A stretch of DNA of 62,949 nucleotides, counting the filler, from Rhabdomonas costata (lineage: Eukaryota): the NCBI GenBank assembly GCA_019059605.1. It is 47 parts of 47 records of this genome, joined end to end, with 100 filler letters (N's around TTAATTAATTAA, not from the genome) between each part and the next. Parts side by side here need not be neighbours in the genome. Positions count along the whole stretch, not along the records: positions 10,737 to 11,978 come from JAHMHO010022230.1; 46 more parts are not named here. The stretch is one strand, 5' to 3'. Shown one piece after another: positions 1-62,949 of this stretch. Under the pieces are notes generated by a model. That model was not told where the DNA came from and ran no database searches. It was given only the letters and a program-made list of their open reading frames with translations. The translations under genes and the position numbers were made by a program. Position 1 is the stretch's first letter; each line of letters starts with the position of its first letter.

Positions 1-170
1 GTTTTGGCAGGCACTTGCCTGGGCGCAGCTTGTCTCAGGAATTTCACAGCCATGAGACAAGCTGCGCCCAGGCAAGTGCCTGCTAAAACAACGGACACCA
101 CAGAATTCGTCATGAAGCGACAGGAAAAGAGTGACCTGCCAAGAGCAGGGGTGACAACCAAGGACTGTCC

Positions 171-203
171 TTTACAGTTCTTTACAGTTCTTTACAGTTC
201 TTT
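171..203 (+). repeat. Short tandem repeat (TTTACAGTTC)x3
   Basis: Three exact 10-nt copies at 171, 181 and 191. Confidence 0.95.
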
Positions 204-283
204 CTCTTATCGCTGTTCTGAGAATTCTACCAGGCTGGCTTATCTAGCCTCTTCAGAGGGCCTTGGGGACCAACTCATCTCAG

Positions 284-410
284 GAGTACGACCATACCAC
301 CATTAATGAGCCCCAACCTGTCACTCTAGCTCGAGTTCTGAGATATAGTTAGGCCTCCGGTCCGGGAGTGACCATGGCGGAAGTCACCCAGCGAACAGAG
401 CGAGGTTGTA
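284..410 (+). pseudogene. Degenerate 5S rRNA-like sequence (pseudogene or 5S-derived SINE)
   Basis: GAGTACGACCATACCACCATTAATGAGCCCCAACCTGTC matches the 5' 39 nt of human 5S rRNA (recalled) at about 28/39 ungapped. Downstream AGTTAGGCCT and GGGAGTGACC...GGAA resemble the 5S helix V/box C region. There is no intact helix I closure. Confidence 0.45.
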
Positions 411-1242
411 GCCCCAAGTAAGGGAGGACTATTGGAAGGACTAATTTTTTTTTTTTGCATTGGCTTTACATCGGGCTTGGGCTTTGATAAGAGAAAGAAC
501 TGTTGGCTGGCACACCGTCAGCCGGTGTGCCAGCAACAAATTTGTCTAAGTAATAAATCAAGGAACAGCGGAAGTGTCTGGGGGACCGGGAAAACATGGA
601 GTTTACCTCCATTTTTGCTTTAACACACTCATTCATGCTGCTGATGTGTTGGGTTGTGCTTCTACAGGTTCTACGGGTGCCCGTCACAAGGGTGCTTTGG
701 GTGACGTTGCTGTTGGTTGGTGACGCTGAGGTTTTGCCTTACATAACTCTAGGGTGCTAGCGCTACGGGTTCGCTGTGGGTCACAGGGTGTGGTGAGCAG
801 CAGACCAGGCTGATGCGTCCAAGCTGCTTCGCCCTGCGGACCAACTTCTCGGGTCTTTCGGTTCCGCCCCCCTCGCGATGAACTTCTCAGTCGTTCACCT
901 CTGCATTTTAACGCTTCATTCGCGGAGGTTACGGCTAAGAGTTCAGCTGAGAGGCGAGCCAAATAAAAAGAAAGTGAGGGAGGTGTGCCGAGCGGGATTT
1001 TCCCCCTTGGTGGGGAGGCAACGGGAGAGTGAAGCAGCTCCACCAGTACTTTTTGTGCGAAAATGGGCGGGTGAGCTTTGCCACCGGTGTCCCCCTTGCT
1101 GAGAGTCTCCCTGTCATTTCCAGGCTCCTCTCTCAATTCTTGGCATGGGTGGTGGCCCAACACCTGCTTCGGGGGTTCGGGAGTTCCCAGCCTCGCCTAC
1201 CTTCTCTGTGAGAGTGAGGAGTGACGTGGCTGCCCACCAACC

Positions 1243-1342
1243 NNNNNNNNNNNNNNNNNNNNNNNNNNNNNNNNNNNNNNNNNNNNTTAATTAATTAANN
1301 NNNNNNNNNNNNNNNNNNNNNNNNNNNNNNNNNNNNNNNNNN
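1243..1342. other. Artificial contig-joining spacer (first of 46 identical spacers)
   Basis: 44 N + TTAATTAATTAA + 44 N, recurring about every 1.34 kb up to 61609-61708. The core puts stops in all six frames, and ORFs ending in XXX-LIN are artefacts of it. Confidence 0.99.
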
Positions 1343-1351
1343 GTTGGGGGT

Positions 1352-1944
1352 GGTTCTCCGCCTCGAAAAGCTTCTGCTCCATGCTGTCCCGCTGCGTCTC
1401 ATCAAACCTGAAGCGCCGTAACAGATAAACACACAAATATGCAAGGGGGTGGGAGCTCCTCTCATCCCTGCTACGGATATGGCAACTGACAATACGGCAC
1501 GCACCGGAAAAATATATGGAAAGCACTAAGGTAGGGGCTCAATAACGAAGGGATGCGATTCTCTAAAAAAAAGGCTCCCGGAAATCTATACGAAACGGAT
1601 TCAAAAAGTAAAGCAGGAGACGGTTGCAATGCCGTTCAAAAAGTGAGAAGGGATGAGCATCTCGGTGGGCGTACCGACCAACTCAGGCGTTGGGGCATGG
1701 CATTTCCAGTCCACTAAGGCGAGAGATGTGCTGGGTTTCGCACCCCTCCCACAACCTGAGGTTGAGCTCGCTGAGGCGGGAGTTCTCGTTGGAATAGAAC
1801 TCGGTGACGTCGGAGAGCAGAACGTCGTAGCGGCTGTGGAGGCGGGCCAGCTCTTGGTTCAGGTGGGTGGTGTGCAGGTACTGCAGCTGCCGGATGTCCT
1901 CCTCTAGCCACCGCGCGCTCTCTCGGGTCAGCGCCTCCTCCTCC
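1352..1944 (-). CDS. Two exons of an unknown coiled-coil protein
   Basis: Exons 1944-1756 (EEEALTRESARWLEEDIRQLQ...LSELNL) and 1407-about 1352 (FDETQRDSMEQKLFE). They are joined in frame by GT-AG intron 1755-1408 (AG|G = Arg). High GC3. Confidence 0.7.
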
Positions 1945-2721
1945 CTGTGTTTTTTTTGTGAGAAAAAGGGAACACGCACAGCACAAAGCTCCAGGGGATG
2001 ACTGACCAGCACTTATCGATTTTAAACCCGCTGCTCACAAGGATCGCAGTTCTGGAAGGACATGAGGCTTCGGTCCGAAGCTACAGGCATACAGTGAAAG
2101 CTGAAGCACAGAAATTTCACCAATATGGTGATGCTGTGTCCTCTTTGGAAAACGACCCTTTCCGGTGATGAGTAGTACTCAAGGTGACCAGTGTGACCAG
2201 TTGGCCGCGGGAAGATCTATCTATTATATTTGAGCAGTTCCGTCCGACTGAATAGAAGATCGGCTTTTCCGTTGTGGCAACAGCGAAGCTTCATCCCCAG
2301 AACCCAAGTACTGGGCCCAATCGCACAAGAACGTATGAAACATACTTTTTTCGCAGCGCCTCGATCTGCTCCTGGTAAATCTTCCGAGACTCCTACAGAC
2401 CAGAAAACAAACGTAGCTGCACAACAAATCATCGACATGACACGCCCCCCTCGTCCTCAATTTCTCTCTCCAGCGGAAAAAAAAGGGTAACAGGTTAAAA
2501 ACACTCTAACCTGGTTACAACTACATACTAAGCCGTTGCAGACCGTCACAGAAGCCTGCCCAATATCAGCGCCCCCCACCCCCCACNNNNNNNNNNNNNN
2601 NNNNNNNNNNNNNNNNNNNNNNNNNNNNNNTTAATTAATTAANNNNNNNNNNNNNNNNNNNNNNNNNNNNNNNNNNNNNNNNNNNNGAAGCCTGCGGAGC
2701 TCACAGCGGGGGTGAGACACA

Positions 2722-3658
2722 CAGCCCACTGTCGGGGCGCTCGCCCTTGACCAGCGCGGAGATCTCCTTGGCGCTGGGATCGGTGAAGTCCCCAAGCAGC
2801 CGAAACAGAATGGACTCTGAAGTCGACACCAGGGCGCCCAGCTGGCGCATCGTCTGTGGGTTGGACACGACCCCCTCCTCCCGTTCCCCTTTCGAGGCGC
2901 TGATTCCTCCCCTATATCAGTGGTATGCGTGTGACAGAGAAGGAAAGAAAATCCACAGTGTTGCAAAGCGTGGAAAAACGCAAAACAAACGACCAGCCAA
3001 TGCAAACGCCAACTGCTAAATAAGGGAACAGTTCCCTAACGTTTCAGCCAATGCCGAGCCTCTCGAGACTAATGAATAACAAAGTGTGCAGGGGTAAGGG
3101 GCATTTCGATGGGGAGCAGGGCATACGTCCAGGGCCACCATTCGGTCCGAGTGACGGATGCTGGAGACCCCGTCCGCCGGGATATGGACATTATAGCCCG
3201 CCCTCAGCAGGTCCATCACCGTTTGCAGCACACAGACGTGGGTCTACCCAACGCAACGTCACGCAACGTGTCGCGCTAACATATGACCAAAGTTTGGAAA
3301 AGTGGTGGCTGTTGAGGGTATTAATTCAATCCCGCTGGCCCCACAGGGTGCATTCCCTCCTAACACATCCGATTGTGTCACTTCTTTCATACATAGTCCG
3401 AGGGTGCCGGGGTCACAAATCACGAACGACCAACTGATTGGGCGAGAAGTGCATCGTGAGGCCACTCTGGCCTTCGTAAAGCAACGTGCTCCCAGCTCGG
3501 CCTCCGCACCTCAATTCCAAACACCACGATGTCGGTGACCTCGGTCATCTTGCGCACCTCGGCCTCCACCTCTGGGGTCCACATGCTGAACTTGGTCTTC
3601 TCAAACACCTTGGTGCCCTCGGGAAGCGGTAGGGCCGCGGCGGTCTTCCCCAACCCCT
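2722..3658 (-). CDS. Isochorismatase-family (ISOC1/ISOC2-like) hydrolase, three exons, partial
   Basis: Exons about 3658-3510 (GLGKT...EKTKFSM...VVFGIE), 3243-3127 (THVCVLQTVMDLL...ADGVSS...ALD) and 2853-about 2722 (TMRQLGALVSTSESILFRLLGD). Both introns are GT-AG, phase 0, and rebuild the family motif GIE-x-HVCV-x-QT. Confidence 0.93.
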
Positions 3659-4124
3659 CTGAACAACCAGTGCACATGGCAGAGCAAAACAAAGAAATCA
3701 GCTCTGACATGCCCACCCGAGCTACAATGGTGCAACTTGCATGGACGGTGTACCAGCTGTTCCGGTCTGTCCGTTGGGTGGGTTTTCAAATATTCTCCTC
3801 ACTTCCTAAACCCTTTTTGATGTGATCATCCCTCCGCTGCTCGCTGCTGGGCAGGTAGTTGAGACACCTTAAAAAGGGTTTAGGAAGTGAGGAGAATATT
3901 TGAAAACCCACCCAACGGACACACCACANNNNNNNNNNNNNNNNNNNNNNNNNNNNNNNNNNNNNNNNNNNNTTAATTAATTAANNNNNNNNNNNNNNNN
4001 NNNNNNNNNNNNNNNNNNNNNNNNNNNNGGTTGGTGGTGAAATCACATTCATCTCATCACCATCACGTTTGTTTTCAAAGGCTGTTCCGACAAATGGGAT
4101 TCACACGAAAAGCTGTGCGGCGAG

Positions 4125-4268
4125 GTGGGTTGCCTGACCTTTGAATCCCTCCTTTTCAAAAAGCGCGCCCTGCGAGACTGCATTCAGGCCAACGCGGCGA
4201 TGATCCAGATGAACAAGCCGCTGTGTTTCGAGCCCAGGTTGTACCGCGACCACTACACGTACGAGAAG
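4125..4268 (+). CDS. Probable exon, unknown protein
   Basis: GC3-rich stretch (RALRDCIQANAAMIQMNKPLCFEPRLYRDHYTYEK) between AG at 4123-4124 and a GT donor at 4269. No family recognised. Confidence 0.4.
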
Positions 4269-7200
4269 GTCTGCCTACAGATCGCTAAACACGGCGGGTG
4301 CGGTGGGGAGCTAATTATACCGTTAGCTCGTAGCAATCACTTGTTAGAGCCTGCACACCTGTGTGACCGAATAGGGAGGGAACGATTTCCTGGTGGTGTT
4401 ATATCAATCAGAAGGTCTTCTCTTGTGTGCACCACCCGTCACACAACCATCGTGTACCATCTGTTCCTGTATGCGTCCGTTAGCATTCCTGGCTTTTCCT
4501 GGTTACAAAAACGCAGCGGAGAGAAGAGCACTCCGCTGTCTTTATCTTCATCGGTCCCTTTAAGTCCCCGATTTTTCGGTCAGCTGAGGAAAATCTTCCG
4601 AGGGTGTCCTTCTGTCCTTTGTTATATGTCTTGTACCCTTTCTAATAAAAGTACCGTGAAGGTAAGTAAAATGGATCGGATTAACCATAAAATCAGCTGC
4701 CTAAGAATATAATCGCTCATCCAGAAATGGTGAATGGAGGACCACCTCCGGACCAATGAAAGAAAAAGGCGATTCTCCGGCCATCTGCACCCCCCGCCGC
4801 TCTCTTTCATTTTCTCATTTTCTGTGGTGTAAATGCCCTGGATAGATCTTGGGCCGCTGAGCGCAGTGGATCCTGGAAAAAAGCCCGCCTCCCCCTTGAA
4901 AGTCTTCTATCCTTTTGGTAGGGGACAAACGCATCGCCCTCGATCGCGAAGATCATCGCCCTCAAAAAATCAGTCGAATATCGGTCCAAAACACAGTTGG
5001 CCCCGGGGGGTGGGAAAGGACATGCCAAGTTGCATTTTTTAAGGTGGAGGCGCACACTCAAAACACCACAACCAATCGCATAACCAAACCAATCGCAAAA
5101 ATAAAAAGATCGATGAAGCAGAAGCTGTTTGTGCTCAAGCACGTGTGCACCATTAAAAATAACCATTAAAAAGAAAAGGCAGCCCAAGGGTTCTTTAGTT
5201 ACCAACAAAAAAAACACCGGCTGCACTATTAACAAAAAACCTGGCGATTCGTATCTTGGGCTCCTCTCCANNNNNNNNNNNNNNNNNNNNNNNNNNNNNN
5301 NNNNNNNNNNNNNNTTAATTAATTAANNNNNNNNNNNNNNNNNNNNNNNNNNNNNNNNNNNNNNNNNNNNGTTTGGTAACCTAACCCTCCCATACCACTC
5401 TCATAACCTCTGATAGGAGACAGAAGATATGAGACCTATCCGGTCAGGGCTGTCTACTTTTGGATGTGCCGCTGTGAAGCGGATCCATGTTGAATTGGTA
5501 GGTATATCGGCGTATCGATTTATACGGTAGTTAGGGATGGAGGTATTGTGCGTGTTTGCACGCAGTAACCAGACCTTCGTTGAGACCTACGCGTGGAAGG
5601 TGTCGACGAATCTCTGTTATGACGCCGACACTGACAACGACCTGGGGCTTTTGTCAGTTTTCACAATGATAGGACATACCGAGTGCTTTGTCATCACAAC
5701 CATGCTCGGGTTTTGAATACCCCACCCCCTCCCGGTTCCCACTTCCGTGCCGTGATTCGGCGGTACCGTGTGCATGTACTGAAGATGTAAGAAGATGTTG
5801 TGAAGATGTATACGGACTCTGTGCGGCAAGCCAGGAAATCAGTGATGGTGAAATACTAAAACATGAAACGAAACACGAAAAGCCCGGAAACTAGCCCACC
5901 ACACGAAAGCGGTGAAGTACACGAGCACACTCACATCAAAGTGCTTTTGGCTGCATCACCTCAAAAAGTCAGAACCGAAAAAAGTGTCTAAATCAGGTAT
6001 TTTTGGACTTGAAAGCTGAAAAGGAGTGGTGAAAAGAGTGTTTTTGACCTGGAGGTGTTTTTGACTCTTTTCGGCCTTTTCGTTGTTGTGTCTACCTACC
6101 CCTACCTCTGAGATGACGCGACTCATTGAGTGAAACTATAGATTGCAGCTCACCTCATCTTCACTTCGTTTCGGGTCAAGTTGGACCAACTCGCTGGGTC
6201 TACGCCTCGGTTCCATGTTTACCATTTGGGACAGACCCTACTCAACGAGACTGAACTTGAGATGGAAATTTTTGAACGCTCAACCTCCGCTTGGGGACGA
6301 TGAAAGAGGGTTGGGTGGGGGGCAAAGCAATTGCTCAGAATTGCTTCAGCATTGCACAGCCCAGCTGGGCGCACACCTCAAAACAGTCTGATGGGAGTTC
6401 AGCAGATGCAGCGTGGCACATCATTTTTCCTTTCGTTTGCTTTCCTTTCGGTTTCGACCTTGAGCTGCATTAGCAGCTTTACTGGACGGCAGCAATCCTT
6501 AATACTCTGACCACTTTCTCTCGTGGACCGGACTCCACGTCCCTGCGTCTGTGTTTACTGACATTCCCATCTTAATTTTACCTGTGCCGTGAGTGATTCT
6601 CCACCCCCCAACNNNNNNNNNNNNNNNNNNNNNNNNNNNNNNNNNNNNNNNNNNNNTTAATTAATTAANNNNNNNNNNNNNNNNNNNNNNNNNNNNNNNN
6701 NNNNNNNNNNNNGTTGGGTGGGGCCGCCACGGCGACCTCAAGGTGGGTGGACACAGGGCCCTGAAGCTCCGGGTCAGCAGTGGGGGGAGGGGTGACCACG
6801 AGAGGTGGGTCGGACGAGGCCGTGAGCCCGGAGAAGGAGGAGGAGCTGAGTGACTCCACGTCCTCCCCCGGGGTCAGCCATGGGGCAGAGACGTCCAGCA
6901 CGGGGACACTCTCGACGACCTCCAGAGGGGAGGTGCCCATGTCCTTTTTAGGTTACAAGGGGTAGATACACACAAAGATACCTCCCGATTTGCTTCTGCC
7001 TCACTTATCTTCGTATCGGACACACGCCGACCGCCAGGGCGAGAGCGACGTGAGAACAGCCAGAGTGGCAGGATCCACGTGCGCCTGCTTTACTACGCGG
7101 GCTGCTGGCTGAGCTGGCCTCCATACTGTTGCGGTGCGCGGATCCTTGTCATTGGAGGCCTTCCGGCCTCCATCCGCCAGGCTGTGCGTTTTCTGCGGCA

Positions 7201-8346
7201 GCGTGGATACCTCTCGCACCGTTGGTTTCGTGCCTTCGGTTGCGAACTTCTTCGGCAAGGTGCGAGGTTGGGCTGCTTGTCGAAAGAAATGTGCGCGGTG
7301 CTGCGGCGTCAGCGAAACAATGGGCAGTGACTAGTAGTAGCTCCGGTGACCGTGAGTAGTAGCAAGACGTTGTTTGACGGTTGGGTGCGGGAAGGGGGGA
7401 CCTCGGCGTATTGTACAATTCTTGTGTGTGGACGGGGACAAAAACTGGCCGGTTTGTAGCTTTGCTGTCATGTCAGGTTTGTTTCACTGATGATGTTCCC
7501 TTTTCTTTTTTCTCACCTCGTGTGCACGCTTGAGTGAGACTAAAGATCCACCACCATATAATACGATTGCAGAGCTGTCTTTCGCTTTCGCTTTCCTTTC
7601 CTTCCAGTCGAGCAGAAGAAGCATGACAAAAGCAGAACAAGACTTGTCAAAGGCCCTATTTCCCGATGATCATGGCGTGATAGTGCGCCGACGCCGATTT
7701 CATCCTGTCCAATCCAACAATGCGCAACAGCATCGGTCTGCCCATGTTGCGCAGGCGGCCGTTCTGGTTTATGAAGCGTGTCATCTCCGGCACACATCAA
7801 TTTGCTGATTTGTTGAAGTTTGGGCGATGATTGCACAATTCATTCAGCGAATGGGTCCAGTAACAGGTTGGTGGGGTGACCTGGATGTTGTAAAATGGAA
7901 GGTATGCTATGCAATCACGTGGATACATCCGCTTTGCATAGCATACCAACCACANNNNNNNNNNNNNNNNNNNNNNNNNNNNNNNNNNNNNNNNNNNNTT
8001 AATTAATTAANNNNNNNNNNNNNNNNNNNNNNNNNNNNNNNNNNNNNNNNNNNNGGTGTTGGTGTATACACCTCTTTGAGCGGATGGAACCGAGCTGCCA
8101 TCATATTGCTTTTTTATACAGATTTTCAGCATTCATTGTTGTTGATTTTTTTCATTTTCTCACAGTGATCGATAAGCCCCACAGAGATGTGAGCATTTGT
8201 TTCCCCTCCGCTACGGTCCTGTCCACCTTTAGCGAGAACACGTGTGCGTGTGCCCGTACGTTTATAGATCGATAATTCATGTGCCTTGCCGTGTCGTCCT
8301 CTCGTGTGGATGTCAGGAGGATTAACGTCTGTCTGTCACTTCTTAG

Positions 8347-9287
8347 GGAGCTCCTCGCAGCTGAGCTTTGCGTGGCAGTGCTTCCGCGGCAACCTTAGCC
8401 TCTCCGCTGCTGCGGGCGTGGCCGCGGCGGCCTCCTTCTCCACAGACCCCTCGCTGCGGCTGCCGGCGTTCTCGCTGCGCCCCGGGGCCTCGTACACCTT
8501 CACCCTGTCCGTGAGTGAGGCCCTGCGGAACCTCTCCGCCACCGCACAGGCATACCAAACGCACGCACACACACACACACACACACACGTACTTCACCCG
8601 CTGGAACTAATTCCATTTACTATTGAAGTCGCAAGCACGTTCCCAGAAACCCGGTCATTTGCGCCATCATATCCTGCCTCCCGTCTTCACTCCTGAGCTG
8701 ACGCCAAAGCAACCGTCAAAAAGATACCAAGAAAGGTAAAAGGTGGTAAAAGGTGATTTCAAAAATGGGACAATGGGAAAGTTTTTGTATACACACGTGT
8801 AGACACGCACACACACTGCTCTTGTCTTTCCCGCAACAAAACATGGGGAACAACAAAAGAATAACATGTGCACAACGGGAAAATTGATTGCACTCAGTAG
8901 CACTCAGTATCACACGCACACACACCTCCACCCGTTCATGGGGACGAAATGCAATCCGCTTCCACTATATCCATGCTCTATGAGAATCGGAATCAACCCA
9001 TATTCTTTTCGTGTTGTGTTATAACTGGTTACTCCCGCAATATCGATCTGGTCCCCAGCATATCCATTCCTTGGTAATTCTGGGCCCTTCCAGAACCCCT
9101 AAACCTGGAGTATCTTGGAAACGGAGGGTCGTGTAAGGTAGCCCCGAAACTTTTGAACCTAATTGAACATCGGACACCCAATGGGTGCAACCAGTCCCCT
9201 CCATCTCGTTTTCTTTCGTTCTCTGCGACCCAGGTGACGGTGGACGTTGGGGCTCTGCCCGTGCTGGCCCGCATCACGGGCAGAGCC
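8347..9287 (+). CDS. REJ/PKD-like domain protein, two exons, partial
   Basis: Exon 8347-8549 (LSFAWQC...LRLPAFSLRPGASYTFTLSVS...SATAQ) and exon 9234-about 9287 (VTVDVGALPVLARITG). Together they read as a typical REJ module (L.PG.SYTFTL.V...A.VTV.V...P..A.I.G). The join needs a GC-AG intron at 8550-9233. Confidence 0.75.
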
Positions 9288-9692
9288 CCAACCANNNNNN
9301 NNNNNNNNNNNNNNNNNNNNNNNNNNNNNNNNNNNNNNTTAATTAATTAANNNNNNNNNNNNNNNNNNNNNNNNNNNNNNNNNNNNNNNNNNNNTTGTGT
9401 TTGAGTGAACAGAGACTCGCAGGTCGTCCATTTGGCGAGGTTGTTTTTGTTCAGTGCACGACTTTCCGCGTGATGCGCGAGTTGAGATTGTGCTGCCTTT
9501 TTGCTTTCTGGTGAATTCTTCCCAGTAACCCAGTAACCGTTATAAAAGTGTCTGTGTTTGCATCCTCGAGAAGCTGGTGAATGGACGAGCGCTCAGGTTG
9601 GGCACTGTGTCCCTTTCCTTCTCTCACACTCTCACATACCAAATTTTGGCGGAGACCTCGCTTGGCCGTCAGCAACGGGTTTGAATATCAAG

Positions 9693-10187
9693 GCCTTGAG
9701 CCAAGTAGCTGCCGCTCTCCCCCTCCTGAGATTGCTATGGGCTTTTGCCACAGGCGAACCTGCGCTTACCGCGGCCCAGAGCCTTGCCCCATCCCTGCGG
9801 GCTCTGGTTGCCAAGGCCGTGGAGAACCCCATGCCCGAACCCCACGCTCAGCTCTGCCAGGCTGCCCTGCAGCGCCTCACCGCCGCCACGGAGCCTGCCT
9901 CCACCTCCTCCCCAGCGGAGGACTCGCCGGCCCCTGCCGAGCACTCCGCAACTGCGGAAGTGCCGCCGCCACCGGCGCCCTCCGAGTCTGCAGATCAGCA
10001 ACAACAGCAACAGCAACAGCAACAGCCTGCACCGCCTCTGGAAGAGGAAGGGAAGCAGCCTCCACCGTTGGAGCCCGCAGCTGGCGCTGCTTCCGCGCCG
10101 GAGGTCCAGCAGGATGCCGTAGCCGTGGGGACCGTGGAGGGGAAGCCTCTGGCTGCTCCTGTCGAGGCTGGTGATCAGGATGACGTG
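9693..10187 (+). CDS. Probable exon, low-complexity Pro/Ala/Glu-rich protein with poly-Gln
   Basis: Long open frame with coding-like GC3 and a CAG/CAA run near 9996-10025, bounded by AG (9691-9692) and GT (10188). Confidence 0.55.
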
Positions 10188-10764
10188 GTATTGGGGGGGG
10201 GGGGCTCTGTTGACCGGCTGTGTGCCTTTGTCTTGCGTCGTGAAGCTCTCAGTGTGGATGGCCCAGTGTTGAGCGTGCACGGGCAAGCAGGAGGAGATCA
10301 AGCCAAGATCGAATCTCAATGTACGAACAACAGCATCCGAAATTCCGAAGCAACTCCGAGAGGTTGCGCGTGCGGGGACTCACAATTAAGAGAGGCTGTC
10401 TGAACTTCTTCATCCTTTCAGCGTCCCAGATTCTGCCCATTCCAACCGGGGCACTGCGGGGCTGGCGGAGCCCACACTGCAGTCAGCCGTGCTGTGTCAG
10501 CGCACTGCTCTCACCCTCTCCAGAGAGGCCGAATGATGGGGGTCGGGTTACCTAGTGGGGTAGCTGTCGGAAACCGAAACCTCACTTATGAGTTATGTGC
10601 GAGAGTATCAGGGAAGTGTGCTTTTGCACCCTGTATNNNNNNNNNNNNNNNNNNNNNNNNNNNNNNNNNNNNNNNNNNNNTTAATTAATTAANNNNNNNN
10701 NNNNNNNNNNNNNNNNNNNNNNNNNNNNNNNNNNNNTGTTGTTGGGTATTGGGTATTCTGTCTC

Positions 10765-11568
10765 TCGTCACTCCCCGCTACACGGGTCGTTCCTCGTTCC
10801 TGGGTCGTCACTTTGCTCGAGTCCCTCGCTTCGTTCCTCCTGACGTCACTCCCTTCACTGCGTTCCGGTCGTTCCTCTTCATACGTTCTATTGATCACGG
10901 TTCGTCACTCGCTACACGCTCGTTCCTCTCGACGTCAGGATTCTCGGTGCCTCGAATCCTTCCTCTGATGCTGGTTCCACTCCCCGGCATAAGCCGGTAC
11001 GTGTCACCCTACCTGCGGTGCCAGAGGGGTTAAAGAGTGGGGGGGATTCGAGAGGACGTGAGAATCCCGACAGTGGAGTTATTTGCTGGTCGTGATGACT
11101 CAGTGCCTTCGTCATCCCTCCCTAAATGCATGATGCCTCGGTCTCTCCGCCACCATAAGGTGCCTACGAGACCTCAGGGTGTATTGGGGGTTCTTGATGT
11201 CGTCGATGCTCCTTCGTCGCATCTCCTCCTAAATGCATGAAGAGAGAAGAAAAATTCCTTGTCGGTCGTCACTGCGTTCCTCCCTCCTAGATGCGTTGTT
11301 CAGTCGCTCCCCGCTATGCGGTACGCTCCTTCACTCCTACTCGCTACTCGCTACGCTCGTGTCTTCTTGTCGGCATTCACTGCGTTCATGCCTCCTTCTA
11401 ATACAGAAGAAGATGCTTAACGTCGTCGCTACGCTCCTCCTTCTATCCCCACTCACTGCGTTTCGTGGGGCCCCTAGAAGAAGAAGAAGATGGTCGTATG
11501 CTCGTACCTCGCATACTCCCAAGATGCAGTGGTTCGGGCATTCCACCGCTACGCGCTTCCATGCCTAG
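10765..11568 (-). repeat. Array of structured DNA hairpins with tandem G-A mismatches and GNA triloops
   Basis: Recurrent plus-strand cores TC-xy-TNC-y'x'-TC (minus strand GA-stem-GNA-stem-GA), many inside different perfect outer stems. See findings for coordinates. Confidence 0.85.
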
Positions 11569-13463
11569 AGTACTATAATATCACGGTAGCGCCAGCATGG
11601 TACTTCTACAAAATCTTCAGAAAGGCAATTAAGTAGTAATATAGTAGTAGTAATATAAAAGCGCAATTGGAAAGGCATGTATCACAAATTGGACTGGTTC
11701 CTGCGAGCGGTACGCCCACATTGCCACACCTTGAGTCGTACCAGTGCTGCTGCTGGTGGTGGTGGTGGTGGTGGCATCTTGGTGCCTGTCGCTCTCAAGA
11801 AAAGCCCGTACGCCAAACAAAAGCACAGAAAACAGCCAAAGGGACATTGGCCCTTGATACCGGCGGCCACCGCCGCAATTACAGCGATGGTCTCAGAAAG
11901 AAGAGCCTGGCCACAAAGCGCAAGAAGCCCGAAGCAGAAGAACTACATAAGCAGCGAATGGTCGACAGCACCACAAAANNNNNNNNNNNNNNNNNNNNNN
12001 NNNNNNNNNNNNNNNNNNNNNNTTAATTAATTAANNNNNNNNNNNNNNNNNNNNNNNNNNNNNNNNNNNNNNNNNNNNGGGGGGGGGTTGGAAGAAGGCA
12101 GAGGCCGGGTTGCAGGCCCTAGTCCGTGGCAAGGCCGGACACCTGGAGAAGGTGTACCGGTTCTGCCTGGAGAACTATGTTCCCGTTTGAGCTGTGTGTG
12201 CCGTGCGGTTCATTTTGTTGCTGCATCAGCTTCCTGTGTTTGGGATGGGGAGTAATGTTGACGATTTGTGGGCGTGGTAATAGATTTTGAGTCGAAATCA
12301 GCCCTTTCTATCTTGTGCCGTGACGATCCAAGTTTGTGACAAATGCCCTGAGGTGTGGTGTGCGTGCAGTGAAAAGTGAAATGGCCACTGCAGCCCATGC
12401 GCTTCTCAGGAATCTCTCTCTGCCTTTAACTGATTTTTTGTTGAGGAGCACGAGCGTCACTGGACAATGGAAGTACCACTGAATGTTCTCGATCCCATTT
12501 GCGTTGCGTGAGTTGGGATCTGTTGGAGCTGGCATTATTTAGAAAGCCGTGGCGCAAGACTTGGCGCTGTCTGGGAGACTGTGGGTGACGCTTCTTCTTA
12601 TTCTTTTTCTCTGGCCACCACTGCTTCATCAGACTGGCGTCTGTCCGTGGTACACGCCTGTCCAACTCCCACGCATATTTTCATTGCACTGGTTTGCTCT
12701 GATGAATGATTGCATTTGTTTTGTAGGAGTGCTCAGCTTTCCTTGCTTATCTCGGTGCCATCACCGTCGCCATGCTCAGGCTTTTTCTGCATTCACTATT
12801 CGATTAGGTAAAATCCCGAAGAACGTCGTACGACACCGTGAGAATGACGTTCTTTGTAACGAGATTTGTCTTTTCACAACCCATCATGAACCCTGAAGCC
12901 TTCCTACGTTTACAAGCAGTGTTAATCAGAGAACGACCAAAGTAAGGTTGTCCGTTGTCTTGCGGCTGCTCAGTAGTGATGCTTCGCTCCCGGGGGGAAA
13001 AGGGGGCTTAACGGTTAAACTGAGCAACCGGCAATCCGGAACGGTCTTGTGGGATACCTCGGCGGCCGCGCGCTGCCGGTTCTGCAAACAAGGCGCGCCA
13101 CGGCCACCCATAGTCGACGCGGACTTCGTGCAACTGCCCACCTTTACTCGACCATCTGCCGACCGCGCGGCCGGGGCGCAACAAGTGCAATCCCAGGCCG
13201 CCACGCTTACGCGCACAAACCTGCCTTTCCGCCACGGGCATTCTTGCTGGCCCATTTCTCCCCCCAATTTGGCCGCGTCCTCCTTATCGGCATGAAAAAC
13301 GTGTTCCCAACACACCACAANNNNNNNNNNNNNNNNNNNNNNNNNNNNNNNNNNNNNNNNNNNNTTAATTAATTAANNNNNNNNNNNNNNNNNNNNNNNN
13401 NNNNNNNNNNNNNNNNNNNNTGTGGTTGTTCTGCGTGTGTGTGTGTGTGTGTGTTGTTTGCAG

Positions 13464-14586
13464 GCAACCTGATGTGGAGCCAAGTTAAGTGGCGTGGGAA
13501 GGCCTGCCCTTTTGCCTTGCCCGATGGCAGACTGGGGTGTGACTTTGTCTCATTCCGTTTCTGGGTCTTGGTTTGCAGTCAGTGCGCAATGTTGCAAAAT
13601 TACGGACCACGTAACCGACATCGGAACAAGGGAAGGAGACAGTCAGCTTGAGGGTAAGTGGGCAATTTTGGTGCGTGCTCCATGGTGTGCACCGAACTGG
13701 AAAATTGGCAGAATATGAATGCAGGGGCAACCAAAGGGGCAGTGAGGACGCTGGTCGAAGCTATTCAAGCGCTCTATCCTTCGGATTTGTTCAAACAAAA
13801 TGAAGGGGTGGGAGGTGTCAGTTGCTTAGCATTTTGTGAAATCATCCGCGGTGGACCGTTATCGCAACCGCCCGTCGTATTTGGATGTGGTGATCCAACA
13901 CCTCGAAGCCTCTCTGGACCATGGGCCACACGTTCACGTTACCTTCCGTAGAGAGCTGTGTGGGCACGTGTGCATTCCCTACGACAACAACCTGGTGGTG
14001 CACGGCGGGAAGCTGCAGGGATCGTTCAACTCCAGCACCTGGCTCTTCGACCTCAGTGCGTGTTTCCACCTTCGCATCACTCCCGTCTTCCTTCCGGTCA
14101 TCCCTAACATTACGAAATCGACATACAGCAATGACAACCCTAATCCAAGCTGTGGCGTTGCTACCTTCTCAAACGTGCTGGTAAGCAAACAACTGCATCA
14201 GTTCGGCAAGGTTTGCCTGTGCTTTAGATGGCGATGCAAAGGTATATCGCTTGCTGGTGGTTCAAACTGCAGTCTCTTTGAAGTCCCGCATCTACTTGTG
14301 TGCCTGCCCACATTTCTGCAAAGTGGGGTTGGGCTGTCTTCCCTCTGATGATGCCCTGTAGGTCTTTGCGATCTTCTTCCCAATCTTACCTCACGCTTTC
14401 TGAAGATGGCGTGTGCCTATGCGATTTTGGATGTGGACTAATGGCTTCCGCGTTTGCAATGGAGCATGACTTTTGGGGGTGGGCGGGGGTTAGGGAGCGA
14501 CACGTGGCACCCGCTGGGCAACCACAGCCAGGACGCGGTGGAGCCCTCCGTGCGGTGGAAGCACTGCGCCTCCGTCCTAACGGAAG
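13464..14586 (+). CDS. Kelch-repeat protein, partial exons
   Basis: Exon 13952-14055 (ELCGHVCIPYDNNLVVHGGKLQGSFNSSTWLFDL) splices in frame through GT-AG intron 14056-14493 to RSDTWHPLG...EPSVRWKHCA. This gives the GG, FD, W and P-x-x-R-x-x-H kelch motifs. A probable upstream exon starts at 13464 (NLMWSQVKWRGK) with an unresolved 3' end. Confidence 0.85.
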
Positions 14587-16284
14587 TTATTCCAACAAAA
14601 CCCATCCGGGTCCGCATCCCCCTTCTCTCCCCCCGTTACCATCTCAGCAGTCCAAAAAACACNNNNNNNNNNNNNNNNNNNNNNNNNNNNNNNNNNNNNN
14701 NNNNNNTTAATTAATTAANNNNNNNNNNNNNNNNNNNNNNNNNNNNNNNNNNNNNNNNNNNNAGGTGTACCCTGGTATACCATGGCCCAGCCGACCTATA
14801 GGCCGAGAGGGGGGTGTCCCCGGTGGTCCCCATCTGGCCCCCGATGACGACACATAGCGACCCCACATGTGTGTGGGGTCTCCGACAACTTCCGGTCATG
14901 TCATGAAGGCAGCATACGGTGAAAGTGATGGACACGTTTGCTTGCTCTGCTTCTGCTTCTGCTTTGCTTGCTTCTTATGAGAATCTCAGCCATCCACTCC
15001 GAGGCACGAAAAAAAAGGGGGGGCATCGACTCACTGATATCGAGGCAATGAGAGAAGGACAACACGGGGATTGCTAGCTTGCTTGCTAGCTTGTCGGTTT
15101 GGCTTTTATTTCTTCTTTCGTTTGTGCGCTACTCCCCTTCCCAAAACAACCAACTCTTTGAAATGAACGTGGCGGCACTCACCCCCCCCCCTAGCCACCT
15201 GTATTACCACCAGTCCCTCCCTGCTTTTTCCTCATGTGCTTTTAAGTTCCTGCTTGTGCTGTAAATTATTGCCTTTTCCTTTAGTGCAATCTGTGAACAT
15301 AGCTGATCTACTGCCTATTGTGACCCACTCGGACAAACACAAATCAAATCGAAAAACTTGGCAGACAGAATGGTGTCGGGGTCAGCAGTGAAAAGAGCAC
15401 GGCTGACACCTGCTGGTGCACCGCATTCAGGCCCTTCCCGTTCCAGTTCATCTTGGCAGCACTTGGTTGTGGTTGGGGCGCAGAGAGAAATGGAGAGTAA
15501 AAATAAAAACTGCAGAGAAATGAAGGCAATCAGAATGAAGGCAAACATGAGCAACTAATGCAAGAAAGCACGCCAAATTTGCACCCCCCCCCTCCCCAAA
15601 AACAAGCGAGTTCAAAAACGTGCTAAGGTACAAAGCAGTGCTGAGGAGTTTTGCAGGGATGCCTTCACTCGCCGTTCCCATCAGTCCCCATTTGTAAAAA
15701 GAACCCACAACACACAAAAATCCCAAATCTGATTGCACATGGGAGGATTTTCCACCTGACATCATAAGAAATCAGATGCAGAATGAGCTTCGCTTCTGAC
15801 CGCACCACAGGACAGCAGTGACAACAACCTCACTTCACACAAGTATTCTTGGGATACGTTTCCGAAGTAACTGTGTGATGTCCCTTGGCACAGCCGCGGC
15901 CGCCGCCGTGCAGAACCGGCAACCGTGGCGGTGGCGGCTAATTGGACGAGGGCCTATGCACCGGCTGAGCCTTCGTGCCTCGGCTCTCACTTCTTCTTCT
16001 TCTTNNNNNNNNNNNNNNNNNNNNNNNNNNNNNNNNNNNNNNNNNNNNTTAATTAATTAANNNNNNNNNNNNNNNNNNNNNNNNNNNNNNNNNNNNNNNN
16101 NNNNTTTCTCCCAGGTGCCCCAGGTCTTGGTGGCGCTCTGATTGTGATTTGTGCTCATTTGCAGACGGTCATCGCCATTCCAAAGCACAATGCCTTTCTT
16201 CCGCTCATTTTTTGCTTTTAAAAGGATCGGCTCATTTCATTGCAAATGACCGTCCGAGCGATTTTTTGTGTGTGGGATGTTTAG

Positions 16285-17317
16285 GTGGTAGTGTCTCACC
16301 CCTGCCTGGAGGCACTGCGGGCCTTCCTGGCCGCCGATCGCGTGGACTACGATGAGCACGAAGGAATTTTCTTGGAGGTCAGCCCTAGGACGAAGGTCCT
16401 GATGGGAGCCTTTGTGTGGAAAACTAACCGTGGGCAGGCCTGCGGAGGTAAGAACCCACCTCACCATTTCTGTCTCTATCTTTTCCTCTCCTATCTGCTC
16501 TACGCTTCACCTCTGTTCACCTGTCTCCCCAAACCGCGCACATCCCATCTCAGAGACTGTACCACTCCGCCAGGGTCGAAACGCCAGTCGCTCCAGAAGG
16601 GCATCAGATCATTCAGCTGCTCTTTTTTCACTCTAACTCACTCTCACTTCTTATACTCTTTTTGTCGCCGTCTTAGGTATCCGGCTGCGAGAGTACGCTT
16701 CGATGGAGGAGTATCTCCGCGACGGCATCCGGCTGGCAATCGGGATGGGCCGCAAGAACGCCGTGGCTGGGCTGTGGTGGGGCGGGGGCAAGGGAGTGGT
16801 GGCGGTTCCCCCGGCCGGCTCCGCTAGTAGCAGTGCCACCACAGGCGCCACCGCTGCCGCCCAACCCGCGCCGCACGCCGTGCTGGACCGCACCAGCCAG
16901 GCCCGAGTAGAGCTCTTCGAAGATTACGGCGTGGTACGGTGGTGGTCTGACCGTTTTTCGCTCTTACGGCATGCCGCAGACTGAAATCCTTGTGTTGAAT
17001 GCTCGTGGCTCCCGCCAAATGTGCTCAAGGTGTATGCCCTGACAGATTGCCTGCCGAGTTCTCTCCAGTGTTCGATGCGGAACCTGCTATATCCATTGCC
17101 AGTTATCAATTCGCTCTGTTATTCATACAGAGACGCGGAGAAGAGGAATGGCTGACCCGGGCTCCCTCCATTAGGATGTGCTTGCACTTTCGACAGTTCC
17201 TCACCTCGCTGAGAGGCTGCTACGTGGCTGCCGAGGACGCAGGGGTCACTGTGGCTGACGTGGACGTGGTCTTTAGCCGGTCTCGCTTCACCACTTGCGT
17301 GTCGCCCTCTCTTGGAG
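16285..17317 (+). CDS. Glu/Leu/Phe/Val dehydrogenase (leucine dehydrogenase-like), three exons, partial
   Basis: Exons 16285-16447, 16677-16933 and 17197-17317 with phase-compatible GT-AG introns. Motifs GGIRLREY, GMGRKNAVAGLWWGGGKGVV (catalytic Lys in GGGK) and GCYVAAEDAG. Confidence 0.93.
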
Positions 17318-18289
17318 GTCATCCCTGCCTTATCTGCCCAACACAANNNNNNNNNNNNNNNNNNNNNNNNNNNNNNNNNNNNNNNNNNNNTTAATTAATT
17401 AANNNNNNNNNNNNNNNNNNNNNNNNNNNNNNNNNNNNNNNNNNNNCTGTCTTGTCACGTAGGGTTGGTTTACCCCATGTGACCCCCGATCCACAGTGTA
17501 CGCGGGGCCTTGGGAACCCCGATTGGCGCGTTTAGAGATCTCTTTGTGGGTACCCAACTTTCCGCGCTCGTACTTCCCTTTAGGCGCTATTGCCCTTCTG
17601 GGTTTGGGTCCTCCATCCCACTCCGGTGGACGGGCATGGTAACCTTACTCTGTCCCTGCTGCCCATCTGGACCTCGCTTCTCTCCACTCTCCACTTGCCC
17701 GGGCATCCCTTCGTGCCTTGTGGGCCCTCCGTATTGCTTCCTCACTCCCTCTCTGATCTCCTGACACACATGGCGCCTTGGCGCGGTGTGCTGTGGCGTG
17801 TCCTTGTGCTGCTAGTTCTGCACACCTGTTGTTTTTTTGGCGCGTTCACGGTGCTGCTGTTCGTGCTGGACGACACGACGGGCATTGGGGTGAGAGTGAG
17901 CGCCGTGCCCATCCACACACACAAACACACAAACACACACAATGACAGACACACACACACCGGGGCAAGGAGAAACTTCCAGTGCCAACACAGAAGGGGG
18001 GTCGACAATCGACGCCTGGACGATGGTGCGGATCAACCTATTTCAAAAATAGCATCGGGCACGCACACTGAGCTGAATGTGAAGGGGAACAGGGCACCAA
18101 AACGACTCACGGTCTACCACGCTGGTCTCAATTGGGCGGAAGGGTGAAGACAAGAAGACTCTGACCCCACCCCCTACCAGGTCTTCCCCTGTGAAAAATG
18201 GGCGTCAGCAGGTGCTTCTAGTTGGGGACAGTTGCCTGAGTCTCGAGCAGTCGCGAAAAGCAAGATGATGGGTGAAAAAGGTGACATAG

Positions 18290-18320
<31 letters not shown>

Positions 18321-19042
18321 CAGCAGAGGCAGCAGCAGAGGCAGCAGCAGCAGTTCATGCATTCTCAGGTTGTGCGCTTTCCCGCCCACACCCTGTTCCT
18401 CATCGTGCACTTTCATCGGGAGGGGCGCAGCAGCAGCAGCAGCACAATCCCCTCAAAACACACACGAAAGCATGAATCCTCACATTCTCCCGTTCTCCTC
18501 CCGTTTTCTTATTGAAGTTTAAAAGTGCACCCATCGCATAGCCATCACCGGTTTTTGCCTGCTCAGGGGAACATACAAAAGAAAGGCAATCCGGGCGAAT
18601 GTTTTACTTTCAGCTGGCGGAACATCATCGCATTGCGGGAATTCCTTATCAATTTATTTAGAGTGGTGGTTACTCTCGAGTTACCCAAACNNNNNNNNNN
18701 NNNNNNNNNNNNNNNNNNNNNNNNNNNNNNNNNNTTAATTAATTAANNNNNNNNNNNNNNNNNNNNNNNNNNNNNNNNNNNNNNNNNNNNGGGGTTTGGT
18801 CATCAGGGTCATATGAAGTCTGTATGCTGTGCCTGAACGTGCTGTAGGGTTGAGGGCCCTCCACTGAGAATGGACGGTTCAGTCAATAAATGTACCGTTG
18901 CCTTCATGGCGAAAACACGGGCACAGGATGCATTTAAATGCCACTCTGCCCCAAACGAGCAAAAGGCTGATTCTTTGAATTCCGCAGTGGTGGGAGTTAA
19001 CGGGGGGCGGTTAGGGATGAGAGAAAGCGCGTCACAACCCAC

Positions 19043-19781
19043 GGCCATCTCGGGGTGCCCCTTCAACGCAATCGCGGGATCCGCCACAACGTCGGAGAGG
19101 CTGTTCCCCAGCGCCAGCACGGTGAGCGAGAGAATCACCTCGGAGAGGTTGAACATTATCCCCATTGCCTAAGGCCGACACGCGGAGCCCCGTTCCCCAA
19201 AAACACTGGCCAAACCTTCCCCATCCCATTGTCATCCCTGCTCTCTTAGCGCTAGACTTTCGAAAACTCAATTATAAAAAAAAAGTAGTTTCAGTCATAT
19301 CGGACTCAAGAAAAAGCGAGACACCCACTTTAAAGACCGCATATATGAAACCCCACTGCCCACTGGAAGGAGGCGAGCGACTCCCGGTCCCCACTGCGCA
19401 CACGCACACATTGAAAGAATGCCACTTTTGACAGGTGAGGTGCCAAATTTCTGCGGAGTCCGTTTCCTCACAACACAAAAAGTGCAGAAGCGGATGGCCT
19501 CACCTCATCAATGTTGCCCGCAGGGATCCGCAATTAGTAGACGGTAGTTAAGTAGGCGATCACAACAACGCAATGAGCGCTGGAAGCATTGCAGATGAGA
19601 AAGATCGCTTTGAGGCATTTGTGTTAGCTGTGCAGTTGGCGAAAAGCCGAATTGCCTTGACGAGCGGCTCGCAGCAGGAGGCAGAAACTGAGCCGTGGGG
19701 ACAGGGGATGTTTGACCTGCAGCACGTTGACCACCTCATTGGCCAGAAAGAAGATCCACACCACCGACATCACAAAGCAGC
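19043..19781 (-). CDS. Cation/Ca2+ exchanger (NCLX/CCX-type), alpha-2 repeat exons
   Basis: Exon 19781-19717 (GCFVMSVVWIFFLANEVVNVLQ) joined by a GT-AG intron to exon 19168-about 19043 (AMGIMFNLSEVILSLTVLALGNSLSDVVAD...GHPEMA). This matches the CCX alpha-2 signature LTVLAxGNSxxD. Confidence 0.88.
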
Positions 19782-19833
19782 CTGAATGAAGCAGATCCAC
19801 ACTACCGACATCACAAAGCACCTTGAATGAAGC
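19752..19833. repeat. 41-bp tandem duplication across an intron/exon boundary
   Basis: 19752-19792 and 19793-19833 differ at only about 3 positions. Confidence 0.92.
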
Positions 19834-21148
19834 ACAAGGCATTATCTGACCACCGGAAAAACCACTCCGAATTCGCGGCTCGCAGGCAAATACGTGGGCG
19901 AGATCCTGCAACACGAACAAGAATAGACGACCACGTTCAGATCGCCCGAGAAAAGGGGCAGACTCTTTCCCACTCGCAGGGGAGAACTTTCCGTCACCGA
20001 AGCATTTGGAGAAACTAAGGGCCCAACAAAAANNNNNNNNNNNNNNNNNNNNNNNNNNNNNNNNNNNNNNNNNNNNTTAATTAATTAANNNNNNNNNNNN
20101 NNNNNNNNNNNNNNNNNNNNNNNNNNNNNNNNTGTGTTAGATGTGTTTGGGTGTAAAGTGCACCCTCTGTCTCATCCTCTCTCTCGCCTTTGCAGAGGCC
20201 TCAGACGACGGGACGAGACAGAGGGTGCACACCTCTCCCAAGAATCAAAACAAAAAAGGGTGAAACTGAAAGTAACCAACGAACAAAACCCCTCACTCTT
20301 CTTGTATGGGCCACTTTAAAAATGAGTTTTCCTTTCCGATCAAGGAGGTTCACAACCCCGGAGAGAGACGGAAGAAGGGTGGGCGGGACAGAATCTTGAA
20401 GGAACCTGAAACTGTGGAGGCATTGCCGGTTGAAGAAGACTATTATCCAAACTCAGGATAGCCAGCAGTCGGCTCATTATAATAATCATAGCAGCCGTCG
20501 AACTACACCAGGCGAGGTTTTGCATTCGAGATCTCGAAATATTGTTGGAATATTGTTCGTGTTCCCATTGCGGGGGGCGGGCATTAACAATGCCAACCTT
20601 TAACTTTCAGGATTGATGCTAAGACCGCACGAGGTTCTTCTTAATAGCTGTTGCGGAGAAAGTGCTCCATGCTCTACCATCAATAACAAAAGCACAAAAT
20701 CGTCGATACAAAAAGCCAGCACAACGCTACTGACAATTTCACAACGTGCACATACACAGCGAGGGGGAGGGGGATGTTGGATATTTTATCTCATACTCTC
20801 ACTCTTCTCTCACTGATGCAATAGGTGTCCAAGAAAGGGGCACGTTGTCTCGTCGACATTCTGACCACAGTAGCATGGGGAGAGGCTCTGCGGAGGTCCG
20901 CACTCATCTACCGATTTGGTGATTCTGACGGAGACCAGAGGGCTCTGCGAAGCCCAACAGGAGCGTCGGTGTCGTCCGAGAGAAGAACATATCGGAAAAA
21001 ATTGAACTCACACCCAATTGTGCGGCGAAGAAAGCTCAGGGAAGGACGAGCACAAATGGCGTCCCCAACTCCAACGTCGCTCACCGACGGGATATGCTCG
21101 CCAGCGGAACTTGAGGAAAGATCCACGTCCCCGCATTCAGCTTCGATG

Positions 21149-21341
21149 CTTGATGACCATGTCTGCACTGCCGCTGACAATGTGCTTACCATCCGGTATA
21201 ATAGCCAACGACGAAATGCCACCGGCACGTCCTTCAAAAGTGCGCACCACCTTCCGGTATCCACGCTGATCAGCGTGATGGTCTTGCCAAGGCAAAGGCA
21301 AGGTGTTTCCCATCTGAGGACTTTGCAAGGACATGGGGAGC
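21149..21341 (-). pseudogene. WD40-repeat fragment with two frameshifts
   Basis: LAKSSDGKHLAFAL / KTITLISVDTG / VVRTFEGRAGGISSLAIIPDGKHIVSGSADMVIK lie in three successive frames, with shifts near 21287 and 21252. The conserved GH reads GR. Confidence 0.7.
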
Positions 21342-22944
21342 ACCCGCGATTTCCTTGAGAGCGCTCCACCAACCNNNNNNNNNNNNNNNNNNNNNNNNNN
21401 NNNNNNNNNNNNNNNNNNTTAATTAATTAANNNNNNNNNNNNNNNNNNNNNNNNNNNNNNNNNNNNNNNNNNNNGGGGGTTGGTTGTAAATTGGCTGGTA
21501 TTTTTGATTTCCACCGATAGGACATCAAACCGTGGAAAGCGTTCTGTGGATGATGATCCATTTCCGCAGCGGATAAAACACAGGGCGATTTTGGGCCCCT
21601 TTGCTGGGCGCCCGCCCCTATATGCCCATGTTTCTTCATGGCGGCGTGTAGTGGTTGTCATTTTTCACGAGAGAAGGTAATAATTGACGTTGGCACCTTT
21701 CGGGTCATTCCCCCAGCAAACGGGCGATTTGTAGTTATGAAACCTAGTGGGCGGCTGTGCTATGAATTGTTTTTTCTTTTAAAAAAATGCCAGACCTGGT
21801 TCAGGGATTGGCTCATAAAATCTTCCAATCGGTTTGGGACTCCCCGTAAAATGGAATCCGCGGGCCAACTACGCGGTGTCCACCGTCACGACCGTGTTCC
21901 ACTGACCCCAGGCACGCCGTTGCAAACAAGCCCGATCCAACGCGCCGATCAACCCAATAATCTGTCGCAGTTGAGAGAACGGAAACCACGGCCTTTACCG
22001 CGGTGGGTGGGCAGGTTTACGACCTTTTCGCGCCTTTCCCGGTTTGCAGGCAACCGCTGATTGTAGTCAAGCGCGTCTGATTATTTTCATTGTTTGGGTG
22101 TTGATGATTAATGAGCAGAATCTCATCTCTATCCCACTGTGCCATTGATCACTGATCATTGAATAGTTGAATAAGCATTAATATTGTGGGCAAGCCGAAA
22201 ACTCGGACATCAGTTTCGAGACATTGGCAGCGCTGAAATCAATAAGTGTGTGTGGGCATGCTGTTCGCATCAAAAATGCTCGAAGGTTCCGTTTTTCAGA
22301 CAGCAAGGACTTTCGCTAACTCTTACTGAAATTAAGCAGTGGCTCAACCACCGCTTGCAATTCACTAAAGGTTCTTACTGTGCTGGCGCAGTTGGGCGGG
22401 GTGGGGCAGGCGTGACCCCCCGCTCGGCGCACCACCGCCGATAGTCTGCTTCGGTGTTCCCCATCCCCGTCGCCAGTTTTAGACTGACATCGGCTTGAAG
22501 TGCCTGCACGGCACTGCTGAGGGCGCGAGACGCACCTTCGGGCCCACTGAACCAAACCCGCGCTATAGATACCCCTGAGGAAACAACAAGACAGTCGCAA
22601 GCGCATGAAGTTCAGCAAAGGGACGCTGAAAGGAGTAAAATATCATCCAACCATAAAATATCCTCAAACTAAAAATGCAGCAACACCAGAAATTAGAAAG
22701 AGTGATTCTTCAAACANNNNNNNNNNNNNNNNNNNNNNNNNNNNNNNNNNNNNNNNNNNNTTAATTAATTAANNNNNNNNNNNNNNNNNNNNNNNNNNNN
22801 NNNNNNNNNNNNNNNNGTTTTTTGTGTATTTTACATTATTATTTGTCAACTTTTTCGATGCGGTTAAAATTTAACGTGGTTTTACATTGTACCGCAGTAT
22901 AGAAGAGCCCTAACGAGGGGTCGGAGGACCACAGCTGAAGCAAC

Positions 22945-23127
22945 CTGATGCAGAAGCACCTCGGCGTCGGAGTCCAGGAGCTGGCCGTGGCGGGTGAGCT
23001 GCTGCAGGGTGGCGCGGCAGCAGTTCAGGACCAGCCGGGTGGCGTTGGCCGTCTTCACGGCCAGCGTGACCTCGGCGTGGTTGTGCAGCAGCGGGAGCAT
23101 CGCGGAGCGCATCGTGGCGATGGCCAC
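22945..23127 (-). CDS. Exon of a SOS1/SLC9C-like Na+/H+ antiporter cytoplasmic region
   Basis: HAEVTLAVKTANATRLVLNCCRATLQQLTRHGQLLDSDAEVL resembles the conserved VKT...VLN...L...GLL..E segment of SOS1/sperm NHE. Flanked by an AG and a GT donor at 22944. Confidence 0.6.
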
Positions 23128-26100
23128 CTCTATTCCACTGGAGCATCCCCCACCCTCCTGACCACGTGCCAAAGGCATTGCTATTGTCGAGGCCTTTGTG
23201 CCTCCAGCGGGTTTGTCGAATGGTCTGCCTGGTCGCTTCTCGGGAGACGGATCACCCCTGTGCCTGTGCGGCTGGGCGGAGGATCTTGGGAAACCTCAGT
23301 AGCGCAGGAAACCGCGGTTCTAGCTCCAATTGCAGGACTTCTTCTGCAGGACTTTTGTTTGACTTTCCCTCAGATGGAGCGATGTTCCCCGGAGGAAAGT
23401 TGGTGCGAGCGTCATACAGAGAGTGTGTTGCGTGAACGCGGAGGTGGAAATAACCACTCTGCCCGTTTCCCGTATATTGCAACCAAGTCGATTAACCGCA
23501 ACCATCTTATTCCGTCCCTTCTGCAAACAACAAACAACAGTTGCTTGCATTTCGTTTACCCCGGCTCACGCTCCTTTTCACGTCCACAAAAGATTGCTTA
23601 GGGAATGGAGTAGCCTCTGACAGGGAGACAAGGATGATTTCTGGCAAACGCACGTACACACGCACTTTGCGGTGGTTAATTCCAAGGATGGCGGAAGGTG
23701 AAGCTGCTGCAGGTTCTCGCGGATCGTCGTGCAGGCGTGAATATAGGAGGTGCCCAAGTCAAAGCACTGGAAGACGTTCCGGAAAATCTGGGCGTCCGAA
23801 AACACAGCGCAATACTCAGATAGGTCGAGCACACGCAGTGCAACGAACTTTGAATCACCCACCCTCTTCATTTGACATGCCAGTGATACCCCAGGCCGAC
23901 CAATTTCACCGGGGCTAATGAGTGTCAAGGTCCTCCACCATCTTCTTTCTTTCTGCGCAGGCAGGCTGCGCAGCCCCTCGCCCCAAAACCAGAAAATTCA
24001 CACCAGGCTCAATTACGCACATATGGCACATCTCTCTCATCGTCAGCACCACCCCCACNNNNNNNNNNNNNNNNNNNNNNNNNNNNNNNNNNNNNNNNNN
24101 NNTTAATTAATTAANNNNNNNNNNNNNNNNNNNNNNNNNNNNNNNNNNNNNNNNNNNNCTCTCTACCTCCCTCTCACCTTCCACTCATCTCCGTCTTTTT
24201 TAATTTGGTCTCTGACACTTTCTTTCTCTCATTTTCCTTTATTTCCTCTTTCTCTCTCTCCTTGGTTCAGCATTTGTCGGGGAACGTAGTCCCGACCGGC
24301 AAACATTGGTGTGCACCAAGGAACGCATCACTGTAAATTCATGGGATATGGGATGTTTCATATCTTCGCCATATTGGGTAAGATTATTGTATCATCATCA
24401 TCCCATTCTTCCCCCTGGTTAGGAGGCGCTGCCTAGGGCAGAAGAGAAGTGGCGTGGCGGGGGCTGTGGTGGCTCAGCCACCCCCCCTCTCAGCAACTAA
24501 CCACGGGGTAGGAGGCGATGCACCTTCCGTTGGAATTCTGGCCTTTCATTTGCCGCGAGTTGTGAGGCGATGCCAAGAAGGCGAAGCACGTACGGTGTGG
24601 TCGTCGTTGACACACGTTGACTGGGACATCCGGCCACATGTTAAACACATGCAACCGCTACACGTTCTCGTTGGCGGCCTAATTCCACGTCGTCGTATGT
24701 CGTAGATAATGTGATGACAGGGGGTTAGGAGGCGGAGCCCCATTCCCCAGCAACTTACATCGGGTTAGGGGGCATTGCACCTTCAACACCAACCAAGGGA
24801 GGGGGTGCTTCAGCCGAACTGCTGGGGGGTGGGTGCCATAGCCGAACTATTGCCTACTATGGAAGATTTCCGGAATGTTCCGAAACTTGATGTTGGCGTG
24901 ACGGTAATTGAACGACGATGCACATATGGCATGCATTTTTCTTCGTAGTTTTTTTTGTGTGTCCCAGGTGCATTTTGAACTGTCGTGTGGACCCAGCAGC
25001 CGAAAACGCAAAAGATGTGGCCCAACAACCAACAAAGGCGTTTATACAAGATAAAAAGGCGTCGAATGGAAAACCTTTGTCTGAGTTTTTGGATGCAACG
25101 TTATTCTTTTTATAACACAGAGGGGATGAGAGGGTATAGGAATAATAGGAAGGGAAGGATTTACCCAAAAATATTGCATGACACGCACAAGGCGCTGTGA
25201 TCTCACGCATCTCCAGTTTCTTCGTTGGCTTGCCGGCGTCATTACTCTGTCAGCGTTTTATTGCTCGGGATGGGGATGGGCACCGGATTCGAGTGAAAGG
25301 CTTGCAGGGCGATGGAAGGCCTCCAGCAGTTTAATGGTATCATAATAAGTGTTCCGGCAAGTCTTTCACTCGAATCCGGTGCCCAACACCAAACTCTAAA
25401 NNNNNNNNNNNNNNNNNNNNNNNNNNNNNNNNNNNNNNNNNNNNTTAATTAATTAANNNNNNNNNNNNNNNNNNNNNNNNNNNNNNNNNNNNNNNNNNNN
25501 GTGGGGGGTGCGTTTTTCTATCTGAGAAGGAAACATGTTTGATTGATTTGGTTGGTCGTTGGCTGTGTGTTGTGCATACATGGCACCGTGGGTGGATGCA
25601 GTGGTTCGGAATGTGATGGATCCTCAGAGAGGGGAGAGTATATCGTATTACGGTCCCCACAGCAAGCGCTCTGTTCTTTCTGGTACTTTCAGGCATTGTT
25701 CATGGGAATCCTTGATGCTGTTTGTAAGCAATTGTGTACATGGCGACTAATAGCAAAGTCACACGTCCGTGCACTTGCACCTCTCCGGCCCACGGGGTTC
25801 GTCAAGACTTTGTGTGGGGGCCAGGTCGCACAAGGAAAAGTAAAAGAAGAGCCAAATTTTGGCAAAAAACCAAAAATTCAGAGTCTCGCCGTGCAGGTAT
25901 CCAAGGAAGTTTTAATGACGTGAACGCACTGGCTTCGAAAATGCTGACAAGCCTCAACTACTTTGGGAGCATGCTGAAGGTGACGGACATGAAAAGACTT
26001 GGCCTTTTTCAATCCGTATTTTCGGGATCTGATGTCTGTGCATTCTCCTGTGTGGAAAAAACACTTCAAACTACTTTCATCAGCTTTCTTCTTGTGGGGC

Positions 26101-26408
26101 TTTTTCGGCCCGGGGAAAATGCGAATAAATATTTATCAGATTCCGAGAAAGAAACTTCTTAAGAGCTCCCTTACAGCGACAGGTTTTCATAAGTGGGGCC
26201 AGGTTCGCTAGTTTTTCTTTTTGCTTGCACAGCCCGAACTGGCATCCCAGGAGCATCCAGAGCCTTTGAGCTGATCTGTATCGTGTTGTTTTTCTGCCGC
26301 CACTCTGGTGCCTATCTCAATGCGGTGTCATTTCTGAAGAGTGCAACTCCTTTATCAGCTTTTTTCCTCCATCACCACATTGTCGCTCCAGTCTCCCCGG
26401 TGTTGAAC

Positions 26409-26740
26409 ATGTCTTACCTCGACGAGAGTATGAATGAGCCCATAATGGGCCTCAAGATGGACGACAAGTTCGAGCCCCGCTACCGACAGGCCATGGAGGT
26501 GGCCTCGTTTGTGCTGCAGGTCCCCATGCCCACCCTGCAGAGAAGTCCGAAGTACAAAGAGCTTCGGGCGCGCGTGGTCCAGTTCGCGCTCAGCCAGCAG
26601 GATCACAACAACTTCCTCAGCGGCCTGGCCACGACCATGCTGGTCTCCGCCCTCCTCCTCACCATCGCCGCGGCGCTGCTGCTGAACCCGCCAGGGTTCG
26701 CGTCCTTCTCAGACAGCTCCCCGCCCTCCTCCGATTCCCC
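26409..26740 (+). CDS. 5' part of a membrane protein with a PGG-like helix
   Basis: ATG at 26409 with high GC3. The hydrophobic TMLVSALLLTIAAALLLNPPG resembles the first helix of PGG domains. Runs off the contig end. Confidence 0.6.
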
Positions 26741-27092
26741 NNNNNNNNNNNNNNNNNNNNNNNNNNNNNNNNNNNNNNNNNNNNTTAATTAATTAANNNN
26801 NNNNNNNNNNNNNNNNNNNNNNNNNNNNNNNNNNNNNNNNGTGTGGGTGTTATTTTCCTAAAGGGGTTGGGCAGGGTGTTCCACTGCCCCTTCGATATTT
26901 TCGACCATTTAACGGTGTTAAATGTTTGACGCCCGGTGTAAGGAGCGGATGCAGGAGGGTTGCTGTTTTATTAGAATGACGAAGCTACCCCTTCACGTCG
27001 AATTAAGTTGGTTTTCGTGCAAAGGTGAGTCTGTCGAGCAGAACTGCGCTGGATATGTCGTAATGTCATGGACCTGTCTATCCTCGTTTTAG

Positions 27093-27352
27093 CCGGGTAT
27101 GAGGTGAAGACCATCGGGGACAGCTTCTTCGTCGCCTTTGGGGACCCCAACGAGGCCATCCGCTTCGCGGTGCACCTGCAGCAGGAGATGCTGCTGGCGC
27201 CGTGGCCGGCTTCCTTGCTGGCCCTTCCGGAGTGTGCGGAGGAGCGCAGCGCCACCACAGGGCGACTGCTGTGGCGCGGGATGAGAGTGCGGGTTGGGGT
27301 GCACGTTGGGATAGCCCGACTAGAGATCAACCGCGAGACTTTGAAGGTTGAC
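27093..27352 (+). CDS. Class III adenylate cyclase catalytic-domain exon (euglenozoan receptor-AC/fungal-like type)
   Basis: GYEVKTIGDSFFVAF...A.HLQ..ML.APWP...LLWRGMRVRVGVHVG. AG at 27091-27092 and GT at 27353. Confidence 0.95.
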
Positions 27353-27404
27353 GTGTGTGTGTGTGTGTGTGTGTGCTTGCATGCGCGCGTGCGCGCGCGC
27401 GCGC
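27353..27404. repeat. (GT)n then (GC)n alternating purine-pyrimidine tract starting at a splice donor
   Basis: GT repeats at 27353-27375, then GC/GT repeats to 27404. Confidence 0.9.
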
Positions 27405-30400
27405 TTTGTCAGGGAGAGTCAACGAGGGCCTGCCTGATTTCTCAGCAAGGGTTCTCTTGCATGTACATCGATTACATTCCAAAAACCGCATTGGATGCAT
27501 AGAAGTCGGGCAGATCAACCTCCCCTCCCAGACCACCACTGAATTCTGGAGTCCCCGCCGAGCCCCCAAGATGCCAATTCCTGGTATGCCATCGCACTAC
27601 AGGCGTTTCGTTAGGGTAAGCCGTCTGTCAACCCTCCCTCCCCTGCATTTGCTTTTTATTGGATGTGTTTTTGCATTCTTGAGCAAATAAAAGCGATGCA
27701 TGGCGTTTCCGATCGTCGCATGCACTTCTTCCCACGTATGACCGCAGAGCCAGAACCCTGTGGGGGCAAACTGCACTGACTCGACAATGGGTGGGGCGTT
27801 TTTCTCGACCCCTGAGGGCCCTGTTGTTAGCCAGTGGCCAGCTTGCCACCGTGGAGCCCATGCCCCACACTTTACGCGGCACACAGAAGTCCACCTGGCA
27901 AGGAACTATCAGAGAATCCGGACGTCCACTTCGCATCGCACAGCGGACGTCATACCCTGCCCATATGCACATCACAGGTAGCGCTGGCTGCACGCGCTCA
28001 ATACGCCCGTGCATCCCCAAGTACACGAGTACAGAAGACAGGGGATCACCAGAAGACTAATACATCACCACCACCCCCCACANNNNNNNNNNNNNNNNNN
28101 NNNNNNNNNNNNNNNNNNNNNNNNNNTTAATTAATTAANNNNNNNNNNNNNNNNNNNNNNNNNNNNNNNNNNNNNNNNNNNNGGTGGGGCCACTACTTTG
28201 GTACAGTTTGCGCTTGGTTTTTTGTGGAACTTTGGGTTGCATGTTCTGTCAGGTTCTTTTGGGGCTTATTTCCGGTGCATTCCACCTTTTGTGGAGTGTA
28301 TTATATGTGCATAGTCTACTGTATAGATGCACACGAATTTATTGATTGTATGAATCTCCCACTGTGGGAGCAGCGAAGGCTGCTGAAAGTATCCTGCCGC
28401 GTTTTTGCTCCCGCTGGAAGCCAAAGCACATCTGTTTTTTTGGCAGCGTGGAGCCGCTGTCCCCGTATTTTGGTGCCTACCACTGAGTGATGATTCAGGC
28501 TATGTCGATTTTGGTATCCCCTGCCATTGGCCCCCAGCCCTTGCTAATTAGACTGATTTCGGATTCTGCTTTTTGAATCAGTGCCAAGCATGTGCTGTCC
28601 GTTTATTGACTGCAGCTGCCATGAGCACAACTGGGAAGCCGAGGGAAAGATGGGTGCTTCCAGACAACGTGGCCCCAGGAGCGCTGATGTCTGGGAAATC
28701 CACCTAACCAATCTAACCACCGTGTGCTCGGAAAGCAACCTTGCTCGTTCGCTTTGTGTGCTTTCTGACGGTCTCGGGGTCCTGCGCCGTGAACCCTTGG
28801 TCCTCAGCCGTGTAAACGTCATTGTGGCAATGGTTCGAGGAGCTTGCCCCTATCCGACTGGTGCGCAAATTTCGCTACCTGTCCCGCATTTTCCGGATGA
28901 CCTTAATTAATGGAATAAGGGTTCCTTGAAAAGGGCGCCACGTGTGCCCCATGCCGAGAGCGTTCTGGCCCTGCGATCGATGGGTTTGCGTCCCTGCCAT
29001 CCGGGCGCCCGAAAGCCGCGCACGCAAGAAAAGCAGCGGGTGGCGGCAGGGAGAAGGCAGAGGCACGCCCAGAAACACACCCACAACCACCTTGCCAAAA
29101 AGGCGGCGGGAGGGACCTGCACAGGGACAAGCCCTGGCCACTCCCTGTTTTCCGAGCCGCTTCCCTTGCATATTAGGGTGTTTTTTGTTGCCGGAGGCTG
29201 GTTTTTATATCGGACACCCATCTGCAAAAGCCTGTTTGCTCTCCTCGCCCTTTTGGGTTGTCAAACGCTTATTGAAAACAACATTGCCCACCACATTACT
29301 GCCATAGCGTGCCCACCATTCTTATTCCCATTCATTTCCATCCGTCTCCGCCCTCCATCTCCTTCGTTTGCCCTCGCCTAACCACCCTTTTGGCCCAACC
29401 CGCCATGGAGCAATCCCCCACAACNNNNNNNNNNNNNNNNNNNNNNNNNNNNNNNNNNNNNNNNNNNNTTAATTAATTAANNNNNNNNNNNNNNNNNNNN
29501 NNNNNNNNNNNNNNNNNNNNNNNNGTGGGTGGGGGGCGAGAAGAACAGGCTGTCGGCAAGTTACAGGGGTGAGATGTCCAGGAGGACAATATCGCGCGGC
29601 ATAGCATTTTGAATACCAGTGGGCGGATAATTCGTATTGGCAGTTCTGCGGTTGATCCTGCAGAAGATGAATGGGGCACGCCAACGGACCAAGACCACTA
29701 ACTCAAAAACTGCTACTCGAATCGATCAATGACAAATGGTCCGCCTATTGGGAGGAAAAGAGTCAAATAATAATTTAAGCCGAGAGAGGCAGACACACAT
29801 GCTCCGCAGCCGCAGTGCTCCCCACCCACCACTTACAAGCTTGATTCACCACCCACTAAGCAGCACCTGCCCACGCGGTGTCCCGCACCAGATACTAACC
29901 AACCGGGCCACCGGACGTTAATTGCGAAGCGTACAACACTCACACTCACGTTTTCTACGCACATGCACAAGCTGAAGACCGCACCGACAGCAAGGCCAGG
30001 TCCAGCCTGGGCACTCCATCCCATGTACCCCAGAGCAGCATGTTGAAGCACCTGAGCTTCTAAAGGCCGCCCCTTCGCAGGGCCACCACCCGATTCCCAG
30101 GCTTACCCCGCACAGGGTTGTGCCCCGGGAAGCCACTGCAGCGACAGATGGCCCCACTTCCATGATATCATCAGCACCATGTACGAGGCGTACACCCCAA
30201 GCAGCCAGAAGGCCAGCCGACGAGGGAGCAACCCACCGTACTTCACCGCGACGAACTGTCGCACCCCACAAACCAACCTCGACCCATTAGCCCGCCCTCA
30301 CTACAACCTCCCTCACCTTTCGCCAATGGCATCTGTGGGGCGAGAAGTAGTTCATTTCCAGTTTTGGCTGGAATGCTTTCTGAACGAGGGATTGAGTTCA

Positions 30401-31313
30401 CGTGCGTGTGCGTGTGTGCGTGAGTGTGCCTGACCCCGGACAGTTTCACGTGTTTTGATTTCGACAGTAACTGCTCTTTTTGGCCGTAGCTGATGTGCGT
30501 GAGCGGCGTTAAGGCTGTAATCAGAGCGCCAGCAGCTACCATGTGTACCATATTCTAGTCCATCTTGTTCTTACTGTGCAAAGGAGAGGGGAGGGGAGGG
30601 GAGGCTGAGACCAGCATCGAGATCAGAGCCACACTGAGCGCGAACAGCGCCAGCGCAGTCTCCTCGCAGAGTGTTACGGGAGGGGTGGAGGCGGGCAAGG
30701 CCAGCCCGCGGTACACGAACCCCAGCCCCAGCCCCACCACAAGGTTGAACTGCTGCACCCCAAAANNNNNNNNNNNNNNNNNNNNNNNNNNNNNNNNNNN
30801 NNNNNNNNNTTAATTAATTAANNNNNNNNNNNNNNNNNNNNNNNNNNNNNNNNNNNNNNNNNNNNTTGTTTTGTGATAAATAACTTTTAGGTACTGTCGC
30901 CACAACAACCCCCCAGCGTCAATGGGCCCCTTCAGTGACGATAGGTTTATTCTCAAACCCATCTCTTAGACCTCTATCACAGGTCTACCAGAAAAATTTC
31001 ACATCGCTACTCACTCCAATAGTTTTTCCAACCCGGCGGGTCAGTTTAGCCTCCTGATTTCAAAGTCATATGGGTACATAGATATTTGTATTTAGCCGGG
31101 ACGCCTGGTACTCTGGTGCGTGCAATGTGCCGTTTCTGAACACTTGCACACTAACCTTAACATCCTGGACTCGGGCACCATGTGAAACCCCATCCATCGC
31201 CAATTGAAAAACTCGGGCCATTCCTTTCTTCTGGAAAGTTTCACTTTATTTGGCATTTGGCGTGGTTAGCGCTGCCGCCGCTGCTGAGAGTGCTGTGTGC
31301 TGTGGGGGCTTAG

Positions 31314-31636
31314 GTATCTCTGAGTGACCGCGTGGAGTTCACCGACCCCAGTGCTACTCAGGGGCCTTCGTGGTGTGCGTGCCTGCGTGCCTGCAGTTGT
31401 GCGTGTGCGTGCATGGAGGGTGTGGGGAGAGGTGGGATGGTGAGGCTCCGCAGCTCTTTGCTGCATTTTCTATTCCTTTTCACAGCACTGTTCACAATTT
31501 GCATGGAAGGAAGGGCGATAACGTAAGGAGCTATACCCCAAAACTCAGAGGAACGTAGGTCAACCATTGAAACCTGGAGTCGCTGGACCCTATATGATCG
31601 CCATCGTCTTCAGCAAGCTGATGCAACGTCGCATCG
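31314..31636 (+). CDS. Two small candidate exons, unknown protein
   Basis: 31314-31372 and 31559-31636 each lie between AG and GT and join in frame (TG|G = Trp), giving VSLSDRVEFTDPSATQGPSWSTIETWSRWTLYDRH. Confidence 0.35.
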
Positions 31637-32435
31637 GTATGATCGTGGGATGCTCATACATACCTGCGTGAAAATCATGTTTCCTGATACGCCAGAGGCG
31701 CGATAATTTTTTTTTTCGAAATTTCCAGCAGCCCCTTGGAATGCTACTGGATGACACGTGAATGTTGTGTGGCATGTGGTGCCGACATGTGGTGTTTCTG
31801 AATAGCAACTTCAAACATTCGAAAAAAATCCCGAGAATTTCTCTGCTCTGATTTTACGGCGTAACGTTCTTGATGGTAAGAGCGGAAAGGATGTCCGTAC
31901 TAGGCTTACTAGTGGAGGGCAAACCCGCAAGCCTATGCACGCTGCTTTCACAGACAAGGGAATAATAATAGGAAGGGAGGGCAAGAAGACAAGAGGAAGG
32001 GGACAAATGCATTTCGTGGTGGTGGTTGGGGCGTTGAACGTCTTGCACTGGTATTGCAAAGCGTCTAGTGGTGCTTAACGTTTGGTTCAAAAAACACCCC
32101 CACACCCNNNNNNNNNNNNNNNNNNNNNNNNNNNNNNNNNNNNNNNNNNNNTTAATTAATTAANNNNNNNNNNNNNNNNNNNNNNNNNNNNNNNNNNNNN
32201 NNNNNNNCGACAAAAAAGGAAAACTTCTTGATTGAGGCATGACTAACCTTGCTAATCCACTGGAGAATCCATAGACTGTAGAGGTCCACGCCAATCACCA
32301 ATGGCAGCGAGCTCCATGAGCGACTCTCCAACCAGAACCTATGCATGTGTTTTACGTGTACGTTTGGGTGACAGTGCGAGCCTGCGAGCTGCTAACATTT
32401 CGTGCAAAAACGGTGGCGCGAGGATACAACTTGCG

Positions 32436-33431
32436 TCAAAAGCCACAGATGGCATCGCAACGAGCAAAATACACCACGTTACACCTGAGCTTGTAGTGGT
32501 TCATCAGCTCCGAAAGTTCAGTCAACAGTGCATCAGTCACAGCTGCAGGTGTGCTCTGCATATTAGCTGCCCAGGGAGTCGGCATCAGCCCTCGAAGGAA
32601 AGACGATTGTGCAGCCGGGCCACCGCGAAAGAGAATTGGTGCGGCGCCCCTCCCCAATCCCACAGTGGTAACTGGCCTGCCCACCATCGAGTAAAAGAAT
32701 CGCCCCAGGAAGGCAAGGTAGGTCCCCGAGGGAACGTGCCGGGGCTCTTCTCGGAAGGGCGGAAACCGCCTCAACGCTGCAGAGGGCGGACCTGCCTCCC
32801 CACACAGGGGCTGCCCCACAGCCACCCACATGTGGGGCTGGCAGGGCTTGACCGTGGGCTGCATCGCAGAGGGAACACTCACGGCACCGATGGGGCGGAT
32901 GGATGAGACCTGGGGGTGTCCGGCTTGTGGTGGGGCTGTGGTGGACATGGCGGTTTGGTTGGCGGGAGCACTGTCGGAGGAGGCGGAGCGGCTGGACGGG
33001 GAGGGCTGCGATTGGTCCGCGGTGGAAGGGCTCCCATCAGTGGAAGAGTGACCGGAGATGGTCGAGGTGTGTGAGAAGGCGGGAACTCCGACCATGGGTT
33101 CGGGAACTGTGATAGGAGTGTTCAATTGGGGCAATGCGACACGGTCAGCGGAGGCCGACGACGCAGTCGACGGTGGTGGTGGCGGAAAAACGGTGGGAAT
33201 GAGTGACACCCGCTTCTGTGATGAGAGGGTGGGGTTCTGGTTGAGCTCTGTGGCCTCGAATACGTGCAAAGCCGTATTGGAAGAGAACCTATCCAAAATG
33301 ACGTGCTCCGCTGGTGGCACGATCTTGACAGTGGTCTCTACGTATGTGTCTCCCCAAAAGAGGACAGTAACAACCCAAAACAAGGGCAGCAACACGTAGG
33401 AAAAGTACGGTCCATGTATGATGAGTGTCAT
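32436..33431 (-). CDS. Long ORF, unknown Ser/Pro-rich protein
   Basis: 331 codons open, with a hydrophobic N-terminal segment and a Ser/Pro-rich middle. No family recognised and exon limits unclear. Confidence 0.35.
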   Translation of the reverse strand: MTLIIHGPYFSYVLLPLFWVVTVLFWGDTYVETTVKIVPPAEHVILDRFSSNTALHVFEATELNQNPTLSSQKRVSLIPTVFPPPPPSTASSASADRVALPQLNTPITVPEPMVGVPAFSHTSTISGHSSTDGSPSTADQSQPSPSSRSASSDSAPANQTAMSTTAPPQAGHPQVSSIRPIGAVSVPSAMQPTVKPCQPHMWVAVGQPLCGEAGPPSAALRRFPPFREEPRHVPSGTYLAFLGRFFYSMVGRPVTTVGLGRGAAPILFRGGPAAQSSFLRGLMPTPWAANMQSTPAAVTDALLTELSELMNHYKLRCNVVYFARCDAICGF

Positions 33432-34115
33432 CCTTACCAGGACGAAAACNNNNNNNNNNNNNNNNNNNNNNNNNNNNNNNNNNNNNNNNNNNNTTAATTA
33501 ATTAANNNNNNNNNNNNNNNNNNNNNNNNNNNNNNNNNNNNNNNNNNNNCTACTGGGAGGGTCAGAGCGCGTGGAGGGGGGGGGGCGGTGCCTGGTGACG
33601 TGGCTGTACAGCACAGAGCTCTCCGTGAACTGCCTCCCCACAGTGATGGTGGGCTCTCGGGGGGTAATCTTCACCGCCGCCTGCTGTCCCTTGGTCAGCA
33701 CCTGCCTCTCCTTTGAGTTTGGGTGGTTGGGTTGGTTGGGGTGTGCTGACGAAGCAATGCATTCAGAAATGTCACAAAAGAAAACGGAACTGCCCAATGT
33801 TCACATGCATTTAGGAGAAAAATGCCAAGCGTAAAGAAGCGTTCGCTGCTCGTTTCCTTCCGCATTCGATTTTGTCCTTCGTGTCAATGAGCCCAAGCGG
33901 TCGGTGTAAGCCACGAAATCCAGGGTTTGGGTGAAGGGGGGGGGGTCAATTCTGTATCGCCCCAAAAACGCATGAAGCTGTGAGAATGTCCTCGCTGGAT
34001 GGGTCCCAAGAAGGACTCAGCAAAACGCTTGCCCATTGGCTTGGCCAAGAGGAAGCAGTTATCAAACATTCTCACAGTTACTGCAATCGGAGGATGTGGT
34101 GGCTGGTGAACAAGA

Positions 34116-34172
34116 GTGTGGTAACGCAGACGTCGATGCTCAATGGTGTGGTAACGCAGACGTCGATGCTCA
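34116..34172. repeat. 30-bp-period tandem duplication
   Basis: GTGTGGTAACGCAGACGTCGATGCTCA at 34116 and 34146. Confidence 0.95.
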
Positions 34173-36762
34173 TCTCTAAATACGCTTCGTACGAAGAGAT
34201 CAGATATGGTAAACCCACTCCCACTTGCTCGGATGTCATTGTCATTGGTCGAAACCCATCCAGACTTGACACCACCAGCCATCAGGGGAGAAAAGGGGTG
34301 GGAAGACCTGATGCTCCACTTCAATTGAAGCTGCCTTACCAATGATAAAGGCAGACTTGTCCTCCTGAAAGGGTAACGAAAGGTGAGAAGGGTGGCCGTC
34401 CAACACACTCATCAGAGTTAGTCCAACGCCATGGTGCCATGGTGTGAGGCTTAGAAGCGTCCAACCATTCATGCTGGAGCACTCATCAATCATCAGTCCT
34501 CACCGGCAAGGAGAAATCTTGACTCTCAGGATGTTTGTCCTCCAGTCTGGCACCGGGTCCCACACACAACTCTGATGTGGTTAGTGTGACACTCCGGCTT
34601 CGGCCTCCACCATCTGGGACCGCTGCACGGGGAGGGACGTGGTCAAACTTTTGAGCATGTCTAGGTCACATTGTGAAAGTTTGTTTCTTCTTCACCAGTG
34701 GAAGAGAAGGAAGGAAAGCGAAAGCAGACCAGGATGGTGCAGAGCGGGGTGCCTAACCGGAGCACCCCAGTGACGACCTCCACCACCACCNNNNNNNNNN
34801 NNNNNNNNNNNNNNNNNNNNNNNNNNNNNNNNNNTTAATTAATTAANNNNNNNNNNNNNNNNNNNNNNNNNNNNNNNNNNNNNNNNNNNNGTTGGGCATC
34901 TCAGAACTTCTAGAGGCTACAAACCCAACCGGACGGGGAATGAGTACGGATACAGGATATCTGTGTACATTGTGGGGGAGGAAGTGCACGCCTTTCTGCT
35001 CTATACACTTACAGAGGCCCAAAGCCCCAAAGGGCAATGCAGCCAACGCGCTTTCGAGAAACCACCCCAAGCCAAGCAGCAAACAGACACAGTCATGCTG
35101 CCAGGCTTACCTTGTACCCTTTTGTGAACCTTCCCGAGACCAGAGCTCAGAAAACAGAGGGTGGGGGGAAGAGGAAGGTGGTATCGTCTGCGCTGCTGTA
35201 GGGAAGGCAGGCGACGTGAAAGCTCTGGAACCCTTCGGCAGCGCCGTTGTGGGGGAGAATGCACTGCGGCAAAATCCGGGAAAACGCAAAGAGGGAGCGA
35301 ACGTTCCAGGTGGAGAAACATAAGCAGAGCCAAAAACCAGCGGCACACGAAAAAGCCAAACCAATGCAAAGAAAAAAGACAATGAGCCATGGGAGCTGCT
35401 GCAAATCAGTTAGGATAGAAGGAACCACGTCCGCTGACGCCGAGTAAGTCGGGAAGAGGGGGCGCCGGTTGTGTCTTGTCAACGCGGCCAGGTGTGCGCG
35501 TGAGCTGACGGGAGGGGGAAGGGGCTCTGCGGACTGGTATTATTCTTGGGACTTTTGTTCGGCCTTGGGGCGGTAGCGGTCCGGCACCTCCTCCCGGGAC
35601 CACAGCGCCCTCCACCGCGCCCCACAGCAGTAGCACACGAAGTGGCTGACCCCCTGTTCAAGCCCAGGCATTTTCCCAGGGCATTTCAACGAGCCATACA
35701 TTTCGGGGAAAATGAGATTGGGGAAACAAAAAGATGGGAGACCTTTTTCCATACCCAAATTTTCCCTGGCCACTTTCCATGCCACTTTCCACCTTTTTGT
35801 CCCACCTGAATTTTTCCCCTCCTGAAATTTCCTCTTCTCGTCTCGTTCCATCCCAAAAGCGCGCAAAACGCTTGACCAAGCTGGGTTCGTCCGAAGAGAC
35901 ACACACAAAACGCTACGTGCGGATCACCTCCTCACTATAATGGATGGATTGCCAGGTTCAGGTGTCTTTGTGTGTCCTTTGAGTACTTCTGGTGCGTGGA
36001 AGGTCACAAGGGATACAAACGAATTCTGAAGTACTCAGCTGTTTGTCCAGATTAGTTTCGAGACGTCCTCTTTTGCTCTCTGGATTCTCACCTGCTTGGC
36101 AAAAAAACACATTCACACAACAAGAATTCAGNNNNNNNNNNNNNNNNNNNNNNNNNNNNNNNNNNNNNNNNNNNNTTAATTAATTAANNNNNNNNNNNNN
36201 NNNNNNNNNNNNNNNNNNNNNNNNNNNNNNNTTGTTTTGGTGGGCGCTGCAATACCTTTTTCGGCGTCGTGCTGACACCTTGGAAGCGGAACCAAGAAAT
36301 GAGCGACAGTAATTTACCGACAGTAATTTGAAACCACGCCTCTCTCTTGCAGCGATTCGCTGTCCTCGTCGAGGCTTTTAGCTCCAGCGCCCATCTCTTT
36401 CTCTGCTCCGCGGTCCCTCCTCCCACGTCCTTCCCTGAGCAGACCTCTGTTTATTTTTGGATCAGACTGCGCATTTCACTATAACGTTTGGTATTCAAAA
36501 AAGCTTTTGATCAAAGGCATTGCTTGTTTGCCTGTGAAAATTGCCTGTTAACCTGTGAATGTTGTGCCCCTTCCCTTCCTTCTTGTGAGTTGCAACACCG
36601 TTTTCCCTTCTCGCCGCAACCCTGAAGTTTTGTGTTGTGGCTGAGGGTGAGGATTAATTATGCATGTTTTGTAACGCTACACAGCGCTGCGAAATTTGTA
36701 AGGTTTTGGTCGGTCGGGTGATGTGGAGCAACGGTATGCATTTTATGCACCTTCCCTGCCAG

Positions 36763-37101
36763 GAGGCTGTGGACTACTTCCATCGCCTTGGTCTGGAGCG
36801 CACCCGAGAGCGCGAGCTAGCCTTCGCCTTCCTGGAGGAGTACTCCGCCCCCGTGGCTCAGCTTGCTCTGGAAACCCTGGAGAGCCTCGGCTGGTACCTC
36901 CTCTGCCACGAGCACGAGCTCCTAGCGCAAGAGTACTCCGCGCGGCACACCGACCTCCTCTCCGCGGAAGCACTGCAGTGGGAAGTCTTGGGCATTACCC
37001 TCGCGGAGTCCCTTGAGCGGCTGCAGGTCACCACAGAGGCGGACGCCGAGGTCAGGCTAGCGTATGACCAGACCCTGGGGGTGGCCCTGCAGGATGAGCT
37101 G
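36763..37101 (+). CDS. Exon of an alpha-helical Glu/Leu-rich protein
   Basis: 113 codons between CAG (36760-36762) and GT (37102), with high GC3 and helical periodicity. Confidence 0.65.
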
Positions 37102-39197
37102 GTCTCTCCCTTTCTTTCTGCAGCGTTTGTGCATTCCCTTTTTCTGCTTAACGTCTGCGCTGTTGTTGCTTGTTGCGATTACCGTCCTAGAGGGCCATCG
37201 GAGATGGGGACGCATTCCCACGGCACGGTTTTAAATGTGCCCCTTGGAATGCCTTGGGCAACAGCTTGGGGCTGTTGTATTGTGGGAGAAAGGACTTGTG
37301 GACTTCTGCACCGCTCTGACTTCCTCGGAATCTAAAACGACTTTAGACCAGGTTTTGACCAGGGCATTTCTAGGGCAAAAACACACAAAAACGTCAAACC
37401 ACCCATATAAAGTTCTCAAGTTCGGCATAAAAACGCGTTTTTTGTTACCAACCAACCCAAACACACACAACANNNNNNNNNNNNNNNNNNNNNNNNNNNN
37501 NNNNNNNNNNNNNNNNTTAATTAATTAANNNNNNNNNNNNNNNNNNNNNNNNNNNNNNNNNNNNNNNNNNNNTGTGGGGGGTGCAATGTGTTAACTTAAA
37601 GGCCCACTGTGTACCACATCACCCTGACACGTTTCAGAAACATCATGCATATTTTTTGCGTTATTTGCTAGCCAACAACAGAAACCGACCTTTCGTACTC
37701 CTCCTGCAGGTTGTCGACCTGCTGATGTTGTGCTGCTTTTTTGTCTTTTGGTGCTTGTCCCCACCTATAAGCCCCAAAACGGTGTGCTCTGCGGAAACCT
37801 TGACAGGATACAGACCTGGTCTCCACTCGCAGCTCCGTCATCCGCCTTCCCGAGCTCACAGATTCCCCGCGCAGCCGCAGGGCTGGAGAGTCGTGTGCCC
37901 GCGCCGGACCCGTACGGGGCGTTGTGTCCATTGATAGCGAGGAGAGCCCGCGTCGGGGGGTGGCCGAGGAGGATGGGGTTGTTGTGGAGTGGGGCCTCGG
38001 GGTGCTTGCCGTGGCGAAGGAGGGAACCACCCCCTGGCCCCCCCACAGTACGGCCGCCTCCGGAGATGCGCTGGGAACCCCAGGTCTAGACCGCGTGGAG
38101 CCAGAGCTGAGCAAATACACACTCGCATGCAAACAAAATCAATTGAAAGGTATCCTATACTGTCCTACAGCTAGCAAGCATGCTCTCACAGGGGGCGGGG
38201 TGCCAGCAATACAGAGACACAGCAAGCAAGAAATTGTTGGCCCATTGGAGGCACTACCGGTGTGCCAGCTAATGTAAGCTTTTCTAATGGAACATCAAAA
38301 GACCACAGAAAGTCTACAGATGAGGTTGTTGAGTTTACAAAATGTTTCAAGCTGCAAAATCGAAACGCACCCGACCTGCTCTGGTGTCAGAATAAAGTGC
38401 TCTATCGATTCTATCCTTGGGTATGCTCAGCTACCAATGAAGAAAAGTCTCAAAAAGAGAAAAAAGACGGCTCAAGAGCACATACATTCCACAAGTTAAG
38501 GCCCCAACAGGCCAGTCAAGCTCAACTAACCCGTGACACCCGCCCCTGGAAGAATTCAGTTCCTTATTCAAGGACCCTCCTTTCTCCTAGATCTAGGGCT
38601 TCAGGATGTTGCGTCCCCCATACTAATTCGTCTCCCTCCGCTCCTCTACAAAGCTACTTCAATGGGCCACTCGGCATTCTTTATCTCCCGAGGCCAACGG
38701 TCCCTCCCACTCTTTCCTGATCCCTTTCCATGCTCGCTTTTGGCGCGTCCCCTCGCACCTCCGCTTTCCATCGCCACTGCGCGTTCTCTCCGTTTACGCC
38801 CACACACCCACACNNNNNNNNNNNNNNNNNNNNNNNNNNNNNNNNNNNNNNNNNNNNTTAATTAATTAANNNNNNNNNNNNNNNNNNNNNNNNNNNNNNN
38901 NNNNNNNNNNNNNGGTGGTTGGGTATCGATGCTATACCCTCTGTGGTGGAGCCGAGCTCCCATGGCTTAATTGTAATTCCAACAAAATCCTGGTGACCTT
39001 TAAAAATAGCTGCAATTATTACGAAGCAGCGGCAGCGGAGAGGAAGTGGGATGAAAAAACTCAGCCCAAATCCACCCTAATCAGCACAATGCCTGTCGAA
39101 AGCAGGGTGATTCTACCCCAGAAAACTCACAAATGGAGTCTTGAGCGAAGCCGCCCAACGTATACCACCCCCAAGTTAGCCGATCCCTTCGCCATAC

Positions 39198-39881
39198 CAC
39201 CGGGCCCGACCCTTTGACTGGGCGTGTCGTAAGCTCTTCCACGGCGGCAGCGCTGGTGACCCCCAGCGCGGCGCAGAGCTTCTGGCTTTCCTCCAATGAG
39301 GCAGAGTTCTGGCGATACAGCACAGAAGCTACCCACACCTAAACAGGAAAAAGGGAAGGAAGGAAAGCAGGCAGCAAATGCGAAGGAATCCAATCTCAAG
39401 GCAGGGATACTTCATTTAAAACCCGATAAGAAAAACTTTTCGGAAGTGCGAGCTGGCCGTTTCCTGAAAAAATTGTGGAAAGTGTGGGGATGGGCTGCCT
39501 GATTATGGCCGCTCTCCAGCATATGTCTCAGCAGCAGTTGTTTTTCCCCATTCCCGCTTCAGTCAACTGTGGTTTGTCGTTTCAATCCTGCCCCTAGACC
39601 GCGTGTGCCTAGCTCCATGCCCCACTGTGGTGCCTGCACTCACCACTATGATGAGGATTATGATGACGATAACGATGATGATCACGATGATGAGGTCCAC
39701 CCACCTCATCTCTGCCTAGAGCTTTGCCCAGGTCGGCGAAACTCACGTGCTTCGCTGCTTTCTGCTTCAGCAGCAGGGTGGTAACCTCGGAAACAGCATG
39801 GCCCGACGAAAACCGACCCAGGCGACCCAGGGCCCAATAGCGACTCAACCCGCCTATCTGGCGGATACTCACCGAGAACAT
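39198..39881 (-). CDS. cynS: Cyanate hydratase (cyanase), first two exons
   Basis: Exon 39881-39705 (...LLLKQKAAKHVSFADLGKALGRDE) joined by a phase-0 GT-AG intron to exon 39338-39198 (VWVASVLYRQNSASLEESQKLCAALG...ELTTRPVKG). This is the cyanase N-terminal domain signature (F.DL...LGRDEVWVA...Y.Q). Confidence 0.9.
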
Positions 39882-41800
39882 CGTCTCAAAAAAGGAGCTT
39901 CAACATTGCGTACCCACTCTCTCGAACAACCTCAGTGACAGCGCTGAAACAAAAGAATTAGGGCACAAATATCTGAGCTCTGAGTTCGCCCCCGCTGCTC
40001 TTGTTTCTTCCTTTCTTATTCTTCCACATGACCGCAAACCAACAGTCGACACAAATTGTTTCTTTCGGAGAGCTTCTCTCATCTCCTAACGGGCACAGCA
40101 CCCACAGTATGCACTGTGGAAGACCACGATGGGGCTTCCATCAAAACCCAACACNNNNNNNNNNNNNNNNNNNNNNNNNNNNNNNNNNNNNNNNNNNNTT
40201 AATTAATTAANNNNNNNNNNNNNNNNNNNNNNNNNNNNNNNNNNNNNNNNNNNNGGTGTGTGGGGCGATGCAGTTCACACGGATGTAGTTGATGCTGGGG
40301 GAGCTGCACTTCCACACCGGGGCCCAGCCCGCAGGGGCCCACTTGTTGCCCTTGGCCTGGATCAGCAGGAAGGGCCGGTCGAAGCTCACCAGAAGGGCAC
40401 GGGCTGCGCGCATTTTGCTTCTTTCTTTCTAGATTGACTTTTTGAGAGAACTTAGATATTGGGTGGAGGCTTGCGAGTTGGAGGCGGAGGGCTGTGAAGA
40501 AGGCAGAGAAGAGATACTGTGAAAGGGTAGAAGCAAGGTTTCTGGTCCTAATACTGTGCGCAGCCATTCCTGTATCTGCAAGAGTGCGCATGAGTGTTGC
40601 ATGGATGCCGCCACGACCTTGAGAATGGGGTTAAAGGGGAAGACAACCTGAGAGCATGTCACGTTTACCACCTCCCCTCCCAACAGTGAAATGCAAGCAT
40701 TCAGTTCGATTTTGGTCGAGAGGAGGGCGGGCGACATCCACAATAATCCAGGCAGACTTTCCAGCACGTTACAGCGCACCCTCGAATTTACAAGATAATC
40801 CGCTGTTGACTGCGAATCCTGATTCCAGAATGCCGCCACAGTGGTGACTAGCCGTTACCGCAGACACCGAGATCAAACTCTCAAGGACGCGATTTGTCAA
40901 GACTGTACACAGCCGCTCTACAGCAGCGGCGCTGGTGCTGGTGCCACAGGGGGGTAGAGGCCGTACACGAGAGGGCCACCCCAGTAGCTTAGGCATCGCT
41001 TGGCTCGGCTCGACCAAACCAAAAGGTCAGCGACCTGGGAAGAGGAACCCACACAGCACGGAGCAGAGGAAAGGGATGCCGTGCGTCGGACGTGCATCCG
41101 CTGCTGCATCAAAAGATTTTTCAGATGGATTTCAGATGCTTTGCTTTTCAATGCCTCCATGTGTGAGAGAGACAGGCAAAGCAAGGATGCCTGGCAAAAT
41201 GAGAGGCACGTTTCTAAAGGGTATGACGAACATAATATCGTGCCATATAAATGAAATGGGGCCGCAGATCAATAGCAGTCTTCCAGAAAAGGAGAAAATA
41301 AGGGCAGGGCGGGTGACACACGATAGCAGCAGGAACATTGTCTGGAAGATGAGGGAGACCCCCGCCCACTGATTGCCAGACCCATCGTCCTTATCCACCT
41401 GGAAAAACATGCACACGCACGGAATTTTGAGATGAGCCGCACCCGAATTCGCTTAATGAACACACAGAACGCTTGTGCTGATATTTACAAACCACANNNN
41501 NNNNNNNNNNNNNNNNNNNNNNNNNNNNNNNNNNNNNNNNTTAATTAATTAANNNNNNNNNNNNNNNNNNNNNNNNNNNNNNNNNNNNNNNNNNNNGTGA
41601 TGCTATCCTTTAACACTGCTTTTCGAATACTGGGCATCTTCTCTGCTGCATTTTTGTGGCAGGTTTTTGATGTGGAGAATTTCTTGACGCGTACCGCGGC
41701 CCCGGTTTCGGGGTCGCTGTGTCGTCTACTTGTTGTTCCTCGGAAATGGAAGGCTGGATTTTGATGTGGAGCAAGCAGGCAGATGTTTGAGCAGGGCAGA

Positions 41801-41857
41801 GCAGAAGCAGAAGCAGAAGCAGAAGCAGAAGCAGAAGCAGAAGCAGAAGCAGAAGCA
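41801..41857. repeat. Hexanucleotide microsatellite (GCAGAA)x9
   Basis: Direct count. Confidence 0.97.
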
Positions 41858-44278
41858 AGAGTGTCCCCCTCTCTCCGCTCCTGAGAAGGCTCAGAACCGT
41901 CGGAGCGTCCACAACAGCATATGCTATCATCAGTGCTTTTGCTGGGAATCCCAAGCATGAAAGGCATACTTGAGCCCCACTCTGAGAACTGCCGCCCCCC
42001 ACCCCCCTTGGGCGATCCAAAAATCCAGGCTGCTGCCCACGCTGGCTAACGACGCTTTCAGTGCAACAGTAAGAGAGAGCAAGATTCAATTTTTGAATGC
42101 CGAAGTGCACAGTTTTCTCATTTCCAAATCTTTTGATTTCAGTGGGGCTCCTCGTTTTTGGGTGATCTTTTTCGTCCTGATGTCATTTTGGAACCATAGC
42201 TTCTCTTCTGTTTTCTCTTATGCAGTCCAGTTGCTTTTCGGAATGACTTGGAAAATGCTTCTTCTTTGTTTTGCGTGCCTTCATTTCTCGCCGCATGCCG
42301 AGCAACTCGCTCCCCGTAGCCAAGACCTGCCAAATGGGCCCCAACGAAGGATTGAAATTGAGCACCGACGTATGATAATGCAAGGATTGTATGCTTGGCG
42401 ATTCCGTGACCTTGGGCGCCCACTTGTAATCCAATGGAGTCAGATAGATCCGGCCTGAATTGACATATCCTGCTCTCACGCTTGCATGAACGTTTTGAAA
42501 AAGAAAAAGGACCGGGGGAGGGTGCACCCTAACGTGCCCCAGACGCGGTTTTGAGCTTGTGCCGCTCGCCTCTCACCATCCCGTTCCATGTTGGTGGACA
42601 TCTGGTGTGAAAGAGCTGTGGATTATTCTCTTTTCGTTGTTTAGGAATGGGTTCCCCAGGTACGTCAACGCAATCTTGGAAGCGTGCACATAGCGTTCTG
42701 GGTTACCGTAAAATGAGGAAAAAGAAGGCAGGGGAAAATACGCAGCGAAAATTGATAAAAGTACCTTTTTGCACCTTTCCCGGGGAACTGAATGACACAC
42801 CCGAGTGGTCAACCAAACCCCACCCACACCCACCACANNNNNNNNNNNNNNNNNNNNNNNNNNNNNNNNNNNNNNNNNNNNTTAATTAATTAANNNNNNN
42901 NNNNNNNNNNNNNNNNNNNNNNNNNNNNNNNNNNNNNGGGTTGGGGGCATAATACGGTATGGAAAGTATGGTTTGCGCGCCGAAGGCGAGGCGATTTTTG
43001 GAGTAAAAGTCCGGTCCTTTGAGACTTGTAGGTACACATTGCGACGTCTCAGCATGAATAACAGTCTTTTTGAAGGTGACATAGCTGCGCTTCAGGTGCA
43101 CGGTGTTCCTTCAACCTTCAACCCCAAATATCAAGACGGCAGCAAAGAGAGGTCAAGCGAAAAAAAACCACAACGCTCCAACTCCGCAATGAGCGCCGCT
43201 GCCCGCGTGTTCCATTAAAAATCATCCAACGCGAATCTTAATGGGCCTTCTGCTGGGGGTTCCAACGCATTGTTTGCGGCAAGTCAAAGTGTTCTTTGAA
43301 AAACAACGGGTGCTTCTAACAAACAGAAAAGCTGAAGGGAAGACTGAGACAGAACAAAATCGCAGAACACCCTTTACCAAACTGCTAAACAAAGGCTCCC
43401 AATCCCCTGACCCAGGCAATTGTAAGTGGAACACTTCCTTCATTGTGCCTCTGAATCAGCGGCTTCCCAATGCCCGCCTTCTGGCCTTCCCTGCAATTGC
43501 AGCCCACTATCAGATCCACCACCCACACACCGACGCAGCAGCTGGCGAGCCTCCGGTTCCGGGTGCATGGCGAGGCCTGCTCAACCCCACCCTGCTGCTG
43601 CGGCATAGCTCCCGCCGAGAGCCCTCTCCCTGAGAGTCCTTCCCAGAGACCAAGCCACAAGGCGTCCTTGGACTTGCTCTTGCTGCTGCTGCGCCTCGAC
43701 CATTCTCTTCCGCCGTTTTTCTGATGTGTGACGAGCCCAACGACGGGTCCATTCTATTAACACATGACTGAGGTGGTCCACAATTGAAAAGTTGGTGTTA
43801 GGTTTTGATAATTCGGGGCCTTGCTCTGGTGCGGAAATCTAATTTATGCTTTAAATGGCAACCAACACAAGGACTACGATAAAGTAAATGGAAAGCAGAA
43901 ATCCTGGCGGGAATGAGAAAAGAAGAAACGGGACCGCACCCAACCGGAGGTAAGCTAGCAGTGTAGGTGGGGCTTCCTTCAGACAATCAAGAACAAGACG
44001 TACGCAGTGTTTGCGGCACGGGGAACCGCAGCTTCCTCAGCGGCGGGTGACCCCAGCTGCATCTCCAGCTCGAGCGGCTGCATACTCCCCTTCAGTGAGG
44101 AAGGAAGAACTCTTTTGCTGTGCGCACCCCCCCCCCCGAGAGAACCCAGTCCAAAGAAGTGCATGGTCACAAAACCCCNNNNNNNNNNNNNNNNNNNNNN
44201 NNNNNNNNNNNNNNNNNNNNNNTTAATTAATTAANNNNNNNNNNNNNNNNNNNNNNNNNNNNNNNNNNNNNNNNNNNN

Positions 44279-44295
44279 GTGGTGGGTGTGTTTGG
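44279..44295 (+). other. Whole-genome-amplification adapter remnant (GenomePlex-type TGTGTTGGGTGTGTTTGG)
   Basis: GTGGTGGGTGTGTTTGG at this contig start. The same 17-mer occurs at 59027-59043 and as the reverse complement at the contig end 54889-54905. One- or two-mismatch variants occur at contig starts 49642, 60368 and 20133. Most contigs begin with about 8-12 G/T-only nt and end with A/C-only nt. Confidence 0.85.
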
Positions 44296-44598
44296 TTTGG
44301 GTTTGCTATCAACATTCTGTCAGTCTTTTTGTCGTCGGTTTTTTGGGGTCTCGATGAGGAATGTCCTGTGCGACAAGTTTGGAATATCAATTCTTGGTGT
44401 TCGTATCCGGTTGACATTTTTGATGAGCATCAACGTATATGATATCATAGCGATGAAACGCGCTTTTTGGCCTTAAAAACTCTCTTGCCGAGGTGTTTTA
44501 ATCGTGGCTTATATTTTCAAGTTCAAGTCACTGCAGCCACTGCAAAAACCGACCGCTCCCGTTTTAGCAGCAAACAAGAACTTCAAACACCAGCACGC

Positions 44599-44803
44599 GG
44601 TGGTGAAGGGCAGAGAACTCACGCAACTCGCAGAACGGTCTCGACTGCACGCAATAATCAGGACAAAAATCGTGAGCAACGGACAGGAATGAAAACGCAG
44701 AACAAACAGCAAACGAAACATCACCAAACAGGCCGTGGTGGTGAAGGGCAGAGAACTAGGGCAGACATCGCAGAACCGTCTCAAAAGCTGCGCGCAATAA
44801 TCA
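44599..44803. repeat. Imperfect direct repeat, period about 138 bp
   Basis: GGTGGTGAAGGGCAGAGAACT...TCGCAGAAC.GTCTC...CGCAATAATCAG at 44599 and 44737. Confidence 0.85.
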
Positions 44804-47011
44804 GCCCAGAAGACGTGGGCGGCCCAGGGGAACGGAAAGCACAGATCGCACTGAGTGAGAGAGAAAGAAAAACGCGTGAAGGCAGGAAGGCTGGCTGCGC
44901 ACATACGGAGCCCAGAGTAAACGAAAAGCCTTACCAAAAGAGTAGGTTTCGCTTGACCTCCTTTCACGGAGACAAGACACACAGAAAGAACAAACTGACA
45001 TAGAAGCAGAAGTGGAGTTTTATCTCTCCACCTAACATTTTCTCCATTGTGCACAAGGAAAAGTCTCCACCAACCCACCGGGAGACTTCCAACCAAACCC
45101 CCGCACTTGTTAAGGGCCCGAGAGGGGGCGCCAGAGCTGCTTGAAAATAAGGGACAGGTCCACCCACCCAGGTCGTCGCGCCAGATCTCGGTTGCACTAT
45201 TTCGCTTCAGGGCCAGGCTCCAGTGGTTTCGCACGCTACTGCTGTGAGCAACGTGGTGAATGAAGCAAGCAAGCGCCGCCTCGGAGGTGTGCTTGGCCGA
45301 CATTCGGCGAACCGCCGCCGTGCCTGGGGTGACCTCCGCGAAAGAGGATGGGGGCGCATGGGATTCACCACAGACACGTCGACAACCCGGGGAGCGGAGT
45401 CGAAGCTGTGGCCAGGACCACAACCGCGAGGCGACAAATGCGCTTGCTCTGGGGCATACGGGGGTTCCTGGGCTACCAACCTGGGCCACGAAGGGAGCAC
45501 CCCCTACACCACACACCANNNNNNNNNNNNNNNNNNNNNNNNNNNNNNNNNNNNNNNNNNNNTTAATTAATTAANNNNNNNNNNNNNNNNNNNNNNNNNN
45601 NNNNNNNNNNNNNNNNNNTTGTGTGTGGTGTTACCTGCCGATACCTGCCGTAGGCGGTGATAAACGCCACGCGTAAAAGCAAGCCGTTTCCCGCCGAGAA
45701 AAACCGCTCTGCGCATGAAAAAAGAAATGCTGTTTAAGTAGCGTTCCCCCCCCTTCCCCCTTGCTCGTACCGTGCCATTAAAGCATTATTGTCGCCATGA
45801 CGCACCGCCAACCTCTGAACAACCATTTGATGCGGTGATCCTTTGCTATGGGGGCTTGCAATCGCCATATGTCCCAAGGCAGGTGATAAACTTAGGCCAA
45901 GCATCCCTGCAAAGCTAAATCCCTCGGGATGGGTGAAAGGGTCGTTGTTACCACCATGCCATTTTTTTGGCACAACACATCAACACCCAATAGCACAAAA
46001 AATGCGGTACATGCCATACTATGGTTAATTGGATGCGGGTTGGGGTGTGGCGGCCCCTACCACTAAGCCTATGAAAGCACCACCCCGGAAAAAACGGTGC
46101 CACTCCTAATGTTACCCCGTTCAATTCAATACGGCTAAAGTTTGATAGCCCACCATACGGCATATACACCACCACGACAAACGACATATACCACTGCTGT
46201 TTGTTGGTCATAGTAAGTATGTTGCCAGTTGTTGGTTTGTTCTTCCGCTTTCATGATACACAGCCTACTATAGGTTGAATCTAGCGCCGGGACCGGGGTT
46301 ACCAGATAAGCCGTTTGGTTCACCGTATGTCTTGAGCCCAGGCGTGCTCTTTTTTCCCGCGGTCAACACAACAGCGCATGTGTAACAATCTAGCCGGGTA
46401 CTGGATCCCAGCGCTGCTTTGATTTGCTGCACTTGGATGGCTGTATTCCACATGGTATGAAACTTTCAAACGGGGCTAGCAACGATTAGTGCAACCACAA
46501 GGACCGTGACATCCGATATGCCGATATCGGATGGTTGTCATCACATACTACACCCACCAAATGCATACAGACTATCACCATTGCACATGCACGTCAAAAG
46601 TGGTCCTAGTTATCGCAAACCATCAATACATAATACCCGGCATACACATTACCCACACAATACCGGATACACTAACAGCAACGCAACCCTAAAACACAAC
46701 CACCAAAAACAGATACACACATACACCAACACATGCAACCAAAACCGGCGAACACGCCGAACGACACAGATCAGAAGCCCCAATACATACATACACCGTA
46801 CATCCAAGAACCATACCGTAATTTACACCAAATCCGGCATAAGTTCCAAAACACAAACCNNNNNNNNNNNNNNNNNNNNNNNNNNNNNNNNNNNNNNNNN
46901 NNNTTAATTAATTAANNNNNNNNNNNNNNNNNNNNNNNNNNNNNNNNNNNNNNNNNNNNGGTGGTTTTGAACCTTTTCGGATAACACCGTGAAAAAAATT
47001 GTCGTGAAACC

Positions 47012-47099
47012 GTTGAGCACTATAACGCTATTAAGTTATTGAACATCGTTTAAAAGGTGTAGCGACGTCAAACACCTTAACAGCGTTATACCGTTTAAC
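47012..47099. repeat. Imperfect AT-rich palindrome (MITE-like remnant)
   Basis: TATAACGCT-A-TTAAG (47021) pairs with CTTAA-C-AGCGTTATA (to 47090), with weaker inner and outer pairing. Confidence 0.6.
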
Positions 47100-47287
47100 C
47101 GCCCCCGCCCCACCCGAAAAAATGCATAGGACCTCCACAGTTTATTTGTCAGCAATGTCGGCCCATTCACAGATCCCGAGGGATTTTGTGATCAGACTTT
47201 TTGCTCCTTCACTTTGCTTGGGGTATGCAGCAGCTTTGTCGTTTCTCCGCGGCTTTTGTTGAAAGTTGTTTTTTTTTGGTACCGGGG

Positions 47288-48019
47288 ATGCTTCGGAACG
47301 CGGGTTTCGGAGCTCATGCAAAATTGGTTGCGGTGCAGCGCTGGGTGGAGCGGAAGCTGTGCACAGAGGCTGACTCTCCCGCAGTCAGGCGCCAGAAAGT
47401 CTCTCTGGCGTTCTTCCTCTGCGGTGGATCTCCTTGGCCTCTGACAGTTGGGGTGCTGGCGTGGTGGACTCAGCGATTCGAAAATTCTGCCGCTGCCCAC
47501 CTCTCGATATCGTACCACTTATGGGTGACGCTGATGATTATTGTCCTGGCGGGGGTGCTGTTTCGAACCAAGTCTCTGAACCTGTCCCGTGCGTCCTATA
47601 TGGTTCTCACCTGGCTGGAAGTCCCCGTGTCCCTGATCGCCTGTGGGGGTTTCCAGTACAACTCCTTCGTCGGAGCGGTGGCAATCTTTAACATTTTTCT
47701 TGGTCTTACACTCTACGAAGGGTTCGCCGTTCCGATCGCCTCCGTGGTAATGTCCTGCATCACGCTTCTGTGCTGGGCAGTGGTGGAGTGCGTGGTTGGG
47801 CTACCCCTGCCATACATCTACAACCGGGAGGCCTTGGTGATCTGGCATGCCGTGGAGTGCGTAGGGGGCCTGCCGTTTCTTCTCTTATCGCTGTGGTACA
47901 CCCTGTTCACGATGCGGAAAGAGATAATGGAGCACAGCGTGGCGGAGGCGCAAGCGGTGGCCGCAGCGGAGGCCCGGGGCGCGTTTGTAGCTCGGATGTC
48001 ACACGAGATCCGCTCCCCG
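47288..48019 (+). CDS. Membrane-bound sensor histidine kinase, N-terminal exon up to the H-box
   Basis: About six hydrophobic helices, then a helical linker and AEARGAFVARMSHEIRSP (HisKA H-box of hybrid kinases), followed by a GT donor at 48020. Start position uncertain. Confidence 0.88.
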
Positions 48020-49363
48020 GTACGTCTTGTTTTGTTTGGTCCGTTTTCGTATTTCTCTTTTCAGCAGTTTTCGGCTCTAGAGGTCACCTATCCGTATCCG
48101 TGACTTGAACTGTTCTTCTTTTTTGTGGAGTTTCCCTCTTATATAATGTTTCGCATCGTTCTGGATTGATGTGTGTGTGTTTCACCACAACCATCCTGCG
48201 NNNNNNNNNNNNNNNNNNNNNNNNNNNNNNNNNNNNNNNNNNNNTTAATTAATTAANNNNNNNNNNNNNNNNNNNNNNNNNNNNNNNNNNNNNNNNNNNN
48301 TTGGGGCTCTTCCTTCTCCCTCTGTTGGATAGTGTGCACTGGATGAGCTTCAGCGGTGCTTTTTGGAGGTCACCGATGGGGTCATTGGTCTCGGGACGCC
48401 CCCCTCGGCCAGCGGTTTGGACCCGCAGTGGCTGTTCTTCTCGTGGCTGGGCGCTATCCCTGAGGTATGTGTGCGCGTGTGTGGCTCACACGGGCAGTGG
48501 TAATTTCGATGTTGGCTTAATTTCCGGATAGTGAGCAACCATTCTGCCGAGAGGTGCGGGCGCCTCATGAGCAGAGGAGCAATGGCGAGAGCTTCTTTTC
48601 GTTTACCTCGCGCATGGGTCGTCATGTCTCGGGTGGGGGTGGGGTAAGGCGTGCCAGCAGCTCCACGGTGCGGTGCCCTCAACGGTGGTCTCTGTGGTGC
48701 ACTCCATGCTGCAGCGCGCGGCAAAGCCCGTGCTGGGTCACACCTGCGCCTGGCTCCACGCCGCAAGCCGCCAGGCAAATCCTTCCCCCGCCACTCCTCC
48801 TCTCCCTCTGTCCTCTCTCTTTCTCCTTAGTACTTACGAGTCGAATTAGTGTGGACGAGGCAGTCTGTCACCAAAGCCAACACTAGCGTTTTTAAACGTT
48901 TGGGTGGATACTCATAGCTACCAGTGGCACATGCACGCTCATCAGCACAGGCGCTCTCATCGCTGATGTGGGAAATGCTTTGTTCCCGTCCAGAGGATTG
49001 GGCTCTTCCTTCCTTTCCCTCCCTCTCCGCTCGCTCGCATGGCCTTCACCTGTGCAGGAGAGCTCGACCAACATGGTGGTTCATTCATCATCTTCCTCGT
49101 TCTAATTGCTAATCGGTGTTAACGCCTCTACTGCCTTGGGGCAAATACAAACACAGTTATTGTTCATCACAGTTTCGTGGTTGTCAAGGTTCATCAACCG
49201 CCAAAAAAAACGTGTCATTTCCTGCTTACACCATGCCACTTCCCAGCCTCACAGGCTCACAGTTGTCTGGGGCCCACCCAGCGCAGAGGCTCGCGTTCAT
49301 TTCCGCAGTGCATGGGCTCAGTCGGCTGCTCCGTGTAAAGGTGAGCGCGGGGACATCCGCAGA

Positions 49364-49408
49364 CTATGGCTATGGCTATGGCTATGGCTATGGCTATGGC
49401 TATGGCTA
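49364..49408. repeat. Hexanucleotide microsatellite (CTATGG)x7
   Basis: Direct count. Confidence 0.97.
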
Positions 49409-50297
49409 CAAGCATTTACACCATACCACAACCATCATACTCCGGGCGCACGAATACCTGATAATAACAGCCAGAGAGAATCGAGAGGTCAACTTCGCAT
49501 CAGCCGACACATCGCATCTTCCACGCACGACCCCCACACACNNNNNNNNNNNNNNNNNNNNNNNNNNNNNNNNNNNNNNNNNNNNTTAATTAATTAANNN
49601 NNNNNNNNNNNNNNNNNNNNNNNNNNNNNNNNNNNNNNNNNGTGTTCGGTGTGTTTGGAGGGGGGGGTGGAGGGGAATCCGGATCAAGAGCACAGCACCT
49701 TCTCGTAGCAGTCCACCACTCGAAGCACAATGTCTCGCCGAACCCATTGCCAGTAGTACAAAACCAGAGGATCGCACCCTGTAAAAGAAAAAACCGGCCA
49801 AATTCCAACTGCATAAGAAAGACGAGACAGAAACAGCTGAATGCAAGTGTGCTCTCCACGCCCCGGAAGGAAACGCAGCTGATATAGCGTGGGAGGGCAG
49901 CGGTTGGGAGGCGGCTGCAATGGGCTCCCAGTGAATACTAGAACGTTGGTTGGAACGTAGGCCTGTGCACGGAAGAGCAGTTCTGGCGACCCACCACTAC
50001 AACCTACAGAAACAAACCCACACACCAGTCCTCCTTTGGTATTTGCTTGTCCTCTTGTGCCCTTTCCTCACCCTATCGCCGTGTTTGCAGAACCCTGATC
50101 CCACCTCTTCGTAAAATCTTTCCTAAACATGACAGGCAGTACCGTTCATCAGCACACTTGTTTCCTCCTTGCGAGTTGTTCTTTCCTTTCAGCAAACAAC
50201 GTGATCCTCTACACACACACACACACGGAAACAAAACTCAAAAAAGAAAAGTAAAAACCACACAATTAGAAGAGGCCAGAGTCTGGGGGGGGCTTAC

Positions 50298-50776
50298 CTG
50301 GGCTGTCCACTCCCTCCAGAGCCCTCTCGAACAGCAGCTCAAATACTGTCACCACCTCCACCTTCCCAGGAACCACCACCCGGCCCAGCGTCCGAAAATG
50401 GAACTCTTCCGCCGCGCCCTGCGCAGTGCTTTCCGAGACCATTACCGTGGTCCCGAAGAACTGCGAGTGCAACAGAACGGGGAGGAAAACCAACCTTACC
50501 ATAAATCCAAAGTTTCCCATCGAACCCGCCAAGGAAGCGTGCAAGCACTTTTTTGATCGGGGTACGTCATAAAGCATTCCATACCCCTCGCATGCCCCTA
50601 CAGCCACCCTGCCACTAATTCCCGTACCTCTCAGTTCCGCCTATGCAGCCTAGTATACCACCAAAAAAATTTTCGATGGGCTGGGTGGCTCATCTTCCGC
50701 GCGGTCCCTCACGCCAAAGCCGAAAGCGACACCTTGTTGGATGTCTCCAGCCGGCTGGCGAGGTTCACCCCATCGC
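50298..50776 (-). CDS. Class III adenylate/guanylate cyclase, C-terminal catalytic exons
   Basis: Exon 50776-50733 (GDGVNLASRLETSNK, catalytic N/R) joined by a GT-AG intron to exon 50460-50298 (FFGTTVMVSEST...FRTLGRVVVPGKVEVVTVFEL). Confidence 0.92.
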
Positions 50777-51009
50777 CTGAAAGAGTGAACCCCACGCCCG
50801 TCCCCCAGAAGTCGGAGTGTGCACCGCAGTGTTCCCAAAGCCCGTTAAGATGCATGGAGGAACTCAGGAATGAACCCCACACNNNNNNNNNNNNNNNNNN
50901 NNNNNNNNNNNNNNNNNNNNNNNNNNTTAATTAATTAANNNNNNNNNNNNNNNNNNNNNNNNNNNNNNNNNNNNNNNNNNNNTTTGTTTGGGAGAGTAGA
51001 GGTCTCCAC

Positions 51010-51960
51010 ACCCAGAAAACAATGTTATCCTGTGTCTACCACTTCTGGACGGTAAAGTAGATCTGTAACATAGTCATCACCTTCCGATGCATCATCGACC
51101 TCTGAAATACAACATTCCTCTGGACGACGTTGGCACCATCTCTGGAAACGTTGTACGCATCCAATTAATTTTTAATTGCTGAGCTGCGTAAAACATTACA
51201 CGTCTTGGAGCTACTGTGGCTTCTAACGTTTGAAATACCTCCATTTGAAATGAAATACCTCCAACGTTTTTTGTGTATTTCAATTGCGTTAACTGTTCAT
51301 CTAAAAACTGTTAAAGTGGCACCGATGACATTTCTCTCCGTAGATTTTAAAGGCAGTACTATCAACGAAATGGGTGTTCGCATAAAGTATGGCACACAGA
51401 TCCTTTGCCGCACCACACGTCGCAATTCTCTATAAACTGATCTCTCTGGAACCGCCACAATCACCTGTAGCTGATGTTGATTTTCTGTAAAATACTGTCG
51501 GGTCCTATCCATTGCCTCTGTTAGGGTCCTTGTATTATTTCTCATCACATAGGCCTGGATTTACCATTACAAACCTATGATAAACAGACATTGTAACGAG
51601 TTTTGTTGCCAAACATTGTCCCACACAACATATTAATACCGGTAAGAAACTTGATGGTAAAATTGGAAATTAAATTTCGTCATCTTTAACTGATCCAAAC
51701 TCCACACGAACTTGTAGCCACACGTCTGTGGAAACAGCTGACATTTCAACGTTTCTACAATTTCTAGCATTATGCAAAGACTTGACAAGGCGCAGCAATT
51801 CATCTGAAATGTGCACCCAACACTCCTGTGGAATATATTATCTCTACTTGATCTTGAAGCCTTCTGAAGTCATTAAGGTTTTCTACAGCTACAATCCATG
51901 TTATGTAATTAGATGGGGTTTCATCGCACTTCTTGAACTATTGATCTTTCTTATGAAATT
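51010..51960 (-). mobile_element. Decayed Ty3/gypsy-type LTR retrotransposon gag relic
   Basis: AT-rich, intronless contig with broken frames. FKKCDETPSNYITWIVAVENLNDFRRLQDQVEIIYSTGVLG is gag N-terminal-like and LFIIGL..IQAYVMRNNTRTLTEAMD is gag major-homology-like. VVDTG near 51030 could be a protease remnant. Confidence 0.6.
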
Positions 51961-53909
51961 TCCGGAAATGTCCCAGATAATCTGGAATTGATGAAGCTGG
52001 CGCATCACATACACTATGAAAACCTTCCACTGAGGGTCCAGCCAGAATGTGCAATATAGTTATTGTACCGCTGATTCTGCTCCATTCTATGTTAAACTAT
52101 ACGATTTGGGTTATAACAGTCTGATTAATATGTGGTGCGGGAGTTGCTCTAGGATTTGAAGGTGGAGAATTTCCTAAAATCAAATCTGAACTCACGTCTG
52201 AAATTGGGATGACCCCCACAACANNNNNNNNNNNNNNNNNNNNNNNNNNNNNNNNNNNNNNNNNNNNTTAATTAATTAANNNNNNNNNNNNNNNNNNNNN
52301 NNNNNNNNNNNNNNNNNNNNNNNTTTTTGGTTAGTTACATCCCTTTAAGGAGACCAAGTTCAAGCATTTGTTCCTAAAAGGGATGTAACTAACCGAAAAT
52401 AAAATGGAAATTTCACAATCTTCAGAGACAAAAAATGGACGGACGGTTGCGCCACCACGAAAGTCAAGTGGTTTTGTTGTGTTACACAGGAAGTCGAAAA
52501 GAAGGAACGAGGCTACCGAGCCAGCCGTGGGTTTGAGCGGAGGTGACACCGGGAGCTCCTCGAAGTCCCTAAAAAGCGTCTCGCGGCGGGAGCGGAAGGT
52601 CATCCCGCTCCACGTGGAGTGACGGTGCAGGGTGCTGCGGCTGGAGGAGAGATTATGCGGCGAACCGCGTGAGGTGATGGTGGGCAGGTAGTTTCTGCGC
52701 AGAAGGGCGGAAAGATGCTGTGTGCGTGTGCGTGGGAGTGAGTGTGTGTGTATGTGTGGGAGAGCGGTTGGCTGGCGGGACTCTGGGATTCCCGCGAGGT
52801 TAAAAGGTTTGCACTTAACATGCCATGTCATGCTTCGTGGGTTCAAACTCAAGCCCCACGTCCAAAGTGGAAACAAAAGAGTGTGTTGAAAGGAGGCCAT
52901 TTGGAAAGCGGGAGGTGGTACACGACGGGGTGGAAACTCAAACCCCAGTCTCAGCATTCTTCTAAACTCTTTGGGTAATTCATGGTGTCGTTCAGGAGAA
53001 CCTTTTCGATTTCAAAAAAGTGTTCGTTGTGTCATGTGGTGCTACGTGCTACCTGAAGAGCCCTCTTCCACAGCTCCTTGCCACAGTAAATTCGTGTTCC
53101 GAGGATTCCTGGCCAAGGTAGGATATGTGTATGCGTGTGTGTGTGTGTTTGGTGACGTGTAGTGGCCCAATGTTAAATGGAAGATGCGGGGGGTAACGTT
53201 CGGCCAGCTAAAAAGCCATGTCAGCACTCTCAAAATGACCTTATTTTTGTGGTAGGGTTAGTTAAAATAAGATGATTCTGTTAGCAGCTGAAAACTGCCA
53301 TGAACTGGGCAACCATGTAGACCAGGATTATAATAGGGGCGACGGACAGCGGAGATACCCTTTTACGAACGGTAGCAAGCGGAAAAATACAAAAGCAAAC
53401 GCACTTTCAGGAGACTTTCCACCGCTTTCCGAAGATCCGACGGAAGGTAGCTCTGGGATATCGCCGACTGCCAGATCAGAGGGCAGGACCAGTTTTTGAG
53501 GGCGGTATAAAGTCTTCAGAAGGTCCTGGAGTAGAAGCAATGGCAACAACAACAACAACAAAAANNNNNNNNNNNNNNNNNNNNNNNNNNNNNNNNNNNN
53601 NNNNNNNNTTAATTAATTAANNNNNNNNNNNNNNNNNNNNNNNNNNNNNNNNNNNNNNNNNNNNGTTGTGTGGGTTCTCCACCCGGCGCCGAAGCTGAGA
53701 ACCCACACAGGGCTGTTAAAGTGAGCAACAGCGATAGCGGGATGCGAGCGGCTCAAGCAAGCGGAGAATGAGGTAGCGTAACACGGATCCTATGTGTGTG
53801 CTCGGTGTTGGTATCCCAGGCTGATGGCAGCGTCCTGCAACACTCACTTTTGCAGCGGAGCTGGAACTCGCAGACCTGCTATGTGAATGTACATGTGGAC
53901 CTCAACCCC

Positions 53910-54180
53910 GTAACGTTCAACGATGTGAGGACGGGGAAGGACACCGCAGCCGCGAGCGCTTGCATTCCAGCATCCGATACCGTTCAACCTCAGATCGGCA
54001 GGTGAAACAGGTAAAGCAAGACGAAGCCACAAGAGCCTGGATTCCCGTGGCATTGAGCTGGTTCTGGCGCAAACTCAATGAGTTGAGTTTTGGGAACAAG
54101 GGCGAGGCCGCGACGACTTGAATTCAGCACCCCCGATATCAAAGCGGCATGACATTAAAGGAAATCAGGTTGGGACAGAC
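53910..54180 (-). pseudogene. RI-like (28-aa) leucine-rich-repeat fragment with stops and frameshifts
   Basis: IQVVAASPLFPKLNSLSLRQNQLNATGIQALVASSCF / DLRLNGIG / DAGMQALAAAVSFPVLTSLNVTG in shifting frames, with in-frame stops upstream. Confidence 0.7.
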
Positions 54181-56343
54181 AAATGTCTTCGACTATCTCG
54201 ATTCCTACGCTCAGCAAATGCTCCCAGAGCCTTTCCTTTGAACGAAATTTACGAAACGGAGCAGCCGAGCCAGAGGCTCGTCCACACACTTTTCTCCTCC
54301 GGAATGCGAAGCATGACTTTCCACTTGCAGGCTAAGAACACGTCCACCAGGCTTTGAAACAATCTACCCAACAACGAACATTCCGCGGTTAAAGAAACTC
54401 CAATCGTACCGGTTTTTAGAAGAGACCCTTCTTGATGCATTCGGGGAGGGGGTGATTTCTTGCGCAGCTTTGGGTGTGTCTAGATGCAAGTTCGTTTGGG
54501 AGGGAGTACGTTGATCCATGCTGCGATGAAGGGCGTGCGGCTGGTGCACTACGCACGCCTTTGACACGGCGAAATCATCTCTCATAATTATGATGATGCT
54601 TTCCCAGCTATCCAAGCATGCGGATTACGTGGCCCAATGGAAGGTGTGTGTGTGGGGGGGTGATGCACCCAACACTTCGTAAGTTGACAAAGGCTCCCCA
54701 GCATACGTAAATCACACACCGCGATAACTCCGGAAGAGCCGGACCCTTCCACTTCCGAACTGCCTTCTTCCACTATGACTACTGCACCATTCTGACTTCA
54801 GGTGAACACAGGAAGGTGCACGAGGTTGCCCTCATCAACGATGTATCCGACAGAAGTCCATTCCGAACACCTCACTCTCCACCACAAACCAAACACACCC
54901 ACCACNNNNNNNNNNNNNNNNNNNNNNNNNNNNNNNNNNNNNNNNNNNNTTAATTAATTAANNNNNNNNNNNNNNNNNNNNNNNNNNNNNNNNNNNNNNN
55001 NNNNNACCACACGTAATTTGTTGAAGGCGAGGGCCGTCCAAGCGGCACCCCCGGGAAAGACCAAGAAAAGGGAACCATTGCGGCCAACCGTAATTGCTGG
55101 GCGAGTGTCCCGAGCGCAGCAACGCAGGCAGCGCGACAGTTCTGACGACATAGGGACGCCGGCCAGTTTTTGGGCAGACGAGGTTTCCCTGTGCATTCTT
55201 TCCCAAATGAATGACTCCTAACCAACGGTTGCAGCATAGTGCACCCCCTAATCAAAAGAAAAACTCTCCAGATTCCAATAGTGTCCAAACGTGTGGAAAA
55301 GGGGGGAAATATGAGCTGTAAAATCATCCAAGAAAAGTGTCCGCCAAGGGTCCCACGACGCTGTGGTTATGCAGCAGTGGGAAGAGTCAAATTTTAAATG
55401 GTGTCAGCAGAGGCAGAGAGTGAACACAATCTGGGGGGCTTACACACCAGCGGCAGGCGGCAAGAATGAATCAGTGCTCTGGCAGGGCGACGAAGCTCCG
55501 CCCTAAAGCAAAAGACAAAGGGGGAAGGGCAGGGCGGGAAGTTGACACGAATGATTTGGCTTTTCCTCATGTTTCAAATTTCTCAAGGCGCCTGAAAGCA
55601 CCATCGCCGAGCCATTCGAGCTCATGAAACAAATAGTCCTGCAGAAATTGGGGTTCAAAGAATTCTGAAATGGAAATCAAAAGGGAAATGGGAACAACAA
55701 CTTTAGGGGCGAAAGGAGAGAATAGTAAATGTGACCAGTGAGCCTGCGCGGACATTCGCAAAGCATCCCATATCATCAAAAGATGCAGATATCCGCTCAG
55801 AGATCCGCCCCCGACACTGGCCTTCCCCCGCACGCGGTTTAGCCAAAAAACGTCCTCGACTTTCGACTTGGAACTCAAGGGCTCTCCAGCTCCGAAGGCC
55901 TTCCGGTAGCGTTTGCAAGTTTCAAAAGAATTAACCATGGATCAGTACAGTTAATGAATCAATGGGTCGTCAATGAATCAAAGGGGTGTCGAAGCTTTCT
56001 TTTTAGTTTGATCGAGGAATTACAAGTGGAGCCTACGTCTTCCGCATATTTTTCCCCTAGCAGGTTTCAGCAAACAGAAGTGGCACGCCTACCCCAAACA
56101 TATCGTCCTCAGAAAGCTCGGCGATGATATCGCCTTCAGCATTGAACAACAGACGTGGGGGCCGCGGGGGGTCCGACCGCCCAAGAGGAGGACCCGGACG
56201 AACAGCACCTGAGTATCGCCAAAGCACCCCAATCCCTTCACAANNNNNNNNNNNNNNNNNNNNNNNNNNNNNNNNNNNNNNNNNNNNTTAATTAATTAAN
56301 NNNNNNNNNNNNNNNNNNNNNNNNNNNNNNNNNNNNNNNNNNN

Positions 56344-57585
56344 CTCATTTTGCTCGAGTCGTAAGTTAGAGTTTATGTCTCGATGATACTAGGCTTTGAA
56401 GTACGACCACACCACACAACGTAGTCTTTTGTAGGTTCGGGTTTTCAGTCAAAGGAGAGATTCATTCCGAGCCAGCCCTGTTGCAATCGGTTGCCCTGCG
56501 TCAGACTGACGTGGTCCGCTATTATAGTGGTCTGAAATCTCGCGGCTGACCTCCGCGGGCTCTGATCGATCTGCGGACATTTCGTAGAACGGCGATCGAT
56601 CATTCCTCAGTGACCCGAAGTTTGCGCTTCTGCTTATCGAAACCCCAGCTAAAAAACCCTCTCAGCAAATGGGCTGCGATTTCCCTGCGAACCGGCTCCG
56701 ATGAGAGAAACCACCGGAAATACAGCCTCCCTCACACACGACCCTTTTTCAGCCCGTCATGTTCGGAAAACTGGCAAAGTGCTCTCTCTGGAATGTGCTC
56801 TGGAAGGGGGTTGAGCCGTGAACCTCAGAAAACTCAGGTAGACACCCGTTAGCCTTTCACTTTTACTCATTGCTCTTTGATACGGCGTTCCATTTCTCAC
56901 GTCACTTCATCTCGTCATTCATCATACCTTTTACTAACCAGACGCACACCTCTTGTTTGTACGCGTTTGCTGTTTTTGCTGTTTGAATGGTAGTTACGGT
57001 AGTACCAATGTGCTTTTATTATATCGTCACCAAGCGCTTGCATTGGTTGAAAGACCCCTCATTTTGCTCGAGTCGTAAGTTAGAGTTTATGTCTCGATGA
57101 TACTAGGCTTTGAAGTACGACCACACCACACAACGTAGTCTTTTGTAGGTTCGGGTTTTCAGTCAAAGGAGAGATTCATTCCGAGCCAGCCCTGTTGCAA
57201 TCGGTTGCCCTGCGTCAGACTGACGTGGTCCGCTATTATAGTGGTCTGAAATCTCGCGGCTGACCTCCGCGGGCTCTGATCGATCTGCGGACATTTCGTA
57301 GAACGGCGATCGATCATTCCTCAGTGACCCGAAGTTTGCGCTTCTGCTTATCGAAACCCCAGCTAAAAAACCCTCTCAGCAAATGGGCTGCGATTTCCCT
57401 GCGAACCGGCTCCGATGAGAGAAACCACCGGAAATACAGCCTCCCTCACACACGACCCTTTTTCAGCCCGTCATGTTCGGAAAACTGGCAAAGTGCTCTC
57501 TCTGGAATGTGCTCTGGAAGGGGGTTGAGCCGTGAACCTCAGAAAACTCAGGTAGACACCCGTTAGCCTTTCACTTTTACTCATT
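56344..57585. repeat. 714-bp head-to-tail repeat (1.74 copies) filling the whole contig
   Basis: 57058-57585 repeats 56344-56871 with no difference seen. The ORF track shows identical ORFs at 56610 and 57324 (offset 714). Confidence 0.97.
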
Positions 57586-58255
57586 NNNNNNNNNNNNNNN
57601 NNNNNNNNNNNNNNNNNNNNNNNNNNNNNTTAATTAATTAANNNNNNNNNNNNNNNNNNNNNNNNNNNNNNNNNNNNNNNNNNNNGTGGGGTGGGGAGGG
57701 GGTGTTGCGTGGTAGGGTCCATATCCTAGCCTCCAGAACAAAGATGCGGTATTGGTGGAGCCCCTGCCGCTCACAATTGCGGCACTCATTTTTCTGCCTT
57801 TCACCCTCGTCATGTGAGCAGAGTGTTTGGAGTTCAGGAGATCGAGGAGTTATGGAAATTAGGATTTTGGGGTGACGGTTTTTCTCCGATGGGGTTGACG
57901 GCTTGGAAGATTCACGGGGTTTCGGGGAGTAAAGGGGCATCGCTCTGCGGGCTACGATAGCGCTTTTATACGACTAACACCGGTGTAATGCGTGTTAGAA
58001 CTCAGCTGATCCACCTTGCTGTTTCGTGCAAAAATGATTTGGCGGAGATCGACGATGACAATTTAAAAATCAAGGGTTTTTGTACATCACGTACATGTAC
58101 CTTCACAAGAAAATGCACAGGATTTTACACCCCTCCAAAAAAAAGCTATGGTGTTTTTTTCACTTGCCAAAAGGAAAACAGACGGTTGAACTGAAAATTT
58201 CCAGACCGATATCTTCCTTTGGGGGTGCTGGTCAGGTTGGTTTTGGCTCCGGTAG

Positions 58256-58501
58256 GGCTCGTGCGGCCCGCCCCTGTGAAGGACGTGCACCGCCGGATTG
58301 ACCAGAGGAGGGTCTCCGCGCTGGATTCCACGCGGTGCCCCGTGCGCCCCACGGATGCCGTGCGCGTGGTGGCCGGGGAGATGTCCGGGAAGACCGCGGT
58401 GGTGGAGCACCTTTTCCGGGACACCCTGTTCTGCCGTGCTCACGACGTGCTAGAGAACAACGGGCTGTTCGTGGTGAAGGCCTCTGCGGTGCAGACCTTG
58501 G
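58256..58501 (+). CDS. SPT5: Transcription elongation factor SPT5, KOW-domain exon
   Basis: RRVSALDSTRCPVRPTDAVRVVAGEMSGKTAVVEHLFRDTLFC...LENNGLFVVK matches the SPT5 ALD...D.V.V..G..SG..G...HLFR...F.....EN.G.FV KOW segment. AG at 58254-58255 and GT at 58502. Confidence 0.88.
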
Positions 58502-59489
58502 GTGTGTATGTGCGCAGCACAAGAAGTGGTGGCAATGCAACCACAGAGGGACAGAGGGATGTGCTCGCACGGCAATGCGTGAAGAAACGGATGCTGTCCA
58601 TTCACCATCCGAAGAAAAAGCTCAGGTTCACAACTCAACCGGATTAGAGGAAAGGCAGCACGGTACGTTGTGCTCCGAGAAATCACCCGCTGTGTGTGTC
58701 TAAGGGAGTGTGAGTGATGCGGGCGTGAAGGGGCCAAAGCAGTAGTGTAAACTCGGGTGCGCCAAAGTACCGTGAACAAGGGGCGTGCGGCTCAGCACAG
58801 CATACACACACAGACACACACCACGCGACAGTGCGCTGTGCTTCGAGAATGCACGCGCTGCACAGGTTTGAGGGAGCAGTGAATGATGGGGGCGTAAAGG
58901 CCAGAGCGCAGTGTGAAAATGCATCANNNNNNNNNNNNNNNNNNNNNNNNNNNNNNNNNNNNNNNNNNNNTTAATTAATTAANNNNNNNNNNNNNNNNNN
59001 NNNNNNNNNNNNNNNNNNNNNNNNNNGTGGTGGGTGTGTTTGGTGTGTGTGTGCATATGAGAAACGTTCATCGCCTGTGCTGCAGTTGGATAGTGAACAT
59101 TATCCAACCCTGGATAGTGGCACCAACCCTGGATAGTGGGGAGGGGGTCACCAAACAGACGGAACCCTCGCTTTTCACGGAGGTCAACTGAAGGTGGTGA
59201 GCATACACACTACGGCCCCCAACTGCGCCACAAGGTCCACCGTGCGAGCACCCCGCCAGCGCCCCAGCGCGGTGCATGCAGCAGGAATTCCCATTCCCGT
59301 CTCCCGTGTTTCGATCGTGTTTCGTTGACTACCGCGCACTCGTCAGAATTGACGCGCGAAGGATATATCGATTGATGACCGTTTTCTTCCATTGCGTAAA
59401 GCCCGAATTTTCCATGCCATGTATTCTGTCTACCAAGAAAACGCTTCTGTGAGACACTGGCGAGAACAAGCGGAGCATGGAGCGTCAAC

Positions 59490-60227
59490 CTGGAAGTGCC
59501 TCTCAAAGGCCCTGGGGCCGAAGTAGGAGTAGTTGGAGCAGATCTCGCACTTATACTCGATACCCAGCCCGTGCAGCTTGTACAGCCAGTAAGGAATGGG
59601 ACGGCCATCCCACCTTGGCGGAGCAATCCATCGGATCGAGAGCTCGACCGCAAACCTCACACCGGGAGCTTCATATTCATGCCCGAAGTTGGGTATGCGT
59701 GCGTTTAGCCGTTGCTTTTGGGGACCTGCAACTCCTGGGGACCAGGATCGTTTTCCCTTTCCATGTGGGAATTTCTTCTTGGCTCGTTGCCATTGCATTG
59801 CGTCTCTGCCAACGGGCGAGACTTGTCTTATGTTGCAGGATATAGTGAGCTACAACCTCACCTGCACTTCATCTACATTTGCTACCGCTCCGAGCTTCAG
59901 GGATAGAAGTATACAGAGTTGGTTTGCACAGGAGCAGTAAAGAGGTAGGCTGCTTCCGAATTAACCTGAGACACTGTCTTCATGACCGGTGACCTAAAAA
60001 TAAATGGACATGCGCAAAATGATGATGGCGAACATATCAAGAGGTCCAGGATGCTGTTAGGATGCCCACACTTAGGATGGGAAGAGGAGAAGCAAGTGCC
60101 TAATCCCACCCACCCTGAATACACACCCCAGCGGCAGGTCGAGGGGGTTGTCGCGAATGGTGGGGAGGTCGTCATCCACCTCTTCCCCTTCAGGGGTCTT
60201 CTTGACCAGCGCATCCCTGGTCATCGC
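59490..60227 (-). CDS. SF3A3: Splicing factor 3A subunit 3 (PRP9), two exons
   Basis: Exon 60227-60127 (...DNPLDLPLG) joined by a GT-AG intron to exon 59613-59490 ([41 protein letters not shown]), the near-invariant SF3A3 zinc-finger region. Confidence 0.97.
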
Positions 60228-62483
60228 CTAGAAGTTTGGGGATTCGGGGGGGCGAAACCAGCGCGCCNNNNNNNNNNNNNNNNNNNNNNNNNNNNNNNNN
60301 NNNNNNNNNNNTTAATTAATTAANNNNNNNNNNNNNNNNNNNNNNNNNNNNNNNNNNNNNNNNNNNNGTGTTGGGTGTGTGTGGTGGGTTGGGGAATAGG
60401 AAGGATGGAGTAGGGACAGGGTGCATCGTTTTCCTGCGAATCCACGGCTTTCGCTAAGCGCGCATCCCTCACGTTCCCTCCGAACGACCCTGCTCTCACC
60501 CATTTGTAATCCTCTTTCCTTACTTGTTTCCTCTCCTCGCTGCCATTCTCTGTCTTACCCACTTCCTTCCCGCTATTCAGCTATTCTTTCCTCGAACAAA
60601 TTCGTCCTCCTTTGCACACATCGTTTTCACCGTTGGTTGCTCTGCGCCTTCGTTTGCAGATCTCCTGCACTCTGCTTGTGGAATGCCGAGGCATTGCAGG
60701 ACGCGTGCAAGAACTGTTCCGCCGACCGAAGGAGCGAAAAGTCGTTCTGTGTTCCTGCATTTGAGTGCGCGTCTCGCGCACTGTGTGTGTGTGTGTGCGT
60801 GCGTGTGTGTGCATATTTGGTTGTGTTGGGATGGTGAATGTACATAAAACACGCGAATTCGAATGACGGCGGTTGTGTGCTTTCTTTTTTCCAGGTTTTC
60901 CGCAACCCACAATACTTTGCCTTCCAGCGGAGTTTCGTATACGTTTGGCTCACCGCCTTTCCTTTCGCTTCTGTGTTTGGTGATCGTTCATCAAGAAATG
61001 GACAGGAATCAATGCGACGCGAGGAGTGCACGTGTGTGTCACTTTTGTGTGGATGTGTGCTGTGAAGTGTGCCCTTGCGAGGTGCACGAATTACGTGCTG
61101 TGCCTGGGGATCGAATGCTGTCGATCCTCTGCTGTGGGACCCAATCTCTGTAATACCGGTTGTTAGCGGGGGGACGAACACTTGTTCTCGAGGAAGGAGA
61201 AAACCCGCTCCGACATCTGGTCGAGCTGGAGGGAAGAGGACGAGGGAACCGTTGGGGACGGCTTGCGGAGGGACCTCTTTTTGCACTTAGTGCTGTATTA
61301 TGCCAGAATGATCATAATAAGAAATGCATAGGATGAGTTCCGCGCACACGTTTATATTTTTTGGATTGGTTTTCATTCCTACAGTTGAGTTACCCACCCC
61401 CACCCTTCACAGTTCCGTCTCCTCTACAAGTTCTCGTTGCTGTGTCGTGTGGGTGAGGGAACAGTGTGCTCTTGGGGCGTACCAAGTCCATGGAGGGAAA
61501 AGGCAAGCAAGGGAAGCGTTTCCCGTTTTCCAGAGGTTAGGGACGAAACATGGAACGCGTCATCTCAAGAAAGGCATTCCTCCGAAGCACCACCAAAAAA
61601 CAAAAAACNNNNNNNNNNNNNNNNNNNNNNNNNNNNNNNNNNNNNNNNNNNNTTAATTAATTAANNNNNNNNNNNNNNNNNNNNNNNNNNNNNNNNNNNN
61701 NNNNNNNNGGGGTGGTGTGGGATGGGGTTGCGCTTGCTCTCGAGGAAAAGTCATTGGTCTCATATGAGGTAAAGGGTGATGTGCATGTGTTTCGAGAAGA
61801 GGATATCATATATCAAGGCTAGCTCCACCCGGAAACTCACTGACTGCCCGATTTTGTTCCGCTCAGCCCTAGACCATGTGTTCTGCTCTAACAAAAGGTT
61901 TACGGTTTACGGTGGAGCTTTATGCACTGAGTGAACAAGCTCTCCAAATAAAAGTACCCAACTTCTGCAAAACAGAGAAAAGAGCAAGTTGACAGAGCAA
62001 GGACGGGTCAGGTAGGAAGGCATCAAACCTTCCCACAGTAGATGTCCGGCACAGAGTAGTACACCCGCCACTTCTTTGCAGCCTTTCGAATCTACAAATG
62101 AAAGAGTGTCATGGAAGCCCAATAAAAAAGAAGAACCTTGTCAGCCCACCAGAGAAGCCATCCAGCGCACACCCCGCACATGCAAAGCACAGCCAGGCCT
62201 TCGGATGTCAAACGGTGGTCTGCAGCACTGTCGTTGGACAGTTCCCAAACATGACCCGGGACTCAAATTTTTTTTTTGCATAAAACCCGTGGACTTTTGG
62301 AAACCCCTCGGTGACCAGAATGCAGAAAGCTCGCTGAAAAAGCTCATTAGCTATCAGTGCCCCGTGGCGTGCCCAGTGGTCCTCCTCACTCGGACGTTCG
62401 TCAATTTTGCAAGTGCAGGTGCCAAATGGCCACATTTTTATCAAACTTTACACCTGAGGGGTGATCTTTCAACTTAGAACAAC

Positions 62484-62876
62484 CTGCTCCGGAGTACCCG
62501 TCAGCCCCACAAACTTCGGGGAGTAATCGGCGACGAAGTCCTTCACCTTCGCGCAGCTGTCCCGCGCAGGGTCAATCGAGATGAACACGGGCAGCAGGGT
62601 GTCCGTGCCTCCGTAGTGGTTGTCCACCCGGGACACCACCTCGGTCATCCGAGACATCTCCGCGGGGCACATCTCTGGGCAGTTCGTGAACCCGAAGTAC
62701 ATCAGGGTCCACCGCCCGCGAAACGTGGCCTGGGTCACGGGCTGGCCCTCACAGTCCACCAGTGCGAAGGTCCCGCCCAGTGTCAGGGAGTCCGCAGGAG
62801 AAGACAACCCGCCCCTTGCCGCCACGGGTGTGCCTGGAGCAGCGGAGGGCATGGTGTCGGGCTTACTGGTGGGTGC
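62484..62876 (-). CDS. SCO1: SCO1/SenC copper chaperone for cytochrome c oxidase, exon
   Basis: LGGTFALVD...YFGFTNCPEMCP (CxxxC)...PVFISIDPARD...FVGLTGTPEQ, followed by a GT donor at 62483. Confidence 0.95.
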
Positions 62877-62949
62877 CTTGCTGATTCAAAACAGAGAGAG
62901 AGTGTGTAAGTGAGGTGAAAGGGGTGAACTCTGGGTTGAGCAGCTGGAT

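Follow-up and report, generated by a model that had tools for sequence, protein, structure and literature searches.

The locus raises a simple question: what kind of DNA can form, on one strand of a single contig, a row of small hairpins that share their architecture and differ in their stems? The window, i.e. the whole 62.9 kb stretch of DNA that was analysed, consists of 47 unplaced contigs of ~1.24 kb each, and the array is confined to one of them, at 10737-11978 (1242 bases). This contig is separated from unrelated contigs on both sides by N44-TTAATTAATTAA-N44 linkers, so that sequence beyond 10737-11978 provides no genomic context.

The contig has a GC content of 53%, its composition and microsatellites are similar to those of the neighbouring contigs, and it carries (TGG)7 and (CTT)n. 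The array reaches almost to the left contig end (10737-10763), which precedes the first hairpin and contains TTGGGTA x2.3 at 10742-10757. On the right, the flank (11569-11978) comprises an AT-rich stretch and the (TGG)7 run (11754-11774), and neither the hairpin array nor a recognisable gene extends into it. Tandem Repeats Finder (TRF) reported short heptad and triplet runs only, and did not detect the array as a whole. No credible ORF was found on the contig: at a cut-off of E 0.1 its six-frame ORFs matched no Pfam family, one meaningless 13-bit match aside, a 111-aa ORF of the array had no match in a database search, and a BLAST comparison of the contig with plasmids and phages was negative. 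The remark of the preliminary description that no cognate protein is encoded there agrees with these searches, in which no protein family was detected.

A row of tiered hairpins on one strand

Along ~800 bases of the minus strand (10764-11566) we counted at least 19 small hairpins, where a dozen or more had been announced. Each is a ladder in which Watson-Crick steps, of 1-7 pairs, alternate with tandem G.A/A.G tiers (5'-GA-3' opposite 5'-GA-3'), and a GNA triloop closes 11 of the 19. The count of 19 was obtained with a rule relaxed by hand, permitting 3x3 purine loops, single G.A oppositions and one bulge. The GA strand, which is the purine-rich one, is the minus strand in 18 hairpins. Hairpins are numbered H1 to H19 from right to left, and their sequences are given on the minus strand, H12 excepted, with tiers in square brackets.

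Seven hairpins with perfect stems had been quoted beforehand, and all are present. They are H14 (10934-10963, quoted part 10937-10960), G[GA]AGGATTC[GA]G GCAC C[GA]GAATCCT[GA]C, with an outer stem of 7 bp; H11 (11088-11122, quoted part 11094-11116), GATGAC[GA]AG GCA CT[GA]GTCATC, with more purine oppositions outside; H9 (11199-11229, quoted part 11205-11223), G[GA]G[GA]GATGC[GA]C GAA G[GA]GCATC[GA]C[GA]C; H5 (11369-11395, quoted part 11372-11392), G[GA]GGCAT[GA]AC GCA GT[GA]ATGCC[GA]C; H3 (11447-11470), CCCCAC GA(A)AC GCA GT GA GTGGGG, with a one-base bulge; and H2 (11491-11521, quoted part 11496-11516), TGG[GA]GTATGC[GA]G GTA C[GA]GCATAC[GA]CCA. The seventh, H12 (11043-11068), GGGATTC [GA...GA] GAATCCC, lies on the plus strand and is indeed the sole copy in the opposite orientation.

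The multi-tier zippers are present as well, and slightly longer than had been claimed. Four were delimited by scan: H19 (10764-10796), a three-tier zipper C[GA]G[GA]AC[GA]CCCG TGTAG CGGG[GA]GT[GA]C[GA]G whose arms have a 7-nt period; H15 (10904-10926), with the two tiers G[GA]AC[GA]GC GTGTA GC[GA]GT[GA]C; H8 (11261-11287), G[GA]GG[GA]G[GA]AC GCA GT[GA]C[GA]CC[GA]C; and H4 (11422-11440), G[GA]G[GA]GC GTA GC[GA]C[GA]C. The fifth, H17 (10842-10878), with core GAACGCAGTGA (10855-10865), was delimited by hand and by RNA folding, and one single G.A opposition in it violates the strict rule.

The other hairpins are more diverse. H18 (10815-10829), CGAG GGA CTCG, has a GNA triloop with purine oppositions alongside, and H16 (10884-10899), CGT[GA]T CAAT A[GA]ACG, is weak, with one tier. 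H13 (10974-11011) is built on a CCGGC TTAT GCCGG stem, extended by hand through a GTA/GGA 3x3 purine-rich loop, three Watson-Crick pairs and one GA/GA tier; H7 (11303-11330), CCGC ATA GCGG, is similarly extended by hand through a GTA/GGA loop, two Watson-Crick pairs and a GA tier. H10 (11140-11173) is an imperfect palindrome GGTCTC...GAGACC with a TTAT loop, from which the tandem GA tier is absent. Finally, H6 (11346-11360), AC[GA]GC GTA GC[GA]GT, and H1 (11534-11566), GGCAT ... CGC GTA GCG ... ATGCC with 5x5 purine-rich oppositions, both include GCGTAGC. H6 is followed by AGCGAGT heptads (ACTCGCT x3.3 on the plus strand, 11333-11354).

Within the array, the tips GCGTAGC (three times) and ACGCAGT (four times) occur on the minus strand only. 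The GCGTAGC(G) copies, at minus-strand positions 11554, 11434 and 11356, are GCGNAGC heptamers. Strict cores of the form GA-NN-GNA-N'N'-GA with complementary inner pairs number six on the array minus strand; elsewhere in the window there are only three, all devoid of an outer stem. No conserved loop motif beyond GNA, and no conserved nick-site or cleavage motif, was found among the 19 hairpins.

Stems vary between copies by compensatory changes, while loops and GA tiers are kept. This bears out the shared architecture with differing stems that had been described, and is best seen in two copies of a ~75-nt unit on the minus strand of 11340-11490, one (Ua) made of H3 and H4 and the other (Ub) of H5 and H6. 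Both units have the order (CTT)n, TAG, ACGCAGT-core hairpin, purine linker, GCGTAGC-core hairpin, and they align with a mean column identity of 79%. Between their outer stems, CCCCAC/GTGGGG in H3 and GGCAT/ATGCC in H5, three of six pairs are changed on both sides, and one pair has become a G.A opposition.

Enrichment and folding of the minus strand

The pattern is confirmed as real. With a scanner that allows Watson-Crick pairs and tandem GA/GA tiers around a loop of 3-5 nt, and requires at least 4 Watson-Crick pairs and at least one tier, 11 non-overlapping hairpins were found on the minus strand of 10737-11568, 8 of them with at least two tiers, while the plus strand of the contig had none. 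Shuffling the sequence 1000 times with its dinucleotides preserved gave 0.605 hairpins on average (sd 0.78) and at most 4; for hairpins with at least two tiers, the mean was 0.025 and the maximum 2. The density of the motif, for which a comparison with shuffled sequence had been proposed, therefore lies well outside the shuffled range. The other 46 contigs (92 strands) yielded 25 strict hairpins, all with 4-5 Watson-Crick pairs and 24 of them with a single tier.

In 17 of the 19 hairpins, the minus strand is predicted to be the more stable of the two, with DNA and RNA parameters alike. The mean minus-plus energy difference per hairpin calculated with ViennaRNA was only -0.8 kcal/mol with DNA parameters, which as nearest-neighbour parameters do not model mini-hairpin hyperstability, and -2.5 kcal/mol with RNA parameters. 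Since the strand difference is larger with RNA than with DNA parameters, thermodynamic asymmetry alone does not favour DNA over RNA. For the whole array, folding z-scores were -1.53 (minus) versus -0.56 (plus) with DNA parameters, and -2.47 versus -0.14 with RNA parameters. The RNA fold of the minus strand recovers the zipper pattern, and none of 20 shuffles folded equally well. Rfam 15 gave no match in the window at gathering score; under permissive settings, only RF02912 (attI/aminoglycoside leader) appeared, at 19.7 bits versus a gathering score of 56 (E 0.3).

Related cores in prokaryotes and viruses

A feature missed by the preliminary description is that bacteria and archaea commonly have the same cores and architecture, as do a few viral contigs. 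Contigs with these cores, of 11 to 19 bases and with covarying flanking stems, number in the hundreds for bacteria and archaea and include a few from viruses; the copies often form intergenic arrays. A two-core pattern was present in 105 metagenome, 87 prokaryote-genome and 2 viral stretches, compared with ~17 expected in the genome collection under uniform composition. The exact 19-mer of H4 was found in 114 genome stretches of prokaryote contigs (~4 expected) and in one viral stretch. The block is consequently no one-off element, and the contig may be non-eukaryotic.

The resemblance extends to the stems. At least three further Watson-Crick pairs were found beside the core in 54/151 (36%) and 95/327 (29%) distinct prokaryote copies, against 3.6% and 4.5% in flank-swapped controls, and in the first set of related loci 136 of 563 inner-paired cores had perfect outer stems of at least 4 bp. 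A strict extension test on the copies of the H4 19-mer was not above control (4/114 versus 1.6%). Counted per genome, copies exceeded those of a reversed-pattern control in five cases (140 vs 0, 122 vs 8, 48 vs 10, 118 vs 48 and 61 vs 25), and no excess was seen in three bacterial genomes and one MAG (3 vs 3, 20 vs 15, 9 vs 15 and 3 vs 3).

We then asked a model that had never seen the array to find it. Covariance model R1 was built from 109 prokaryotic copies only. Across the window, its top 8 matches, and 10 of its top 11, fell on the array minus strand. Its E-values, which are rough as the calibration was shortened, were 5.7e-7 for H5, 7.7e-5 for H11, 0.0023 for H3 and 0.036 for H6, i.e. 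four below 0.05; the best match elsewhere had 0.85, and H12 was matched on the plus strand with 3.8.

No recurrent gene was found beside the copies. When 2942 ORFs lying up to 1.5 kb from copies at 194 loci were compared all against all, which is a crude test, no protein family was shared by more than 5 loci, and the largest ORF cluster (5 loci) was the translated repeat itself. In 20 prokaryote loci, Rfam detected two tRNAs only. The array linker motif had 3 matches in genome contigs, versus ~17 expected by chance, and none in viral contigs, while a 22-mer from the right flank had none in either collection. Literature on sheared G-A pairs, triloops and repeats consisted of structural and repeat-expansion papers, and full-text searches with core and flank strings returned primers and unrelated sequences only. 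No name or description of such genomic arrays was found in the literature, and one may exist in supplementary files. Our preferred reading places the array in a widespread, REP-like class of strand-asymmetric mini-hairpin repeats.

Orientation relative to replication

In two complete actinobacterial chromosomes, the GA strand lay on the lagging-strand sequence in 33/48 copies (G006) and 29/41 copies (G016). Pooled, this makes 62/89, or ~70% (binomial p 2.7e-4), for a sample of two genomes of one genus in which neighbouring, non-independent copies are included. Leading and lagging strands were defined from dnaA (at 541-1026 in G006 and 2,198,672 in G016), the terminus being assumed to lie opposite. 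Within the recognisable tiered family, the proportions were 21/28 in G006 (hand count) and 10/13 in G016; when the G006 family was collapsed to loci by hand, 16 of 23 had GA on the lagging strand. In a haloarchaeal genome (G004), orientation switched from 7+/23- to 17+/3-. As the boundary was set after viewing the data, and the origins are not known, this switch was left uncounted as evidence. In an open-frame test, stop-free frames covered nearly all of the G006 genome, which has 70% GC.

The ~70% lagging-strand bias indicates a DNA-level, replication-linked process. Passages of PMC3310812 describe hairpin-forming repeats that contract or expand depending on their orientation, and the bias seen in the two bacterial genomes may, by analogy, link the present repeats to such orientation-dependent instability.

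On balance, we consider it somewhat more likely than not that the locus is a degenerate tandem array of a widespread mini-hairpin class, folding on its minus strand and acting as single-stranded DNA during replication. The relevant molecule would be single-stranded DNA. During replication, the GA strand would snap into hairpins predicted to be very stable, which the TC strand could not form. Copies whose GA strand is the newly made lagging strand might be retained or duplicated and those in the opposite orientation lost; local duplication would enlarge the arrays, and stems would drift under a pairing constraint as GA tiers and GNA loops persist. We infer that the array acts as single-stranded DNA, grows by slippage and has no dedicated function; it would then resemble a selfish or structural repeat of the REP type, unlike an origin, a gene or a regulatory RNA. 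The earlier suggestion of a structure selected in single-stranded DNA is partly upheld: the predicted fold on one strand and the DNA mini-hairpin cores agree with it, whereas its extension to an origin or terminus of an element found no support.

Host or foreign DNA

The array sits on a loose contig of a eukaryote assembly, and may be foreign DNA. The contig would then be a bacterial, archaeal or viral fragment (contaminant, symbiont, prey or giant virus) among the unplaced contigs, carrying the same repeat class, a possibility we take seriously while rating it below even chances. All relatives found are prokaryotic or viral, and such an array is absent from the other 46 contigs of the window. 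In addition, many copies in a fragmented MAG (G009) lie within ~50 bases of contig ends, which suggests that these repeats break short-read assemblies and yield small orphan contigs like 10737-11978.

Several observations speak against a foreign origin. Under a third-order Markov model for which the other 46 contigs served as the training set, the 410-base right flank is host-like: it ranks at the 35th percentile among host segments withheld from training, a score reached by only 8% of the 373 prokaryote segments with comparable GC, for a likelihood ratio of only ~2. The 1242 bases contain microsatellites, (TGG)7 and (CTT)n, and no credible ORF or Pfam match. The neighbouring contigs inspected did not look prokaryotic, the SF3a60/Prp9 and SCO1 fragments found there being exon-sized. 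Relatives of the SCO1 fragment reached 53% identity at most and a search with another protein (P0003) was negative, so that the host is called no more than a eukaryote, on the SF3a60/Prp9 fragment. The right-flank 22-mer and the linker motif were at zero or chance level in the prokaryote and viral collections.

The contig could also stem from the eukaryote itself, be it as nuclear DNA, as extrachromosomal DNA or as an inserted endogenous virus, in which case the class would span bacteria, archaea, viruses and eukaryotes and be generated on the lagging strand. We regard this combined reading as rather doubtful. Under it, hairpins in Okazaki fragments would drive duplication, and lagging-strand replication would set the orientation. 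The class would have been overlooked so far because what its members have in common is a shape and a tip of 7-11 bases rather than an alignable sequence.

Readings other than the proposed replication-borne repeat

Tandem sheared G.A pairs are stable in RNA too, so the hairpins could act in RNA. The minus strand would then be transcribed, and the hairpins would serve as 3'-end stabilisers, processing sites or protein-binding modules. The minus-strand RNA fold gave the best z-score of all (-2.47), the strand energy difference per hairpin was larger with RNA parameters, and the distribution of prokaryote copies, mostly non-coding, has features of this kind: copies are scarce between divergent genes (4 and 5 cases), and in pooled loci the upstream gene more often has the same orientation as the GA strand (63:35 and 38:22, i.e. 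63/98 and 38/60), as an RNA-level role would likewise predict. On the other hand, most loops are GNA triloops with a C-G closing pair, the form whose hyperstability is specific to DNA, rather than tetraloops of the GNRA or UNCG type. Between tandem genes the two orientations are nearly equal (24 '> H >' versus 18 '< H <'), the ~70% replication-strand bias runs opposite to the expectation from gene co-orientation, and, tRNAs aside, no Rfam family matched the window or the 20 prokaryote loci. For the GCGAAAGC variant of the mini-hairpin, passages of PMC13037366 report a Tm of 76.5 C as DNA versus 39 C as RNA. We consider an RNA-level element unlikely.

Closer to what the preliminary description had in mind is a cis-acting single-stranded DNA signal of a replicon or mobile element, such as a rolling-circle or primase-dependent origin, a HUH/RAYT substrate or attC-like sites. 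According to passages of PMC13037366, such mini-hairpins mark the primase-dependent origins of phage G4 and ssiA as well as the hairpin promoters of phage N4. Structure is kept and sequence varies in the array, as in folded single-stranded substrates, and the sub-threshold RF02912 match could be taken in the same sense. The contig is nevertheless without a Rep, HUH, primase or integrase gene, and no protein family recurs within 1.5 kb of the copies at 194 loci. Moreover, nineteen different consecutive hairpins are present rather than one or two defined sites, their loops are conserved no further than GNA, with no conserved nick-site loop, and 18 of 19 point in the same direction, unlike REPIN inverted doublets. 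The proposed origin or terminus finds no support on the contig, and we judge a signal of this type very unlikely.

An organellar non-coding origin, or a nuclear copy of such DNA, which had also been put forward, appears highly improbable. Repeats that form hairpins, among them double and multiple tandem ones, are a familiar feature of organelle genomes, as passages of PMC2800124 illustrate, and relatives in prokaryotes would be in keeping with the bacterial ancestry of organelles. The 1242 bases of the contig yielded no organelle gene, tRNA or rRNA, however, and its 53% GC and microsatellites resemble those of the neighbouring contigs. The sponge elements in the passages of PMC2800124 conserve their stems and vary their loops, the reverse of the array.

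That the array arose by chance in TC-rich sequence of low complexity, or is an artefact of assembly, as its pyrimidine-rich plus strand and short, unplaced contig might suggest, has a practically negligible probability given the shuffled counts (at most 4 versus 11, and at most 2 versus 8 for two or more tiers) and a model trained on other organisms that independently finds the same hairpins.

Implications

If the preferred reading of a mini-hairpin repeat acting in replication is correct, the GCGNAGC mini-hairpin with sheared G.A tiers would be a component that the repeat DNA of many genomes commonly uses, and this fold, among the most stable small ones that DNA adopts, would be more than a curiosity of a few phage origins. 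The arrays would then offer a natural system for the survival and multiplication of one-strand hairpins in replication, a question that the orientation bias makes testable. On the practical side, such arrays break short-read assemblies, produce spurious ORFs and may pass for novel elements in eukaryote assemblies. A eukaryotic home for the contig would extend the class to a new domain, whereas a contaminant would add one more prokaryotic copy.

Comparison with known systems

The closest structural parallel is provided by the DNA mini-hairpins d(GCGNAGC)/d(GCGNNAGC) of Hirao and colleagues, reviewed in PMC13037366, passages of which describe the GCGNAGC form as nuclease-resistant and as binding SSB poorly. 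The tips of the array, GCGTAGC and its A-T variant ACGCAGT, belong to this type and fold in one strand only; by analogy, they would form a GNA triloop closed by a sheared G-A on a C-G pair. In the passages of PMC13037366, known mini-hairpins occur singly, at priming sites of phages or plasmids and at N4 promoters, compared with 19 in a row here. The copies of the array differ further in that tandem GA/GA tiers and outer stems of variable sequence extend them, and in belonging to a class dispersed in cellular genomes.

REP, BIME and REPIN sequences of bacteria are mobilised by RAYT transposases, of the IS200-like tyrosine type. Like them, the repeats of the mini-hairpin class are short, gene-less imperfect palindromes, multi-copy and clustered, lying mainly downstream of genes and seldom between divergent ones, and strand-specific imperfections decide which strand folds. 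In contrast to them, no RAYT was found on the contig and no recurrent gene near the copies at 194 loci, and the array is arranged head-to-tail, 18 of 19 in one orientation, rather than as inverted doublets. In the array, conservation lies in the GA tiers and the tip rather than in the stem. REP sequences are lineage-specific, whereas the mini-hairpin cores recur across many phyla and in archaea. REPs also have a conserved GTAG-type tetranucleotide directly 5' of the palindrome; in the hairpins of the array, GTAG occurs only across the tip (CGTAGC), never in the 5' flank.

Integron attC sites and IS200/IS605 ends share with the array a recognition that would rest on the shape of the folded strand, with non-Watson-Crick positions marking that strand. 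As differences, no integrase or TnpA was found, no cassette genes lie between the sites, which are spaced by 30-110 nt, and no conserved cleavage motif was identified. The mitochondrial hairpin elements, double-hairpin elements and GC clusters covered in passages of PMC2800124 are likewise non-coding, eukaryote-associated and often tandem; there, perfect stems of 10-18 bp are conserved and the loop varies, whereas in the array stems vary and loops and tiers are kept. Finally, the hairpin-forming trinucleotide and minisatellite repeats treated in passages of PMC3310812 resemble the array and its relatives in their one-strand hairpin and, on the proposed mechanism, in their dependence on the lagging-strand template and their growth by duplication, but the units of the array are hairpins of 15-40 nt with distinct stems, and not a pure short repeat.

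A strand-specific array of GA-zipper hairpins

The block at 10764-11566 is a non-random, strand-specific array of GA-zipper mini-hairpins, in which tandem GA/GA steps (5'-GA-3' opposite 5'-GA-3', hereafter tiers) are set between Watson-Crick (WC) pairs. In a strict scan, allowing only WC pairs and tandem tiers round a loop of 3-5 nt, and set to a minimum of 4 WC pairs and one tier, 11 non-overlapping hairpins were found on the minus strand of 10737-11568, 8 of them with at least two tiers, and none on the plus strand. One thousand dinucleotide-preserving shuffles gave a mean of 0.6 hairpins and a maximum of 4, so the density is not reproduced by shuffling, a check put forward in the preliminary description; for hairpins with at least two tiers, mean and maximum were 0.025 and 2. 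The array is genuine, and far above chance. Across the 92 strands of the remaining 46 contigs, the same scan returned 25 weak matches. A lone hairpin on another contig, G[GA]ATGC GAA GCAT[GA]C (54301-54317, plus strand), is built like the array units, yet is within this background rate.

All hairpins quoted in the preliminary description were recovered where it had placed them, but many ladders reach further than it gave. For instance, the strict scan extends one to TGG[GA]GTATGC[GA]G GTA C[GA]GCATAC[GA]CCA (11491-11521, minus strand). A relaxed count, permitting 3x3 purine loops, single G.A oppositions and one bulge, brings the total to 19 hairpins in 10764-11566. The GA strand is the minus strand in 18 of these, the single inverted copy being at 11043-11068. 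GNA triloops close 11/19 (GCA 5, GTA 4, GAA 1, GGA 1), with a 5'-C...G-3' closing pair in 8 of the 11; the tips GCGTAGC (three times) and ACGCAGT (four times) are present on the minus strand only.

The array is composed of diverged duplicated units. Numbering hairpins from right to left, unit Ua (H3, 11447-11470, and H4, 11422-11440) and unit Ub (H5, 11369-11395, and H6, 11346-11360) share 79% column identity. In their first hairpin, Ua has the outer stem CCCCAC/GTGGGG where Ub has GGCAT/ATGCC; of the 6 pairs, 3 carry changes in both arms and another gives way to a G.A opposition. Some 16 nt of 5' flank are common to the H9 and H11 units. In the left part of the array the arms show a 7-nt period (GAGGAAC opposite GAGTGAC), and the heptads are detected by TRF. 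At 11370-11435 (minus strand), Rfam gives a below-threshold match to RF02912, the aminoglycoside leader / attI site, with 19.7 bits where the gathering score is 56 (E 0.3); it is probably due to chance.

When hairpins were folded singly, the minus strand was stabler than the plus strand in 17/19, with DNA and RNA parameters alike, the exceptions being the inverted copy and one tie per parameter set. The mean minus-plus difference was -0.8 kcal/mol for DNA, with a parameter set that omits the special stability of mini-hairpin motifs, and -2.5 kcal/mol for RNA. Whole-array z-scores were -1.53 (minus) versus -0.56 (plus) for DNA, and -2.47 versus -0.14 for RNA.

Related cores in bacteria, archaea and viruses

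A two-core pattern, ACGCAGTGA followed 10-25 nt on by GAGCGTAGCGA (the cores adjoin twice in the array), matched 105 metagenome stretches, 87 prokaryote-genome stretches and 2 viral contigs; for the genome collection, uniform composition would give about 17 matches. That the matches are not due to chance is clear from their flanks: matched cores have complementary arms on either side, frequently bearing further GA tiers, and frequently belong to head-to-tail runs of alternating hairpins. The exact 19-mer of H4 was found in 114 genome stretches (about 4 expected), from Chloroflexota, Patescibacteria, Proteobacteria, Myxococcota, Actinomycetota, Omnitrophota, Halobacteria and a Woesearchaeote. 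Among the first three of these groups, many members (loci L200, L213, L217, L227, L235, L256 and others) conserve its context, gtcattgcga...gaagcaatc, after which a second hairpin re-uses the 3' arm (gcaatc.. / ..gattgc), so that two mutually exclusive folds are possible.

Outer stems were perfect over at least 4 bp in 136 of 563 inner-paired cores from the first 194 loci. At least three further pairs were formed in 54/151 and 95/327 distinct copies, versus 3.6% and 4.5% in flank-swapped controls. Under this strict extension test the H4 19-mer (4/114) was not above control, as a bulged A interrupts its next tier. Per genome, the 13-base core exceeded its reversed control in some cases (140 vs 0, 122 vs 8, 48 vs 10, 118 vs 48, 61 vs 25), and was without excess in others (3 vs 3, 20 vs 15, 9 vs 15, 3 vs 3).

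A covariance model was trained on 109 prokaryotic copies only; pairs imposed by selection being uninformative, we note that the first unselected pair was formed in 76/109. When the model was applied, filters off, to the window as a whole, its top 8 matches were all on the minus strand of the array (E 5.7e-7, 7.7e-5, 0.0023, 0.036, the rest weaker), the best match elsewhere having an E of 0.85.

No Rfam family covers the prokaryotic relatives in the 20 loci searched, no recurrent protein family was found within 1.5 kb of copies in the first 194 loci, and full-text searches of the literature gave no description of GA-zipper mini-hairpin arrays. With crude stop-to-stop frames taken as ORFs, divergent gene pairs rarely flank copies (4 and 5 cases), either orientation is seen downstream of genes (24 '> H >' vs 18 '< H <'), and the upstream gene is co-oriented in 63/98 and 38/60 cases. 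In a fragmented 6.9-Mb MAG (G009), dozens of the 122 core matches lie no further than about 50 bases from where a contig begins: GA-zipper repeats seem to disrupt short-read assembly.

Contig provenance

The window consists of 47 unplaced, size-sorted contigs of 1238-1244 bases, separated by N44-TTAATTAATTAA-N44 spacers (1-62949); features seemingly crossing a spacer are concatenation artefacts. The array is wholly within one contig (10737-11978), so sequence beyond those bounds is not genomic context. Runs of 10-14 G, one inside a neighbouring contig (10195-10208) and one opening another (12079-12088), are possible artefacts of sequencing or assembly. Exon-sized fragments of SF3a60/Prp9 (59433-59849, minus strand, E 1.5e-21), SCO1/SenC (62472-62885, minus strand, E 9.8e-32; nearest SCO1 relatives found at most 53% identical) and a class III adenylate/guanylate cyclase domain (27029-27499, plus strand, E 1.4e-5) indicate that the assembly comes from an intron-bearing eukaryote. 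A 303-aa open frame (47192-48100, plus strand), with several hydrophobic segments, had no match in Pfam or in a database search; it ends with FVARMSHEIRSP, which resembles the phospho-accepting box of histidine kinases.

For the array contig itself, the evidence cuts both ways. We somewhat favour its belonging to the host, organelle or integrated virus included: none of its ORFs matches a family, runs of (TGG)7 and (CTT)n are present, and prokaryote and viral collections yielded nothing beyond chance-level hits for its linker and flank strings. Its 410-base right flank scores at the 35th percentile of held-out host segments, and only 8% of 373 GC-similar prokaryote segments reach that score, giving a modest likelihood ratio of about 2. 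Foreign DNA is a serious possibility, short of an even chance, given that all relatives are prokaryotic or viral, that such hairpins are on none of the window's other contigs, and that orphan contigs arise from repeats of this kind.

Replication-strand bias

DNA and RNA readings were compared on two complete chromosomes of a single actinobacterial genus, G006 and G016. With G006 (dnaA at 541-1026) split at its midpoint, the GA strand was 8 '+' / 15 '-' in the first half and 18 '+' / 7 '-' in the second, i.e. on the lagging-strand sequence in 33/48 copies (p 0.013). For G016, a strand switch near 2.2 Mb was seen before the position of dnaA (2,198,672) was known; with the terminus placed opposite dnaA, 29/41 copies were on the lagging strand. 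Pooled, this makes 62/89 (p 2.7e-4), for two congeners with non-independent adjacent copies and an assumed terminus position. For the recognisable tiered family only, the counts were 21/28 in G006 (by hand from the listing; 16/23 once collapsed by hand to loci) and 10/13 in G016. This bias is the reverse of that expected from gene co-orientation or leading-strand G-richness.

In these actinobacteria the core sits in two distinct compound elements, one made of three consecutive mini-hairpin tips, the other a hairpin some 60 nt long whose conserved ends are cccggcctggactga...gggaaggccggga. In a haloarchaeal chromosome (G004), core orientation has a sharp domain structure: listed cores are 7 '+' / 23 '-' up to 1.25 Mb, and 17 '+' / 3 '-' at 1.3-3.3 Mb.

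Comparison with known systems

The array is best placed in a widely distributed REP-like repeat class, for which we found no name or description. Most likely, this class would act, or merely persist and multiply, as single-stranded DNA during replication. The preliminary description had suggested a replicon origin or organellar DNA; the array fails the tests made for origins and for organellar hairpin elements. It likewise fails those made for REP/RAYT elements.

According to PMC3310812, the stabler hairpin strand is lost when it is the template for lagging-strand synthesis and expands when the polarity is reversed, a known rule that the lagging-strand bias fits. The class is built on a known DNA mini-hairpin: according to the review PMC13037366, d(GCGAAGC) and d(GCGAAAGC) melt at 76.5 C and r(GCGAAAGC) at 39 C, and the DNA motifs are described as nuclease-resistant and poorly bound by SSB.
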